From contig JAPDFW010000070.1 of the NCBI GenBank assembly GCA_028826165.1, positions 1,178,001 to 1,242,000 on the forward strand: a DNA stretch of 64,000 bases, read 5' to 3'. Position 1 is the first letter of the stretch. Every line of letters begins with the position of its first letter. Under the pieces are notes generated by a model, which was not told where the DNA came from, ran no database searches, and worked only from the letters and a program-made list of their open reading frames with translations. Below, piece after piece: positions 1 through 64,000 of this stretch. The DNA comes from Anaeramoeba ignava BMAN (lineage: Eukaryota; Protista; Anaeramoebae). The translations under genes and the position numbers were made by a program.

Positions 1-769
1 AAAGAAAAAGAACGGGATCCGAGAATTTGCCGGAATTTCCGTTATTTTTTTGAGAATTTTGACTATTTTTTTCAATTTCCATTGATTTGAATTGTTTTTC
101 ATTGTGAAATTCCTGGTTGCTATTGTTTTCATTGATATTCGAATTCATTTGATTTGAAAGTAAATTATTGATAATCAAACAGCGATAATTTTCTTGAACT
201 TGCAATAAACAATCCTTAAGAAAATCCGCAAGTGGATCATCTCCTTCAACAGTTTCAGCGCTTATTGCAAGTATCAAATCAGTTAGAAACTTTTCTGTTT
301 TGTTAGAAAGCGTTGATATTGATGACAAAATCTGCGCGAAAAACGCGTTTCTTTGGGAATATTCAAGTTTTCCATTTCTCATTTGTTTTCCAATATTTTT
401 AATCAATTCAATTCCTTGAACTTGATTTTTCACAATGAATTTGGAAATAACTAAATCAATCATTCTGCATTCAGTGCAATTAAATCCGCGATAAATTGTG
501 ATAGTTTTCACGATTTGAAAAAATAAATCAGGTTCAACGGCTGCTGCATGTTGCCACAGACTCAGAAACTGTTGGGAATCCTGTTCACGATCTTCTTCTT
601 TTGCTTTTCGACTCTGAAAAATTTCTTGTGGAAGAACTAAATCACAAATATAGAAAAAATTCGGTTTTTCTATTATTTCTTCAGAGAATATTAGTTTCTT
701 TGTTGATATATTTTTCCGATTTCTTTTGGTTTTGTTTTCCAGATTTGGTTTGCTTCTTTTTTTATTCAT
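1..769 (-). CDS. Hypothetical protein, 5' part; runs off the left window edge
   Basis: Manual translation from ATG at 769 (MNKKRSKPNLENKTKRNRKN...LSLWQHAAAVEPDLFFQIV...) is open to position 1 with coding-like composition. It is absent from the ORF track because there is no stop. No family recognised. Confidence 0.75.
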   Translation of the reverse strand, partial: MNKKRSKPNLENKTKRNRKNISTKKLIFSEEIIEKPNFFYICDLVLPQEIFQSRKAKEEDREQDSQQFLSLWQHAAAVEPDLFFQIVKTITIYRGFNCTECRMIDLVISKFIVKNQVQGIELIKNIGKQMRNGKLEYSQRNAFFAQILSSISTLSNKTEKFLTDLILAISAETVEGDDPLADFLKDCLLQVQENYRCLIINNLLSNQMNSNINENNSNQEFHNEKQFKSMEIEKNSQNSQKNNGNSGKFSDPVLFL

Positions 770-839
770 TGAAGAAGGAAAGAAAAAATGATTTCGAAAA
801 TTTTTAATAAAAAAATTTTTTTTACTTTTCAAAATTAAA

Positions 840-3360
840 ATCAATTTTAAAAAAAGAAATTAAATAATATTCCCAAATAATTTATTATTTAAACTTATTA
901 AATATTTTTATAAATATTTAATTAATTTTCAAATTCCACTTTTTTTTTAATCAATATATTTTAATAAATAAATTTATATTTAATTTTAAAAATAAAATAA
1001 ATTAATTTAAAAAAAGAAATTAAATAATATTTCCAAATAATTTATTATTTAAACTTATTAAATATTTTAATAAATATTTAATTAATTTTCAAATTCCACT
1101 TTTTTTTTAATCAATATATTTTAATAAATAAATTTATATTTAATTTTAAAAATAAAATAAATTAAATTTAAAAAAAGAAATTAAATAATATTTCCAAATA
1201 ATTTATTATTTAAACTTATTAAATATTTTTATAAATATTTAATTAATTTTCAAATTCCACTTTTTTTTTAATCAATATATTTTAATAAATAAATTAATAT
1301 TTAATTTTAAAAATAAAATAAATTAATTTTAAAAAGAAATTAAATAATATTTCCAAATAATTTATTATTTAAACTTATTAAATATTTTTATAAATATTCA
1401 ATTAATTTTTAAATTCCACTTTTTAATCAATATATTTTAATAAATAAATTAATATTTAATTTTGAAAATAAAATAAATTAATTTAAAAAGAAATTAAATA
1501 ATATTTCCAAATAATTTATTATTTGAACTTATTAAATATTTTTATAAATATTCAATTAATTTTCAAATTCCACTTTTTTTTAATCAATATATTTTAATAA
1601 ATAAATTAATATTTAATTTTAAAAATAAAATAAATTAATTTTAAAAAGAAATTAAATAATATTCTCAAATAATTTATTATTTAAACTTATTAAATATTTT
1701 TATAAATATTAAATTAATTTTCAAATTCCACTTTTTAATCAATATATTTTAATAAATAAATTAATATTTAATTTTAAAAATAAAATAAATTAAATTTAAA
1801 AAGAAATTAAATAATATTTCCAAATAATTTATTATTTAAACTTATTAAATATTTTTATAAATATTCAATTAATTTTTAAATTCCACTTTTTTTTAATCAA
1901 TATATTTTAATAAATAAATTAATATTTAATTTTAAAAAGAAAATAAATTAATTTTAAAAAGAAATTAAATAATATTCCCAAATAATTTATTATTTAAACT
2001 TATTAAATATTTTTATAAATATTAAATTAATTTTCAAATTCCACTTTTTAATCAATATATTTTAATAAATAAATTTATATTTAATTTTAAAAAAATAAAA
2101 TAAATTAATTTTAAAAAGAAATTAAATAATATTTCCAAATAATTTATTATTTAAACTTATTCAATATTTTTATAAATATTTAATTAATTTTTAAATTCCA
2201 CTTTTTAATCAATATATTTTAATAAATAAATTTATATTTAATTTTAAAAATAAAATAAATTAATATTCTCAAATAATTTATTATTTAAACTTATTAAATA
2301 TTTTTATAAATATTTAATTAATTTTTAAATTCCACTTTTTTTGAATCAATATATTTTAATAAATAAATTTATATTTAATTTTAAAAATAAAATAAATTAA
2401 TTTTAAAAAGAAATTAAATAATATTTCCAAATAATTTATTATTTAAACTTATTAAATATTTTTATAAATATTTAATTAATTTTTAAATTCCACTTTTTAA
2501 TCAATATATTTTAATAAATAAATTTATATTTAATTTTAAAAATAAAATAAATCAATTTTAAAAAGAAATTAAATAATATTTCCAAATAATTTATTATTTA
2601 AACTTATTAAATATTTTTGTAAATATTTAATTAATTTTCAAATTCCACTTTTTAATCAATATATTTTAATAAATAAATTAATATTTAATTTTAAAATAAA
2701 TTAATTTAATTTAAAAATAAAATTAAATAATATTTCCAAATAATTTATTATTTAAACTTATTAAATATTTTTATAAATATTTAATTAATTTTTAAATTCC
2801 ACTTTTTTTTAATCAATATATTTTTAATAAATAAATTAATATTTAATTTTAAAAATAAAATAAATTAAATTTAAAAAAAGAAATTAAATAATATTTCCAA
2901 ATAATTTATTATTTAAACTTATTAAATATTTTTATAAATATTAAATTAATTTTCAAATTCCACTTTTTAATCAATATATTTTAATAAATAAATTTATATT
3001 TAATTTTAAAAATAAAATAAAATCAATTTTAAAAAGAAATTAAATAATATTCTCAAATAATTTATTATTTAAACTTATTAAATATTTTTATAAATATTCA
3101 ATTAATTTTCAAATTCCACTTTTTTTTTAATCAATATATTTTAATAAATAAATTAATATTTAATTTTAAAAATAAAATAAATCAATTTTAAAAAAAATAA
3201 ATTAAATAATATTCTCAAATAATTTATTATTTAAACTTATTAAATATTTTTATAAATATTTAATTAATTTTCAAATTCCACTTTTTTTTTAATCAATATA
3301 TTTTGATAAATAAATTTATATTTAATTTTAAAAATAAAATAAATCAATTTTAAAAAAAGA
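840..3360. repeat. Tandem satellite, ~160-bp unit, ~16 copies
   Basis: The marker aaattccacttttt recurs at ~160-bp spacing (934, 1094, 1255 ... 3275). The unit begins gaaattaaataatatttccaaataatttattatttaaacttattaaat. Confidence 0.95.
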
Positions 3361-3471
3361 ATACTTGATTGATTTCCTTTTTATTCTTATCAAATCTTTT
3401 TCAAAAGAAAAGAAACGGAAATAAAAAAATAAAAGGAAATAAAGAATGATAAAGAGAAAAAGATGAGAAGC

Positions 3472-6400
3472 TTAGAAATAATTATGGGAAGTTAAATTAG
3501 TTGATTTTCCCAAACTTTGACGAACTTCTTTGAAATTGTTAGTGAGTTCTAAGCGACGGTTTTTATCCTGAACAATTGTATCTAAAGATTGAACAATTTT
3601 GCGATGATTGGAAGCGATATATTCGTGGATAATTGCAAGAGAGATTGTATAAACATCTTTTGGAAGTTGTGATGATTTTGTTTTGTGTTCATCTTCAAAT
3701 TCTGCTGAAAGTGAAATTTTGTCTAGGTATTTGCTCATTGATTCAATGTTTGTTTCAATAAAACTGTTTAAAGAAATCATGTGTTCTTCTTTCTCTCCGA
3801 AAAGATCTCCAGTTGTAAGCTTTTGGAGAACTTGAGAAATTAAGACAAGCATACGAACAATTTCATCTGATAATGGTTCTTGATCCATAATTCCAAACTT
3901 TTATATGAATTTATTTTGATTTTAATTTTAATTTTTAATTTTAATTTTGATTTTAATTTTAATTTTAATTTTTAATTTTAATTTTAATTTTAATTTTAAT
4001 TTTAATTTTAATTTTAATTTTAATTTTAATTTTGATTTTAATTTTAATTTTAATTTTTGGTTTTGATTTTGATTTGGATTTGGATATTAATTTTGATTTT
4101 AATTTTGATTTGGATTTTAATTTTGATTTTAATTTTAATTTTGATTTTATAAATGAATTTTGATTTTGATTTTAATTTTGATTTTTATTTTAATTTTAAT
4201 TTTTATTTTAATTAATTTACTTGATCATAAGCTGTCAAAGCTGGTGTAAAATATCTCAAAATCATGAAACTACCAAGAGATTGGTGAACATAATCAGGGA
4301 ATTTTTGCTCAACAAGACTTCGAGTATAAGAAAGAATACTTCTGAATTGGATTGGAATATTATCGCCACCTCTACAAATAGCATCGAAAATCATTTGTGA
4401 ACCATTGAGAAGATGATATTTGTTGACTGAAATATTCGTTTGAGGAGAATTTGAATCGTCGACACCTTGATTCTTAGCTAGTTGATATATGGGATCATTG
4501 ATTGTATCATGGAGATACTTGATACCCAAGGGAAGATGACAGTATCCTGACCAGAGTTGACTTGGAGTATTTATTCCACGGAAAAGTAAATTGGGATCAG
4601 TTGATGAAGCAACTTCGAGTTGTATAAAGTACTTAAGAAGATTGATTGCCTGACCATTTTGCTCAAAGAGATACAGAATAGCTCGATGAATAGGAGATAC
4701 TGCGTTGTTTTTTGTGTCTGTTAAGATGGCTTGCACAAGTTCTAAGTTCTCAAGAAGAATTTCTTCAAGACTCAAATAAGCATGTCGCATTCCATGAGAT
4801 TTAAGATGTTTGCGATCACTATTTGAAAGGAATATATCTCTTCCAAACATTGTATCAATGTTGAATACGGGAAGTAATTGATTCTTTTCTGAATGATCTG
4901 AATGTTTATATCTCCATACAATAAAAAAGATGACTAAACCAATTACTACAGCACCACCACCTGCACCTCCGATAACAGCTCCTGTTGGAACTCCTGAATT
5001 TGAATCCTCGATTGTAGTAACCTCTACTTCACAAAATTCCCCAGTGTAACCGTAATTGCATGAACATTTTCCTGTCTCGTTATTGCACCCGTACCATTAT
5101 TGCAATCCACGTCTTTGCACAGATCAGGTTCACAATATGGAGGATCATATCCTTGTTCACATAAACATGAGCAATCCATAAACGCAGTACCATGATCATG
5201 ACATCCTGGAAAAGTACCATTACAAACATCAATCTCACAATAATATCCATCCCATGGCACTACACAATCACAATAACCAGCTACACATGTTCCATGTTCC
5301 CCACAATCAAGATATTTACATTTATCATCTTCACAATAAGTTCCATTGTTCTCTGGATTGCATACACAATGATTAGGATCGAAAGCGCATGTTCCATTTC
5401 CTGAACAATTTAAAAGAGAATCTTGACAAATATCAATTCCACAATCCCATCCATCATAACCAATATAACAATCACAAACATTTGTTTGATTGTTACATTC
5501 TCCATGGAAAGAACAATTTACAGGATATCCTCCTTCAACACATGATAATTCTGAACAATTTGGTGGTGCCCATCCTTCATAACAATAACATGTCACATTT
5601 TCTGAGCTACAATTTCCATTCCCACTGCATGTATTTCCAGGATAACCTGGACAATATTCCAAGAATTGAAAGGTTGCGCCAGTATTATACATTATGTCGA
5701 GATTTTTGTGAAATTGAATATATATATTTGCAGTAGTGTTTGGACTAGGTAAAGTTGGCCAACATTGAATTGTTGATGAACTAAGTACTCGTGCCTCAAC
5801 AATATCAAAACCGTAAACGCCTTGAAATCTGCATTTCCATAATATTGCATAATTTGAAGTTGATCCTCCATAATTTCCATTAAGAAGAACAGATCCTGGT
5901 GTGAAAGAAATATTGACTTTTGTGTATGCAGTTCCTGTAGTTGGTGTAACATCTAAAACTGTAGTTTGATATGTGAATCTAATTGAAGTTAAGATACTTT
6001 CTATTCTAAAAATTTGATTTAAAATCAAAAATTAATATCAAAATCAACATCAAAATAAATATAAATATAAATATAAATATTTAAAATATTAATATCAATA
6101 TCAATATAAATATCAAAATCAATATAAATATCAATATTAATATAAATATAAATATATCAATATAAATATAAATATAAATATAAATATCAATATCAATATC
6201 AATATTAATATAAATATCAATATCAATATCAATATCAATATCAATATCAATATCAATATCAATATCAATATCAATATCAATATCAATATCAATATCAATA
6301 TCAATATCAATATCAATATCAATATCAATATCAATATCAATATCAATATCAATATCAATATCAATATCAATATAAATATCAATAATATTAAATATCAATA

Positions 6401-7679
6401 TCAATATAAATCAATATCAATATCAATAATATCAATATCAATATAAATATCAATATCAATATCAATATCAATATCAATATCAATATCAATATCAATATCA
6501 ATATCAATATCAATATAAATATCAATATCAATATCAATATAAATATCAATATAAATATCAATATCCAATATAAATATAAATATAAATATCAATATCAATA
6601 TCAATATAAATATCAATATAAATATCAATATAAATATAAATATAAATATAAAATATATAAATATAAATATAAATATAAATATAAATATAAATATAAATAT
6701 AAATATCAATATCAATATCAATATCAATATCAATATAAATATCAATATAAATATCAATATCAATATAAATATCAATATCAATATCAATATCAATATCAAT
6801 ATCAATATCAATATCAATATCAATATAAATATAAATATAAATATAAATATAAATATAAATATCAATATCAATATCAATATTAATATAAATATCAAAATCA
6901 AAATCAAAATCAATATCAATATCAATATCAATATCAATATCAATATCAATATCAATATCAAAATCAATATCAAAATCAATATCAAAATCAATATAAATAT
7001 CAATATGAATATTAATATAAATATCAATATAAACTTACTTCAGAAAATAATTTCCTCCATGAGTATCATAATATTTAAAAGCACCTCTCCATCCAAAATA
7101 ATCATGATTTATACTTTGAGCATAATAATTTTGAGCAGAAATTGAAGCTAAATTAAAACTCTTTGTAAAACTTGATGAAGAAAAACTTGTTCCATTCATA
7201 ATACTACCAGTAACATCAACATTTTGAAGACCTGAAGATGTTGGATATAAAAGATTCCAATTGATAAATTGATCTTGATACATAGCAGTAGTAGAGAAAT
7301 AAAAACTTATATTCAATCCTGTCATTGATATAGCTGTAGTGAAATTAGGAAAAGATTCACCAGATGTTGGAACATCAAAACCAAATTGACTAAATTTAAG
7401 ATAACGAGTGCAAATAAAATCACTAACTTCTGGATAATAAGGAGATCCACAACCGCCTTGTGCATCTGAATAAGCAGTTTCGCTACCTGTAGTTAACCCT
7501 GTTATGTTGCACCATATACTTGAGTATGTAGAATCTGGTGGTAATGGAGATACTAATTCAGTTTGTATAATTCCTGGTCTTTTAAAGCTTGTATCCCAAT
7601 AGAAATTTATACTGTTAAGTTCGTGTGTTGTTCCAATAAAAACTGCAATTATTAAGAAAAAAATTTTGATTTGTTTCAT
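3472..7679 (-). CDS. Single-pass receptor: signal peptide + IPT/TIG-like domain + ~6 tenascin-type EGF repeats + TM + cytoplasmic RasGAP domain (~950 aa)
   Basis: Exons 7679-7039, 6005-4221 and 3897-3472 join in phase across GT..AG introns. A frameshift at the C run 5088-5090 links the EGF ORF to CNNETGKCSCNYGYTGEFC, then TM VIGGAGGGAVVIGLVIFFIVW, then RasGAP motifs LFRG, FMILRYFTPAL and RMLVLISQVLQKL. Confidence 0.85.
6010..7030. repeat. Intronic hexamer microsatellite (AATATC/AATATA)n
   Basis: Directly visible; it fills intron 1 of the RasGAP receptor and explains the spurious IDID/ILIL ORFs. Confidence 0.95.
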
Positions 7680-8153
7680 TTTAATTGAAAAAATTTTAAA
7701 TGAATTTTAAAAAAAAAAAAAGAATTCCAAAAAAAAGAAAATAAAACAAAATAAAAAAAATGATTGTTTTTTTAACTTTTTTTTTTTTACTTTTCCAAAA
7801 GTAAATTTTTTTTTTTTTGATCATTTTTTTTTTAAATAAATTAATAAATAAACAATATTTATAGCACGTGGAAAGTTAAAAAAAAATTAATTTTTTTCTT
7901 TTTTTCTTTTTTTTAATGAATAAATTAATAATTAATTTTGAAAAGAAAATAATTTAATTTTAAAAAAAGAAATTAAATAATATTTCTCAATAATTTACTA
8001 TTTAAACTTATTAAATATTTTTATAAATTTTTAATAATTTTTCTTCTTCTTTTTTTTATTTATTTTTTGAATTAAAAGAAAAAAAACCAAAAAAGTGGAA
8101 TATAAAAAAAGAAGAAAAAAGAAAAGAAATTTGTTGTTTTGTTTTTGGAATAA

Positions 8154-10113
8154 TTAAAAAGGAATATCATTAATAAATTTTTTAATCATATCCAAAGCAA
8201 ATTCTGGTTGATTCATCTATTTTTTGTTTATAAAAATAATTAATAATTAAAATATAAAAATATAAAAATATAAAATATGAAATATAAATTACAGGTCTAA
8301 ATAAATAAATAAATTAATAAATAAATAAATAAGTAAAATAAATAAATTAAATTAATTTACAATAAATGTCCAGCATCAGAAACAAATATTTGCCATAAAT
8401 TCTCATAATTTCTTACTAATCCTGCAAATTTATTATCAACTTCCCATGTAACTGCTGTTGTGTTTTTAAAATTATCAATATATTTCCAATTTAATTGATT
8501 TATCCATTTAAGTGTTCCAACTGTATTAACAATTAAATCAAATTCTCCATTATAAATCAATACTTTGTAATTATTATATAATAATGCTGATACAAAACTT
8601 CGAACACTTTTTGACATATCTTCAAATAAATTTTTCATTACAAGTGAACTATGTCTAATCCAAGTTTTATTAACACCAAGACTTTTTTGAGTTTCAGGTG
8701 AATTAAGGAAATTTGATAAACTTGTGTAATCGTAATCTCCATATTCTCTAATATCATATATGTTAACTCCTCCTGACATATTTGTAATTGTTTCTATTAT
8801 TCCTCTGAAATATTCAGAAGCTTGAAGCCATTCTTGATTTTCGATAAAATTTACACATTGATTTTGTATTTCTTCAATTTCAGATTTTTGATTTGGATCA
8901 ATAAGTCCTGTTGAAACAGAATAATTAGCAAATGTTGTAACTTGATTTATTGGATCAGTCCATCCATCACCTTATTAATTTTTGAAAATTAAAATAAAAA
9001 ATTAAAATTAAAATTAAAATTAAAATTAAAATTAAAATTAATATAAAAATTAAAATTAAAATTAAAATTAAAATTATAAATAAAATTATAAATAAAATTT
9101 AAAATTAATATTAAAATTCAAATTAAAATTAAAATTAAAATTAAAATTAAAATTAAAATTAAAATTAAAATAAAATTTAAAATTAATATTAAAATTAAAA
9201 TTAAAATTAAAATTAAAATTTAAAATTAAAATTAAAATTAAAATTAAAATTAAAATTAAAATTTAAAATCAATATTAAAATTAAAATTTAAAATTAAAAT
9301 TAAAATTAAAATTAAAATTAATATTAAAATTAAAATTAAAAATTAAAATTAAAATTAAAATTAAAATTAAAATTAATATTAAAATTAAAATTAAAATTTA
9401 AATTAAAATTAAAATTAAAATAAAAATTAAAATTAAAATCAATATTAAAAATTTAAATAATAAAATTTACCAATTCCAATTCCTTTTAAATTTAAAATAT
9501 TCCCTTTAGACATAATTTTGTATGCAATAGATGGTGTATATTTTCCTCCATAACTTTCTCCAAATATATATAAATCATTTCCAAAATATTTTGTATATTT
9601 TTGAAAAAAAATAGTTAATCCAATATATAATTCATTCGCCATATCATCTTCATCAACAACATATCCTGCTGAATTATTAACATAACTAAATCCAGTTCCT
9701 GCTGGATTATCAATATAAAGCATATTAAGAAGTTTATTCCAAGAATAAGGATTATTATAAAGTGTTCCATTTGATGAAATTAATACAGGTCCATTTTCCA
9801 TAAACATTCCAACCATTGCAGAATCACCAGGTCCACCTTGAAGCCAAATACCAAATGGATTTTGAAGTGGATTTGATTGAGATGGATGAAAAATATAAAA
9901 TAATGTTGCTCCATAAGTTTTATTAACTTCAATATATCCAGAAAAACATTCATTTCCATTTATTGAAGTTTTTGTTAAATTTTCAATTTGAGATGGATCA
10001 ATATCATTTATTATTATTATTGGATGTGAATAAACTTTATTAATATTTTGATTATTAATTATTAGTAAAAATAAAGTTATTATTATTAATTGTTTAATTG
10101 AAATTATTTTCAT
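8154..10113 (-). CDS. Serine carboxypeptidase, family S10 (CPVL-like), secreted/lysosomal, ~439 aa
   Basis: Signal peptide, WLQGGPG, GESYGG nucleophile motif, GDGWTDP, YNGEFDLIV and AGHLLPMNQP. Exons 10113-9471, 8970-8361, 8296-8293 (4 nt) and 8216-8154 total 1320 nt, in frame. Confidence 0.92.
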
Positions 10114-10441
10114 TTTTAAAATTGAAAGAAAAATGAATAAAATGAAAAATAAAATTTTTGTTTTTTTTTCTCTCTTATTTAAATTTTATTAATTAAAATT
10201 AAAATTAAAATTTGTTTTTTGTTTTTTGTTGTTTCTTAAAAAAAAAAGAAAATGAATTGAATTTTCCAAATTAGATCATTTCTGTAAAGAAAAGATTTTG
10301 AATGAAATGAAATGATTTTGATTAAGATTGAGGATAAATCTGAAAAAGAGAGAATTGAATTAAGAATTGAGTTAAGAATTGAATTAAGAATTGGAAATTG
10401 GAAATTGAATTGAAAATTGAAAAAAAGAAAGGAAAAGTAAT

Positions 10442-12172
10442 TTAAAGAACTCCTTGTTGTAACATAGCTTCTGCAACTTTCAAAAATCCAGCAATATTAG
10501 CTCCAGTCATATAATCTTTAGGATTCTTAGCATAAGTCTTAGCTGCATTGAAACAAGAATCGAAAATATCTCCCATAATCTTCTTAAGTTTAGCATCAAC
10601 TTCTTCTCGAGTCCAAGATAATCTCAAACTGTTTTGACTCATTTCAAGACCTGAAACAGCAACACCTCCAGCATTAACAGCTTTAGCTGGTCCATAAAGA
10701 ACATTGTTTTCAAAGTAAACAGCAATAGCTCCTGGTGTTGATGGCATATTAGCTCCTTCTCCAATAGCTTTAACTCCATTTGCAACAAGTGCTTTGGCAT
10801 CTTCAGTATCAACTTCGTTTTGTGTTGCACATGGCATTGCAATATCAGCTTTGAATCTTCTCCATGGATTTTCTTTTGGGAAGAATTGTGCTTCTTTAGA
10901 GTATTTGGTGTATTCAGAAATTGGTTTTCTTTCTTCATTCTTGATTTTGAAAACATAAGCTAATTTTTCATGAGTAAATCCTTCAGGTTCATAAACACAT
11001 CCACTTGTATCACTAACAGTTAATGGAATAGCTCCAACATGAAGAAGTTTCTCAACACAATATTGAGCAACATTTCCAGCTCCACTAACAAGAACTTTCT
11101 TTCCTTTCATATCCATATCATTGGCAGCTAACATTTTTTCCATGAAATAAACTGCTCCATATCCAGTTGCTTCAGGTCTAATTAATGAACCTCCCCAATT
11201 AGCTCCTTTTCCTGTTAAAACTCCTTCAAATCTGTTAACGATTTTCTTGTACATTCCGAATAAGAATCCAATTTCTCGACCACCAACTCCAATATCTCCA
11301 GCTGGAACATCTGTGTTTGGTCCAATGTGTCTGAATAATTCACTCATGAAGGATTGGCAAAATCTCATAACTTCAAGATCAGATTTTCCTTTTGGTTCGA
11401 AATCAGATCCTCCTTTTCCTCCTCCCATTGGAAGTGTTGTTAAGGCATTTTTGAAGATTTGTTCAAATCCAAGGAATTTGATGATTGAAAGATTAACATT
11501 ATCTCGGAATCTTAATCCTCCTTTGTATGGTCCAATAGCGCTATTGAATTGAACTCTGTATCCTCTGTTAACATGCTCTTTTCCTATTTATTTTAATTTT
11601 AATTTTAATTTATAAATGAATTTTGATTTTAATTTTAATTTATAAATGAATTTTAATTTTAATTTTAATTTATAAATGAATTTTAATTTTAATTTTAATA
11701 TTAATTTTAATTTTAGTTTTAATTTTAATTTTAATTTTAATTTTAATTTTAATTTTAATTTTTAATTTTAATTTTAATTTTAATATTAATTTTAATATTA
11801 ATTTTAATATTAATTTTAATTTTAATTTTAATTTTAATTTTAATTTTAATTTTAATTTTAATTTTAATTTTAATTTTAATTTTAATTTTAATTTTAATTT
11901 TAATTTTAATTTTAATTTTAATTTTAATTTTAATTTTAATTTTAATTTTAATTTTAATTTTAATTTTTACCTTTATCATCAACCCATGCAACTCTGAACA
12001 TAACAACTCTTTCTGGTTCAACAATTCTTTCAAGAATTGGAATGTATTTAGGTTCTTTTTCAAGAAGTGGAATTAATGTTGTGCAAACTTCTTCAACTGC
12101 TTGATAAAATTCTGGTTGATCTGGATCTCTTTTTTTAACTCCTTCAAGAATTCTTTTAACTTCTTCTGCCAT
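10442..12172 (-). CDS. gdhA: NADP-specific glutamate dehydrogenase (447 aa)
   Basis: Exons 12172-11971 and 11583-10442, separated by an (AAAATT)n intron. Motifs [49 protein letters not shown] and EGANMP. Confidence 0.95.
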
Positions 12173-12821
12173 TTCTCTTCTATTTTTATTTATTTAATTT
12201 TTTTATTTAAATTTTTTTGTTAATTTTTTTTCAAATCATTTTTATCATTTTTGCTTTTAATTTTTTTTGTTTTTGTTTTTTTTTATTTTGTTTTTGTTTT
12301 TACTTCTTTTTTTTATTTTTGACTTTTTTTTTTATTTATTTTTATTTATTTTTATTTATTTGATGAATTGAAAAATTTTTCTTTTTGTTTTAATTATTTA
12401 TTTAATTAAATTTATTTAAATTTTTATTTTTATTTATTTTTATTAAAGTAAAATAAATTTTTCCCCTTAAAATGAAAATTTAAATTGAAAAAGGGGAATT
12501 CCAAAATTTATTTGACAATTTTTGTAAAATATCCAGTTTCCCCTTTTGATATTTGAATTCATTTTTTTTTCTCCTTTTTTTTTCTTTTAACAATTTATCA
12601 TTTTCTCTGACTTTAAATTAATAATTTATAACAATCTTATCTTTTTTTTTAATGAAATGAAAAAAAAATTGATGAATTTGGTTTTAATGAATGGATTTGT
12701 GTGGAAAAAATCAAAAAAAAATGATTGAAAAAAAGTAAAATCTTAAAATGGAATTTGAAAAAAAAAGGAAATTGGAAAGAAATCGGAAAAGATATTCCGA
12801 AATCAAGAATCAAAATGAATT

Positions 12822-14078
12822 TCAGTTGTTGTTGGTTTCTTTTTCATTTTGATCCTTCAAATGATTCATTAAAGTGATCTGTTTTTCGAGAGAATATTCT
12901 TGTTTTGGAGAGTTATAATGGAAATTAATGATGCAATTCTGGTTATTGGACAATAGAAAAATTGGTTTTGGATTCTCTTGATTTGAAGAATTGGATAGTA
13001 AAGAAGAAATATTATCAGAATTGAAGTTGAAATTGGTACTTTGTTTGATTGGATTTAAATGTAATGTGGAATCAATTTCTTTTTCTTGAGATAGGCTCAT
13101 GTGAAGATAAGGATCAAGACCTTTATCAGATCTATGGAAACTTTTGGTTTTTTTGATAGCAGTTGTACTAACTCCTGCTCGATGCATTTGGCTACATGAA
13201 CTTGCTCTGAAAGAATGTAAGGTTACATTATGGGTAATTCCTACAAACTTGGCACAATCTTTAACATAATCTCCCAATGTTTTTGGATGTATCGCTCCTT
13301 TGTGTATTGGCATTTTTTTAAAATTTCGATGTTTAATTGCTCTAAAAAAACGAGAATCTTCATTGTAAGGAACCTTGATTCGGAAGTTGTAATAACGAAG
13401 TATTAATTGGTAAGGATCTTTTGGATCTTCAGAATTTTGGAATAACTTAGCTGTTTTGGGTTTCCAATTTGGGTTTCCATAAATCACGTGATTGTTTTTT
13501 GACTCGCCTTGTGAGTAAACAATATATTTCATCCCATTGTCATCACAAAACTTGAGTTGTTCTAATCTAATCATTGTTAATTCTTCTGACCTTAGGCAGA
13601 GATGTTTCCCAAGAGAGAATAAAACCAAAACGGTAAAATGTTTAGGAATATCAATTGACAACTTATTGACTAATAGTTTTTGTTCGTCTACACTTAAAGG
13701 AATTGTTGATTCCACTCTTTTTGAAGGATCTTCCAGTATCATTTTCAATCGGTTTTCAACAGTATTGTGAATTGCAACTTCAGCCTTTGGAGATATCTGA
13801 AAACCTAAATCTACTTTTTCTTTGAGATACACCATTAGATTTGAGGAATAGGTTTTAAAAGTTTTTCCTGAATATTCTTCTTCCGGGGATAGTTTCAATT
13901 GTATCAAGAATTGACAAATTTTCTTCTGATGGTTCTCTTCTGTGAGTTTCAAATTCCTCTCGTTACAGTACTTTTCCCATTTTCTACCAATAACTCCTAT
14001 TGCTTTCTCTGTGTTTTCTGGTTTTTCTTTTTTAATAAATTCTTCGTAAGTTTTCTCTTCTTTTCTTTTTTTTGACAT
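12822..14078 (-). CDS. Tyrosine recombinase, Crypton/DUF3504-like, intronless
   Basis: First ATG at 14078 (the ORF track starts at a GTG). Catalytic set in order: R (LCLRSEE), K (ESKNN), HxxR (HSFR), H (FHRS), Y (LDPY). The N-terminal NT..KW...F..EEYS..T segment resembles Crypton/ZMYM-type recombinases. Confidence 0.85.
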   Translation of the reverse strand: MSKKRKEEKTYEEFIKKEKPENTEKAIGVIGRKWEKYCNERNLKLTEENHQKKICQFLIQLKLSPEEEYSGKTFKTYSSNLMVYLKEKVDLGFQISPKAEVAIHNTVENRLKMILEDPSKRVESTIPLSVDEQKLLVNKLSIDIPKHFTVLVLFSLGKHLCLRSEELTMIRLEQLKFCDDNGMKYIVYSQGESKNNHVIYGNPNWKPKTAKLFQNSEDPKDPYQLILRYYNFRIKVPYNEDSRFFRAIKHRNFKKMPIHKGAIHPKTLGDYVKDCAKFVGITHNVTLHSFRASSCSQMHRAGVSTTAIKKTKSFHRSDKGLDPYLHMSLSQEKEIDSTLHLNPIKQSTNFNFNSDNISSLLSNSSNQENPKPIFLLSNNQNCIINFHYNSPKQEYSLEKQITLMNHLKDQNEKETNNN

Positions 14079-14211
14079 TAGAAAAATGAAAAATTTTTTT
14101 TTTCGAAATTCTTTTATACTCACCTGTTTTTCAAAACAATGATCTTTTTTAAATTTTGAAATAAATTGAGCTTATAAATTCTGTGCGTTCATATATTATT
14201 TTCATTCCATT

Positions 14212-14650
<439 letters not shown>

Positions 14651-14810
14651 TAGTTAATTCTCCATTCCAATTTTTCCCTCAATTTTTACTCAATTTTTAA
14701 AATATCAAATTTCAGAAGAATTCTCATTTTTCCTCAAAAAAATAGATCTTAAGAATGGATTTGAAAAAAAAAGAAAAAAAAAGCTTTTATTTTTTTTTTA
14801 TCGATAAAAC

Positions 14811-14983
14811 AGATATTTTATTTTGTTTTGAAAATAAAATTTCTTTATTTTTTGCTTATAATTTAACTCAATTATCCACTCGTCTGCGACTCGCTAGGAT
14901 AATTGGGTTCACTTCGTGAACCACATTAAATTACTCGCAAAAAATAAAATAAAAATTTATTTCCGAAAAAAAATAAAATATCT
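14811..14983. other. Branched imperfect inverted repeat (outer stem enclosing two hairpins)
   Basis: Outer arms 14811-14866 and 14926-14983 (agatattttatttt...ttttttgc-tta-taatttaa / ttaaatta-ctc-gcaaaaaa...aaaataaaatatct). Inner hairpins are ctcaattatcc..gtc-tgc-gac..ggataattggg and ggttcac-ttc-gtgaacc. Confidence 0.85.
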
Positions 14984-15084
14984 TTAACTTATTTTATTTT
15001 TTATTTAATTTTTTAATAAGTTAATTTTTAATTTAATCCAATTTAATTTATTTTTTTTTTGCTTTTTTTTATTTATTTTTTTTT

Positions 15085-17214
15085 ATTTAATTTTTTATTT
15101 AATTTATTAATGATTATAAATTAAATTATATCAATATTTTATTTTATTTTTATATTTATAAATTAATTTATTATAATTTATAAATAAAAATAGATTTAGA
15201 AATTAATATAAATTAATATCAAATATTTATTTAATTTTTATTTAATTTATTAATAATTTTAAATTAAATTATATCAATATTTTATTTTATTTTTATATTT
15301 ATAAATTAATTTATTATAAATTATAAATAAAAATAGATTTATAATTTAATATAAATTAATATCAAATATTTATTTAATTTTTATTTAATTTTTAATAATT
15401 TTAAATTAATTTATATCAATATTTTATTTTATTTTTATATTTATAAATTAATTTATTATAATTTATAAATAAAAATAGATTTAGAAATTAATATAAAATT
15501 AATATCAAATATTTATTTAATTTTTATTTAATTTATTAATAATTTTAAAATTAAATAATATTAATATTTTATTTTATTTTTATATTTATAAATTAATTTA
15601 TTATAATTTCTAAATAAAAATAGATTTAGAATTTAATATAAATTAATATCAAATATTTATTTAATTTTTATTTAATTTATTAATAATTTTAAATTAATTT
15701 ATATCAATAATTTATTTTATTTTTATATTTATAAATTAATTTATTACAATTTATAAATAAAAATAGATTTAGAAATTAATATAAATTAATATCAAATATT
15801 TATTTTAATTTTTATTTAATTTATTAATAATTTTAAATTAATTTATATCAATATTTTATTTTATTTTTATATTTATAAATTAATTTATTATAATTTTATA
15901 AATAAAAATAGATTTAGAAATTAATATAAATTAATATTAAATATTTATTTAATTTTTATTTAATTTATTAATAATTTTAAATTAAATTATATCAATATTT
16001 TATTTTATTTTTATATTTTATAAATTAATTTATTACAATTTATAAATAAAAATAGATTTAGAAATTAATATAAATTAATATTAAATATTTATTTAATTTT
16101 TATTTAATTTATTAATAATTTTAAATTAAATTATATTAATATTTTATTTTATTTTTATATTTATAAATTAATTTATTACAATTTATAAATAAAAATAGAT
16201 TTAAAAATTAATATAAATTAATATTAAATATTTATTTAATTTTTATTTAATTTTTAATAATTTTAAATTAAATTATATCAATAATTTATTTTATTTTTAT
16301 ATTTATAAATTAATTTATTATAATTTACAAATAAAAATAGATTTAGAAATTAATATAAATTAATATCAAATATTTATTTAATTTTTATTTAATTTATTAA
16401 TAATTTTAAATTAAATAATATCAATAATTTATTTTATTTTTATATTTATAAATTAATTTATTATAATTTCTAAATAAAAATAGATTTAGAAATTAATATA
16501 AATTAATATTAAATATTTATTTAATTTTTATTTAATTTTTAATAATTTTAAATTAAATTATATCAATATTTTATTTTATTTTTATATTTTTAAATTAATT
16601 TATTATAATTTACAAATAAAAATAGATTTAAAAATTAATATAAATTAATATTAAATATTTATTTAATTTTTTATTTAATTTATTAATAATTTTAAAATTA
16701 AATTATATCAATATTTTATTTTATTTTTATATTTATAAATTAATTTATTATAATTTACAAATAAAAATAGATTTAGAAATTAATATAAATTAATATCAAA
16801 TATTTATTTAATTTTTATTTAATTTTTAATAATTTTAAATTAAATTATATCAATATTTTATTTTATTTTTATATTTATAAATTAATTTATTATAATTTAC
16901 AAATAAAAATAGATTTAGAAATTAATATAAATTAATATTAAATATTTATTTAATTTTTTATTTAATTTTTTAATAGTTTTAAATTAATTTATATCAATAA
17001 TTTATTTTATTTTTATATTTATAAATTAATTTATTAATTAATTATTAATAAAAATAGATTTAGAAATTAATATAAATTAATATTAAATATTTATTTAATT
17101 TTTTATTTAATTTTTTAATAATTTTAAATTAATTTATATCAATATTTTATTTTATTTTTATATTTATAAATTAATTTATTAATTAATTATTAATTCAAAA
17201 TAGATTTAGAAATT
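15085..17214. repeat. Tandem satellite, ~143-bp unit, ~15 copies
   Basis: The marker aaaatagattt recurs every 142-146 bp (15191 ... 17201). Confidence 0.95.
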
Positions 17215-17353
17215 CTGTTAGTTTTAATGAAAAAAGAAAAAAAATAGAAGAGAAGGTTTTTTTATGGAATCCAAAAAAATTTGGAAAAGGAGAGGAAGAA
17301 AAAATGATGAAAAAAAAATTTTTTCTCCATTTCATTTGAAAAGAAATTTCAAA

Positions 17354-17962
17354 TCAGTTTTTTGTAGGAACGAAATAGTATTCAATTTTATCAATTTTAG
17401 TGTTTTTGCTGAATAAAAATGTTTCTTGATCTTTATCTTTTTGCCCAATGGGAGATATGAAAGTATTTCCAAGACGAGATTTAGGTTCAAAAACATTGTT
17501 GACACTGAGATCACTCTCTCCATTATAAGTATCGAGCTCTCCAAAAACGGGACCCCAACCTTTAAAATCGGCGATAGCAAGTTTTGTTTGTTTATTTTGG
17601 ACTTTGAATTTTTGAGGAGGATCTCCTCTTGGATTCCTCAAAGTGAAAATGAAAGCTTGAGGATCGTTTATGTAGCGATTAGATGATTCCCAACCAATTG
17701 AGCTATATCCTCCAAATACGCATTCATCTTCGGAGTGCATGATGATTAATGTTTTGCCTTTTTTGTCACAAATTTTGTGAAAGTTACTAGGATCCATTTG
17801 GTTTTTTTCCCTTGATGCTTGTTCTCTTTCCATGGAATTGAAAAATTCATCATCATTGATCCATCTTTTGATTTTCTCGAAATCTTCTGGATTTGGTTCC
17901 AAAAGAGAATTTGGAAATACTTTTTTGTAAAAATTTTGTTTAGTCTCTAATGTGGCACGCAT
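17354..17962 (-). CDS. TLDc-domain protein
   Basis: FHKICDKKGKTLIIM, VFGGYSSIGW, AFIFTL and GPVFG are TLDc motifs. The start is uncertain; an upstream mini-exon near 18103-18082 is possible. Confidence 0.85.
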   Translation of the reverse strand: MRATLETKQNFYKKVFPNSLLEPNPEDFEKIKRWINDDEFFNSMEREQASREKNQMDPSNFHKICDKKGKTLIIMHSEDECVFGGYSSIGWESSNRYINDPQAFIFTLRNPRGDPPQKFKVQNKQTKLAIADFKGWGPVFGELDTYNGESDLSVNNVFEPKSRLGNTFISPIGQKDKDQETFLFSKNTKIDKIEYYFVPTKN

Positions 17963-18164
17963 CGAAAAGAGAGAAAAAATGAGAAAGAAAAAAGAAAAAA
18001 AAGTTTAAAATAAACTTTGAATGCAGGCAAAATTTGATCAACAAAAATTTTCTTTGAATTCGTAGTGTGAAAAAGCCTTACCATTCACAAAGAGGAGTAA
18101 CATCTTGTCAAACTCTCAATTTCTCTTCAGATCAAATTGATCAAATTTCCACAAAATTTAAGTT

Positions 18165-19992
18165 CATTTTTTATTTAATTTTTTAATAATTTTAAATTAA
18201 ATAATATCAATAATTTATTTTATTTTTATATTTATAAATTAATTTATTAATTAATTATTAATAAAAATAGATTTAAAAATTAATATAAATTAATATCAAA
18301 TATTTATTTAATTTTTTATTTAATTTTTTAATAATTTTAAATTAAATAATATCAATATTTTATTTTATTTTTATATTTATAAATTAATTTATTATAATTT
18401 ATAAATAAAAATAGATTTAGAAATTAATATAAATTAATATCAAATATTTATTTAATTTTTTATTTAATTTATTAATAATTTTAAATTAAATTATATCAAT
18501 ATTTTATTTTATTTTTATATTTTTAAATTAATTTATTAATTAATTTATAAATAAAAATAGATTTAGAAATTAATATAAATTAATATCAAATATTTATTTA
18601 ATTTTTATTTAATTTATTAATAATTTTAAATTAATTTATATCAATAATTTTATTTTATTTTTATATTTATAAATTAATTTATTACAATTTACAAATAAAA
18701 ATAGATTTAGAAATTAATATAAATTAATATCAAATATTTATTTAATTTTTATTTAATTTTTAATAGTTTTAAATTAAATAATATCAATATTTTATTTTAT
18801 TTTTATATTTATAAATTAATTTATTAATTAATTATTAATTCAAAATAGATTTAGAAATTAATATAAATTAATATTAAATATTTATTAAATTTTTATTTAA
18901 TTTTTAATAATTTTAAATTAAATTATATCAATAATTTATTTTATTTTTATATTTATAAATTAATTTATTACAATTTATAAATAAAAATAGATTTAGAAAT
19001 TAATATAAATTAATATCAAATATTTATTTAATTTTTATTTTATTTTTAATAATTTTAAATTAAATAATATCAATATTTTATTTTATTTTTATATTTATAA
19101 ATTAATTTATTATAATTTATAAATAAAAATAGATTTAGAAATTAATATAAATTAATATTAAATATTTATTTAATTTTTTATTTAATTTATTAATAATTTT
19201 AAATTAAATTATATCAATAATTTATTTTATTTTTATATTTATAAATTAATTTATTATAATTTATAAATAAAAATAGATTTAAAAATTAATATAAATTAAT
19301 ATCAAATATTTATTTAATTTTTATTTAATTTATTAATAATTTTAAATTAAATTTATATCAATATTTTATTTTATTTTTATATTTATAAATTAATTTATTA
19401 CAATTTATAAATAAAAATAGATTTAAAAATTAATATAAATTAATATTAAATATTTATTTAAATTTTTATTTAATTTATTAATAATTTTTAAATTAATTTA
19501 TATCAATATTTTATTTTATTTTTATATTTATAAATTAATTTATTATAATTTATAAATAAAAATAGATTTAGAAATTAATATAAATTAATATCAAATATTT
19601 ATTTAATTTTTATTTATTTTTAATAATTTTAAATTAAATTATATCAATATTTTATTTTATTTTTATATTTATAAATTAATTTATTATAATTTATTAAATA
19701 AAAATAGATTTAGAAATTAATATAAATTAATATCAAATTTTTATTTAATTTTTTATTTAATTTATTAATAATTTTAAATTAAATTATATCAATATTTTAT
19801 TTTATTTTTATATTTATAAATTAATTTATTATAATTTATAAATAAAAATAGATTTAAAATTAATATAAATTAATATCAAATATTTATTTAATTTTTTATT
19901 TAATTTTTTAATAATTTTAAATTAAATTATATCAATATTTTATTTTATTTTTATATTTATAAATTAATTTATTAATTAATTATTAATTCAAA
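18165..19992. repeat. Continuation of the ~143-bp satellite, ~12-13 copies
   Basis: Same unit and orientation as 15085-17214 (marker at 18268 ... 19849). Confidence 0.95.
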
Positions 19993-20069
19993 CCTATTCC
20001 CAAAAAAGAAAAAAAAGATTTTTCCAAAAATTCAAAATCATTTTTTCTTTTCCATTTGTTTAAAAAAAA

Positions 20070-22106
20070 ATGTGGAAAATAATATTAATATTATTATTAC
20101 TATTCATAAAAGAAACGCAAACTAAATCAATCCACGATACGATTTATCAAGACATTGGTGGGTTTACGGGAATGCAATTATTAAATAAAAACGGAGATTA
20201 TGGAGGAACAAGTGGATTTGATCCACTTTATGGAGAACTTTATTTAATTGAAGAAGAAAGCGATTTCGAAAAACTTATCAACGACCCACCATCTAAAAAG
20301 CTTGTGCTCGTTCTTAACGCAGAATTCTTTAGTTTGTTTGCAACTTCTCAATACAATTCACAAATTTGAATTTTTCTAATTTTAATGAACAAAATGAAAA
20401 GTTCTAAATATTTAGATCGTCTTCCGAACAAAATAACGATAGCAGGGGTGATTTTGCTCCCAGGAAACAAACCTGGAACGGGATACTCTCCAGAGATGAC
20501 TTACCCATTGAAGGCTTCCTCCTTGCATCCAGAGAGCGATTACGAATGGAATTCAATTGGAAATGGAGATCTTTATAAAAAATATTTTTTCCCTATTTTA
20601 ACGTTTCCACTTCAAGGAAATTTTCAATTTATCAAAGATATGGCAAAACAAAACAAAAGAGATCTTGAGTTTTTTGAACCACGAAATGGGGCTGTTTTTG
20701 ACATTTTCATGCAAGCAAACGAAGATTCAGAAACTTGTTTAAGAAGAAAAACATGTGTTCCAATTGGAGGTCAAAGTGTGTGGGGTTTTATCGGAGGAGA
20801 ATACAACAAGTCTAAGGAGTACATCATGATAACTACGCCTCTTGATACGCGGAGTTCCTTCCCTTATCTATCTCCTGGATCAGAGTTCCCATCTTCGGGA
20901 ATTGTTGCGCTACTAAGTGCAATTGACGGAATTATTTCCTTTGCCAATTCCAATAACGCAACGGAATTTTACTCTTCCCTTAAGCGCCAAATCATGTTTG
21001 GATTCTGGGACGGGGAAAGCTTTGGACACATTGGATCTCTTAAGTTCATAAACGATGTCAAATACTTCGATTGCAAAGAATGGAATGATTCTTCACACTC
21101 GTCTTGCAATCAGCCTTTTCGCTATTCAATGGCGTTCAAAGATCTTGATCTCTCGAAGTTGACAGAGATTATCGAGCCAAATCAGGTTGGTTTATACACA
21201 GGAAACCCAAACAACACGTACCAATCTCAACTTTATACACACTACGAAAAGGAAAATTTCCAAAGTTTAGTGCTTGCCGAGAAAATCATGATGGTCTCAA
21301 TCAACTCCTTGAAAATCATGAACCTCTCCACTGTGGAGTATCCAAGTCCGCACACTCCTGGTATTCCGCCCTCCTCGTCGGAATCTTTTGTGAGAAAAAT
21401 CAAATCAGATCTGCCTGTTGTGGTTCTTACTGATTATCCCAGTCAATTTTCAAATGCATTTTATTCAAGTGTCTTCGATGATATATTCAACATCGAGACT
21501 CAACAGATTGCTGGCGCTGCCTCTCTTTTGTTGAGAACGGTGTATATGGAAGCAACGGGTTGCAATCCAGAGGAAATCCCTGAAAATCTTGCAGTTAATG
21601 AGACATTTATTCGCGATCTTATGTTTTGCTTTTCGTTCACTTACTACTGCCAATATTTTGTGGATATTCTCGGCATTCCTTTTAATGTGCCTTCCTCGAA
21701 TTATCCTGGTCTGTTTTCTGATACAAATGTGCCGATTCGTTCAAAGTTCCTTCATGATTTTATTACTTATTTAACTTTGGTTCAAAAATCTTCAGAATTT
21801 CCTTCTTGCAAAAGTGGATATGACTGTAATTCTTCTGAAAATTGCATTGTTGGTAAGTGTTATCCACGAATTGTTTATTTTCATCCTTCTTATTCCAACA
21901 ATGTTGAGTATGATTATAAACAAAAAGAATATAAAGTTGTTGAATCTTATTTTCCAGATGATTTATGGGTTGAAAGTGATTGGAAGAAAATCCAAATCCA
22001 AGTTTATCAAGGAAATAGTAAAAATGTTGATATTTTGGTTTTTTGTGTTGGAATTTTTTTAATTTTATTGGATTGTTTTATGATTAAATTTTTCAAGTTG
22101 TTTTAA
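20070..22106 (+). CDS. NCSTN: Nicastrin (gamma-secretase subunit)
   Basis: Signal peptide, SETCLRRKTCVPIGGQSVW, GESFGHIGS (DYIGS-equivalent), IPPSS, WVESDW and a C-terminal TM. One short intron at ~20332-20415 with ambiguous exact sites. Confidence 0.88.
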
Positions 22107-22114
22107 AATAAAAA

Positions 22115-22610
22115 CGATTTAAAACAAATAAAAATAAAAACAATTTAAAAAGTGGAACAAAAAATAAAAATAAAAATAAAAAACAAAAATAAAAACAAAA
22201 AATAAAAATAAAAACAAAAACAATTTAAAAAGTGGAACAAAAAATAAAAAATAAAATAAATAAAAACAATTTAAAAAGTGGAACAAAAAACAAAATAAAA
22301 AAACAATTTAAAAAGTGGAACAAAAAATTTTTTTCTTATTTTTAAAAATAAAAATAAAACAATTTTAAAATAAAAATAAAAACAAAAATTTAAAAGTGGA
22401 ACAAAAATAAAAATAAAATTAAAAATAAAACAAAATAAAAATTTAAAAACAAAAATAAAAATAATTTAAAAATTTTATATTTAAAAATAATTTTAAAAAT
22501 TAAATTAACAAATAAAAATTTCTTTTTAAAACAAAAACAAAAATTTAAAAAATATTTAAAATTTAAAAAGTGGAACAAAAATTTTAAATTTAAAAATAAA
22601 AATAAAAACA
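22115..22610. repeat. Degenerate A-rich repeat with recurring aatttaaaaagtggaacaaaaa core (~6 copies)
   Basis: The core appears at ~22142, 22222, 22268, 22305, 22388 and 22560 with irregular spacing. Confidence 0.8.
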
Positions 22611-22679
22611 AAAAAAATTTTCATTTAAAATTATTTTAAAAATTTAATTATGACCTCTCGTATTTCTTTTTCGAATAAT

Positions 22680-23590
22680 TTTTAATTTAGATTAATATTT
22701 AAAATGTTTTAATTTAAAAATTTTTCTTATTTTAAAAAAATAATTATTTTTATATTAATTTTTTTTATTTTTTTTATTTCAATTTATTTCTTTTTAAATA
22801 CATTTTTAATTTAGATTAATATTTAAAATGTTTCTAAATATTAATTTTAAATTTAATTATAAATATAATTTAATTATTTTCTATTTAAAATTATTTTAAA
22901 AATTTAATTATTTTTTTATTTCAATTTATTTCTTTTTTAAATACATTTTTAATTTAGATTAATATTTAAAATGTTTCTAAATATTAATTTTAAATTTAAT
23001 TTTAAATATAATTTAATTATTTTTATATTTAAAATTATTTTAAAAATTTAATTAATTTTTTATTTTAATTTATTTCTTTTTTAAATACATTTTTAATTTA
23101 TATTAATATTTAAAATGTTTCTAAATAATAATTTTAAATTTAATTATAAATATAATTTAATTATTTTATATTTAAAATTATTTTAAAAATTTAATTAATT
23201 TTTTTATTTTAATTTATTTCTTTTTAAATTAATTTTTAATTTATATTAATATTTAAAATGTTTCTAAATATTAATTTTAAATTTAATTATAAATATAATT
23301 TAATAATTTTATATTTAAAATTATTTTAAAAATTTAATTTAATTTTTTATTTTAATTTTATTTCTTTTTAAATACATTTTTAATTTATATTAATATTTAA
23401 AATATTTCTAAATATTAATTTTAAATTTAATTTTAAATTTAATTTAATTATTTTATATTTAAAATTATTTTAAAAATTTAATTAATTTTTTTATTTTAAT
23501 TTTATTTCTTTTTTAAATACATTTTAATTTATATTAATATTTAAAATGTTTCTAAATATTAATTTTAAATTTAATTTTAAATTTAATTTT
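22680..23590. repeat. Tandem satellite, ~144-bp unit, ~6 copies (sequence distinct from the 143-bp family)
   Basis: The marker aaaatgtttctaaat recurs at ~22826, 22969, 23113, 23257, 23400 and 23544. Confidence 0.9.
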
Positions 23591-23642
23591 TTCATTTTTC
23601 ATTTTCATTTTTTATTTTTCATTCTTATTAATTAAATTAAAA

Positions 23643-25978
23643 ATGATAATTTATTCACCAAATTATTTCAATAAACAAAATGCAAAATTACTCTCTTTAG
23701 ATATAAATATCAATGGAATATTCATAGCAATTTCATTTGATACAGGAATTATTGAAATTTGGGAAATGGATCCTATTAAAAAAATAATGAAACATCCCAA
23801 AAAATCAAATCAAGAAAAAAATAACGAAAAAAATAAAGAAAAAAAAAAAGAAAAAAATCTTTCTTTAATGAAACACAGTGGAAGTGTTCAATGTGTTAGA
23901 TTTTCACCCAAAACTGGTCGTTATTTAGCTTCCAGTTCAGAAGATGGTGAAATTCGTATTTGGAGTACAAATTCAGAGCTTATAAAAGAAAAATGGACAA
24001 TTCGATCCACTTTTCAAAGAAAAAATGGTTAGTTCAACTTTTTTTTAGTTCAAATTTATTTATTTATTTAACTTTTTTTGTTATTAAAGATGTTTGGTCC
24101 ATTTCTTGGTCTCCTGATGAAAATAGATTTGTTGTTTGTGGAATGGATCCAAATATTTTAGTTTGTAATCCATTTACTGAAAAAGAAAATGGTATTGATT
24201 TTGATTTTAATTTTGATTTTAATTTTGATTTTAATTTTAATTTTTGGATTTTTGGATTTTGATATTGATTTTTTTTAGAGAGAGAAATTATACTTCAAGG
24301 CCATGAAACAATTGTTAATACAGTTTTATGGGATCCAAAAGGAAGTTTTATTTTGAGTCAAGTAAAAAATTTTTTCATCAATAAAATCAAAAAGAAAAGA
24401 AAAAATAAATTTTATTAATTTCTTTTCTTCCAAAAAATCAAAAAGGATCTTTCTTGTGTTAGAGTTTGGGAAACTAAAAATTTTAGTTGTATAAATATTA
24501 TTTCATCCATTTTTGAACCTTCTTTAGAAAGGACTTTTTCAAATAGAATCAGGTATATTTTATTTTGAATTAATTTCTAAGCAACAAAATAATATTAAAT
24601 ATTAATATCCAAAATATTCAAAATATTCAAAATATTTAAAAAATATTCAATAAATATTAAAAATATTCAATAAATCAAATATTCAAAATATATTTAAAAT
24701 ATTTAAAATAAAATATTCAAAATATTCAAAATATTCAAAAATTTAAATTAATATTCAAAATATTTCTTATTCAAAAATATTAAAAATAATTCAAAAATAT
24801 TCAAAATATTCAAAATAAAATATTTCAAAATATTCAAAAATATTCAAAATTATATTCAAAATATTCAATAAATATTCAATAAATATTCAAAAAATATTAA
24901 AAATATTCAAAAATATTCAAAATATTCAAAATATTCAAAAATATTAAAAATATTCCAAAATATTCAAAAATATTCAAAATATTTAAAATATTCAAAATAT
25001 TCAAAATATTCAAAATATTCAAAATATTCAATAAATATTAAAAATATCCAATAAATATTCAAAATATTCAAAATATTCAAAATATTCAAAATATTCAAAA
25101 TATTCAAAATATTCAAAATATTCAAAATATTCAAAATATTCAATATATTCAAAATATTCAAAATATTCAAAATATTCAATAAATATTCAAAATATTCAAA
25201 AAAATTAAATTTAATAAAATATTCAAAAAAATATCAATAAAAATAATTCAAAATATTCAAAAATATTCAAAATATTCAAAATTTCAATAATTCAAAATAT
25301 TCAAAATATTCAAAATATTCAAAATATTCAAAATATTCAAAATATTCAAAAAAAATATTCAAAATATCCAATAAATATTCAATATATTCAAAATATTCAA
25401 AATATTAAATTATAAAATATTTAAAATATTTTAGTGCTTCGAAAGATGGAAAATTTTTTGCAATAACAAATTGTGTTGTGAATAAAAGATTTACATCTTT
25501 AGTTTTCCCAAGATCAACAATAACTAAGAAAAAAAAAAGAGGAGTAATAGAAGATGCAGATATTTTTTATGGACATAAAGCAATGGTTGATCAAGCAATA
25601 TTCAATCCAGTTATGTTTCAAAAAAAGAAAAACGCAATAAGATCTACTGTTTCTTGTATTGCTTTAGCAAGTATAGATAGTACAATAACTTTTTGGATGC
25701 ATTCTCATCAAAATCATCGTCCTCGTGCAATTATTAAGCAAGCATTTAACCAGAAAATCACTGATATGTGTTGGTGTCCTTCTTCAGGTAATTTGTTTGC
25801 TGCTTGTTCTACTGATGGAACTGTTTTATTCTTTAAAATCCAAAAAGAAGATTTAGGTGATTTTACAAAAATCAAAAATCAAAAAAAACGCGAAAAACAA
25901 AACCAAAATAATCAAAATAAAAAATCTTTAAAAAAATCAAAAAAAAATACAAAATCAAAAACAAATCAAAATAACTAA
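23643..25978 (+). CDS. HIRA: HIRA/Hir1-like histone chaperone, WD40 domain only (~406 aa)
   Basis: Exons 23643-24027, 24090-24191, 24279-24361, 24446-24552 and 25435-25978 join in frame (1221 nt). HIRA-like segments occur in order: HSGSVQCVRFS, LQGHETIVNTVLWDPKGSFILSQ, FYGHKAMVDQAIFNP, RPRAIIKQAFNQKITDMCW and ACSTDGTVLFFKIQKEDLG. Confidence 0.78.
24590..25425. repeat. Intronic 9-mer microsatellite (AAAATATTC)n
   Basis: Fills intron 4 of the HIRA-like gene. Confidence 0.9.
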
Positions 25979-26047
25979 CAAAAATTACAATAAAAATATC
26001 AATTTGATTTGATTTGATTTATTTTATTTTTGGATTTTTTTAATTTT

Positions 26048-26626
26048 TTATAAAATAAAACATTTATTTTTGGATTGATTTTTTGATTTTGGTTGAACAA
26101 TAGCTTTAACTGCTTCATCAAATAAATTTCCCACATTTTGTTGAGTTTTAGCAGAACATTCAATATATTCAATAGCATTAATTTCATTTGCTAAATCATA
26201 TCCAAGTTGATAACTAATTGGATATAATCCTTTTTCTTCTAAACTATTAATAGTATCTTGATCATCTCTTAAATCTAATTTTGTTCCAACAAGAATAAAT
26301 GGAGCATTTGGACAATATTGATTAATTTCAGGAATCCATTTAAGTTTTAAATTATCAAGAGAAGTATTCGAAACGATAGAGAAACAAAGTAGGAAAATAT
26401 CAGTTTGAGGATATGATAATGGACGAAGTCTATCATATTCTTCTTGAGCTGCTGTATCCCATAATCCTAAATTAATTGGTTTTCCATTAATCATTAATTG
26501 TTTTGAGTTTTGATCAAAAAATGCAGGATAATTCGAATCTGGAAATCTATTTTCTGAATATGAAATCAATAAAGAAGTTTTTCCAACTCCATGATCTCCA
26601 ACAACAACTAATTTAATTGTTTGCAT
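26048..26626 (-). CDS. Atypical Rho/Rac GTPase, copy 1 (intronless)
   Basis: [33 protein letters not shown], Rho insert, ECSAK and CaaX CFIL. Confidence 0.95.
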
Positions 26627-26746
26627 TTTTTTATTTAAAAAAGAAAATAAAAAGAAAAAAAGAAGAAAAAAATGAAAAAATTTTTTTGTTAATTCATTCG
26701 AAAAAAATTTAATTTTTATTCCACTTTTTATTTCATTTTTAATTTT

Positions 26747-27337
26747 TTATAAAATAAAACATTTATTTTTGGATTGATTTTTGGATTGATTTCCTCTTTT
26801 TGAATCAACAGCAATTTGAATTGCTTTATCAAATAAATTTTTCACATTTTGTTGAGTTTTAGCAGAACATTCAATATATTCATTAGCATTAATTTCGTTT
26901 GCTAAATCAAATCCTTCTTGATAACTAATTGGAGATAATCCTTTTTCTTCCAAATTATTGATAGTATCTTGATCATCTCTTAAATCTAATTTTGTTCCAA
27001 CAAGAATAAATGGAACATTTGGAGTATGATGATTAATTTCAGGAAGATATTTAGCTTTAATATTCTCAAAAGAAGAAATAGAAATCAAAGAGAAACAAAG
27101 TAGGAAAACACTAGTTTCAGAATAAGATAAAGGACGAAGTCTATCATATTCTTCATTACCAGATGTATCCCATAATCCTAAAACATAATAATTTTCTTTA
27201 TATTTAATACTTGCTGCATATCCATCAAAAACTTTTGGAATATAATCTGCTTGAAAACTATTTGTTGTATATGAAATGTATAAACAAGTTTTTCCAATTC
27301 CATCATCTCCAACACAAACTAATTTAATTGAATCCAT
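26747..27337 (-). CDS. Atypical Rho/Rac GTPase, copy 2 (intronless)
   Basis: [26 protein letters not shown] and CFIL; 4-aa duplication in the tail. Confidence 0.95.
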   Translation of the reverse strand: MDSIKLVCVGDDGIGKTCLYISYTTNSFQADYIPKVFDGYAASIKYKENYYVLGLWDTSGNEEYDRLRPLSYSETSVFLLCFSLISISSFENIKAKYLPEINHHTPNVPFILVGTKLDLRDDQDTINNLEEKGLSPISYQEGFDLANEINANEYIECSAKTQQNVKNLFDKAIQIAVDSKRGNQSKNQSKNKCFIL

Positions 27338-27456
27338 TTTTTATTAATAAAATAAAATAAAAAGAAAGAAATGAAAAAAATGAAAAAAGTTTTTTTGTTA
27401 ATTCATTCGAAAAAAATTTAATTTTTATTCCACTTTTTATTTCATTTTTTAATTTT

Positions 27457-28035
27457 TTATAAAATAAAACATTTATTTTTGGATTGATTTTTCCTTTTTG
27501 ATTCAGCACCAATTTGAATTGCTTTATCAAATAAATCTTTGACATTTTGTTGAGTTTTAGCAGAACATTCAATATATTCATTAGCATTAATTTCGTTTGC
27601 TAAATCACATCCTTCTTGATAACTAATTGGAGATAATCCTTTTTCTTCTAAATTATTAATAGTATCTTTATCATCTCTTAAATCTAATTTTGTTCCAACA
27701 AGAATAAATGGAACATTTGGACAATGGTGATTAATTTCAGGAAGATATTTAGCTTTAATATTCTCAAAAGAAGAAATAGAAATCAAAGAGAAACAAAGTA
27801 GGAAAATATCAGTTTGAGGATATGATAATGGACGGAGTCTATCATATTCTTCTTTACCAATTGTATCCCATAATCCTAAATTATAATATTTCTCTTTATA
27901 TTTAACATTTGCTGAATATCCATCAAAAACTGTTGGAATATAATCTGTTGGAAAACTATTTGTTGTGTATGAAGCGTATAAACAAGTTTTTCCAACTCCA
28001 TCATCTCCAACACAAACTAATTTAATTGAATGCAT
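27457..28035 (-). CDS. Atypical Rho/Rac GTPase, copy 3 (intronless)
   Basis: [26 protein letters not shown] and CFIL. Confidence 0.95.
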
Positions 28036-28137
28036 TTTTTATTGATAAAAATAAAATGAAAAAAGAAAGAAAAAAATGAAAAAGTTTTTTTTGTTAATTC
28101 AAATTTATTTCAATTCGAATTTTTGAATTTCTTTTTT

Positions 28138-28851
28138 TTAGATTTTCTTTTTTGGAAAAAATTTGTCGAATAAATTCTGATAAATCTTAAACTCGAGATC
28201 ATTATAAACACAAAACAAAATCTTTTTAGTATTTTTTCGATTATCTGGATCATCCAAAAATTTTCTTGTATAACCCAAAGCAATCTCGCAAGCATCAACC
28301 ATAGGATAACCATAATAACCAGTAGAAATACAAGGAAAAGCAATAGAAGAGATATCCTTTCCATCCAAATACATCAAAGAATGTTTGTAACAAAATTCCA
28401 ATAGTTTCGGTTGAGGATTTCCCGAATCATCTAAATAGGGACCAACAGTGTGAATAATTGCTTTAAAAGGAAGATTATGAGCACCTGTTATAACTGAATA
28501 TCCTGTTCGACATCTTGCTCCAAATGAATCTTCTGGAAACTTTTTTATACACTCTTCCCGAAGTCCTGGGCCTGCTTTAGCATGTATAATTTGATCTATT
28601 CCTCCTCCTCCAAGTAATGTTTCATTTGCTGCATTTACAATTGAATCAATTTTTTCACTATTTCTTCGGTTGTTGATTTCCACTATGCTTCCTTTATATA
28701 TCTCCACTAACTTATTAATTTCTTCGTCTACTTCTGTATATACTTTTTTTTCCTTTAGAATTCTTTCATAATCTTTTTCGTTTCTGTTTTTTAATTCATC
28801 TGAATGATCTTTTCTGTTTTGATTTGATTCTTGATTTGCTTGTTTATCCAT
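28138..28851 (-). CDS. MacroD/YmdB-type macrodomain ADP-ribosylhydrolase (intronless)
   Basis: IVNAANETLLGGGGIDQIIH, IIHTVGP and SIAFPCISTGYYGYP motifs. Confidence 0.93.
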   Translation of the reverse strand: MDKQANQESNQNRKDHSDELKNRNEKDYERILKEKKVYTEVDEEINKLVEIYKGSIVEINNRRNSEKIDSIVNAANETLLGGGGIDQIIHAKAGPGLREECIKKFPEDSFGARCRTGYSVITGAHNLPFKAIIHTVGPYLDDSGNPQPKLLEFCYKHSLMYLDGKDISSIAFPCISTGYYGYPMVDACEIALGYTRKFLDDPDNRKNTKKILFCVYNDLEFKIYQNLFDKFFPKKKI

Positions 28852-28929
28852 TTAAATCAATTTTAAAAAATAAAAATGAAAAAAATGAAAATAAATTTAT
28901 TCCAACTTTTTATTTCAATTTTTAATTTT

Positions 28930-29508
28930 TTATAAAATAAAACATTTATTTTTGGATTGATTTTTCCTTTTTGATTCAGCACCAATTTGAATTGCTTTAT
29001 CAATTAAATCTTTCACATTTTGTTGAGTTTTAGCAGAACATTCAATATATTCATTAGCATTAATTTCATTTGCTAAATCAAATCCTTCTTGATAACTAAT
29101 TGGAGATAATCCTTTTTCTTCTAAATTATTGATAGTATCTTGATCATCTCTTAAATCTAATTTTGTTCCAACAAGAATAAATGGAACATTTGGACAATAA
29201 TGATTAATTTCAGGAATCCATTTAGCTTTAATATTTTCAAAAGAACAAGTAGAAATCAAAGAGAAACAAACTAATAAAACATCTGTTTCAGGATATGATA
29301 AAGGACGAAGTCTATCATAATCCTCTTTACCAGCTGTATCCCATAATCCTAAACTGTAATATTTCTCTTTATATTTAACACTTGATGCATATCCATCAAA
29401 AACTGTTGGAACATAATCTGTTGGAAATCTATTTGTTGCATATACAAAGTATAAACAAGTTTTTCCAATTCCATCATCTCCAACACAAACTAATTTAATT
29501 ATATTCAT
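28930..29508 (-). CDS. Atypical Rho/Rac GTPase, copy 4 (intronless)
   Basis: True start is ATG 29508 (MNIIKLV), giving 192 aa like its neighbours. [26 protein letters not shown] and CFIL. Confidence 0.95.
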
Positions 29509-29629
29509 TTTATATTGATAAATTTTAAAAAATGAAAAGAAAAAAGAAAGAAAAAAATGAAAAAGTTTTTTTGTTAATTCATTCGAAAAAAATAAATTTA
29601 TTCCACTTTTTATTTCATTTTTTAATTTT

Positions 29630-30208
29630 TTATAAAATAAAACATTTATTTTTAGATTGATTTTTCCTTTTTGACTCAGCACCAATTTGAATTGCTTTAT
29701 CAAATAAATCTTTGATATTTTGTTGAGTTTTAGCAGAACATTCAATATATTCATTAGCATTAATTTCATTTGCTAAATCAAATCCTTCTTGATAACTAAT
29801 TGGAGATAATCCTTTTTCTTCTAAATTATTAATAGTATCTTTATCATCTCTTAAATCTAATTTTGTTCCAACAAGAATAAATGGAACATTTGGACAATAA
29901 TGATTAATTTCAGGAAGATATTTAGCTTTAATATTTTCAAAAGAAGAAATAGAAACCAAAGAGAAACAAACTAATAAAACATCTGTATTTGGATAATTTA
30001 AAGGACGAAGTCTATCATATTCCTCTTTACCAGCTGTATCCCATAATCCTAAATTGTAATATTTCTCTTTATATTTAACATTTGCTGCATATCCATCAAA
30101 AACTGTTGGAATATAATCTGTTGGAAATCTATTTGTTGCATATACAAAGAATAAACAAGTTTTTCCAATTCCATCATCTCCAACACAAACTAATTTAATT
30201 GATTGCAT
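29630..30208 (-). CDS. Atypical Rho/Rac GTPase, copy 5 (intronless)
   Basis: [26 protein letters not shown] and CFIL. Confidence 0.95.
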
Positions 30209-30299
30209 TTTATATTAATAAAATAAAATAAAAAGAAAGAAAAAAATGAAAAAAATGAAAATAAATTTATTCCAACTTTTTATTTCAATTTTTAATTTT

Positions 30300-30878
30300 T
30301 TATAAAATAAAACATTTATTTTTAGATTGATTTTTCCTTTTTGATTCAAGTGCAGTTTGAATTGCTTTATCAAATAAATCTTTGATATTTTGTTGATTTT
30401 TAGCAGAACATTCAATATATTCAATAGCATTAATTTCATTTGCTAAATCAAATCCTTCTTGATAACTAATTGGAGATAATCCTTTTTCTTCTAAATTATT
30501 GATAGTATCTTTATCATCTCTTAAATCTAATTTTGTTCCAACAAGAATAAATGGAACATTTGGACAATAATGATTAATTTCAGGAATCCATTTAGCTTTA
30601 ATATTCTCAAAAGAAGAAATAGAAATCAAAGAGAAACAAACTAATAAAACATCTGTTTCAGGATAAGATAAAGGACGAAGTCTATCATAATCCTCTTTAC
30701 CAGCTGTATCCCATAATCCTAAACTGTAATATTTCTCTTTATATTTAATATTTAATGCAGATCCATCAAACATTTGTTGAATATAATCTGTTGGAAAACT
30801 ATTTGTTGCATATGAAATGTATAAACAAGTTTTTCCAATTCCATCATCTCCAACACAAACTAATTTAATTGAATTCAT
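30300..30878 (-). CDS. Atypical Rho/Rac GTPase, copy 6 (intronless)
   Basis: Start ATG 30878 (MNSIKLV). [26 protein letters not shown] and CFIL. Confidence 0.95.
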
Positions 30879-31083
30879 TTTATATCGATAAATTTTAAAA
30901 AATAAAAATGAAAATGATATTTTTTTTTTCATTTTTTCTTCTTTTCTTCTTTTTTCTAAGAAATGTATTTATTATCCAAAAAATTTTTTCACATTTCCTT
31001 TTTTAATTTCTTCTCTCTTTCTTGATTAATTAATTTAAACTTAAAAAAAAATATTTAGAAAATTTCTTTCTTATTCCATTAAA

Positions 31084-34000
31084 ATGGAGCAAATCCAAAA
31101 ACAAATTGAAGAAATTCAAAAAAAAATGGATGAAAAAAATAAGCAATTTGAAGAAATTCAAATAAAAATGAGTAAACAAATAGAAGAACTTCAAAACAGA
31201 ATGAACGAAAAAGACAAGCAAATTCAAGAGCTTCAACAGTTATTGAATAATCAAAACATTAATAACCAAAAAGTAAAGACAGAACAAGAAAAAAAAGCAG
31301 AAAACTTCCTGGAATCTTTTTTAAATCAAAAAGAAAATGAAAATCAAAGTAAATTCCTTAAATTTTCTCAAAATATTAATTTATAAAAATATTTATCAAT
31401 AAAAATTTAAACTAGCTTCAATTAAAGAAATTATGAATTTTATGGATCAATTCCCAAAAAATGAAAAAATTCAAGAAAATGCTTGCTTTGTTTTACAAAA
31501 ACTTTCTATAGAAAATAAAGGTAAATAAATTATTTCCTTTTAAAAATGAAAAACATTTCTCAACATTTTTCTTTTTTTGATTTTTTCAATTATCAAAAAT
31601 AAAAAGGAATTGAAATTGCAAAAATTCAAGGAATTCACACAATTCTCAAATCAATCAATAATTTTCCAAACAATCAAAAAATTCAAGAAAGAGCAATTTC
31701 AGTTTTATTTACGATAGCTCTTGATGAAAGTAATATTTTGTTCTTTTACAATTTATTTGATTTTGAGGTTATTTTTTTAAAAGAAAAAAATGATAAATAA
31801 TTCATAGAAAATCAAATAGAAATTAAAGAAATGAACGGAATTGACCCAATTATCAAGGCAATGATTAATTTCCCAAATAATCAAGATATTCAGAATCAAG
31901 CACTTCAAGCTTTGGATAAACTTTCTTTGAATAAAGGTATAATTAAATTATCTTAGAAATTCCAAAAAAAAAATCATTTTATTTTTTTTTTTGGATTGAA
32001 TCTTTTTTATTGAAAACAAAAATTTAGGAAACCAAACTGAAATCAGAAAATTGAAAGGAATAAAGCCAATTATTAAATCAATGGTTAATTTCCCAAAAAA
32101 TCAAGATATTCAATTGAATGGATCCAGTATTTTTTCGAATATTTCTCTTGATGAAAGTAATCAAAAATATTCTTTAAGATTAAAAGAAGAAATATCCAAA
32201 TTTTTATTTTATTTTGAAACAAAAATATAGAAAACAAAATCAAAATTAGAGAATTAAATGGAATTGAACCAATTATCAAAGCAATGATTAATTTCTCAAA
32301 TAATAAAGGCATTCAACACAAAGGATGTAAAGCTTTAAAATTATTAGCTGTTAATGAAGGTAGTCCAATTTTAATCAATAATAATAATAATAATATCCAA
32401 TGAAGATATTTAGTGCTTTTCTCTTTTTTTATTTCTCATTTCATTTTCTTTTTTAAAATAGAAAATAAAATAAAGATTAGTCAGTTAAATGGAATAGAAA
32501 CAACTATTAAAGCATTGAACACTTTTCCAAACGATCAAGATATCCAACAAGAGGGATGTGGAGTTTTGATAAATTTATCTACTAATAATGGTAAATCTCT
32601 GATAAATAAAATGCTTCAAGTTTAATTTATTTTGTAAATAAATAAATAAATAGAAAATAAAATCAAAATTAGAGAATTGAATGGAATTGAACCAATTATC
32701 AAAGCAATGATTAATTTCTCAAATAATGAAAATATTCAAATTTGGGGATGTAAAGCTTTAAATAATCTTTCTCTTAATAATGGTAATCAAAATAAAACAA
32801 TTAAAATTTATAATTTATAAATTCCCTTTTTTGATTTATTTTGTAAATAAATAAATAGAAAACAAAATCAAAATTAGAGAATTAAATGGAATTGAACCTA
32901 TTATCAAAGCAATGGTTCATTTCCCAAATAATGAAGATATTCAAAAAGAAGGATGTGGAACTTTTATAATTTTATCACGCGATAATGGTAAATAAATTTT
33001 TTTTCAAGTATTTAAATTACTATTTTTCATTTCCTCATTTTCTTTTGAAAATAGAAAATCAAATCAAAATTAGAGAATTAAATGGAATTGAACCAATTAT
33101 CAAAGCAATGTTTCATTTCTCAAATAATGAAGATATTCAAAAAGGAGGATGTGGAGCTTTGGTAAATTTATCTATTAATAGTGGTATATATTTGATAAAT
33201 AAAATGCTTCAAGTTTAATTTATTTTGTAAATAAATAAATAGAAAATAAAATCAAAATTAGAGAATTAAATGGAATTGAACCAATTATCAAAGCAATGAT
33301 TCATTTCCCAAATAATGAAGATATTCAAATTCGGGGATGTAAAGCTTTAAGTAATATTTCTCTTAATAATGGTAATCAAAATAAAATAATTAAAATTTAC
33401 AATTTATAAATTCCCTTTTTTGATTTATTTTGTAAATAAATAAATAGAAAATCAAATCAAAATTAGAGAATTAAATGGAATTGAACCAATTATCAAAGCA
33501 ATGTTTAATTTCCCAAATAATCAAAATATTCAACATCAAGGATGTCGAACTTTTATAAATTTATCAGCCAATGATGGTAAATAAATTTTTTTTCAAGTAT
33601 TTAAATTACTATTTCTCATTCATTTTATAAATAAATAGAAAATCGAATCAAAATTAGAGAATTAAATGGAATTGAACCTATTATCAAAGCAATGATTAAT
33701 TTCTCAAATAACCAAGATATCCAAAGAGAAGGATGTGGAACTTTGATAAATTTATCTATTGGCACTGGTATATATTTGATAAATAAAATGTTTCAAGTTT
33801 AATTTATTTTGTAAATAAATAAATAGAAAATAAAATCAAAATTAGAGAATTAAATGGAATTGAACCAATTATCAAAGCAATGTTTAATTTCCCAAATAAT
33901 CAAGATATCCAAGATTGGGGATGTAGAGCTTTAAGTCATCTTGCAGTTAATAATGGTAATCAAAATAATAATAATAACCTATTTTTGATTTGAAATTCCC

Positions 34001-37000
34001 TTTTTTGATTTATTTTATATATAAATAAATAAATCAATCAATAGAAAATCAAGCCAAAATTGGAGAATTGGATGGAATTAAACCTATTATTAAATCAATG
34101 ATTAATTTCCTAAATAATCCAAATATCCAAAAAGAAGCATGTGAAGTTTTGGTAAATTTATCAGCCAATAATGGTAAATAAATATTTTTCCAAGTATTTA
34201 AATATCTATTTCTCATTCATTTTGTAAATAAATAAATAGAAAACAAAATCAGAATTAGAGAATTAAATGGAATTGAACCAATTATCAAAGCAATGTTTAA
34301 TTTCCCAAATAATCAAGATATTCAAAAATATGGATGTTGGACTTTATCCAACATTTCTAATAATAATGATGGTAAATTTTTTATTAACTAAATCAAAAAA
34401 AAAATTACAATAAAGCATAAAACATTCATTTTGTAAATAAATAAATAGAAAACAAAACCAGAATTAGAGAATTAAATGGAATTGAACCAATTATCAAAGC
34501 AATGATTAATTTCCCAAATAATGAAGATATTCAATATCAAGGATGTGGAGCTTTAATAAATTTATCAATCAACAATCGTAAAAAAATAAGACAATGAAAA
34601 ATTTATAATTTATAAATTTGCTTTTTCATTTATTTTGTGAATAAAAAAATAGAAAATAAAATCAAAATTAGAGAATTAAATGGAATTGAAACAATTATCA
34701 AAGCAATGATTAATTTCCCAAATAATCTAGATATTCAAAAATATTCATGTCAAGCTTTAAATAATCTTTCTCTTAATAATGGTAATCAAAATAAAACATT
34801 TACGATTTACAATTTATAAATTCCCTTTTTTGATTTATTTTGTGAATAAAAAAATAGAAAATAAAATCAGAATTAGAGAATTAAATGGAATTGAAATAAT
34901 TATCAAAGCAATGTTTCATTTCCCAAATAATCAAAATATTCAAGAATATTCATGTCAAGCTTTAAATAATCTTTCTCTTAATAATGGTAATCAAAATAAA
35001 ATATTTAAAATTTACAATTTATAAATTTGCTTTTTAATTTATTTTGTAAATAAAAAAATAGAAAATAAAATCAAAATTAGAGAATTAAATGGAATTGAAA
35101 TAATTATCAAAGCAATGATTCATTTCCCAAATAATGAAAATGTTCAAATTGAGGGATGCAAGACTTTTCTCAATTTATCAAGTGATAAAGGTAAATAAAT
35201 TTTTTCTCATTTCATTTTCTTTTGAAAATAGAAAATCAAATAAGAATTAGAGAATTAAATGGAATTGAAACAATTATCAAAGCAATGTTTCATTTCCCAA
35301 ATAATGAAGATATTCAAAAAGGAGGATGTGGAGCTTTGGTAAATTTATCTATTAATAGTGGTATGTATTTGATAAATAAAATGTTTCAAGTTTGATTTAC
35401 TTTGTAAATAAATAAATAGAAAACAAAATCAAAATTAGAGAACTAAATGGAATTGAAACAATTATCAAAGCAATGTTTAATTTCCCAAATAATGAAGATA
35501 TTCAAATTCGGGGATGTAAAGCTTTAAGTAATCTTGCAGTTAATAATGGTAATCAAAATAAAATAATTAAAATTTACAATTTATAAATTCCCTTTTTTGA
35601 TTTACTTTGTAAATAAATAAATAGAAAATCAAATCAAAATTAGAGAATTAAATGGAATTGAACCAATTATCAAAGTAATGATTCATTTCCCAAATAATCA
35701 AAATATTCAACAAGAGGGATGTGGGGCTTTTATCAATTTATCAGCCAATAATGGTAAATAAATTTTTTTTCCAAGTATTTAAATTACTATTTCTCATTCA
35801 TTTTATAAATAAATAAATAGAAAATAAAATCAGAATTAGAGAATTAAATGGAATTGAACCTATTATCAAAGCAATGATTAATTTCTCAAACAATGAAGAT
35901 ATCCAATATCAAGGATGTGGAACTTTGATAAATTTATCTATTGACACTGGTATATATTTGATAAATGAAATGTTTCAAGTTTAATTTATTTTGTAAATAA
36001 ATAAATAGAAAACAAAATCAAAATTAGAGAATTAAATGGAATTGAACCAATTATTAAAGCAATGTTTAATTTCCCAAATAATCCAAATATTCAAGATTGG
36101 GGATGTAGAGCTTTAAGTCATCTTGCAGTTAATAATGGTAATCAAAATAAAATAATTCCATTTTTGATTTGAAATTCATTTTTTTCATTTATTTTATTAA
36201 TAAATCAATAGAAAACGAAATCAAAATTGGGGAATTGAATGGAATTAAACCTATTATTAAATCAATGATTAATTTCCTAGATAACCCAAAGATTCAAAAA
36301 GAAGCATGTGAAGTTTTGGTAAATTTATCAGGCAATAATGGTAAATAAATATTTTTTCAAATATTTAAATTTCTATTTTTCATTCATTTTATAAATAAAT
36401 AAATAAATAGAAAACAAAATCAGAATTAGAGAATTAAATGGAATTGAACCAATTATCAAAGCAATGTTTAATTTCCCAAATAATCAAGATATTCAAAAAT
36501 ATGGATGTTGGGCTTTATCCAACATTTCTAATAATAATAATGGTAAATTTTTTAATAATTAAATCAAAAAAAAAATTATCAATAAAGCATAAAACATTCA
36601 TTTTGTAAATCAATAAATAAATAGAAAATCAAAATCAAAATTAGAGAATTAAATGGAATTGAACCAATTATCAAAGCAATGATTAATTTCCCAAATAATG
36701 AAGATATTCAATATCAAGGATGTGGAGCTTTATTATACATTTCTACTAATAATGGTAATCAAAATCAAATAATTAAAATTTATAAATTTATAAATTTACT
36801 TTTTAATTCATTTTGTAAATAAATAAATAGAAAACAAAATCAAAATTAGAGAATTAAATGGAATTGAAATCATTATTAAAGCAATGATTAATTTCCCAAA
36901 TCATGAAGAATATTCAAAATTCGGGGATGTGGAAATCTAATGAATCTTTCTTCAAATAAAGGTAAAACAAAATTAAATTAATTTTAATTAAATTAAATTA

Positions 37001-37163
37001 AATTGAATTAAATTAAATTAATTTTAATTATAAATTTAAATTTAGAAAATAAAAAAATTATTAAAAGATTAAGAGGAATTGAACTTATTAGACAAGCTAT
37101 GAAAAATTTCCCAAAAATCAAAATCTCCAAAAATATGGAACACAAGCATTAAAAAATATTTAA
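31084..37163 (+). CDS. Coiled-coil + ~28 armadillo-repeat protein; ~30 exons, one repeat per exon
   Basis: Exon 1 (31084-31348) encodes a coiled coil. Phase-1 exons of mostly 129 nt follow (e.g. 31808-31936, 32231-32359, 33055-33183, 35821-35949), each encoding ENKIKIRELNGIEPIIKAMxNFPNNxDIQxxGCxxLxNLSxxx. The last three exons have A-run indels. Confidence 0.88.
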
Positions 37164-37218
37164 AAAACACAATTTCATTTTTTCATTTTTTCATTTTTTC
37201 ACTTTTTTTCTTACTTAA

Positions 37219-40200
37219 ATGCAATTTCAATCCCTTTCTATTTTACAAAATTTAATTAAAAAAAACCAAATTGAATTAATCAAAAATTTTTTAAAAGAAA
37301 ATGAATTAACAAATAAAGATCTTTCAAAATGTTTAACATTTTCACTAATGAATTCATCAACAACACTTCAGATTGTCGAATTACTAATACAATCTGGAGC
37401 AGATATCAATCACAGAAACCCAAAAAGTAGAAGAACAGCTTTATTAACAGCAATAAGACATTCAAGTTCATCAGAAATTGTTGGTTTTCTTATTAAATCA
37501 GGAACAAATTTAAATTTAAATTTAAAAGATCGGAGGAAAAGAACAGTTTTATTTTATCTGATGAAATATTTGCGTTCAGATACCTTGGAGTTACTCAATT
37601 TGATATTAGAAAAGGGAGTTGATATTAATTATAAAGACAATTTACTTCAAACTCCTTTATCTTATGCAATTATCAATCAACAACCTATTGAAGTTGTCAA
37701 ATATCTTATTGAAAAGGGGGCAGAGACTAATATTCTTAATATTCATCAAGAAAATCTGCTCCATATTTGTGCAAAATACAATCCAAATGTTGATTTACTT
37801 CAATTATTAATTGACAAAGGAATCCAAATTAATAATACAACAAAATATCTCAAAACTCCTCTTAGTTATTTAGTAGTAAATTACCCAAAAACCATACCAG
37901 AAATCAAATTTCTTGTTTCAAAAAGAGCAAATATTGCCAAATCTTTATTCTCTTATGTTATGGATCCAAAATTTTTTGAAGCTATCAATTTTGTATTTTC
38001 TCTTTCTTCGGTTTCAATCAATCAAAAAAATCAGTCAAATCAAACATTACTTCATTGTGCATGTCTCAGAAAGAACAACATCAAAATAATTGAGGTGATT
38101 ATACAAAATGGGGTTGATGTTAATGTAAAAGATTCAATGGGAAATACAGCTCTTCATCTTGCTTGCCAAAATGATTTAGAAAATGAAGTTATCAAGTTAT
38201 TGATTTCGTCAGGAATTGATCCTTCAATTACAAATACATCCAGCAGCTATGCATTGGAGTATTTTCACAAATGGAATAGTAATGAAAGTGAGGAAATATC
38301 TGAAATAATGGTTCTTCTTTTTAAAGGAATTGATTTGGCTGGAATGAAATTACCTCGACTGAGTGAAAATTCCTGGAGAAATTTGTTTAATAACAATAAA
38401 TACAATTCTGAGATTATCAAAATTGTAGATCAAATCAGTGATGCTTATGATTCCTCTCGTTATTTTTATAGAAGAGTTTCAATAGAAAATTTTCTTATAT
38501 ATTCTTATAAGAATCTTGAAGTCTTTAAGTTTTTGTTTGAAAAATCGTTGAAATCAAAAAAAACAAATTATTCCAACATCGTCTCTAAAATTTCTAATTA
38601 TGTTGATAGTTCTGCGGCGATCATATATATTCTTGAATCACTTGAAAATCATCCTGAAATAGATATTGATGTCAACACGGCACTATTTAATTTTTCTTCT
38701 ACTTCTCATGGAGTTGAGCAACTTAAATTGTTTATCAAAAAAGGAGCCAATGTGAATACTCAAAACGATCAAAAAGTAACAGTTTTAATGCGTGAATGCC
38801 ACCATTATCCATCGTTTTCAAATATATCTTTTCTTATTGAATCGGGAGCAAATGCTTTTTCAAGAGATAACAAAGGAAACACAATAATTCACCATTTCTG
38901 TAAATCAAGTACTTCATATTTCCAGCCTGTTGATATTCATGAACTGATCCAGTTATTCAAATCAACAGGATTAGATATAAATGATACAAATGACGAAAAA
39001 GAAGATGCTTTGATTTGCAGCTGTTCAAATTTTTCTTTTCCAGATGAATTGATTAGATATTTAATTGAAAATGGAGCGAATCTGAATTCAACAAATAAAT
39101 CGGGAATGTCTGCATTTTCTCTATATTTGCAGAACAAAAAGCATCGTTTGGAAACAGTTAAATTGTTTATTGAAAAAGGAATCAACCAGAAAACTATTGA
39201 AACTAGTTTTGTTAATTGGATCCAAAACAAAATTGCTATTAATCAATCCCATCCTTTGGAAACATTTAAATTCTTTTTTGAAAACAATATTTTAGAAAAC
39301 AAACAAAAAATTTTATTTGAAAACTCAGTAGTTCTCCATTATTTGTTAGATTATTACAATATGAAAGGAGAGGAATTCAATGATTTACTGCTTCTATTTA
39401 TTAATAATGGGGCTAATTATGAAGTTGAAATGTATCAGAAAAAGACGCTTCTTCATTCAATTTGTACTAAAAACTCATCATTTATTCCATCAATTAAATT
39501 TTTACTCAACCTTAATTTGGATGTTAATGCACTTACTAGTTCTCGACAAACTCCTTTATCACTTGCTTGTAGATATGCAACTTCAGAAGAAATCATTCCA
39601 ATTTTACTTTCGCAAGGTGCAAATCCAAATTATCCAGAGAAGTGTATTGATTTAATCACAAAAAACATTACTTTGATTCAATATAATTCCAAATGCATAG
39701 AATATTTGCTTTGGTATGGAGCAGAATGGAAAAATCAAAAAGTAATATTTTTCTAAATTTATCCAAAAAAAAAAAGATAAACAATCAATTTAATTAATTT
39801 AAATTCTTATTAACAAAAAAAAAAGTCATTTAATTCTTATGAAAGAAAAATAAATCAATTATTCCTTAAAACATATAAAAGTTATCAAGAAGATTTTTTA
39901 AATTTATTCAAAAGACAAGAATTAACTGATTATAAAATTCAATGTAAAGATGGATTTATTTTGGTTCATAAATTAATTATTACTTTAAGATTATATTTGG
40001 AAAATGAATCAGAAAAACAAATTTTAGGGAAATTCTTAAACTTTGCTTTTGAAACATCGAAAAAAGAAATGGAAATTATCATTGAATTTCTTTATTCAGG
40101 AATTATTGAAATGAGTAATTATGAAGAACATTTTCAATTTCTTGAAAAATTTGCTCAAAATTTAAGTTTTCCTAAAAATTGGATTACTCAAAAATCAGCA

Positions 40201-40590
40201 AAAATTGGATTAATTCATGATTTAGAAAGACTTTATCAAGATCAAGAATCAAAAGATTTCACAATTATTTTTTCAGATGAAACAACAATTAAAGTTCATA
40301 AACTAATTTTAATTGCAAGATCTAATTTATTTAGAGGAATGTTTCTTAGTGTTGTTGATAATTCCAATCAAGTTCATGATTACAGTGAAATTCCTTCAAA
40401 AACAATGAAAAGTTTAATTGATTTTCTTTATTTAGATTCATGTTCTTCGTTTGAAAATTTTGAAATTGAACATTTTCAAAAAGCAAAAGATTATTTTCAA
40501 TTAAATGAAAATTCCTCTTTAAATTTATTCTTTTCTCAATCTTCATTAGCAAATCGATATTTTAATGATAAATATCTCAATAAAAAATAA
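37219..40590 (+). CDS. Ankyrin-repeat + tandem BTB/POZ protein
   Basis: Exons 37219-39741 and 39826-40590 join in phase 0. Many GADIN/TPL ankyrin repeats, then two BTB domains (TDYKI..VHKLII; KDFTI..KVHKLILIARSNLFRGMF). Confidence 0.9.
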
Positions 40591-40649
40591 TAAAATAAAA
40601 AATAAAATTTCCTTCAATAATGATTTAATTTAATTTAATTTAATTTAAT

Positions 40650-42473
40650 TTAAAATTTTCCTGTTTTGGAAATTTTTGAATAATAAACTAATTCATAAAT
40701 CTCAGAAATACAATCATGAAAAGACGAATTTGGATTTAGATTCAATGTTTCTCTTAAAGTCTGCAATCTGTTACTTGCTTCTTGAACCTCCAAAAACAAG
40801 TTATTCATTGAAGAGATGATGTTTTCATCTGAAGAAATTTGAAACAGTTGTTTGAAATGGTTGATAATCTGATGTTCTCTAACAAAAGATTGAGATTTTG
40901 TTCTTTCGATTGAATCTTTTTGGAAATAATTCAGTTGATTCATCTCATTTTGTTTTTGAGATTTATTTGAATGAGAAATGTAAAAATCAACAATCTCTCC
41001 AATTTGAGAAAGGATTTTTTGCAAAGATAATTGAGAATTTGAAACATTTGAATTTTTGAAAAATCTGCGGAAAGTGGATTGAAAGGAATCAAGTGATATT
41101 GTTGATATTCCGAGTTGGTTTTGTTCATTTAAATTGATTCGATCCAACTCTTTATAAATTTTCTGTTTAAAATCATTCAATTTCTTCAAATGCGATAAAG
41201 AGTCTTTGCATTCATAAAGTCTTTGAATTATTTGTTGAGGTTTATTTTCGCGGAGAATAGATGTGAATTTTGATTGGAATTGATTTGCTGTTTCCATTTC
41301 TAATGGCTCAACAATATCGAAAACTTGATCAACGAATTTTTGGTGTGAACTCATTTGATTTTTGATTTCGTTGATTTTGGGGATAATCATTGATGAGTCG
41401 TTAATCTTCAATGCTGAGCAAATGGAATCAAGTTTTTCTGTTTGTTGACTGTGTAATGTTCTAATAGAATTACTTGGAGATAATTTACTAAAATTGTGAT
41501 AATCAAAAAATTGGGTTTTTTTGTTGTTATTATCATTATTATCATCATCATTATTTGAGGATAATCTTTGGGAAAGTGATTGATTTTCTTGTTTTAAGCG
41601 ATTATTTTCCGTTTCCATTTCTTGTATTTTTTGTTTGAGAAGTTGATTTTCTTTGTCGTATTTTTGGTTTATTAAATTTGTTTCTTGGATTTTTTGCTGA
41701 AGAGAAAAGACATCTTGTGATAATTGCTCCACTTCTGAATCCTTTTTCTTAAGACTATCCAAAATTTGAGTTATTCTTTCAATAAGATATTTACGTTGAA
41801 CTTCTTCATTTTGATAAACGTCATTTGGAACTGGATTAAATCCATAAGATACTAACTGATCATTAACGAAAAGTAAATCGTATTTAGGAGTCATTTCATT
41901 TTCAGAATCAGTAGGATATATTGTTTTTGCTTGTGCAAAAATTTGTTGGAGGGAATCTGAGATGATTTTTCCAGCTTCTTTTTGTTTCTGAGTTGTGAGT
42001 GAATCGAGTTTTTTAAGATTACTTTTTGGATTTTGATTTTGATTTTGATTTTGATTTATTGAAATTTTGCTTTTTGATTGATCTTCAGATTCTATCAAAG
42101 GTGCTGTTGGTTTGATATAATTATTTCCATTTTGCGAATTTATGTTGGATTCAATTGGGATTAAGTTTTCGTTAAATTGAGTTTTTTTTGGATCTTGATT
42201 ATTATCACTTATGCTTCTAAAATTTTGTTCGTTTAATTTTGACATTATTTTATTTTCAATATAATTAGAATTGAAATTTTGATTTTGGTTTTGATTTTCA
42301 TCTTCATCTCCACTTAATAATTCTTCACCATCAAAATTGAATGGTTCTTCTTGTAAATCATCATCTGAACTATTGAAAAGATTTTCATTGAAATTACTTA
42401 AATTTGAATAAATAGGATGTTTATATGGAGCTGAAATTGTTTTTTGGTTATTATCGTTGTTTTTTTCTGTCAT
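40650..42473 (-). CDS. CEP70-like centrosomal coiled-coil protein
   Basis: VNDQLVSYGFNPV, a long coiled coil, and C-terminal IINHFKQLFQISSDENIISSMNNLFLEVQEASNRLQTLRETLNL. The last segment resembles the CEP70 C-terminal domain from memory; no search was run. Confidence 0.62.
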   Translation of the reverse strand: MTEKNNDNNQKTISAPYKHPIYSNLSNFNENLFNSSDDDLQEEPFNFDGEELLSGDEDENQNQNQNFNSNYIENKIMSKLNEQNFRSISDNNQDPKKTQFNENLIPIESNINSQNGNNYIKPTAPLIESEDQSKSKISINQNQNQNQNPKSNLKKLDSLTTQKQKEAGKIISDSLQQIFAQAKTIYPTDSENEMTPKYDLLFVNDQLVSYGFNPVPNDVYQNEEVQRKYLIERITQILDSLKKKDSEVEQLSQDVFSLQQKIQETNLINQKYDKENQLLKQKIQEMETENNRLKQENQSLSQRLSSNNDDDNNDNNNKKTQFFDYHNFSKLSPSNSIRTLHSQQTEKLDSICSALKINDSSMIIPKINEIKNQMSSHQKFVDQVFDIVEPLEMETANQFQSKFTSILRENKPQQIIQRLYECKDSLSHLKKLNDFKQKIYKELDRINLNEQNQLGISTISLDSFQSTFRRFFKNSNVSNSQLSLQKILSQIGEIVDFYISHSNKSQKQNEMNQLNYFQKDSIERTKSQSFVREHQIINHFKQLFQISSDENIISSMNNLFLEVQEASNRLQTLRETLNLNPNSSFHDCISEIYELVYYSKISKTGKF

Positions 42474-42559
42474 TAAATTTTAAGAAAGAAATAAAAATGA
42501 AAAAAAAAAATGAAAAAAAATGAAAAAAACAATTTTTTAACGAACATTTTCATTTCATT

Positions 42560-44940
42560 TTAATTAATCCAAATTTCTTTAAAATTTAATCAAAATTTAA
42601 TTAAAATTCATTTAAATTTAATTAGAATTTAATTAGAATTTAATCTAAATTTAATCTAAAATTTAATTAGAATTCATTTAAATTTAATCTAAATTTAATC
42701 TAAAATTAATCTAAAATTAATCTAAATTTAATCTAAATTTAATCTAAAATTAATCTAAATTTATTTAAAATTTAATCTAAATTTAATCCAAATTTAATCT
42801 AAATTTAATCTAAAAATAATTCAAATTTAATCTAAATTTAATCTAAATTTTTAATTTTAAATTTAATCTAAATTTAACTAAATTTAATCTAAATTTAATC
42901 TAAAATTAAAATTTAAATTTAATCTAAATAAATTTGACCCAAATTTCTAAATTTAATCTAAATTTAATCTAAAATTAATCTAAATTTAATTTAAATTTAA
43001 TCCAAAAATTTAAATTTAAATTTGAAAATTAAAAATTTAATCCAAATTTAATCCAAAAATTTGTCTAAATTTCAATCTAAAATTTAATCTAAATTTAATC
43101 CAAAATTAATCTAAATTTAATCTAAATTTCAAAATAATAAAATTTACCCAAATTTAACTTAAAAATTTGTCCAAATTTAATCCAAATTTTAATCTAAATT
43201 TACCCAAATTTAATCTAAATTCAATCCAAAATTCCAAATTTTAATCAAAATTTAATCTAAATTTCAATCAAATTTTAATCAAATTTAATCTCCAAATTAA
43301 AAATTTAAGAATTTGTAATAAATTTAATTTAAAATTAATTCAAAATTTAATCCAAAAATCAAAATTCACCCAAATTCAAAATCAAATTTTTAATTCAAAT
43401 TAACCCAAATCTAAAATTTAACCCAAATTAATCCAAAATTCAAATTTAATCTAAATTTAATCTAAATTTAATTCAAAATTTAATCTAAATTTGTCCCAAA
43501 TTTAATCTAAATTTCAATCTAAATTTAATCTAAATTTAATCTAAATTTTAAATCAAAAATTTGTCTAAATTTAATCAAAATTTAATCCAAATTTGTCTAA
43601 ATTTTTAAATTTAATTAAAATTAATCTAAAATTTTGTCCAAATTTAATCCAAATTTCAATTCAAATTTAATCTAAATTTAATCTAAATTTAATCCAAATT
43701 TAATCAAATTTAATCTAAATTTCTCAAAATTAATGGGAATTTCATTTAAATTTTGTCCAAATTTAATCTAAATTTTAATCCAAATTTCAATATAAAAATT
43801 TAATTCCAAATTTAATTTTGCAAAATTTCAAAATTTAATCAAATTTGTATAAATTTAATCTAAATTTGGTCTAAATTTAATTCCAAATTTAAATCCATAA
43901 TTTAAATTTAATTCAAAATTTGTCCAAATTTGTCTAAAATTCAAATTTAATCAAATTTAATCTCCAAATTTAATCATTTCCAAAATTTGAAATTCCCAAA
44001 TTTCTAAAAATTTAAATTTAATTTTTAAATTTAATTTAAATTTAATAAATTTGAAATCAAAATTACCCAAATTTAATCCAAAATTTTAATTAAATTTGAA
44101 TTTCAATCCAAAATTTAATCTAAATTTAATCTAAATTTTCTAAATTTTTAATTTGTCCAAATTTTAATCAAATTTTTAAATTGGTAAAATTCAAATTTGA
44201 AATTTAAATTATTAAAATTTTAATTCAAATTTAATTAAAATTCAAATCAAATTTGTCCAAATTTAATCTCCAAATCTAAATTTCACCCAAAATTTCCCAA
44301 AATTTCTAAATCAAAATTTAATCTAAAATTTAATCTAAATTTAATCAAAAATTAATTTAAAAATCTAAATTCTAATCTAAATTTAATCCAAATTTAATCC
44401 AAATTTAATCCAAATTTAATCAAAAATTAATCAAATTTTAAATTTAAATTTAAAAATTTTAATTTAAATTTTCTAAAATTTTCAAATTTTTCAATTTTAA
44501 TTTAAATTAAATTTGGAATTAGAATTTTAAATTTAATCTAAATTTAATCTAAATTTAATCTAAAAATTAAAATTAATCAAATTTAAATTTAATTTAATTT
44601 AAATTTTTAATCTAAATTTGTCCAAATTTAATCTAAAATTAACTAAAAATTAATCTAAAATTAATCTAAATTCTAATCTAAATTTAATCCAAATTTAATC
44701 TAAATTTAATCAAAATTTAATCTAAATTTAATCTAAATTTAATCTAAATTTAATCTAAATTTAATCTAAAATTAATCTAAATTTAATCTAAATTTAATCT
44801 AAATTTAATCTAAAATTAATCTAAAATTAATCTAAATTTAATCTAAAATTAATCTAAATTTAATCTAAAATTAATCTAAATTTAATCTAAATTTAATCTA
44901 AATTTAATCTAAATTTAATTAAAATTTAAAATTCATTTAA
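42560..44940. repeat. Degenerate 11-mer minisatellite (AATTTAATCTA)n
   Basis: Clean units at both ends and a noisy centre. Confidence 0.9.
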
Positions 44941-44943
44941 AAT

Positions 44944-46648
44944 TTATTTAAAATTTAAATCATAAATCAATTTTGAATTTATCGAAAGTTGAAAAAAATC
45001 AACTGCATCAAACAATTCTTCTTTTGCTTCCTTTGAAATTTCAGGTAATTCATCTGTATAAAGAAATTGAACAAGAGCATTTAAGGATTCAAAACTTTTC
45101 TCACTATAATCATTAACAGAATTTGATTCATCTTCAACAAAGGTAAACATTCCTCTAAATAATTCACTTCTTGCACAAAGAATCACTTTATGCGCTTTAA
45201 TAACATTCTCTTTGACAAGAATTCGGAAATCTTTTGATTCCTCATCTTGAAAACTTGTTCTTAAATCTGAAATTAATCCCTTCTTAAAACTCTTTTTTTG
45301 GAAATCAATTCCAACTTCTTGACAAAAATTTTGGATCGCTTTTTTATTTAAAACTTTCCCAGTGTAAATCCATTTCAAAATATCTTCTGTTTCCTTTTTA
45401 TTCCCCATTCTTTTCAATATATTTATTGATATACTGTATTTTTCTCCTAATCTACTTTTTAAAATCATTGAATGAGCTTTTCCAAAATTTTCATCAATAT
45501 CGCAAAGTTCTTTTCTTTCAAAAAATGCTTCCATATCTTCGAATAAAGAAGAGAAATATCCTAAAACCTCCTTCATTTCTTTTGGTGCAATATCCAAGAC
45601 TGTTTTATTCTTTTCATTTCAAAAACAATCAATAAAGGAAAAAATTTTTTTTTTGATCAAATTTTTCTAAATGAGAACTTTTTTTGTTTTTGCTAATTCA
45701 AAAATAATTACTTCATCATTTGGAATTGTTGGATCTGCTTTATATTCAAGTAATGTTTTCAAAATATCAAAATGAGTAACATCTAAAGCTGAAAATAATG
45801 CAGTTTCTCCCTAAAAATGTTTTATAATGAATTAGCTAATTTTTTTTTCTTTTTTATAAGAAAAAAATTATTTTTTTTTTCACAGATTTTTTTTGAAGAT
45901 CAACACCAGATCCATTTTTAACTAAAAGATCAACAATTTCTTTTTTGTTATTTTTTGTTGCCATCATTAATGGAGTCCATCCCTAATTTGAAAAAAAAAA
46001 AATTTTTTTCTTAAGTGAAAAAATGAGAAATTTTTCTTTTCTTACAAAATTATCTTGAACATTCAAATCAGCACCAGATGAAATGAGAATTGAAACTATT
46101 TCCAGATATCCATTTATACAAGGTCTAAATAAACAAGTCCATCCCTTTATTAAATAAATTAATAATTAATTAAAAATAAATCAATCAATAATTAATTAAA
46201 TAATTACATAACTACTTCTTAAATTTGGATTTGCTTTGTTTTTCAATAACTCAACCACAATACTTGGATGATTATTTTCGCAAGCAATCATAAGTGCTGT
46301 TCGTTTCTATTTTAATTTATACATTTTTTTTCAAATTAATTTTTTTTTTCGTTTTATTAAAATTCATAATTTAATAACATATCGATTTTGTAAGTCAATT
46401 TCAGCTTTATATTTTATAAGAGCTTTCACTTTTTCAAGATCTCCATTTGATGAAGCTAACATTAAAGCTGTCCATTCATTTCCTCCCTAATTTAATAATA
46501 AATATTTTTTTAATTTGATTTGATTTGATTTTTTCAAATAATTCACATTTTGTTTTTGATTTGGATTAAATCCTAATTCAAGACATTGTAAAACTTCATT
46601 AATTGTTCCATATTCAGCATAATATGCAAGAGAATAACTTAAACTCAT
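44944..46648 (-). CDS. Ankyrin-repeat + BTB protein, 7 exons
   Basis: ATG 46648 (MSLSYSLAYYAEYG). Short exons each encode one ankyrin repeat (WTALMLASSNG, RTALMIACENN, WTCLFRPCING, WTPLMMATKNN, ETALFSALDVT). The last exon has BTB KDFRI..KAHKVILCARSELFRGMF. Confidence 0.88.
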
Positions 46649-46841
46649 TTTAATTTTGAATTTTCTAAAAAGAATAAAAAAAATGAAAAAAAATTTTTCA
46701 CTTTTTTTTTTGGAAATAGTTTTTATTATTATTTAAAAAGAAAATAGATAATCTGGAAAAAAAAAAGAAAAAAAAGAAAGAAAGAAGAAAGAAAAAGGAA
46801 GATTATTTTTTGTTGAATAAAAAAATTTGGAATTTATTAGA

Positions 46842-48592
46842 TCAAACCAAATTACAACCTTTTTGACGAGTTTTTGGATTTGCTAAAGCAGCATGAACTG
46901 CTTTTTCAAAGACAAGATGAACATTTTCTTTAGTTTTTGCTGAACATTCAACATAAGCATAAGCTTTAATTGATTTAGCAAGTTCTTCACTCTTTTGAAT
47001 ATAAAAAATAAAAATAAGATTTCGAATGAATTTTTTTTTTTTTTGGGAAATTAATTAATAATTTACTTTTTCAATTTTTACTAAATCTTCATCACTTGTT
47101 TCAGAATTATTTGATTTTCGAAGATCGGATTTTAAACCAACAAGAATATAATTTATTCCAGGACAATAATGTCTAAATTCTTTGACCCACTTTTTAATTT
47201 TAATTAATTTTGATTTTGATTTTAATTTTGAATTTGATTTTGATTTTAATTTTGAATTTGATTTTAATTTTAATTTTAATTTTGATTTTGATTTTGATTT
47301 TAATTTTGAATTTCATTTTAAATTGTTTGTTACTTTAGTTTCTATAGCATCAAATGATTCTGGGCGATCAATACTAAAACAAATTAATGCAACATGTGTA
47401 CCAGGATAAACTGTAGGACGTAAACGATCCAAATCTTCTTGACCTAATATTAAACATAATATTAAATATAATATTAAATATAATTTTAAACATAATATTA
47501 AATATAATTTTAAATATAATATTAAATATAATATTAAATATAATTTTAAATATAATTTTAAATATAATATTAAATATAATATTAAATATAATTTTAAATA
47601 TAATTTTAAACATAATATTAAATATAATATTAAATATAATTTTAAACATAATTTTAAATATAATATTAAATATAAAATTAAATATAAGATTAAATATAAT
47701 ATAAATATAATATTAAATATAATTTTAAATATAATTTAAATATAATTTTAAATATAATTTTAAATATTAAATATAATTTTAAATATATTTTATAATATTA
47801 AATATAATTTTAAATATAATTTTAAATATAATATTAAAATTAAATATAAGATTAAATATAATATTAAATATAATATTAAATAATAATAATTTAAAATATA
47901 ATATTAAATATAATATTAAATATAATATTAAATATAATTTTAAATATAATATTAAACATAATATTAAATATAATATTAAATATAATATTAAATATAATTT
48001 TAAATATAAGATTAAATATAATATTAAATATAATATTAAATATAATATTAAATATAATATTAAATATAATATTAAATATAATTTTAAATATAATATTAAA
48101 TATAATCTAAATTAAAAATAATCTATATTAAAAATGATCTAAATTAAAAATGATCTAAATTAAAAATCGAATTTGAAATTTCTATAAACAAACCAGCTGT
48201 ATCAAATATATTAAGTTCATATTCAACTTCATCAACAGAAATATCTGCTACATCTTCTTGTAAAACTGTTGGAACATATACTTCAGGAAATCTATTTAAC
48301 AAAATAATTTTAATTAAAAAAAAATTAATTCAAAAAAGGAAAATAAATACAAAATTATTTTAATAAATTTCAATAAAAAATTAATTCAAAACTCAAAAAT
48401 GAAAAATTTGAATGAAGAAATTCCCAAAATTTAATTAAAAATTTTATTCGAATAATTTTAAAAAAATTTTTTTGTATTTTTTTTGTTGTTTTTTAAATAA
48501 AAAACTTACTCATCTTTAACAAAAACGTTTAAAAGACAAGTTTTACCAATTGCACCATTTCCAATACAAACTAATTTGAATCTTCTCGACAT
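46842..48592 (-). CDS. RhoA-like GTPase, 5 exons
   Basis: Exons 48592-48510, 48291-48194, 47443-47334, 47189-47067 and ~46991-46842 give [41 protein letters not shown] and CaaX CNLV. Confidence 0.9.
47446..48110. repeat. Intronic 12-mer minisatellite (TAATATTAAATA)n
   Basis: Fills intron 2 of the Rho gene. Confidence 0.9.
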
Positions 48593-49139
48593 TGATTCTG
48601 TTACTTTGATTTTATTTAACGTTTTTAAAAATTATTTTAGAATTACAAAAAAAAAATTTATAAAATCATTTTTATAAATTTTGTTTTAAATCCAATTTCA
48701 AATCAATATAAAGTTATTCTTTTAATATTTAATCAAAATATTTACATTAAAAATAGAAAATATAAAGAAATTGAAAAGAATTAAAATGAAAAAAAAAATG
48801 AAAAAAAAAATTTTGAAAATAAAAATAATTTTTTTTTAATTTTAAATTTAAATTTAAATTGGATAAGAAATTAAATCAGATCTTTAAAAGAGAAAAGGAA
48901 TTTGTTTTATTTGAAAGAGAATATCAATAATCCAAATCAAAATAATAAAAAAATAATTTTTTTTGTTTTTCAATTTTAGGGAAATTTTTTAAAAAAAAAA
49001 AGCAAGAAAAGTTTTTGAAGAAGAAAAGAAACTTGATTTTGATTTTGATTTTAATTTTGAATTTAATTTTAATTTTGATTTTTAATTTTGATTTAAATTT
49101 TGATTTTGATTTTGATTTTGAATTTGATTTTGAATTTGA

Positions 49140-50135
49140 TTAAAGAATTAAGCATTTTTTAGATTTAGTTCCACGAATTGATTTTGTTAATGCAGCTTTA
49201 ACAACTTCTTCAAAAACTTGAGTAACGTTTGAATTTGTTTTTGATGAACATTCAACATATTTTATAGCTTTAATTTGTATTGAGAGTGATTGACCCTTTT
49301 TTAATTTTTAGTTTTAAAATTGAAATTAAAATTGAAATTGAAATTAAAATTAAATTAAATTAAAATTAAATTAAAATTAAATGTAAATTTAAATTAATTT
49401 GACTTTCTACCTCTTGTGATTTAATTGGTTCTTTATTAATTGCTTTTAGTGAATCAAGTGTTTCTTGATCTGTTCTAAGATCTGTTTTTAAACCAGCTAA
49501 GACAATATTTATATTAGGGCAATAATGATCAATTTCCTTAATCCACTTTTTGGGTAAATTAAAAATTATTTAATTTATTAATTTTTAAATTGGAACTTTA
49601 AATTTTGAAATTAAAAATATACTTTTAATTTCACATTATCGAAAGATTCATGATTATCAATTGAAAAGCAAACAAGAACAATGTTAGTATCAGGATAACT
49701 TAATGGACGAATTCGATCCATATCTTCTTGACCTTTTTTTTTTTATTATAAAACAAAACCATAAAAAAAATTTTTAAATTTTTTAAAGCAAAATAATTTT
49801 GGAAAATAAAAATTAAAATTAAAACAAAAATAAAATTAAAAATGATAATAAATTAATAAACAAACCAGCAGTATCAAAAATATGTAATAAATATTCCTGT
49901 CCATCAACATTAATATCTTTTTCTTGGCTTTCAAAAACAGTTGGGACATAAAGTTCTGGGAATCTTTTATTTTAATTAATTTTTCAATTTAATTTTTTTT
50001 TTTTCAATTTAATTTTTCAATTAAATATTTTTTTTTAATTAAATTAACTTACTCTCCTTTGCTAAAAACAGAAAGAAGACATGTTTTTCCAGTTGCACCA
50101 TCACCCACACAAACTAATTTAAATCTTTTTGTCAT
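49140..50135 (-). CDS. RhoA-like GTPase, 5 exons (same intron positions as its neighbour)
   Basis: [57 protein letters not shown] and tail KSKKCLIL. Confidence 0.9.
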
Positions 50136-50344
50136 CTCTTTGTTGTTTTGAATCTTTTTGTTTTTTTTTGTTTATAATTAACAAATGAACTTTCAAAATA
50201 AAATAATTAATTTTAATTGAAAAAAAAATTTAAATTGTATGAAAGAATTTACTTGAAAAAAAGCAAAAAGAAAAAAAAGGAAAAATGATAAAAAAAAATG
50301 ATTTTTGGTTTTTGATTTTTTTTTTCTTAATTTTTTTTTTCAAT

Positions 50345-51900
50345 TTAAAAATTGATTTGAAATTGATTTGATTTAATTGATTAAAAATTGATTAAATATT
50401 GATTAGAAATTGATTTGAAATTGATTAAATATTGATTAAATATTGATTAAATATTGATTTGATTTAATTTGATTTAATTTAATTTGATTTAAAAATTGAT
50501 TTAAAATTGATTTAATTTGATTTGATTTGATTTGATTTAATTTTTAAAAATAAGTAAATATTTTGATTTGATTTGATTTGATTTGATTTGATTTAAATAT
50601 ATCGATTTAATTTAATTTAATTTAATTTAATTTGATTTGATTTGATTTGATTTGATTTGATTTGATTTGATTTAATTTAATTTAATTTGATTTGATTTGA
50701 TTTGATTTAATTTAATTTAATTTAATTTAATTTGATTTGATTTGATTTAATTTGATTTAATTTGATTTAATTTGATTTAATTTAATTTGATTTAATTTAA
50801 TTTGATTTAATTTGATTTGATTTGATTTGATTTAATTTAATTTAATTTAATTTAATTTGATTTAATTTGATTTGATTTGATTTGATTTGATTTGATTTTA
50901 ATTTGACAATTTTAATTTGATTTAATTTGATTTGATTTTGATTTGATTTAATTTTGATTTGATTTGATTTGATTTGATTTGATTTAATTTAATTTATTTG
51001 ATTTAATTTAATTTGATTATTTTGATTTGATTTGATTTGATTTAATTTGATTTGATTTGATTTAATTTAATTTAATTTTAATTTGATTTAATTTTTAAAT
51101 TTAATTTGATTTGATTTGATTTGATTTTAATTTGATTTTGATTTTGATTTGATTTGATTTAATTTAATTTGATTTGATTTGTTTGATTTAATTTGATTTA
51201 ATTTAATTTGATTTGATTTAATTTGATTTGATTTTTTGATTTAATTTAATTTGATTTGATTTAATTTGATTTTGATTTGATTTGAATTTGATTTGATTTG
51301 ATTTGATTTTTAAATTTGATTTGATTTGATTTGATTTGATTTTGATTTAATTTGATTTAATTTGATTTTTTGATTTAATTTGATTTGATTTGAATTTGAT
51401 TTGATTTGATTTTGATTTAATTTGATTTGATTTTAATTTAGTTTGATTTAATTTAATTTGATTTAATTTGATTTGATTTAATTTGATTTGATTTAATTTT
51501 GAATTTGATTTAAAATTTGATTTGATTTAATTTGATTTAATTTGATTTGAATTTAATTTGATTTAAAATATTTGATTTAAATATTTGATTTAAATATTTG
51601 ATTTAATTTGATTTAATTTGATTTGATTTGATTTGATTTGATTTAATTTGATTTAATTTGATTTAATTTGATTTGATTTGATTTGATTTGATTTAATTTG
51701 ATTTAATTTGATTTAATTTGATTTAATTTGATTTAATTTGATTTAAATATTTGATTTAAATATTTGATTTAAATATTTGATTTAATTTGATTTAATTTGA
51801 TTTGATTTGATTGAATTTGATTTAATTTAATTTAATTTGATTTAAAGATTTAATTTAATTTAATTTGATTTAATTTGATTTGATTTAAAGATTTGATTGG
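50345..51900. repeat. Pentamer microsatellite (ATTTG/ATTTA)n
   Basis: Directly visible, intergenic. Confidence 0.95.
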
Positions 51901-52159
51901 AAAAAATTGGGAAAAATAAATGGAAAAAATTTTTTTTCTTTTTTGTAACGAATCTGTTATCAAAATTTCAATTTATGTCCTTCTTTTAATTATTAAATTA
52001 ATTTAAAATTGCCACGTTTTTAAATAAAAAATAAAAAATAAAAAAAAAATAAATAAAGATAATAATTTTTACAATAAATTATTCTTCTTTTTATTTAATT
52101 TAAAAAAAAAATTAAAAAAAATTTGATTAATTTTCTTCTTGCTAAAAAATTTTGACTTG

Positions 52160-55100
52160 ATGGGAATCAAAATTGGAGAAAAAGCCAATCGTTTTTTTGC
52201 ACGATTTTTTTTAAATCATGGAAAATTTTGTGCAAGACATCCATATATTGTTATTACAATTTGTTTAGTTGTTGTTGGGGCTTTAGCACCAGGTTTGCAA
52301 TTAATAATAGATACATTTTTTAAAAGCAAAAATACAATAATATTTTTAGTTGTCAAATAAATCCATTAATTAATTATTTTTTACTGTTAAAAATAGTTTA
52401 CAATTTTTGATAAAATTTAAATTCTTTATTTTTTTTTTTATTTTTCTTTATTAAAAAAAAAATTTTTTTTTTTGATCCTTATTTATAATAATAATAATAA
52501 TTGAATAATCTTGAAATATTGTTATTTAAATAAGTTTTGTTTTATTTTTCTTTATTAATTAAAATTTTTCAATTAAAGTTTATTTAAAATCATATTTAAT
52601 CATTTTAACACTAAATTTGTTTTTGTTAAATATTTGTTTTTTTTAAGTTATTTCTCTTTAGTGATCAATATTGATTTAAAATCAAAATTAAAATCAAAAT
52701 CAAAATCAAAATCAAAATCAAAATTAAAATCAAAATCAAAAATAAAATTAAAATCAAAATTAAAATTCATTTATAAAATTAAAATCAAAATTAAAATCAA
52801 AATTCATTTATAAAATTAAAATCAAAATCAAAATTAAAATCAAAATCAAAATTAAAATTAAAATCAAAATCAAAATTAAAATTCATTTATAAAATTAAAA
52901 TTAAAATCAAAATCAAAATCAAAATTAAAATCTAAATCAAAATTAAAATTAAAATTAAAATTAAAATTAAAATTAAAATTAAAATTAAAATTAAAATCAA
53001 AATCAAAATCAAAATCAAAATCAAAATTTAAATCTAAATTTAAATCAAAATTCATTTATAAAATTAAAATCTAAATCAAAATCAAAATTAAAATTAAAAT
53101 TAAAATCAAAATCAAAATCAAAATCAAAATAAATCAAAAATTAAAATTAAAAATAAAATTAAAATTAAAATTAAAATTTAAATCAAAATTAAAATCAAAA
53201 TCAAAATTAAAATCAAAATCAAAATCAAAAATAAAATTAAAATCAAAATTAAAATTAAAATTCATTTATAAAATTAAAATCAAAAATAATAAAATTAAAA
53301 TCAAAATCAAAATTTAGGATTTTCAAAATTGAACTTAATTAAAAACCCAGAAGATTTATGGGTTCCACCAAACTGTGAAGCAAAAAATGAACAAGATGAA
53401 TATTTTAAAACATTTGGACCAGATTTTCGGTTAGAACAATTAATCATTTTAGCTAGAGATAAAGGAAATGATATTCTTCAACATGACATTCTAAATGAAG
53501 CATTGAATCTTGAACTTGAGCTTAACAATTTGACTGTAGAACATAATGGAAGAAATTATACAATATCAGATTTTTGCTACAGACCTGTGGCGGGTCACTG
53601 GTGTGAAGTGAACTCTCCACTTGAATTTTGGCAGTTGAACAAAACCTTCTTAAATTCACGAACAACACAAGAACTTCATGAAGACGCAGCACAATTTGCT
53701 CTCTCATCAATAGGTGCTCCTGTTTTTATTTATACCGTTCTCGGTGGTTATAGTTTCTCTACAAGTGGAGAAGCTTTGAATGGTGCAAAAGCTATGTTTA
53801 TTACTTTTATGCTTCAAAATTATAAAGAAAATCAAACTGTCGCATTGAAATGGGAAAATAGATTTTTGGAGATTGCTAAATATTGGGAAGAACATTCCTC
53901 TGTTATTCATGTTTATCGTTGGGCTCAAAGATCAATTGAAGATGAAATTGGAAGAGAAAGTGAAGGTGATATTCCTACTGTTGGTATTAGTTATGGTCTG
54001 ATGTTTTTATATGTTGCTTTTTCACTTGGTGGGCTTCATCTTGTTAGGTATTTATCCAAAAATATTTAATAATATTTAATAACATAAAATTTAAAAATAT
54101 TTAATAAAATTCAATAATATTCAATAAAATTTTAATAATATTTAATAAAATTCAATAACATTTAATAATATTTAAAAATATTCAATAAATATTTAATAAT
54201 ATTTAATAATATTTAATAATATTCAATAATATTCAATAATATTCAATAATATTTAATAATATTTAATAATATTTAATAATATTTAATAATATTTAATAAT
54301 TTAATAATATTTAATAATAATATTTAATAATATTTAATAATATTTAATAATATTCAATAATATTTAATAATATTTAATAATATTTAATAATATTTAATAA
54401 TATTTAATAATATTTAATAATATTTAATAATATTTAATAATATTTTAATATTTAATAATATTTAATAACATTTAATAATATTCAATTAATATTTAATAAT
54501 ATTAATATTTTAATTAATATTTAATAATATTTAATAATATTTAATAATATTTAATAAAATTCAATAATATTTAATAATATTTAATAATAATATTTATTTA
54601 ATAATATTTAATAAAATATTCAATTCAATTTAATAATATTTAATAATATTTAATAATATTTAATAATATTTAATAATATTTAAAAATATTTAATAATATT
54701 CAATAATATTCAATAATATTTAAAAATATTTAATAATATTTAATAATATTCAAAAATATTCAATAATATTTAATAATATTTAATAATATTTAAAAATATT
54801 TAAAAATATTTAATAATATTCAATAATATTTAATAATATTTAATAATATTTAATAATATTTAATAAAATTCAATAATATTTAATAATATTTAATAATATT
54901 TAAAAACATAATATTTAATAATATTTAATAAATATTTAATAATATTTAAAAATAAAGAGGTAAAATTCTGGTCGGATTCTCAGGAGTGCTTATTGTCCTC
55001 TTTGCACTTGCAATGTCCTTCGGATTATGTTGCTATGCAGGCGTAAAAGTATCACTTGTTATCAGTGAAGTCATTCCATTTCTTATTCTAGCAATTGGAG

Positions 55101-56851
55101 TTGACAATCTATTCATTATCACAAATGCATTTGAAAGAACAGACAAGAATCTTCCAGTAGAAGAGCGAATCGGACGAGCATTGAGCCACGTTGGGGCATC
55201 AATCACATTAGCGTCGATGTCTGAGTTTCTAGCTTTCATTCTGGGAACAATTGCATCAATCCCAGCAATCACAAGTTTCTGTATTTTTGCAGCAGTTGCG
55301 GTTCTTGCAGACTTTCTTCTCCAAATGACACTTTTCACATCAGTTCTTGCTCTTGATGCAAGAAGAGTGAGACAAAACCGTGCAGATTGTATTTTCTGCA
55401 TCAAATACAAGGAAAAAAAGGATGAGAAAACAACACTTATTGATCAAGACACAACGGAAATCAACGTATCAAAACAAAAAACCAAAAAAGGATCAGCAAT
55501 TCAACGTTTTTTCAAAAATTATTACGGTCCATTTATCCTCCACAACGTATCAAGAGTGGTGATAGTTGTTGTGTTTGTTACTTTATTCATCCTTGCGGCA
55601 GTGTCCACAGCGAAGAAATCGACAATTGGACTTGCTCAACAAACAAGTCTTCCGAGCGATTCATATTTGATTCCGTTTTTCGATCTTCAAGACGAATATT
55701 TGAACGCAGGAGCACAGGTGTTTTTCGTGCTGAAAAACTGGAATTACTGGTACGTGCAGCCGTCAGACAAGACTGTAGAAACTCACAGCGGACAAATGAT
55801 GTCTCCTGCTGATTATTTAGCGACTCTAACAGGAAATGCGCCTTATATGAAAAAAGGGATATATCAATCATGGGTTGATGATTTCATCCGTTATTTAACA
55901 TGCATGTCGTTAAACACGGGATGGCCAACACCATATCCACCAGAAGAATACTTTGTATCCAATGTGACTGCATGGCTGGCTGCTCCGTGCACAGATGCGT
56001 GCCAGGAATACTGCGGATCAATCCATCAAACCGATATTTTGTTCAATAGTGACCGCACACAAATCACACAGTCCCGTTTCAGCTCGTTCCACGTCCCCGC
56101 TAATACGCAGAAAATATTCATTGAAAGTCTGCGGTGGGCTCGCCGAGCAACAAAGACCCAAGACCTTATCCCCTCATATCCCTACGCTTTATTCTACGTT
56201 TATTTCGAACAGTATCTCTACATCGATACCGTTCTTCTCCAGAACTCTTTCCTCGCTCTCGGCGCCATATTCCTCACAACACTTGTGCTTTTGATGTCCT
56301 TTGATCTCTCCATCATTCTCGTTGTTGTGGTTTGTATGGTCGACACTGATCTTCTTGGAATCATGTCGCAATGGAGCATTGACATCAACGCTGTTTCCGT
56401 TGTGAATATTGTTGTTGGCATTGGATTGTCCGTTGAGTTTTGTGTGCATGTTGCTCGCTCCTTTCTTTTCGCAACAGGAACACGTAAGGAACGTGCTATG
56501 TTTGCTCTCTGGGATATGGGCAGTTCTGTATTTTCCGGAATCACGTTGACAAAATTCATCGGTGTTGTTGTTCTTGGTTTTGCTCACTCTCAAATCTTCA
56601 CAATTTACTACTTTAGAATGTATCTTTCTATTGTTATTCTTGGAGCTTTCCACGGCCTCATGTTCCTTCCTGTTTTACTTTCTTATGTAGGTCCAAATAC
56701 AATGACTAAAACTTCTCTTCCTTTCGGTAAACTTCCTACTTATCAAGAAATTGATGATGCTGATGATTCTCATGTTGAAAAACAATCTCAACCGCAAAAA
56801 AATTCTGATGATGATATTGATTCTGAAAATGAAAAAGTCATTCTTTATTGA
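52160..56851 (+). CDS. NPC1/Patched-family sterol transporter lacking the N-terminal sterol-binding domain (~918 aa)
   Basis: Exons 52160-52292, 53318-54047 and 54958-56851 total 2757 nt, in frame. PEDLWVP, RSIEDEIGRES, SSD motif EVIPFLILAIGVDNLF, YVYFEQYL, NAVSVVNIV..GLSVEFCVH and HGLMFLPVLLS. Confidence 0.9.
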
Positions 56852-57044
56852 TTTTTTTTTCTTTCTTCTTCCTCTTTTTTTGGATCAGAATTTTTGCTTC
56901 TTTTCTTCTTTCTTCTTTTTTCTTCTTCTAAAGACAAAATTCTCTTTTTTTTTTTGTTCAATTTTCAAAAGAAAATAAATTTCAATTTCACAAATAAAAA
57001 ATTGAAATTTAAAAATAAAAAAACAAAAAGAAACAACATTAAAT

Positions 57045-58360
57045 AATTTAAAATAAATTTTATTAAATTTTAATATAAATTTTAATATAAATTTTAATAT
57101 AAATTTTAATATAATTTTTAATATAGATTTTAATATAGATTTAATATAAATTTCATTATAAATTATAATATAAATTTTAATATAAATTATAATATAAATT
57201 TTAATATAAATTTTAATATAAATTTTAATATAAATTTTAATATAAATTTTAATATAAATTTTAATATAAATTTTAATAAATTTTTTATTATAAATTTCAT
57301 TTTAAATTTCATTATAAATTCCCTTATTATAAAATTTTAAATTTTATTTCATTATAGATTTTATTTTTAAATTTCATTATAAATTTCATTTAAATTTTAA
57401 ATTATAATATAAATTATAATATTTATTATAAATTTCATTTTAAATATTTCATTTTAAATTTTATTTCATTTTTAAATTTTATTTATAAATTTCATTTTGA
57501 AATTTTAAAATTTTTAAATTTCATTTTTAAATTTTATTTTTTAAATTTTATTTTAAATTTCATTTTAAATTTCATTTTAAATTTTAAATTTTAAATTTTT
57601 AAATTTCATTTTAAATTTCATAAATTTTTAAATTTCATTTTAAATTTCATTTATAAATTTCATTTTAAATTTTTTTAAATTTTATAAATTTCATTTAAAT
57701 TTATAATTTTTTTAATTTAATTTAAATTTCATTATAAATTAAATTTTTAAATTAAATTTTAAAATTATAATTTTAAATATAAATTTTAAAATAAATTTTA
57801 ATATAAATTTTATTATAAATTTTAATATAAATTTTAATATAAAATAATATATAAATTTTAATATAAATTTTTATAAATTTTAATATAAATTTTATAATAT
57901 AAATTTTAATATAAATTTTAATATAATATAAATTTTAATATAAATTTTAATATAAATTTTAATATAAATTTTAATATAAATTTTAATATGTTAAATTTTA
58001 ATTTAAATTTTAATATAAATTTTAATATAAATTTTAATAAATTTTAAATTTTAATATAAATTTTAATATAAATTTTAATATAAATTATATAAATATAAAT
58101 TTTAATATAAATTTTAATATAAATTTTATTTTAAATTTTATATAAATTTTATTATAAATTTTAATATAAATTTTTAAAATAATTTTTAATTTATATAAAT
58201 TTTAATATAAATTTCATTATAAATTTTATTATAAATTTCATTATAAATTTCATTTTAAATTTCATTTTTTTTAAATTTTAATTATAAATTTTTATAAATT
58301 TCATTTTATTATAAATTTATTATAAATTATAAATTTTAATTTCATTATAAATTTCATTTT
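57045..58360. repeat. Degenerate 12-mer (TTTAATATAAAT / TTTCATTATAAA)n low-complexity tract
   Basis: Directly visible, intergenic. Confidence 0.85.
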
Positions 58361-58887
58361 AAATTTCATTATAAATTTTAAACATCTTGAGCTTTTCTTT
58401 TCTTCTTTTTTTTCCCAGAATTAATTTGTATTTCATTTTCATTTGTTTTCATTTCTGCAAGAGAAGAATCAGCATTATTTGAATAATATAAAGGTTTTTT
58501 AATTTTAATTCCCATTTCATCTAAAGCAAGCATTAAATCTTGTGTTTTCAAAACAAATTTAAGATTATTTAATCCAATTTCTTTTCCATATTTTTTAAGT
58601 CTATCAGTTCTTGTTCTTGAAAAATTAAAAGATTCATTTACAATTTCATAAATAAATTTTTGAGCAGCTAAACTTATAACTCTTTTTACTTTAATATCAT
58701 CTGTATTTAAACCAGAACGTTTTAAATAATATTCCGTTAAAGAATCTGGTATTTCATGGTATCTAATTTAATAATGAATTTTAATTTAATTTTTTTATTT
58801 TTTATTTATTTTTTACAATAGAAGGATTTTCGTTTAAAAATGAAATAAAATCTTCATATTTGTTGTTGTTCTTCTATTTTGTGTCAT
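58359..58887 (-). CDS. TAF10: TFIID/SAGA subunit TAF10; reading frame disrupted as assembled
   Basis: YEDFISFLNENPSI | IPDSLTEYYLKRSGLNTDDIKVKRVISLAAQKFIYEI...KFVLKTQDLMLALDEMGIKIKKPLYY. Not in the ORF track. There is a frameshift after the ATG and a 10-nt duplication at the start of exon 2. Confidence 0.82.
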
Positions 58888-59181
58888 TTTAAATTTAAAT
58901 TTTAATAAAGCTAAAAAATGAAAAATATCTGTTTTTAAATAAATTTCTTTTTATTACTAATTATTTTATTTTATTATTTTTGTTTTTAAATCTATTTAAA
59001 GTCATATTGTTTTTCCTTTTTTTATTTTGATCTTTCTGTTACAAAAAAATTAAATAAAAAATAAAAATAATAAATTTAAAAGCAAATAAAATTTTTGTTT
59101 TTCATTTTTTTCATTTTTTTCATTTTTTTTACTTTATTTTTACTTTATTTTTCTTTCTTTTATTACAAATTCTTTTTAAAA

Positions 59182-62100
59182 ATGAATCCACTCTTTCTTG
59201 CAATTTTTATTATGATTTTTTTTGTTCAAATCCAAGCATTTTATCGTATTGATCTTTCTTTCTTTCTTTCTTTTCTTTTTAATTTTTAATTTAAAACAAT
59301 TTACCACTTTAATATTTTTTTAATTAATAATATTTTTTTGATCTATTTTTATTTTCTTTATTTTTTTTTTGTTCTAAAAATTATGAATATTTTCTTTTTT
59401 TGTTTTTATTTTTAAAAATTATGAATATTTTTATTTTGTTTTTTCTATTAAAAAGCTTTTTAAAAAAATAACAAAAAAAAATTAATTAATTAAATTATTA
59501 AATTTATTTTTTAACTAATTAGAACATGTTCAAAATGGTAATGGAGAACAAGAACTAACTCCAAATCAAAGAGCTCTTCTTACTTATATTGGAAGAGATA
59601 TGACTCGTAGAAATTTTGCTGGCGAAACTGTTTCTAAACGTTTTTGTGCTAGTGAGAATGGAGAATGTGATTGGAGCAATTATGGACAAGTAATTTCAAA
59701 TTAAAATTAAAATTCATTTTAAAAATTAAAATTAAAATTCAATAAGAAATTAAAATTAAAATTAAATTATAATTATAATTATAATTAAAATTAAAATCCA
59801 AATTAAAATTAAAATTAAAATTAAAATTAAAATTAAAAATTAAAATTATAATTAAAATTAAAATTAAAATTAAAAATAAAAATTAAAATTAAAATTAAAA
59901 TTAAAATTAAAATAAAAATTAAAATTATAATTAAAATTAAAATTAAAATAAAAATTAAAATTAAAATTAAAATTAAAATCCAAATTAAAATTAAAATAAA
60001 ATTAAAATTAAAATTATTAAAATTAAAATTAAAATTTAAAATTAAAATTAAAATAAAAATTAAAATTAAAATTAAAATTAAAATTAAAAATCCAAATTAA
60101 AATTAAAATTAAAATAAAATTAAAATTAAAAATTAAAATTAAAATTAAAATCCAAATTTAAAAATTAAAATTAAAAATTAAAATCAAAATTAAAAATTAA
60201 AATTAAAATTAAAATTAAAAATAAAATTAAAAATTAAAATTCATTTTAAAAATAAAAATTAAAATTAAAATTAAAATTAAAATTAAAATTAAAAATTAAA
60301 ATTAAAATTAAAATTAAAATTAAAATTAAAATTAAAATTAAAATTAAAATTAAAATTAAAATTAAAATTAAAATTAAAATTAAAAATTAAAATTAAAATT
60401 AAAATTAAAATTAAAAATTAAAATTAAAATTAAAATTAAAATTAAAAATTAAAATTAAAATTAAAATTAAAATTAAAATTAAAATTAATATTAAAATTAA
60501 AATTAAAATTAAAATTAAAATTAAAATTAATATTTAAATAAGAAATTAAAATTAAAATTAAAATTAAAATTAAAATTATATATAGGCTCTTGCTATGATG
60601 GTTTTACCAGCTTTTGTTTTTGGTGTTTTGTTCTTACTTGTTTTTCTTTGTTATGGTTCTTATTATTGTTGTTGTCCTTGTAGAGCACTTAAAGGAGCAA
60701 AAGAATTTACAGAAAAATCCAAAAAAAAATGGAAAATTATTTTCTTTATTTCTTTCTTATTATTTTTGTATGAAAAATTAAAATTAAAATTAAAATTAAA
60801 ATAAAAATTAAAATTAAAATTAAAATTAAAAATAAAATTTCAAATTAAAAATAAAATTTCAAATTAAAATTAAAATTAAAATTAAAATTAAAATTAAAAT
60901 TAAAATTAAAAATAAAATTTAAAATTAAAATTAAAATTAAAATTAAAAAAAAAGACTTGGAACATTTCTTGGATTTGGAGGAAACAGTAAAATGCGTTCA
61001 GGGATTATTGATTTAGGAGATGAAATAACAAACGAAACACAATTCATGTATAATCTAGCAATACATGTGAATGAAACTTTTACAAAAACAGGATTCTATA
61101 GCGTTAATAGTGTAGGACTTGAAAATACAATTGATGCAATGAGAACAATTAATAATCAAGCAGATGATTCAAGTGATACAATGTCAGAATATGATTCTAA
61201 AAGGCAATATGTTGTGAATATTATTTTGGCTGTTCCTTTGGTTGTTGTTTCTTTTGGTGTTATTTTTGTGTTTGCAAAAATGGGAAAAGCTGGTGCTTGG
61301 TAAATAATTTATTTATAAAAATTAAAATTAAATTTAAATTTAAAATTCATTTATAAAATTATAAAAATAGTATTGGGATTCTATCTTTCCTCTTAATATT
61401 TGGAATCTGGTTTTCTTTTGGAATTCATTATCTTGTTGGAATTTTATTTTCAGATATTTGTTATGAAATTAGTCAAAATGTTGATGGAATTGATGATCCT
61501 AATTCTGATACACCATTAAAGCAAATTGTTGATTGTACTGAGGGTCACACAGATCTTGATAGTTTACGAGAAGGATGTGAAGATGCAATTAATCAAACAA
61601 TTGATGCAGGTTGTGCTGTTCGAGATGAAATTTGTTCTTTGAATTTTACTGTGCAGTGTGATACTGCTAGTTTTACTCATTCACTTACTTTCAATGTTTC
61701 ATGTGCTCCAACTTGTAATGATAGTGTTTTAAATGAGACTAAACAATTGGTAAAAAATAAAAAATTAAAATTAATATTAAAATTAAAATTAAAATTAAAA
61801 TTAAAATCAAAATTAAAATTAAAATTGAATTTAAAATTAAAATTAAAATTAAAATTAAAATTAAAATTAAAATTAAAATTAAAATTAAAATTAAAATTAA
61901 AATTAAAATTAAAATTAATATTAAAATTAATATTAATATTAAAATTAAAATTAATATTAAAATTAAAATTAAAATTAAAATAGAAATTAAAAATTAAGTT
62001 TGATATTAAAATTGATATTAAAATAAAAATTAAAATTAAAATCAAAATTAAAATTAAAATTAAAAATTAAAATTAAAATTAAAATTAAAATTAAAATTAA

Positions 62101-62947
62101 AATTAATATTAAAATTATAAATAAAATTAATATTAAAATTAAAATTAAAATTAAAATTAAAATCAAAAATAAAATTATAAATTAAAATTAATATTAAAAT
62201 TAAAATTAAAATTAAAATAAAAATTAAAATTAAAATTAAAATTAAAATTAAAATTAAAATTAAAATTAAAATTAAAAATAGTTAATTTTTGATAATGGAA
62301 CATTAGCACCAGGATGTGTAGCAGATCAAGCAGAATTATCTATAGTATGTGGAATTCTTGAAGCAGATTGCAATCTATCAAGTAATTCATGGATAGATAA
62401 CGTATGTGTACGGATATTAACAGTAGAAGAATGCGCAACAGAATGCGTAGACAATCAAACGAAAACAAACGCACAAGATGTATGCCAATTTATCGACAAT
62501 CTAAACGAGCTTTATCAGATGTTAGTGTACGAAATTCTGCCGCTTCTTTCATGCGAATTTTTAAAGCAAGTATTTAGGAACATAGAAGGAGCAGTGTGTG
62601 ATAAAATTATATCAGGGATGTTATTGATTGTTGTGGGACAAGGTCTTGCTGGTTCTATTCTTGTTATTGGCGCTATTTCCTTCCTTGCTGGTGAACATAG
62701 ATTTAGTAAACCTCCTTCTGATAGTGATTTCGGTTATGATGGTTCAAAAAATTCTAAAGATATCGAAATGAATGAAAATCTTAATGATAATGATGATGAT
62801 ATTAAAAAACCCCCTCTTGTTCAAGGTTGGGATGATGATAATCCAAATAATAACCTAAATTCTCCTAGAATTCAAACTTGGGATGATAATGTTCAAGATG
62901 ATAAAAATCAATCAACTTCTGCTGCTCCTCCAAAAGTTGATTTTTAA
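59182..62947 (+). CDS. Tweety/prominin-like five-TM membrane protein, 6 exons
   Basis: Exons 59182-59245, 59523-59689, 60586-60767, 60955-61299, 61371-61749 and 62282-62947 join in phase. Signal peptide, TM1 followed by YYCCCPC, FGGN after TM2, SDIC after TM4, and LSC..L...F..I...VC before the last TM. Confidence 0.65.
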
Positions 62948-63059
62948 AAATCAAATTTTATTCTATTTTTTTTTTCTTTCTTTCTCTTTTTTTTCTTTGA
63001 TTTTTTTTTGAACTTTTTAATTGAATTTTTGAACTGAAATTTTAAAAAAAAAAAATAAA

Positions 63060-63650
63060 ATTTGAACTTGATTTGGAAATTGATTTTGATTTTGATTTTT
63101 ATTTTGAATTTGAATTTGATTTTGATTTTAATTTTGATTTTGATTTTGAATTTGATTTCTTATTGAATTTGATTTTGATTTTGATTTTGATTTTAAATTT
63201 GATTTTAAATTTGATTTTGATTTCTTATTGAAATTGATTTTGATTTTGATTTTGATTTTGATTTTGATTTTGATTTTGATTTTGATTTTGATTTTGATTT
63301 TGATTTTTATTTTGATTTTGATTTTGATTTTGATTTTGATTTTGATTTTGATTTTGATTTTGAATTTGATTTTGATTTTGATTTTGATTTTGATTTTGAT
63401 TTTGAATTTGAATTTGATTTTGATTTTGATTTTGATTTTGATTTTGATTTTAATTTTGATTTTGAATTGAATTTAATTTTGATTTTGATTTTGATTTTGA
63501 ATTTGATTTTATTTTTGAATTTGATTTTAATTTTGATTTTGAATTGAATTTAATTTTGATTTTGATTTTGATTTTGAATTTGATTTTATTTTTGAATTTG
63601 ATTTTGATTTTGATTTTGATTTTGAATTTAATTTCTTATTGATTTTAAAT
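63060..63650. repeat. Hexamer microsatellite (GATTTT)n
   Basis: Directly visible between convergent genes. Confidence 0.95.
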
Positions 63651-63658
63651 TTGATTTC

Positions 63659-64000
63659 TTATTGATTGCCAACAAAGCAAAAACCAGGATACAAAGGAGC
63701 AGAATTAATACCACGTTGAACCAACCGACAACTTTGTTGATTAAGCCTAACAGTAGCATCTGAAACATCATTAGTATCTTTAGAACTCCATAAACGTTCA
63801 GCAACAGCAGCAGCACGAGGCCAAAGACGGTTAGCCAAACTAGACCAGTTGACCTGTTCAGACCAAGAACAGGCTTCACCGCCAAGGAACTTATCACGAT
63901 TAGTAGAAATATAGTTATAAGGCTCCAAATTATAAAAATCGATCCAAGTATCGATCCATTCATAGTGTGTTTGAGTGCCAGGAATCTGCTTGTCAAGATA
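63659..64000 (-). CDS. Beta-hexosaminidase (GH20), 3' part; runs off the right window edge
   Basis: YLDKQIP..W.DFY.LEP, LGGEACSWSEQV, RLWPRAAAVAERLWS and RLVQRGINSAPLYPGFC. Confidence 0.93.
   Translation of the reverse strand, partial: YLDKQIPGTQTHYEWIDTWIDFYNLEPYNYISTNRDKFLGGEACSWSEQVNWSSLANRLWPRAAAVAERLWSSKDTNDVSDATVRLNQQSCRLVQRGINSAPLYPGFCFVGNQ

Follow-up and report, generated by a model that had tools for sequence, protein, structure and literature searches.

In the window analysed here, a 64,000-nucleotide stretch of the Anaeramoeba ignava BMAN genome (GenBank assembly GCA_028826165.1, contig JAPDFW010000070.1, positions 1,178,001 to 1,242,000 of the forward strand), the list of open reading frames revealed six intronless Rac-like genes of 192–196 aa, designated R1–R6, which follow one another head to tail between positions 26048 and 30878, all on the minus strand (Table 1). 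The original prediction had described six tandem Rho/Rac paralogues; six open minus-strand ORFs were indeed found, but they do not form an uninterrupted run, since a macro-domain gene lies between R3 and R4, in the orientation of the array and with array-type spacers on its flanks. The coordinates of R4, R5, and R6 are given from the homologous Met, and in R4 and R6 the ORF extends upstream to 29769 and 30932, respectively. R1 is the most divergent of the six copies and the tail of R2 carries an in-frame 4-aa insertion (GNQS). The spacers of the array are homologous, and those flanking the macro-domain gene (28036–28137 and 28852–28929) correspond to halves of the spacer located between R1 and R2. 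They differ by 7–17% and by numerous indels, and contain AATAAA-type signals past the stop codon and a conserved A/T-rich leader ahead of the ATG.

Table 1. Features of the Rac-like array (positions in the window)
Feature	Position	Strand	Description
R1, Rac-like gene	26048–26626	−	192 aa; H12, A60, Q61, A35, N32, N40; C-terminal KCFIL
Repeat-unit spacer	26627–26746	−	~120 bp; homologous to spacers 27338–27456, 29509–29629, 30209–30299
R2, Rac-like gene	26747–27337	−	196 aa; D12, S59, N61, K35
R3, Rac-like gene	27457–28035	−	192 aa; D12, I59, K61; T35 retained
Macro-domain gene, MacroD/YmdB type	28138–28851	−	237 aa; PF01661, E 7e-36
R4, Rac-like gene	28930–29508	−	192 aa; D12, K61; T35 retained
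R5, Rac-like gene	29630–30208	−	192 aa; D12, K61; T35 retained
R6, Rac-like gene	30300–30878	−	192 aa; D12, K61, Q34, Q35, M36, S40

All six copies matched the Pfam Ras family (PF00071, E 2e-45 to 3e-47) and the best PDB matches were all Rac1, Rac2, or Rac3 (E 1e-76), Cdc42 being weaker at E 5e-67. The alignment of R5 to human Rac1 is gapless over residues 1–192 (E 1.3e-76), thus Rac1 numbering could be applied directly; it also covers the Rho insert helix (Rac1 ~123–135), which is present. With 60% gapless identity to Rac1, the array proteins certainly share its fold. The G1, G3, G4, and G5 motifs of a Ras-type G domain were found, with the sole exception of G60 of DxxG, which is Ala in R1. 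G10, G13, G15, K16, T17, Trp56, D57, T58, TKLD (115–118), SAK (158–160), and the C-terminal KCFIL are invariant across the six copies, each of which has a basic, K/R-rich tail just ahead of its terminal CFIL, and we infer that CFIL, next to this tail, is geranylgeranylated. The alignment and the ORF list are in agreement with the earlier claim that GKT, TKxD, SAK, and CFIL are intact and that all six frames are open.

The residues of the hydrolysis machinery are replaced in every copy. From R1 to R6, the protein alignment shows H, D, D, D, D, D at position 12 (codons CAT, then GAT in five copies) and Q, N, K, K, K, K at position 61 (CAA, AAT, then AAA in four copies), while R1, the copy retaining Q61, has G60A (GCT). 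Both the alignment and the codons confirmed the predicted numbers of G12 and Q61 substitutions and the G60A exchange. The common substitutions reflect common ancestry, that is, one to three events and not six independent ones. The effector face is also altered: position 35 is A in R1, K in R2, T in R3–R5, and Q in R6, so the otherwise invariant switch-I Thr35 is missing from R1, R2, and R6, Tyr40 is missing from R1 and R6, and Asn39 is replaced in all copies (by G in five, by Q in one). Thr35, Phe37, Asp38, and Tyr40 are all retained in R3–R5.

In the phylogenetic tree, the array grouped with the Rac-like genes of the A. ignava genome itself, with weak support for the inclusion of R1. R2–R6 formed a clade with 99% support, and R4–R6, lying beyond the macro-domain gene, a younger sub-clade. 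The array proteins are ~60% identical to Rac1 and 65% identical to the canonical Rac of A. ignava, and a word search detected no public protein outside the A. ignava genome with more than 66% identity to them. None of its hits was a near-identical Dictyostelium protein, and one of the Rho genes of the genome is identical to an A. ignava protein. The canonical A. ignava Rac, present in at least seven identical copies, has ~82–84% identity with public Rac1-like proteins, and some of its C-terminal motifs are lineage-specific and recur in the array. The array is orthologous to neither the Rnd nor the RhoH clade, its nearest relatives being the A. ignava Rac paralogues and Rac1. The proposed independent evolution is thus upheld by the nearest kin of the array and by the 66% ceiling of outside identity. 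As judged from these comparisons, the array is a lineage-specific, recent, Rac-derived set in A. ignava belonging to the Rac subfamily of the Rho family, which would be placed in the atypical Rho group by predicted function only, not by descent, with an independent origin.

Among the 72 distinct Rho-like domains of the A. ignava genome, G12 and Q61 are both retained in 11, and 61 are without one or both. The array is thus not a singular invention. Other tandem Rho-like clusters of the genome (the C137, C83, and C61 arrays) have similarly lost catalytic residues. However, these have also lost the P-loop Gly15 and/or NKxD, and often the CAAX box, so their proteins probably no longer bind nucleotide, whereas the array described here keeps its nucleotide-binding motifs and CAAX box. 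Of the classical Rho machinery, PBD/CRIB domains (for example, at C82:143746–143901) and RhoGAP domains (for example, at C75:134564–135001) are present in the genome, the latter with many matches. The supplement of the genome paper lists RhoGDI for A. ignava; the main text of that paper does not mention Rho.

The maintenance of the genes was examined by a simulation, in which random changes matching the observed number and spectrum were scored for stop-free frames in each copy. The chance of a stop-free frame was 0.002–0.33 per copy, with a product of 6.6e-7 over the six copies. No frameshift was found in the coding sequences, despite 3–46 gapped columns in the homologous spacers. Simple NG86 dN/dS values (~1–3) were discarded as a measure because the extreme AT bias makes NG86 unreliable, and were replaced by maximum likelihood codon models, with spacer divergence as the neutral yardstick. 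In likelihood-ratio tests, omega was below 1 with p ~1e-7 under GY-F3x4 and p 0.018 under MG-F3x4; the whole-gene average was model-dependent (0.22–0.92), thus the strength of the overall constraint is uncertain. A two-class model was far superior (2ΔlnL 75–93) and assigned 51–61% of codons to omega 0–0.03, while M2a assigned 57–59% to ~0.03–0.05. Overall, ~57–60% of codons are under strong constraint; the other ~40% are near-neutral and clustered in residues 20–61, the effector face (23/42 relaxed sites vs. 28/150 elsewhere, Fisher p 1.6e-5). Positions 35, 39, and 61 all fell into this fast-evolving class, position 61 with P 0.98. Omega of the N-terminal half was 2–4 times that of the C-terminal half in every model; by column counts, the halves did not differ significantly in their share of nonsynonymous-variable codons (Fisher p 0.35). 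The comparison of M2a with M1a gave p 0.51 under GY-F3x4 and a marginal 0.037 under MG-F3x4, and we claim no positive selection because the signal is not robust across models and could be inflated by gene conversion. None of the marks of pseudogenes (neutral evolution, stops, frameshifts) was found, and the array genes are selectively maintained, not decaying. Neutral evolution, part of what the original prediction named as counting against it, does not fit omega below 1 and frames that are open against an expectation of ~7e-7.

Cancer alleles at positions 12 and 61 of Ras and Rac block both GAP-stimulated and intrinsic hydrolysis, and in these proteins a side chain of any kind at position 12 excludes the arginine finger. 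The substitutions in the array match those with which Ras, Rac, and RhoH lose GTP hydrolysis, both intrinsic and stimulated by arginine-finger GAPs, as originally proposed. We consider it probable that the locus encodes GTPase-deficient atypical Rac proteins, which would have kept nucleotide binding and prenylation but lost the hydrolysis machinery, and the activity of which would be set outside the GEF/GAP cycle. According to this model, the proteins would still bind guanine nucleotide, and the replacement of Gly12 by Asp or His, together with that of Gln61 by Lys or Asn, or of Gly60 by Ala, would remove the catalytic machinery, predicting insensitivity to arginine-finger RhoGAPs and very slow GTP hydrolysis. 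Their activity would then be controlled by expression, stability, or localization. GTPase deficiency can be predicted on good grounds from the residues replaced, and the proposed GTP loading, prenylation, and manner of action are likewise inferred; the proteins are probably either permanently "on" or have lost switching altogether.

The copies appear to differ in this respect. Thr35 couples switch I to Mg2+ and the γ-phosphate, and its loss in three copies speaks against one GTP-locked active state common to all six. R3–R5 are the likeliest of the copies to act as Rac mimics that are constitutively GTP-bound and effector-competent. In R1, R2, and R6, the canonical closed GTP state is probably out of reach (Thr35 being lost, and Tyr40 too in R1 and R6), so a constitutive GTP-loaded signalling state is doubtful for them. 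They more likely lack a switch and act by binding or competition, for example, by sequestering GEF, GDI, or effectors. Ras G60A blocks the GTP-induced change of switch II and traps GEF, and R1 with its G60A resembles this mutant. Asp12 beside the γ-phosphate could also weaken GTP binding instead of locking it.

The array resembles RhoH and Rnd1–3 in having a Rho G domain, a Rho insert, a CAAX box, and replaced equivalents of Gly12 and Gln61, and R2 shares Asn61 with RhoH. RhoH, with Asn at the Q61 position, binds GTP without hydrolysing it (PMC2565660), and half of the Rho proteins in mammals count as atypical and carry mainly GTP (PMC8305917). RhoH and Rnd1–3 are GTP-bound, GAP-resistant, and controlled by expression or stability, as is predicted for the array. 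It differs from them in the Asp12/Lys61 combination, the lack of orthology, and in being a young six-gene tandem with a diversifying effector face and Thr35 lost in three copies. With canonical Rac1 of human and A. ignava, it shares the length, Trp56, the Rho insert, TKLD, the polybasic tail, and the geranylgeranyl-type CAAX box, but departs from them by G12D/H, A13G, N39G, Q61K/N or G60A, an altered β2–β3 turn, and a variable switch I. Oncogenic Ras and Rac mutants (G12D, G12V, Q61K, Q61L) and Ras G60A are changed at the same positions, G12D and Q61K even to the same residues; however, the oncogenic changes are somatic gain-of-function mutations, whereas those of the array are germline, fixed, combined in one protein, and selectively maintained.

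The proteins might instead be still-cycling switches with private regulators, in which hydrolysis proceeds through a non-canonical, Asn-thumb-type GAP or in cis, a Lys61–Asp12 pair stabilizing the transition state; we regard this as unlikely. Rap and Rheb are small GTPases without Gln61 or Gly12 that still cycle via Asn-thumb GAPs. An acidic residue 12 together with Lys61 recurs in A. ignava (in this array, in three C83 genes, and in C52:3709), while K61 occurs in one of the ~55 domains with a non-acidic residue 12, which suggests a compensated pair, but these recurrences represent only two or three independent origins. The abundance of RhoGAP-domain matches also fits continued cycling, and a private GAP has been raised as a possibility for RhoH as well (PMC2565660). 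On the other hand, position 61 is relaxed and reads Q, N, or K, unlike a newly fixed catalytic residue. The established exclusion of the arginine finger by a side chain at position 12 is a further difficulty, and Asn-thumb GAPs specific for Rho proteins are not known.

More improbable, in our estimation, is a toxin-resistant or decoy Rac set formed in a host–bacterium arms race, in which the toxin-modified Thr35, Asn39, and Gln61 are replaced and the macro-domain ADP-ribosylhydrolase erases ADP-ribosylation. The effector face is the fastest-evolving part of the proteins and includes these three fast-evolving positions, but the relaxation of three of the four classic toxin-target residues (binomial p ~0.06 vs. 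the whole protein, ~0.4 vs. the variable 20–61 region) did not stand out against the variability of the switch region as a whole, and positive selection was not robust. The MacroD/YmdB-type gene inside the array, behind an array-type spacer, is suggestive, but such a linkage was seen only once. Anaeramoebae harbour bacteria inside the cell or in symbiosomes, and a Legionellales symbiont of A. pumila, which encodes Fic proteins and captured host Rac1 genes, would fit a decoy function; however, neither the symbionts nor the prey of A. ignava are known to have a Rho-modifying toxin. We likewise give only a slim chance to the proposal that either the Asp/Glu12–Lys61 combination is a co-evolved charge pair, or the Rac array and the macro-domain eraser within it serve as a decoy for, or confer resistance to, Rho-modifying bacterial toxins. 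If true, the charge pair, present in two or three Rho clusters, would represent a new nucleotide-state logic, namely cis-assisted hydrolysis or a salt-bridge lock. Least probable is that recent duplicates are drifting to pseudogenes with the catalytic substitutions as the first lesions of relaxed constraint, as NG86 dN/dS of ~1 or higher in many pairs, the near-even distribution of differences over the three codon positions, and the broken copies in related A. ignava arrays might suggest, but the six open frames, the lack of frameshifts beside indel-rich spacers, omega significantly below 1 with more than half of the codons near zero, and the invariant nucleotide-binding motifs and CAAX box contradict it.

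Atypical GTPase-deficient Rho proteins are known chiefly from animals. Returning to a GTPase-deficient Rac array as the preferred interpretation, the genes would, by sequence, be further members of this already known kind, representing an independent, recent, and still-diversifying origin of the predicted atypical Rho solution in a deep-branching anaerobic protist, and one that uses substitutions (G12D, Q61K) known as oncogenic alleles. The array also offers natural paralogue series, differing in the presence of Thr35 and in the residue at position 61 (Gln, Asn, or Lys), for studying the action of a Rho protein that has stopped cycling. In combination with the count of Rho-like domains across the genome, it suggests that Rac gave rise in Anaeramoeba to a large family of proteins that do not cycle or have no switch.

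The minus strand between 26048 and 30878 contains six open reading frames of 192–196 codons each (R1–R6, with coordinates starting at the homologous Met) in a window of approximately 20% G+C; the published genome of A. ignava BMAN is 80.65% A+T (PMC11550330). All six matched the Pfam Ras family (E 2e-45 to 3e-47). R5 was aligned to human Rac1 without gaps along residues 1–192 of both proteins (E 1.3e-76), thus Rac1 numbering can be applied directly to the array. The best matches of R5 were all Rac1/2/3, with Cdc42 behind at E 5e-67. The original prediction of six tandem paralogues was right in the number of genes and, as the ORF listing confirmed, in their open frames, but a macro-domain gene in the same orientation splits the array between R3 and R4. 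The inter-unit spacers (90–120 bp) are mutually homologous, with 7–17% divergence and many indels. Since the macro gene has a complete array-type spacer upstream and the promoter-proximal half of one downstream, it occupies one unit slot (28036–28929). It belongs to the MacroD/YmdB type and, among named proteins, is closest to those of Naegleria (45–52% identity); the supplement of the genome paper includes six COG2110 macro-domain genes in its table of candidate laterally transferred genes. Neither this gene nor the switch I changes described below had been part of the original prediction.

Coordinates of the Rac-like array and neighbouring genes in the window
Feature	Position	Strand	Evidence or remark
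R1 Rac-like gene	26048-26626	minus	ORF + Pfam Ras PF00071
R2 Rac-like gene	26747-27337	minus	ORF + Pfam Ras PF00071
R3 Rac-like gene	27457-28035	minus	ORF + Pfam Ras PF00071
Macro-domain gene, 237 aa	28138-28851	minus	PF01661, E 7e-36
R4 Rac-like gene	28930-29508	minus	ORF + Pfam Ras PF00071
R5 Rac-like gene	29630-30208	minus	ORF + Pfam Ras PF00071
R6 Rac-like gene	30300-30878	minus	ORF + Pfam Ras PF00071
Nicastrin	20385-22106		
CAF1B/HIR1-type WD40 gene	23643-25978		
Ankyrin-repeat ORF, 845 aa	37219-39756		
BTB-domain ORF	39961-40590		same strand as ankyrin-repeat ORF

Ordinary eukaryotic genes flank the array on both sides. The BTB ORF follows the ankyrin-repeat ORF at about 200 bp, and the two, lying approximately 6 kb from the array, may form one spliced ankyrin-BTB gene. 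Some Rho proteins are degraded via BTB adaptors; within the window, proximity was the only tie found between the flanking genes, including this pair, and the array.

Both the alignment and the codons agreed with the substitutions predicted at the catalytic positions. R1 has His at position 12 (CAT), and the other five copies, R2–R6, have Asp there (GAT). At position 61, R1 retains Gln, R2 has Asn, and R3–R6 have Lys; R1 also carries Gly60→Ala. The GKT, TKxD (TKLD), and SAK motifs and the CFIL box (terminal KCFIL) do not vary among the six copies, and G10, G13, G15, K16, T17, F37, D38, W56, D57, T58, E62, and Y64–L70 are also unchanged. In switch I, position 35 (Thr in Rac1) is A, K, T, T, T, and Q from R1 to R6, and Asn39 is replaced by Gly in five of the six copies.

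A residue 12 with any side chain obstructs the arginine finger of the GAP in Ras and Rho proteins, Gln61 positions the attacking water, and hydrolysis is classically abolished by the alleles G12D/V and Q61K/L. Like R2, RhoH has Asn61; it is GTP bound and shows no hydrolysis with or without p50RhoGAP (PMC2565660). Atypical Rho proteins have been described as predominantly GTP-bound, with regulation by other routes (PMC8305917). On these grounds, the GTPase deficiency predicted for all six copies is well founded. Constitutive GTP loading and signalling of the proteins is a weaker prediction. R1, R2, and R6 lack Thr35, through which switch I contacts Mg2+ and the γ-phosphate; R1 and R6 also lack Tyr40, which CRIB effectors require; and the G60A change of R1 is that of a Ras mutant that cannot rearrange its switch II in response to GTP and keeps its GEF bound. 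These losses divide the array: R3–R5 are plausible GTP-locked, effector-competent Rac mimics, while R1, R2, and R6 would more likely act as switch-less binders or competitors. CFIL and the basic tail predict geranylgeranylation and membrane binding. The classical Rho machinery is encoded by the A. ignava genome, with four or more PBD/CRIB genes, some 71 exon matches to RhoGAP, and RhoGDI (supplement of the genome paper).

It seems rather unlikely that these proteins hydrolyse GTP in a non-canonical way, by a private Asn-thumb GAP or with the help of Lys61 in cis. Lys61 accompanies an acidic residue 12 in the array, in three genes of contig C83, and at C52:3709, and is present in just one of about 55 A. 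ignava domains whose position 12 is not acidic. This pairing may be meaningful, but with no more than two or three separate origins, it is a lead and not a result. We consider it more doubtful still that the array is a decoy or toxin-resistance set. Rho positions 35, 39, and 61, altered in the array, are toxin targets, a macro-domain ADP-ribosylhydrolase gene lies inside it, and a Legionellales symbiont of A. pumila encodes Fic proteins as well as Rac genes captured from its host. However, the enrichment of toxin targets is no greater than general switch-region variability, and linkage to a macro-domain gene was seen in one case only.

The predicted GTPase-deficient genes are maintained. When the number and spectrum of each copy's changes were placed randomly on the R2–R6 consensus, the probability of no stop codon ranged from 0.002 (R1) to 0.33, with a six-copy product of 6.6e-7. 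The coding sequences contain no frameshifts and one in-frame 12-nt insertion, and the spacers have 3–46 gapped columns per pair. NG86 dN/dS, unreliable at this base composition, was about 1 or above among the copies. Whole-gene ML omega was 0.22–0.92, varying with the codon-frequency model; our codon-model code gave exactly the same likelihood as IQ-TREE (lnL −1600.267, omega 0.316). Omega = 1 was rejected (p ~1e-7 with GY-F3x4, p 0.018 with MG-F3x4), and the two-class M1a was favored over M0 (2ΔlnL 93 and 75, respectively), with omega 0–0.03 for 51–61% of codons and near 1 for the remainder. M2a placed 57–59% of codons at omega ~0.03–0.05; compared with M1a it gave p 0.51 (GY-F3x4) and 0.037 (MG-F3x4), and as gene conversion could inflate this result, positive selection is not established. 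Among R2–R6, nonsynonymous divergence in the N-terminal half (0.08–0.14) is similar to spacer divergence (0.07–0.17), and it is 0.013–0.05 in the C-terminal half. Relaxed-class sites make up 23 of the 42 residues at 20–61 (end of α1, switch I, β2–β3, and start of switch II) and 28 of the 150 elsewhere (Fisher p 1.6e-5). Thus, in these genes the nucleotide-binding core and the C-terminal lobe are frozen and the partner-binding face changes fast, and neutral decay of the copies, contradicted by the open frames, the lack of frameshifts, and omega below 1, is highly improbable.

Public proteins outside the A. ignava genome share at most 66% identity with R5. Among the best 120 public matches, non-Gly12 was combined with Lys/Asn61 only in the window's own proteins, and one metagenomic protein had E12/M61. 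The canonical A. ignava Rac is ~82–84% identical to public Rac1-like proteins and 65% identical to R5, and has lineage-specific C-terminal motifs in common with the array. It is present in seven copies encoding an identical protein on six contigs (L007–L013; C99, C136, C82, C67, C70, C1), each in a 2–3 kb block (86–95% identity between copies) with ~145 bp tandem repeats on both flanks; four identical tandem Rac1 copies have been reported in A. pumila. In a quick ML tree, the whole array nested among the A. ignava Rac-like genes, as expected from the independent origin originally proposed. R2–R6 formed a clade (99% support), including a sub-clade of R4–R6, all beyond the macro gene, and R1 attached weakly to the array. 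Since R1 retains ancestral Rac features in β2–β3 as well as Gln61, the simplest order would be a position 12 change, then Q61K in the R2–R6 ancestor and K61N in R2, with G60A arising separately in R1.

At least 87 Rho-like matches were found in the A. ignava genome, a family unmentioned in the main text of the genome paper; one of them, at C84:263071, has the same sequence as a protein listed by NCBI under Anaeramoeba ignava. Among the 72 distinct, fully alignable domains of those extractable, Gly12 and Gln61 are both kept in 11 and both absent in 38, while 15 lack Gln61 alone and 8 Gly12 alone. The large arrays of C61, C83, and C137 lack Gly15 and NKxD, and often the CAAX box. Against this background, R1–R6 are the least degenerate example of a tendency seen across the genome and do not stand alone. 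The C61 genes, about 45 together, lie in two tandem arrays (C61:204000–236200 and C61:108700–114200; L031–L033, L048, L049); most end in GCILN or KCITN and switch II is degenerate (DTARxx, DPTGGE), in several Q/N-rich low-complexity inserts replace the N-terminal half, and some copies have stop codons. At C137:218315–219565 and in C83, some continuous ORFs of 461–475 aa contain two Rho-like domains, and may represent fused double-Rho proteins or adjacent genes without an intervening stop codon. A single gene at C81:369447–370019 has the P-loop GDSQVGKT, matching that of animal Rnd3/RhoE (GDSQCGKT), and the switch II sequence DTTGKE; its product would be an atypical Rho protein that arose by convergence.

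Apart from the uninterrupted tandem, the original observation is confirmed, and the interpretation built on it is supported in part. R1–R6 are new members, of independent origin, of the known class of atypical Rho proteins with predicted GTPase deficiency, and most of the Rho family of this protist is atypical as well.
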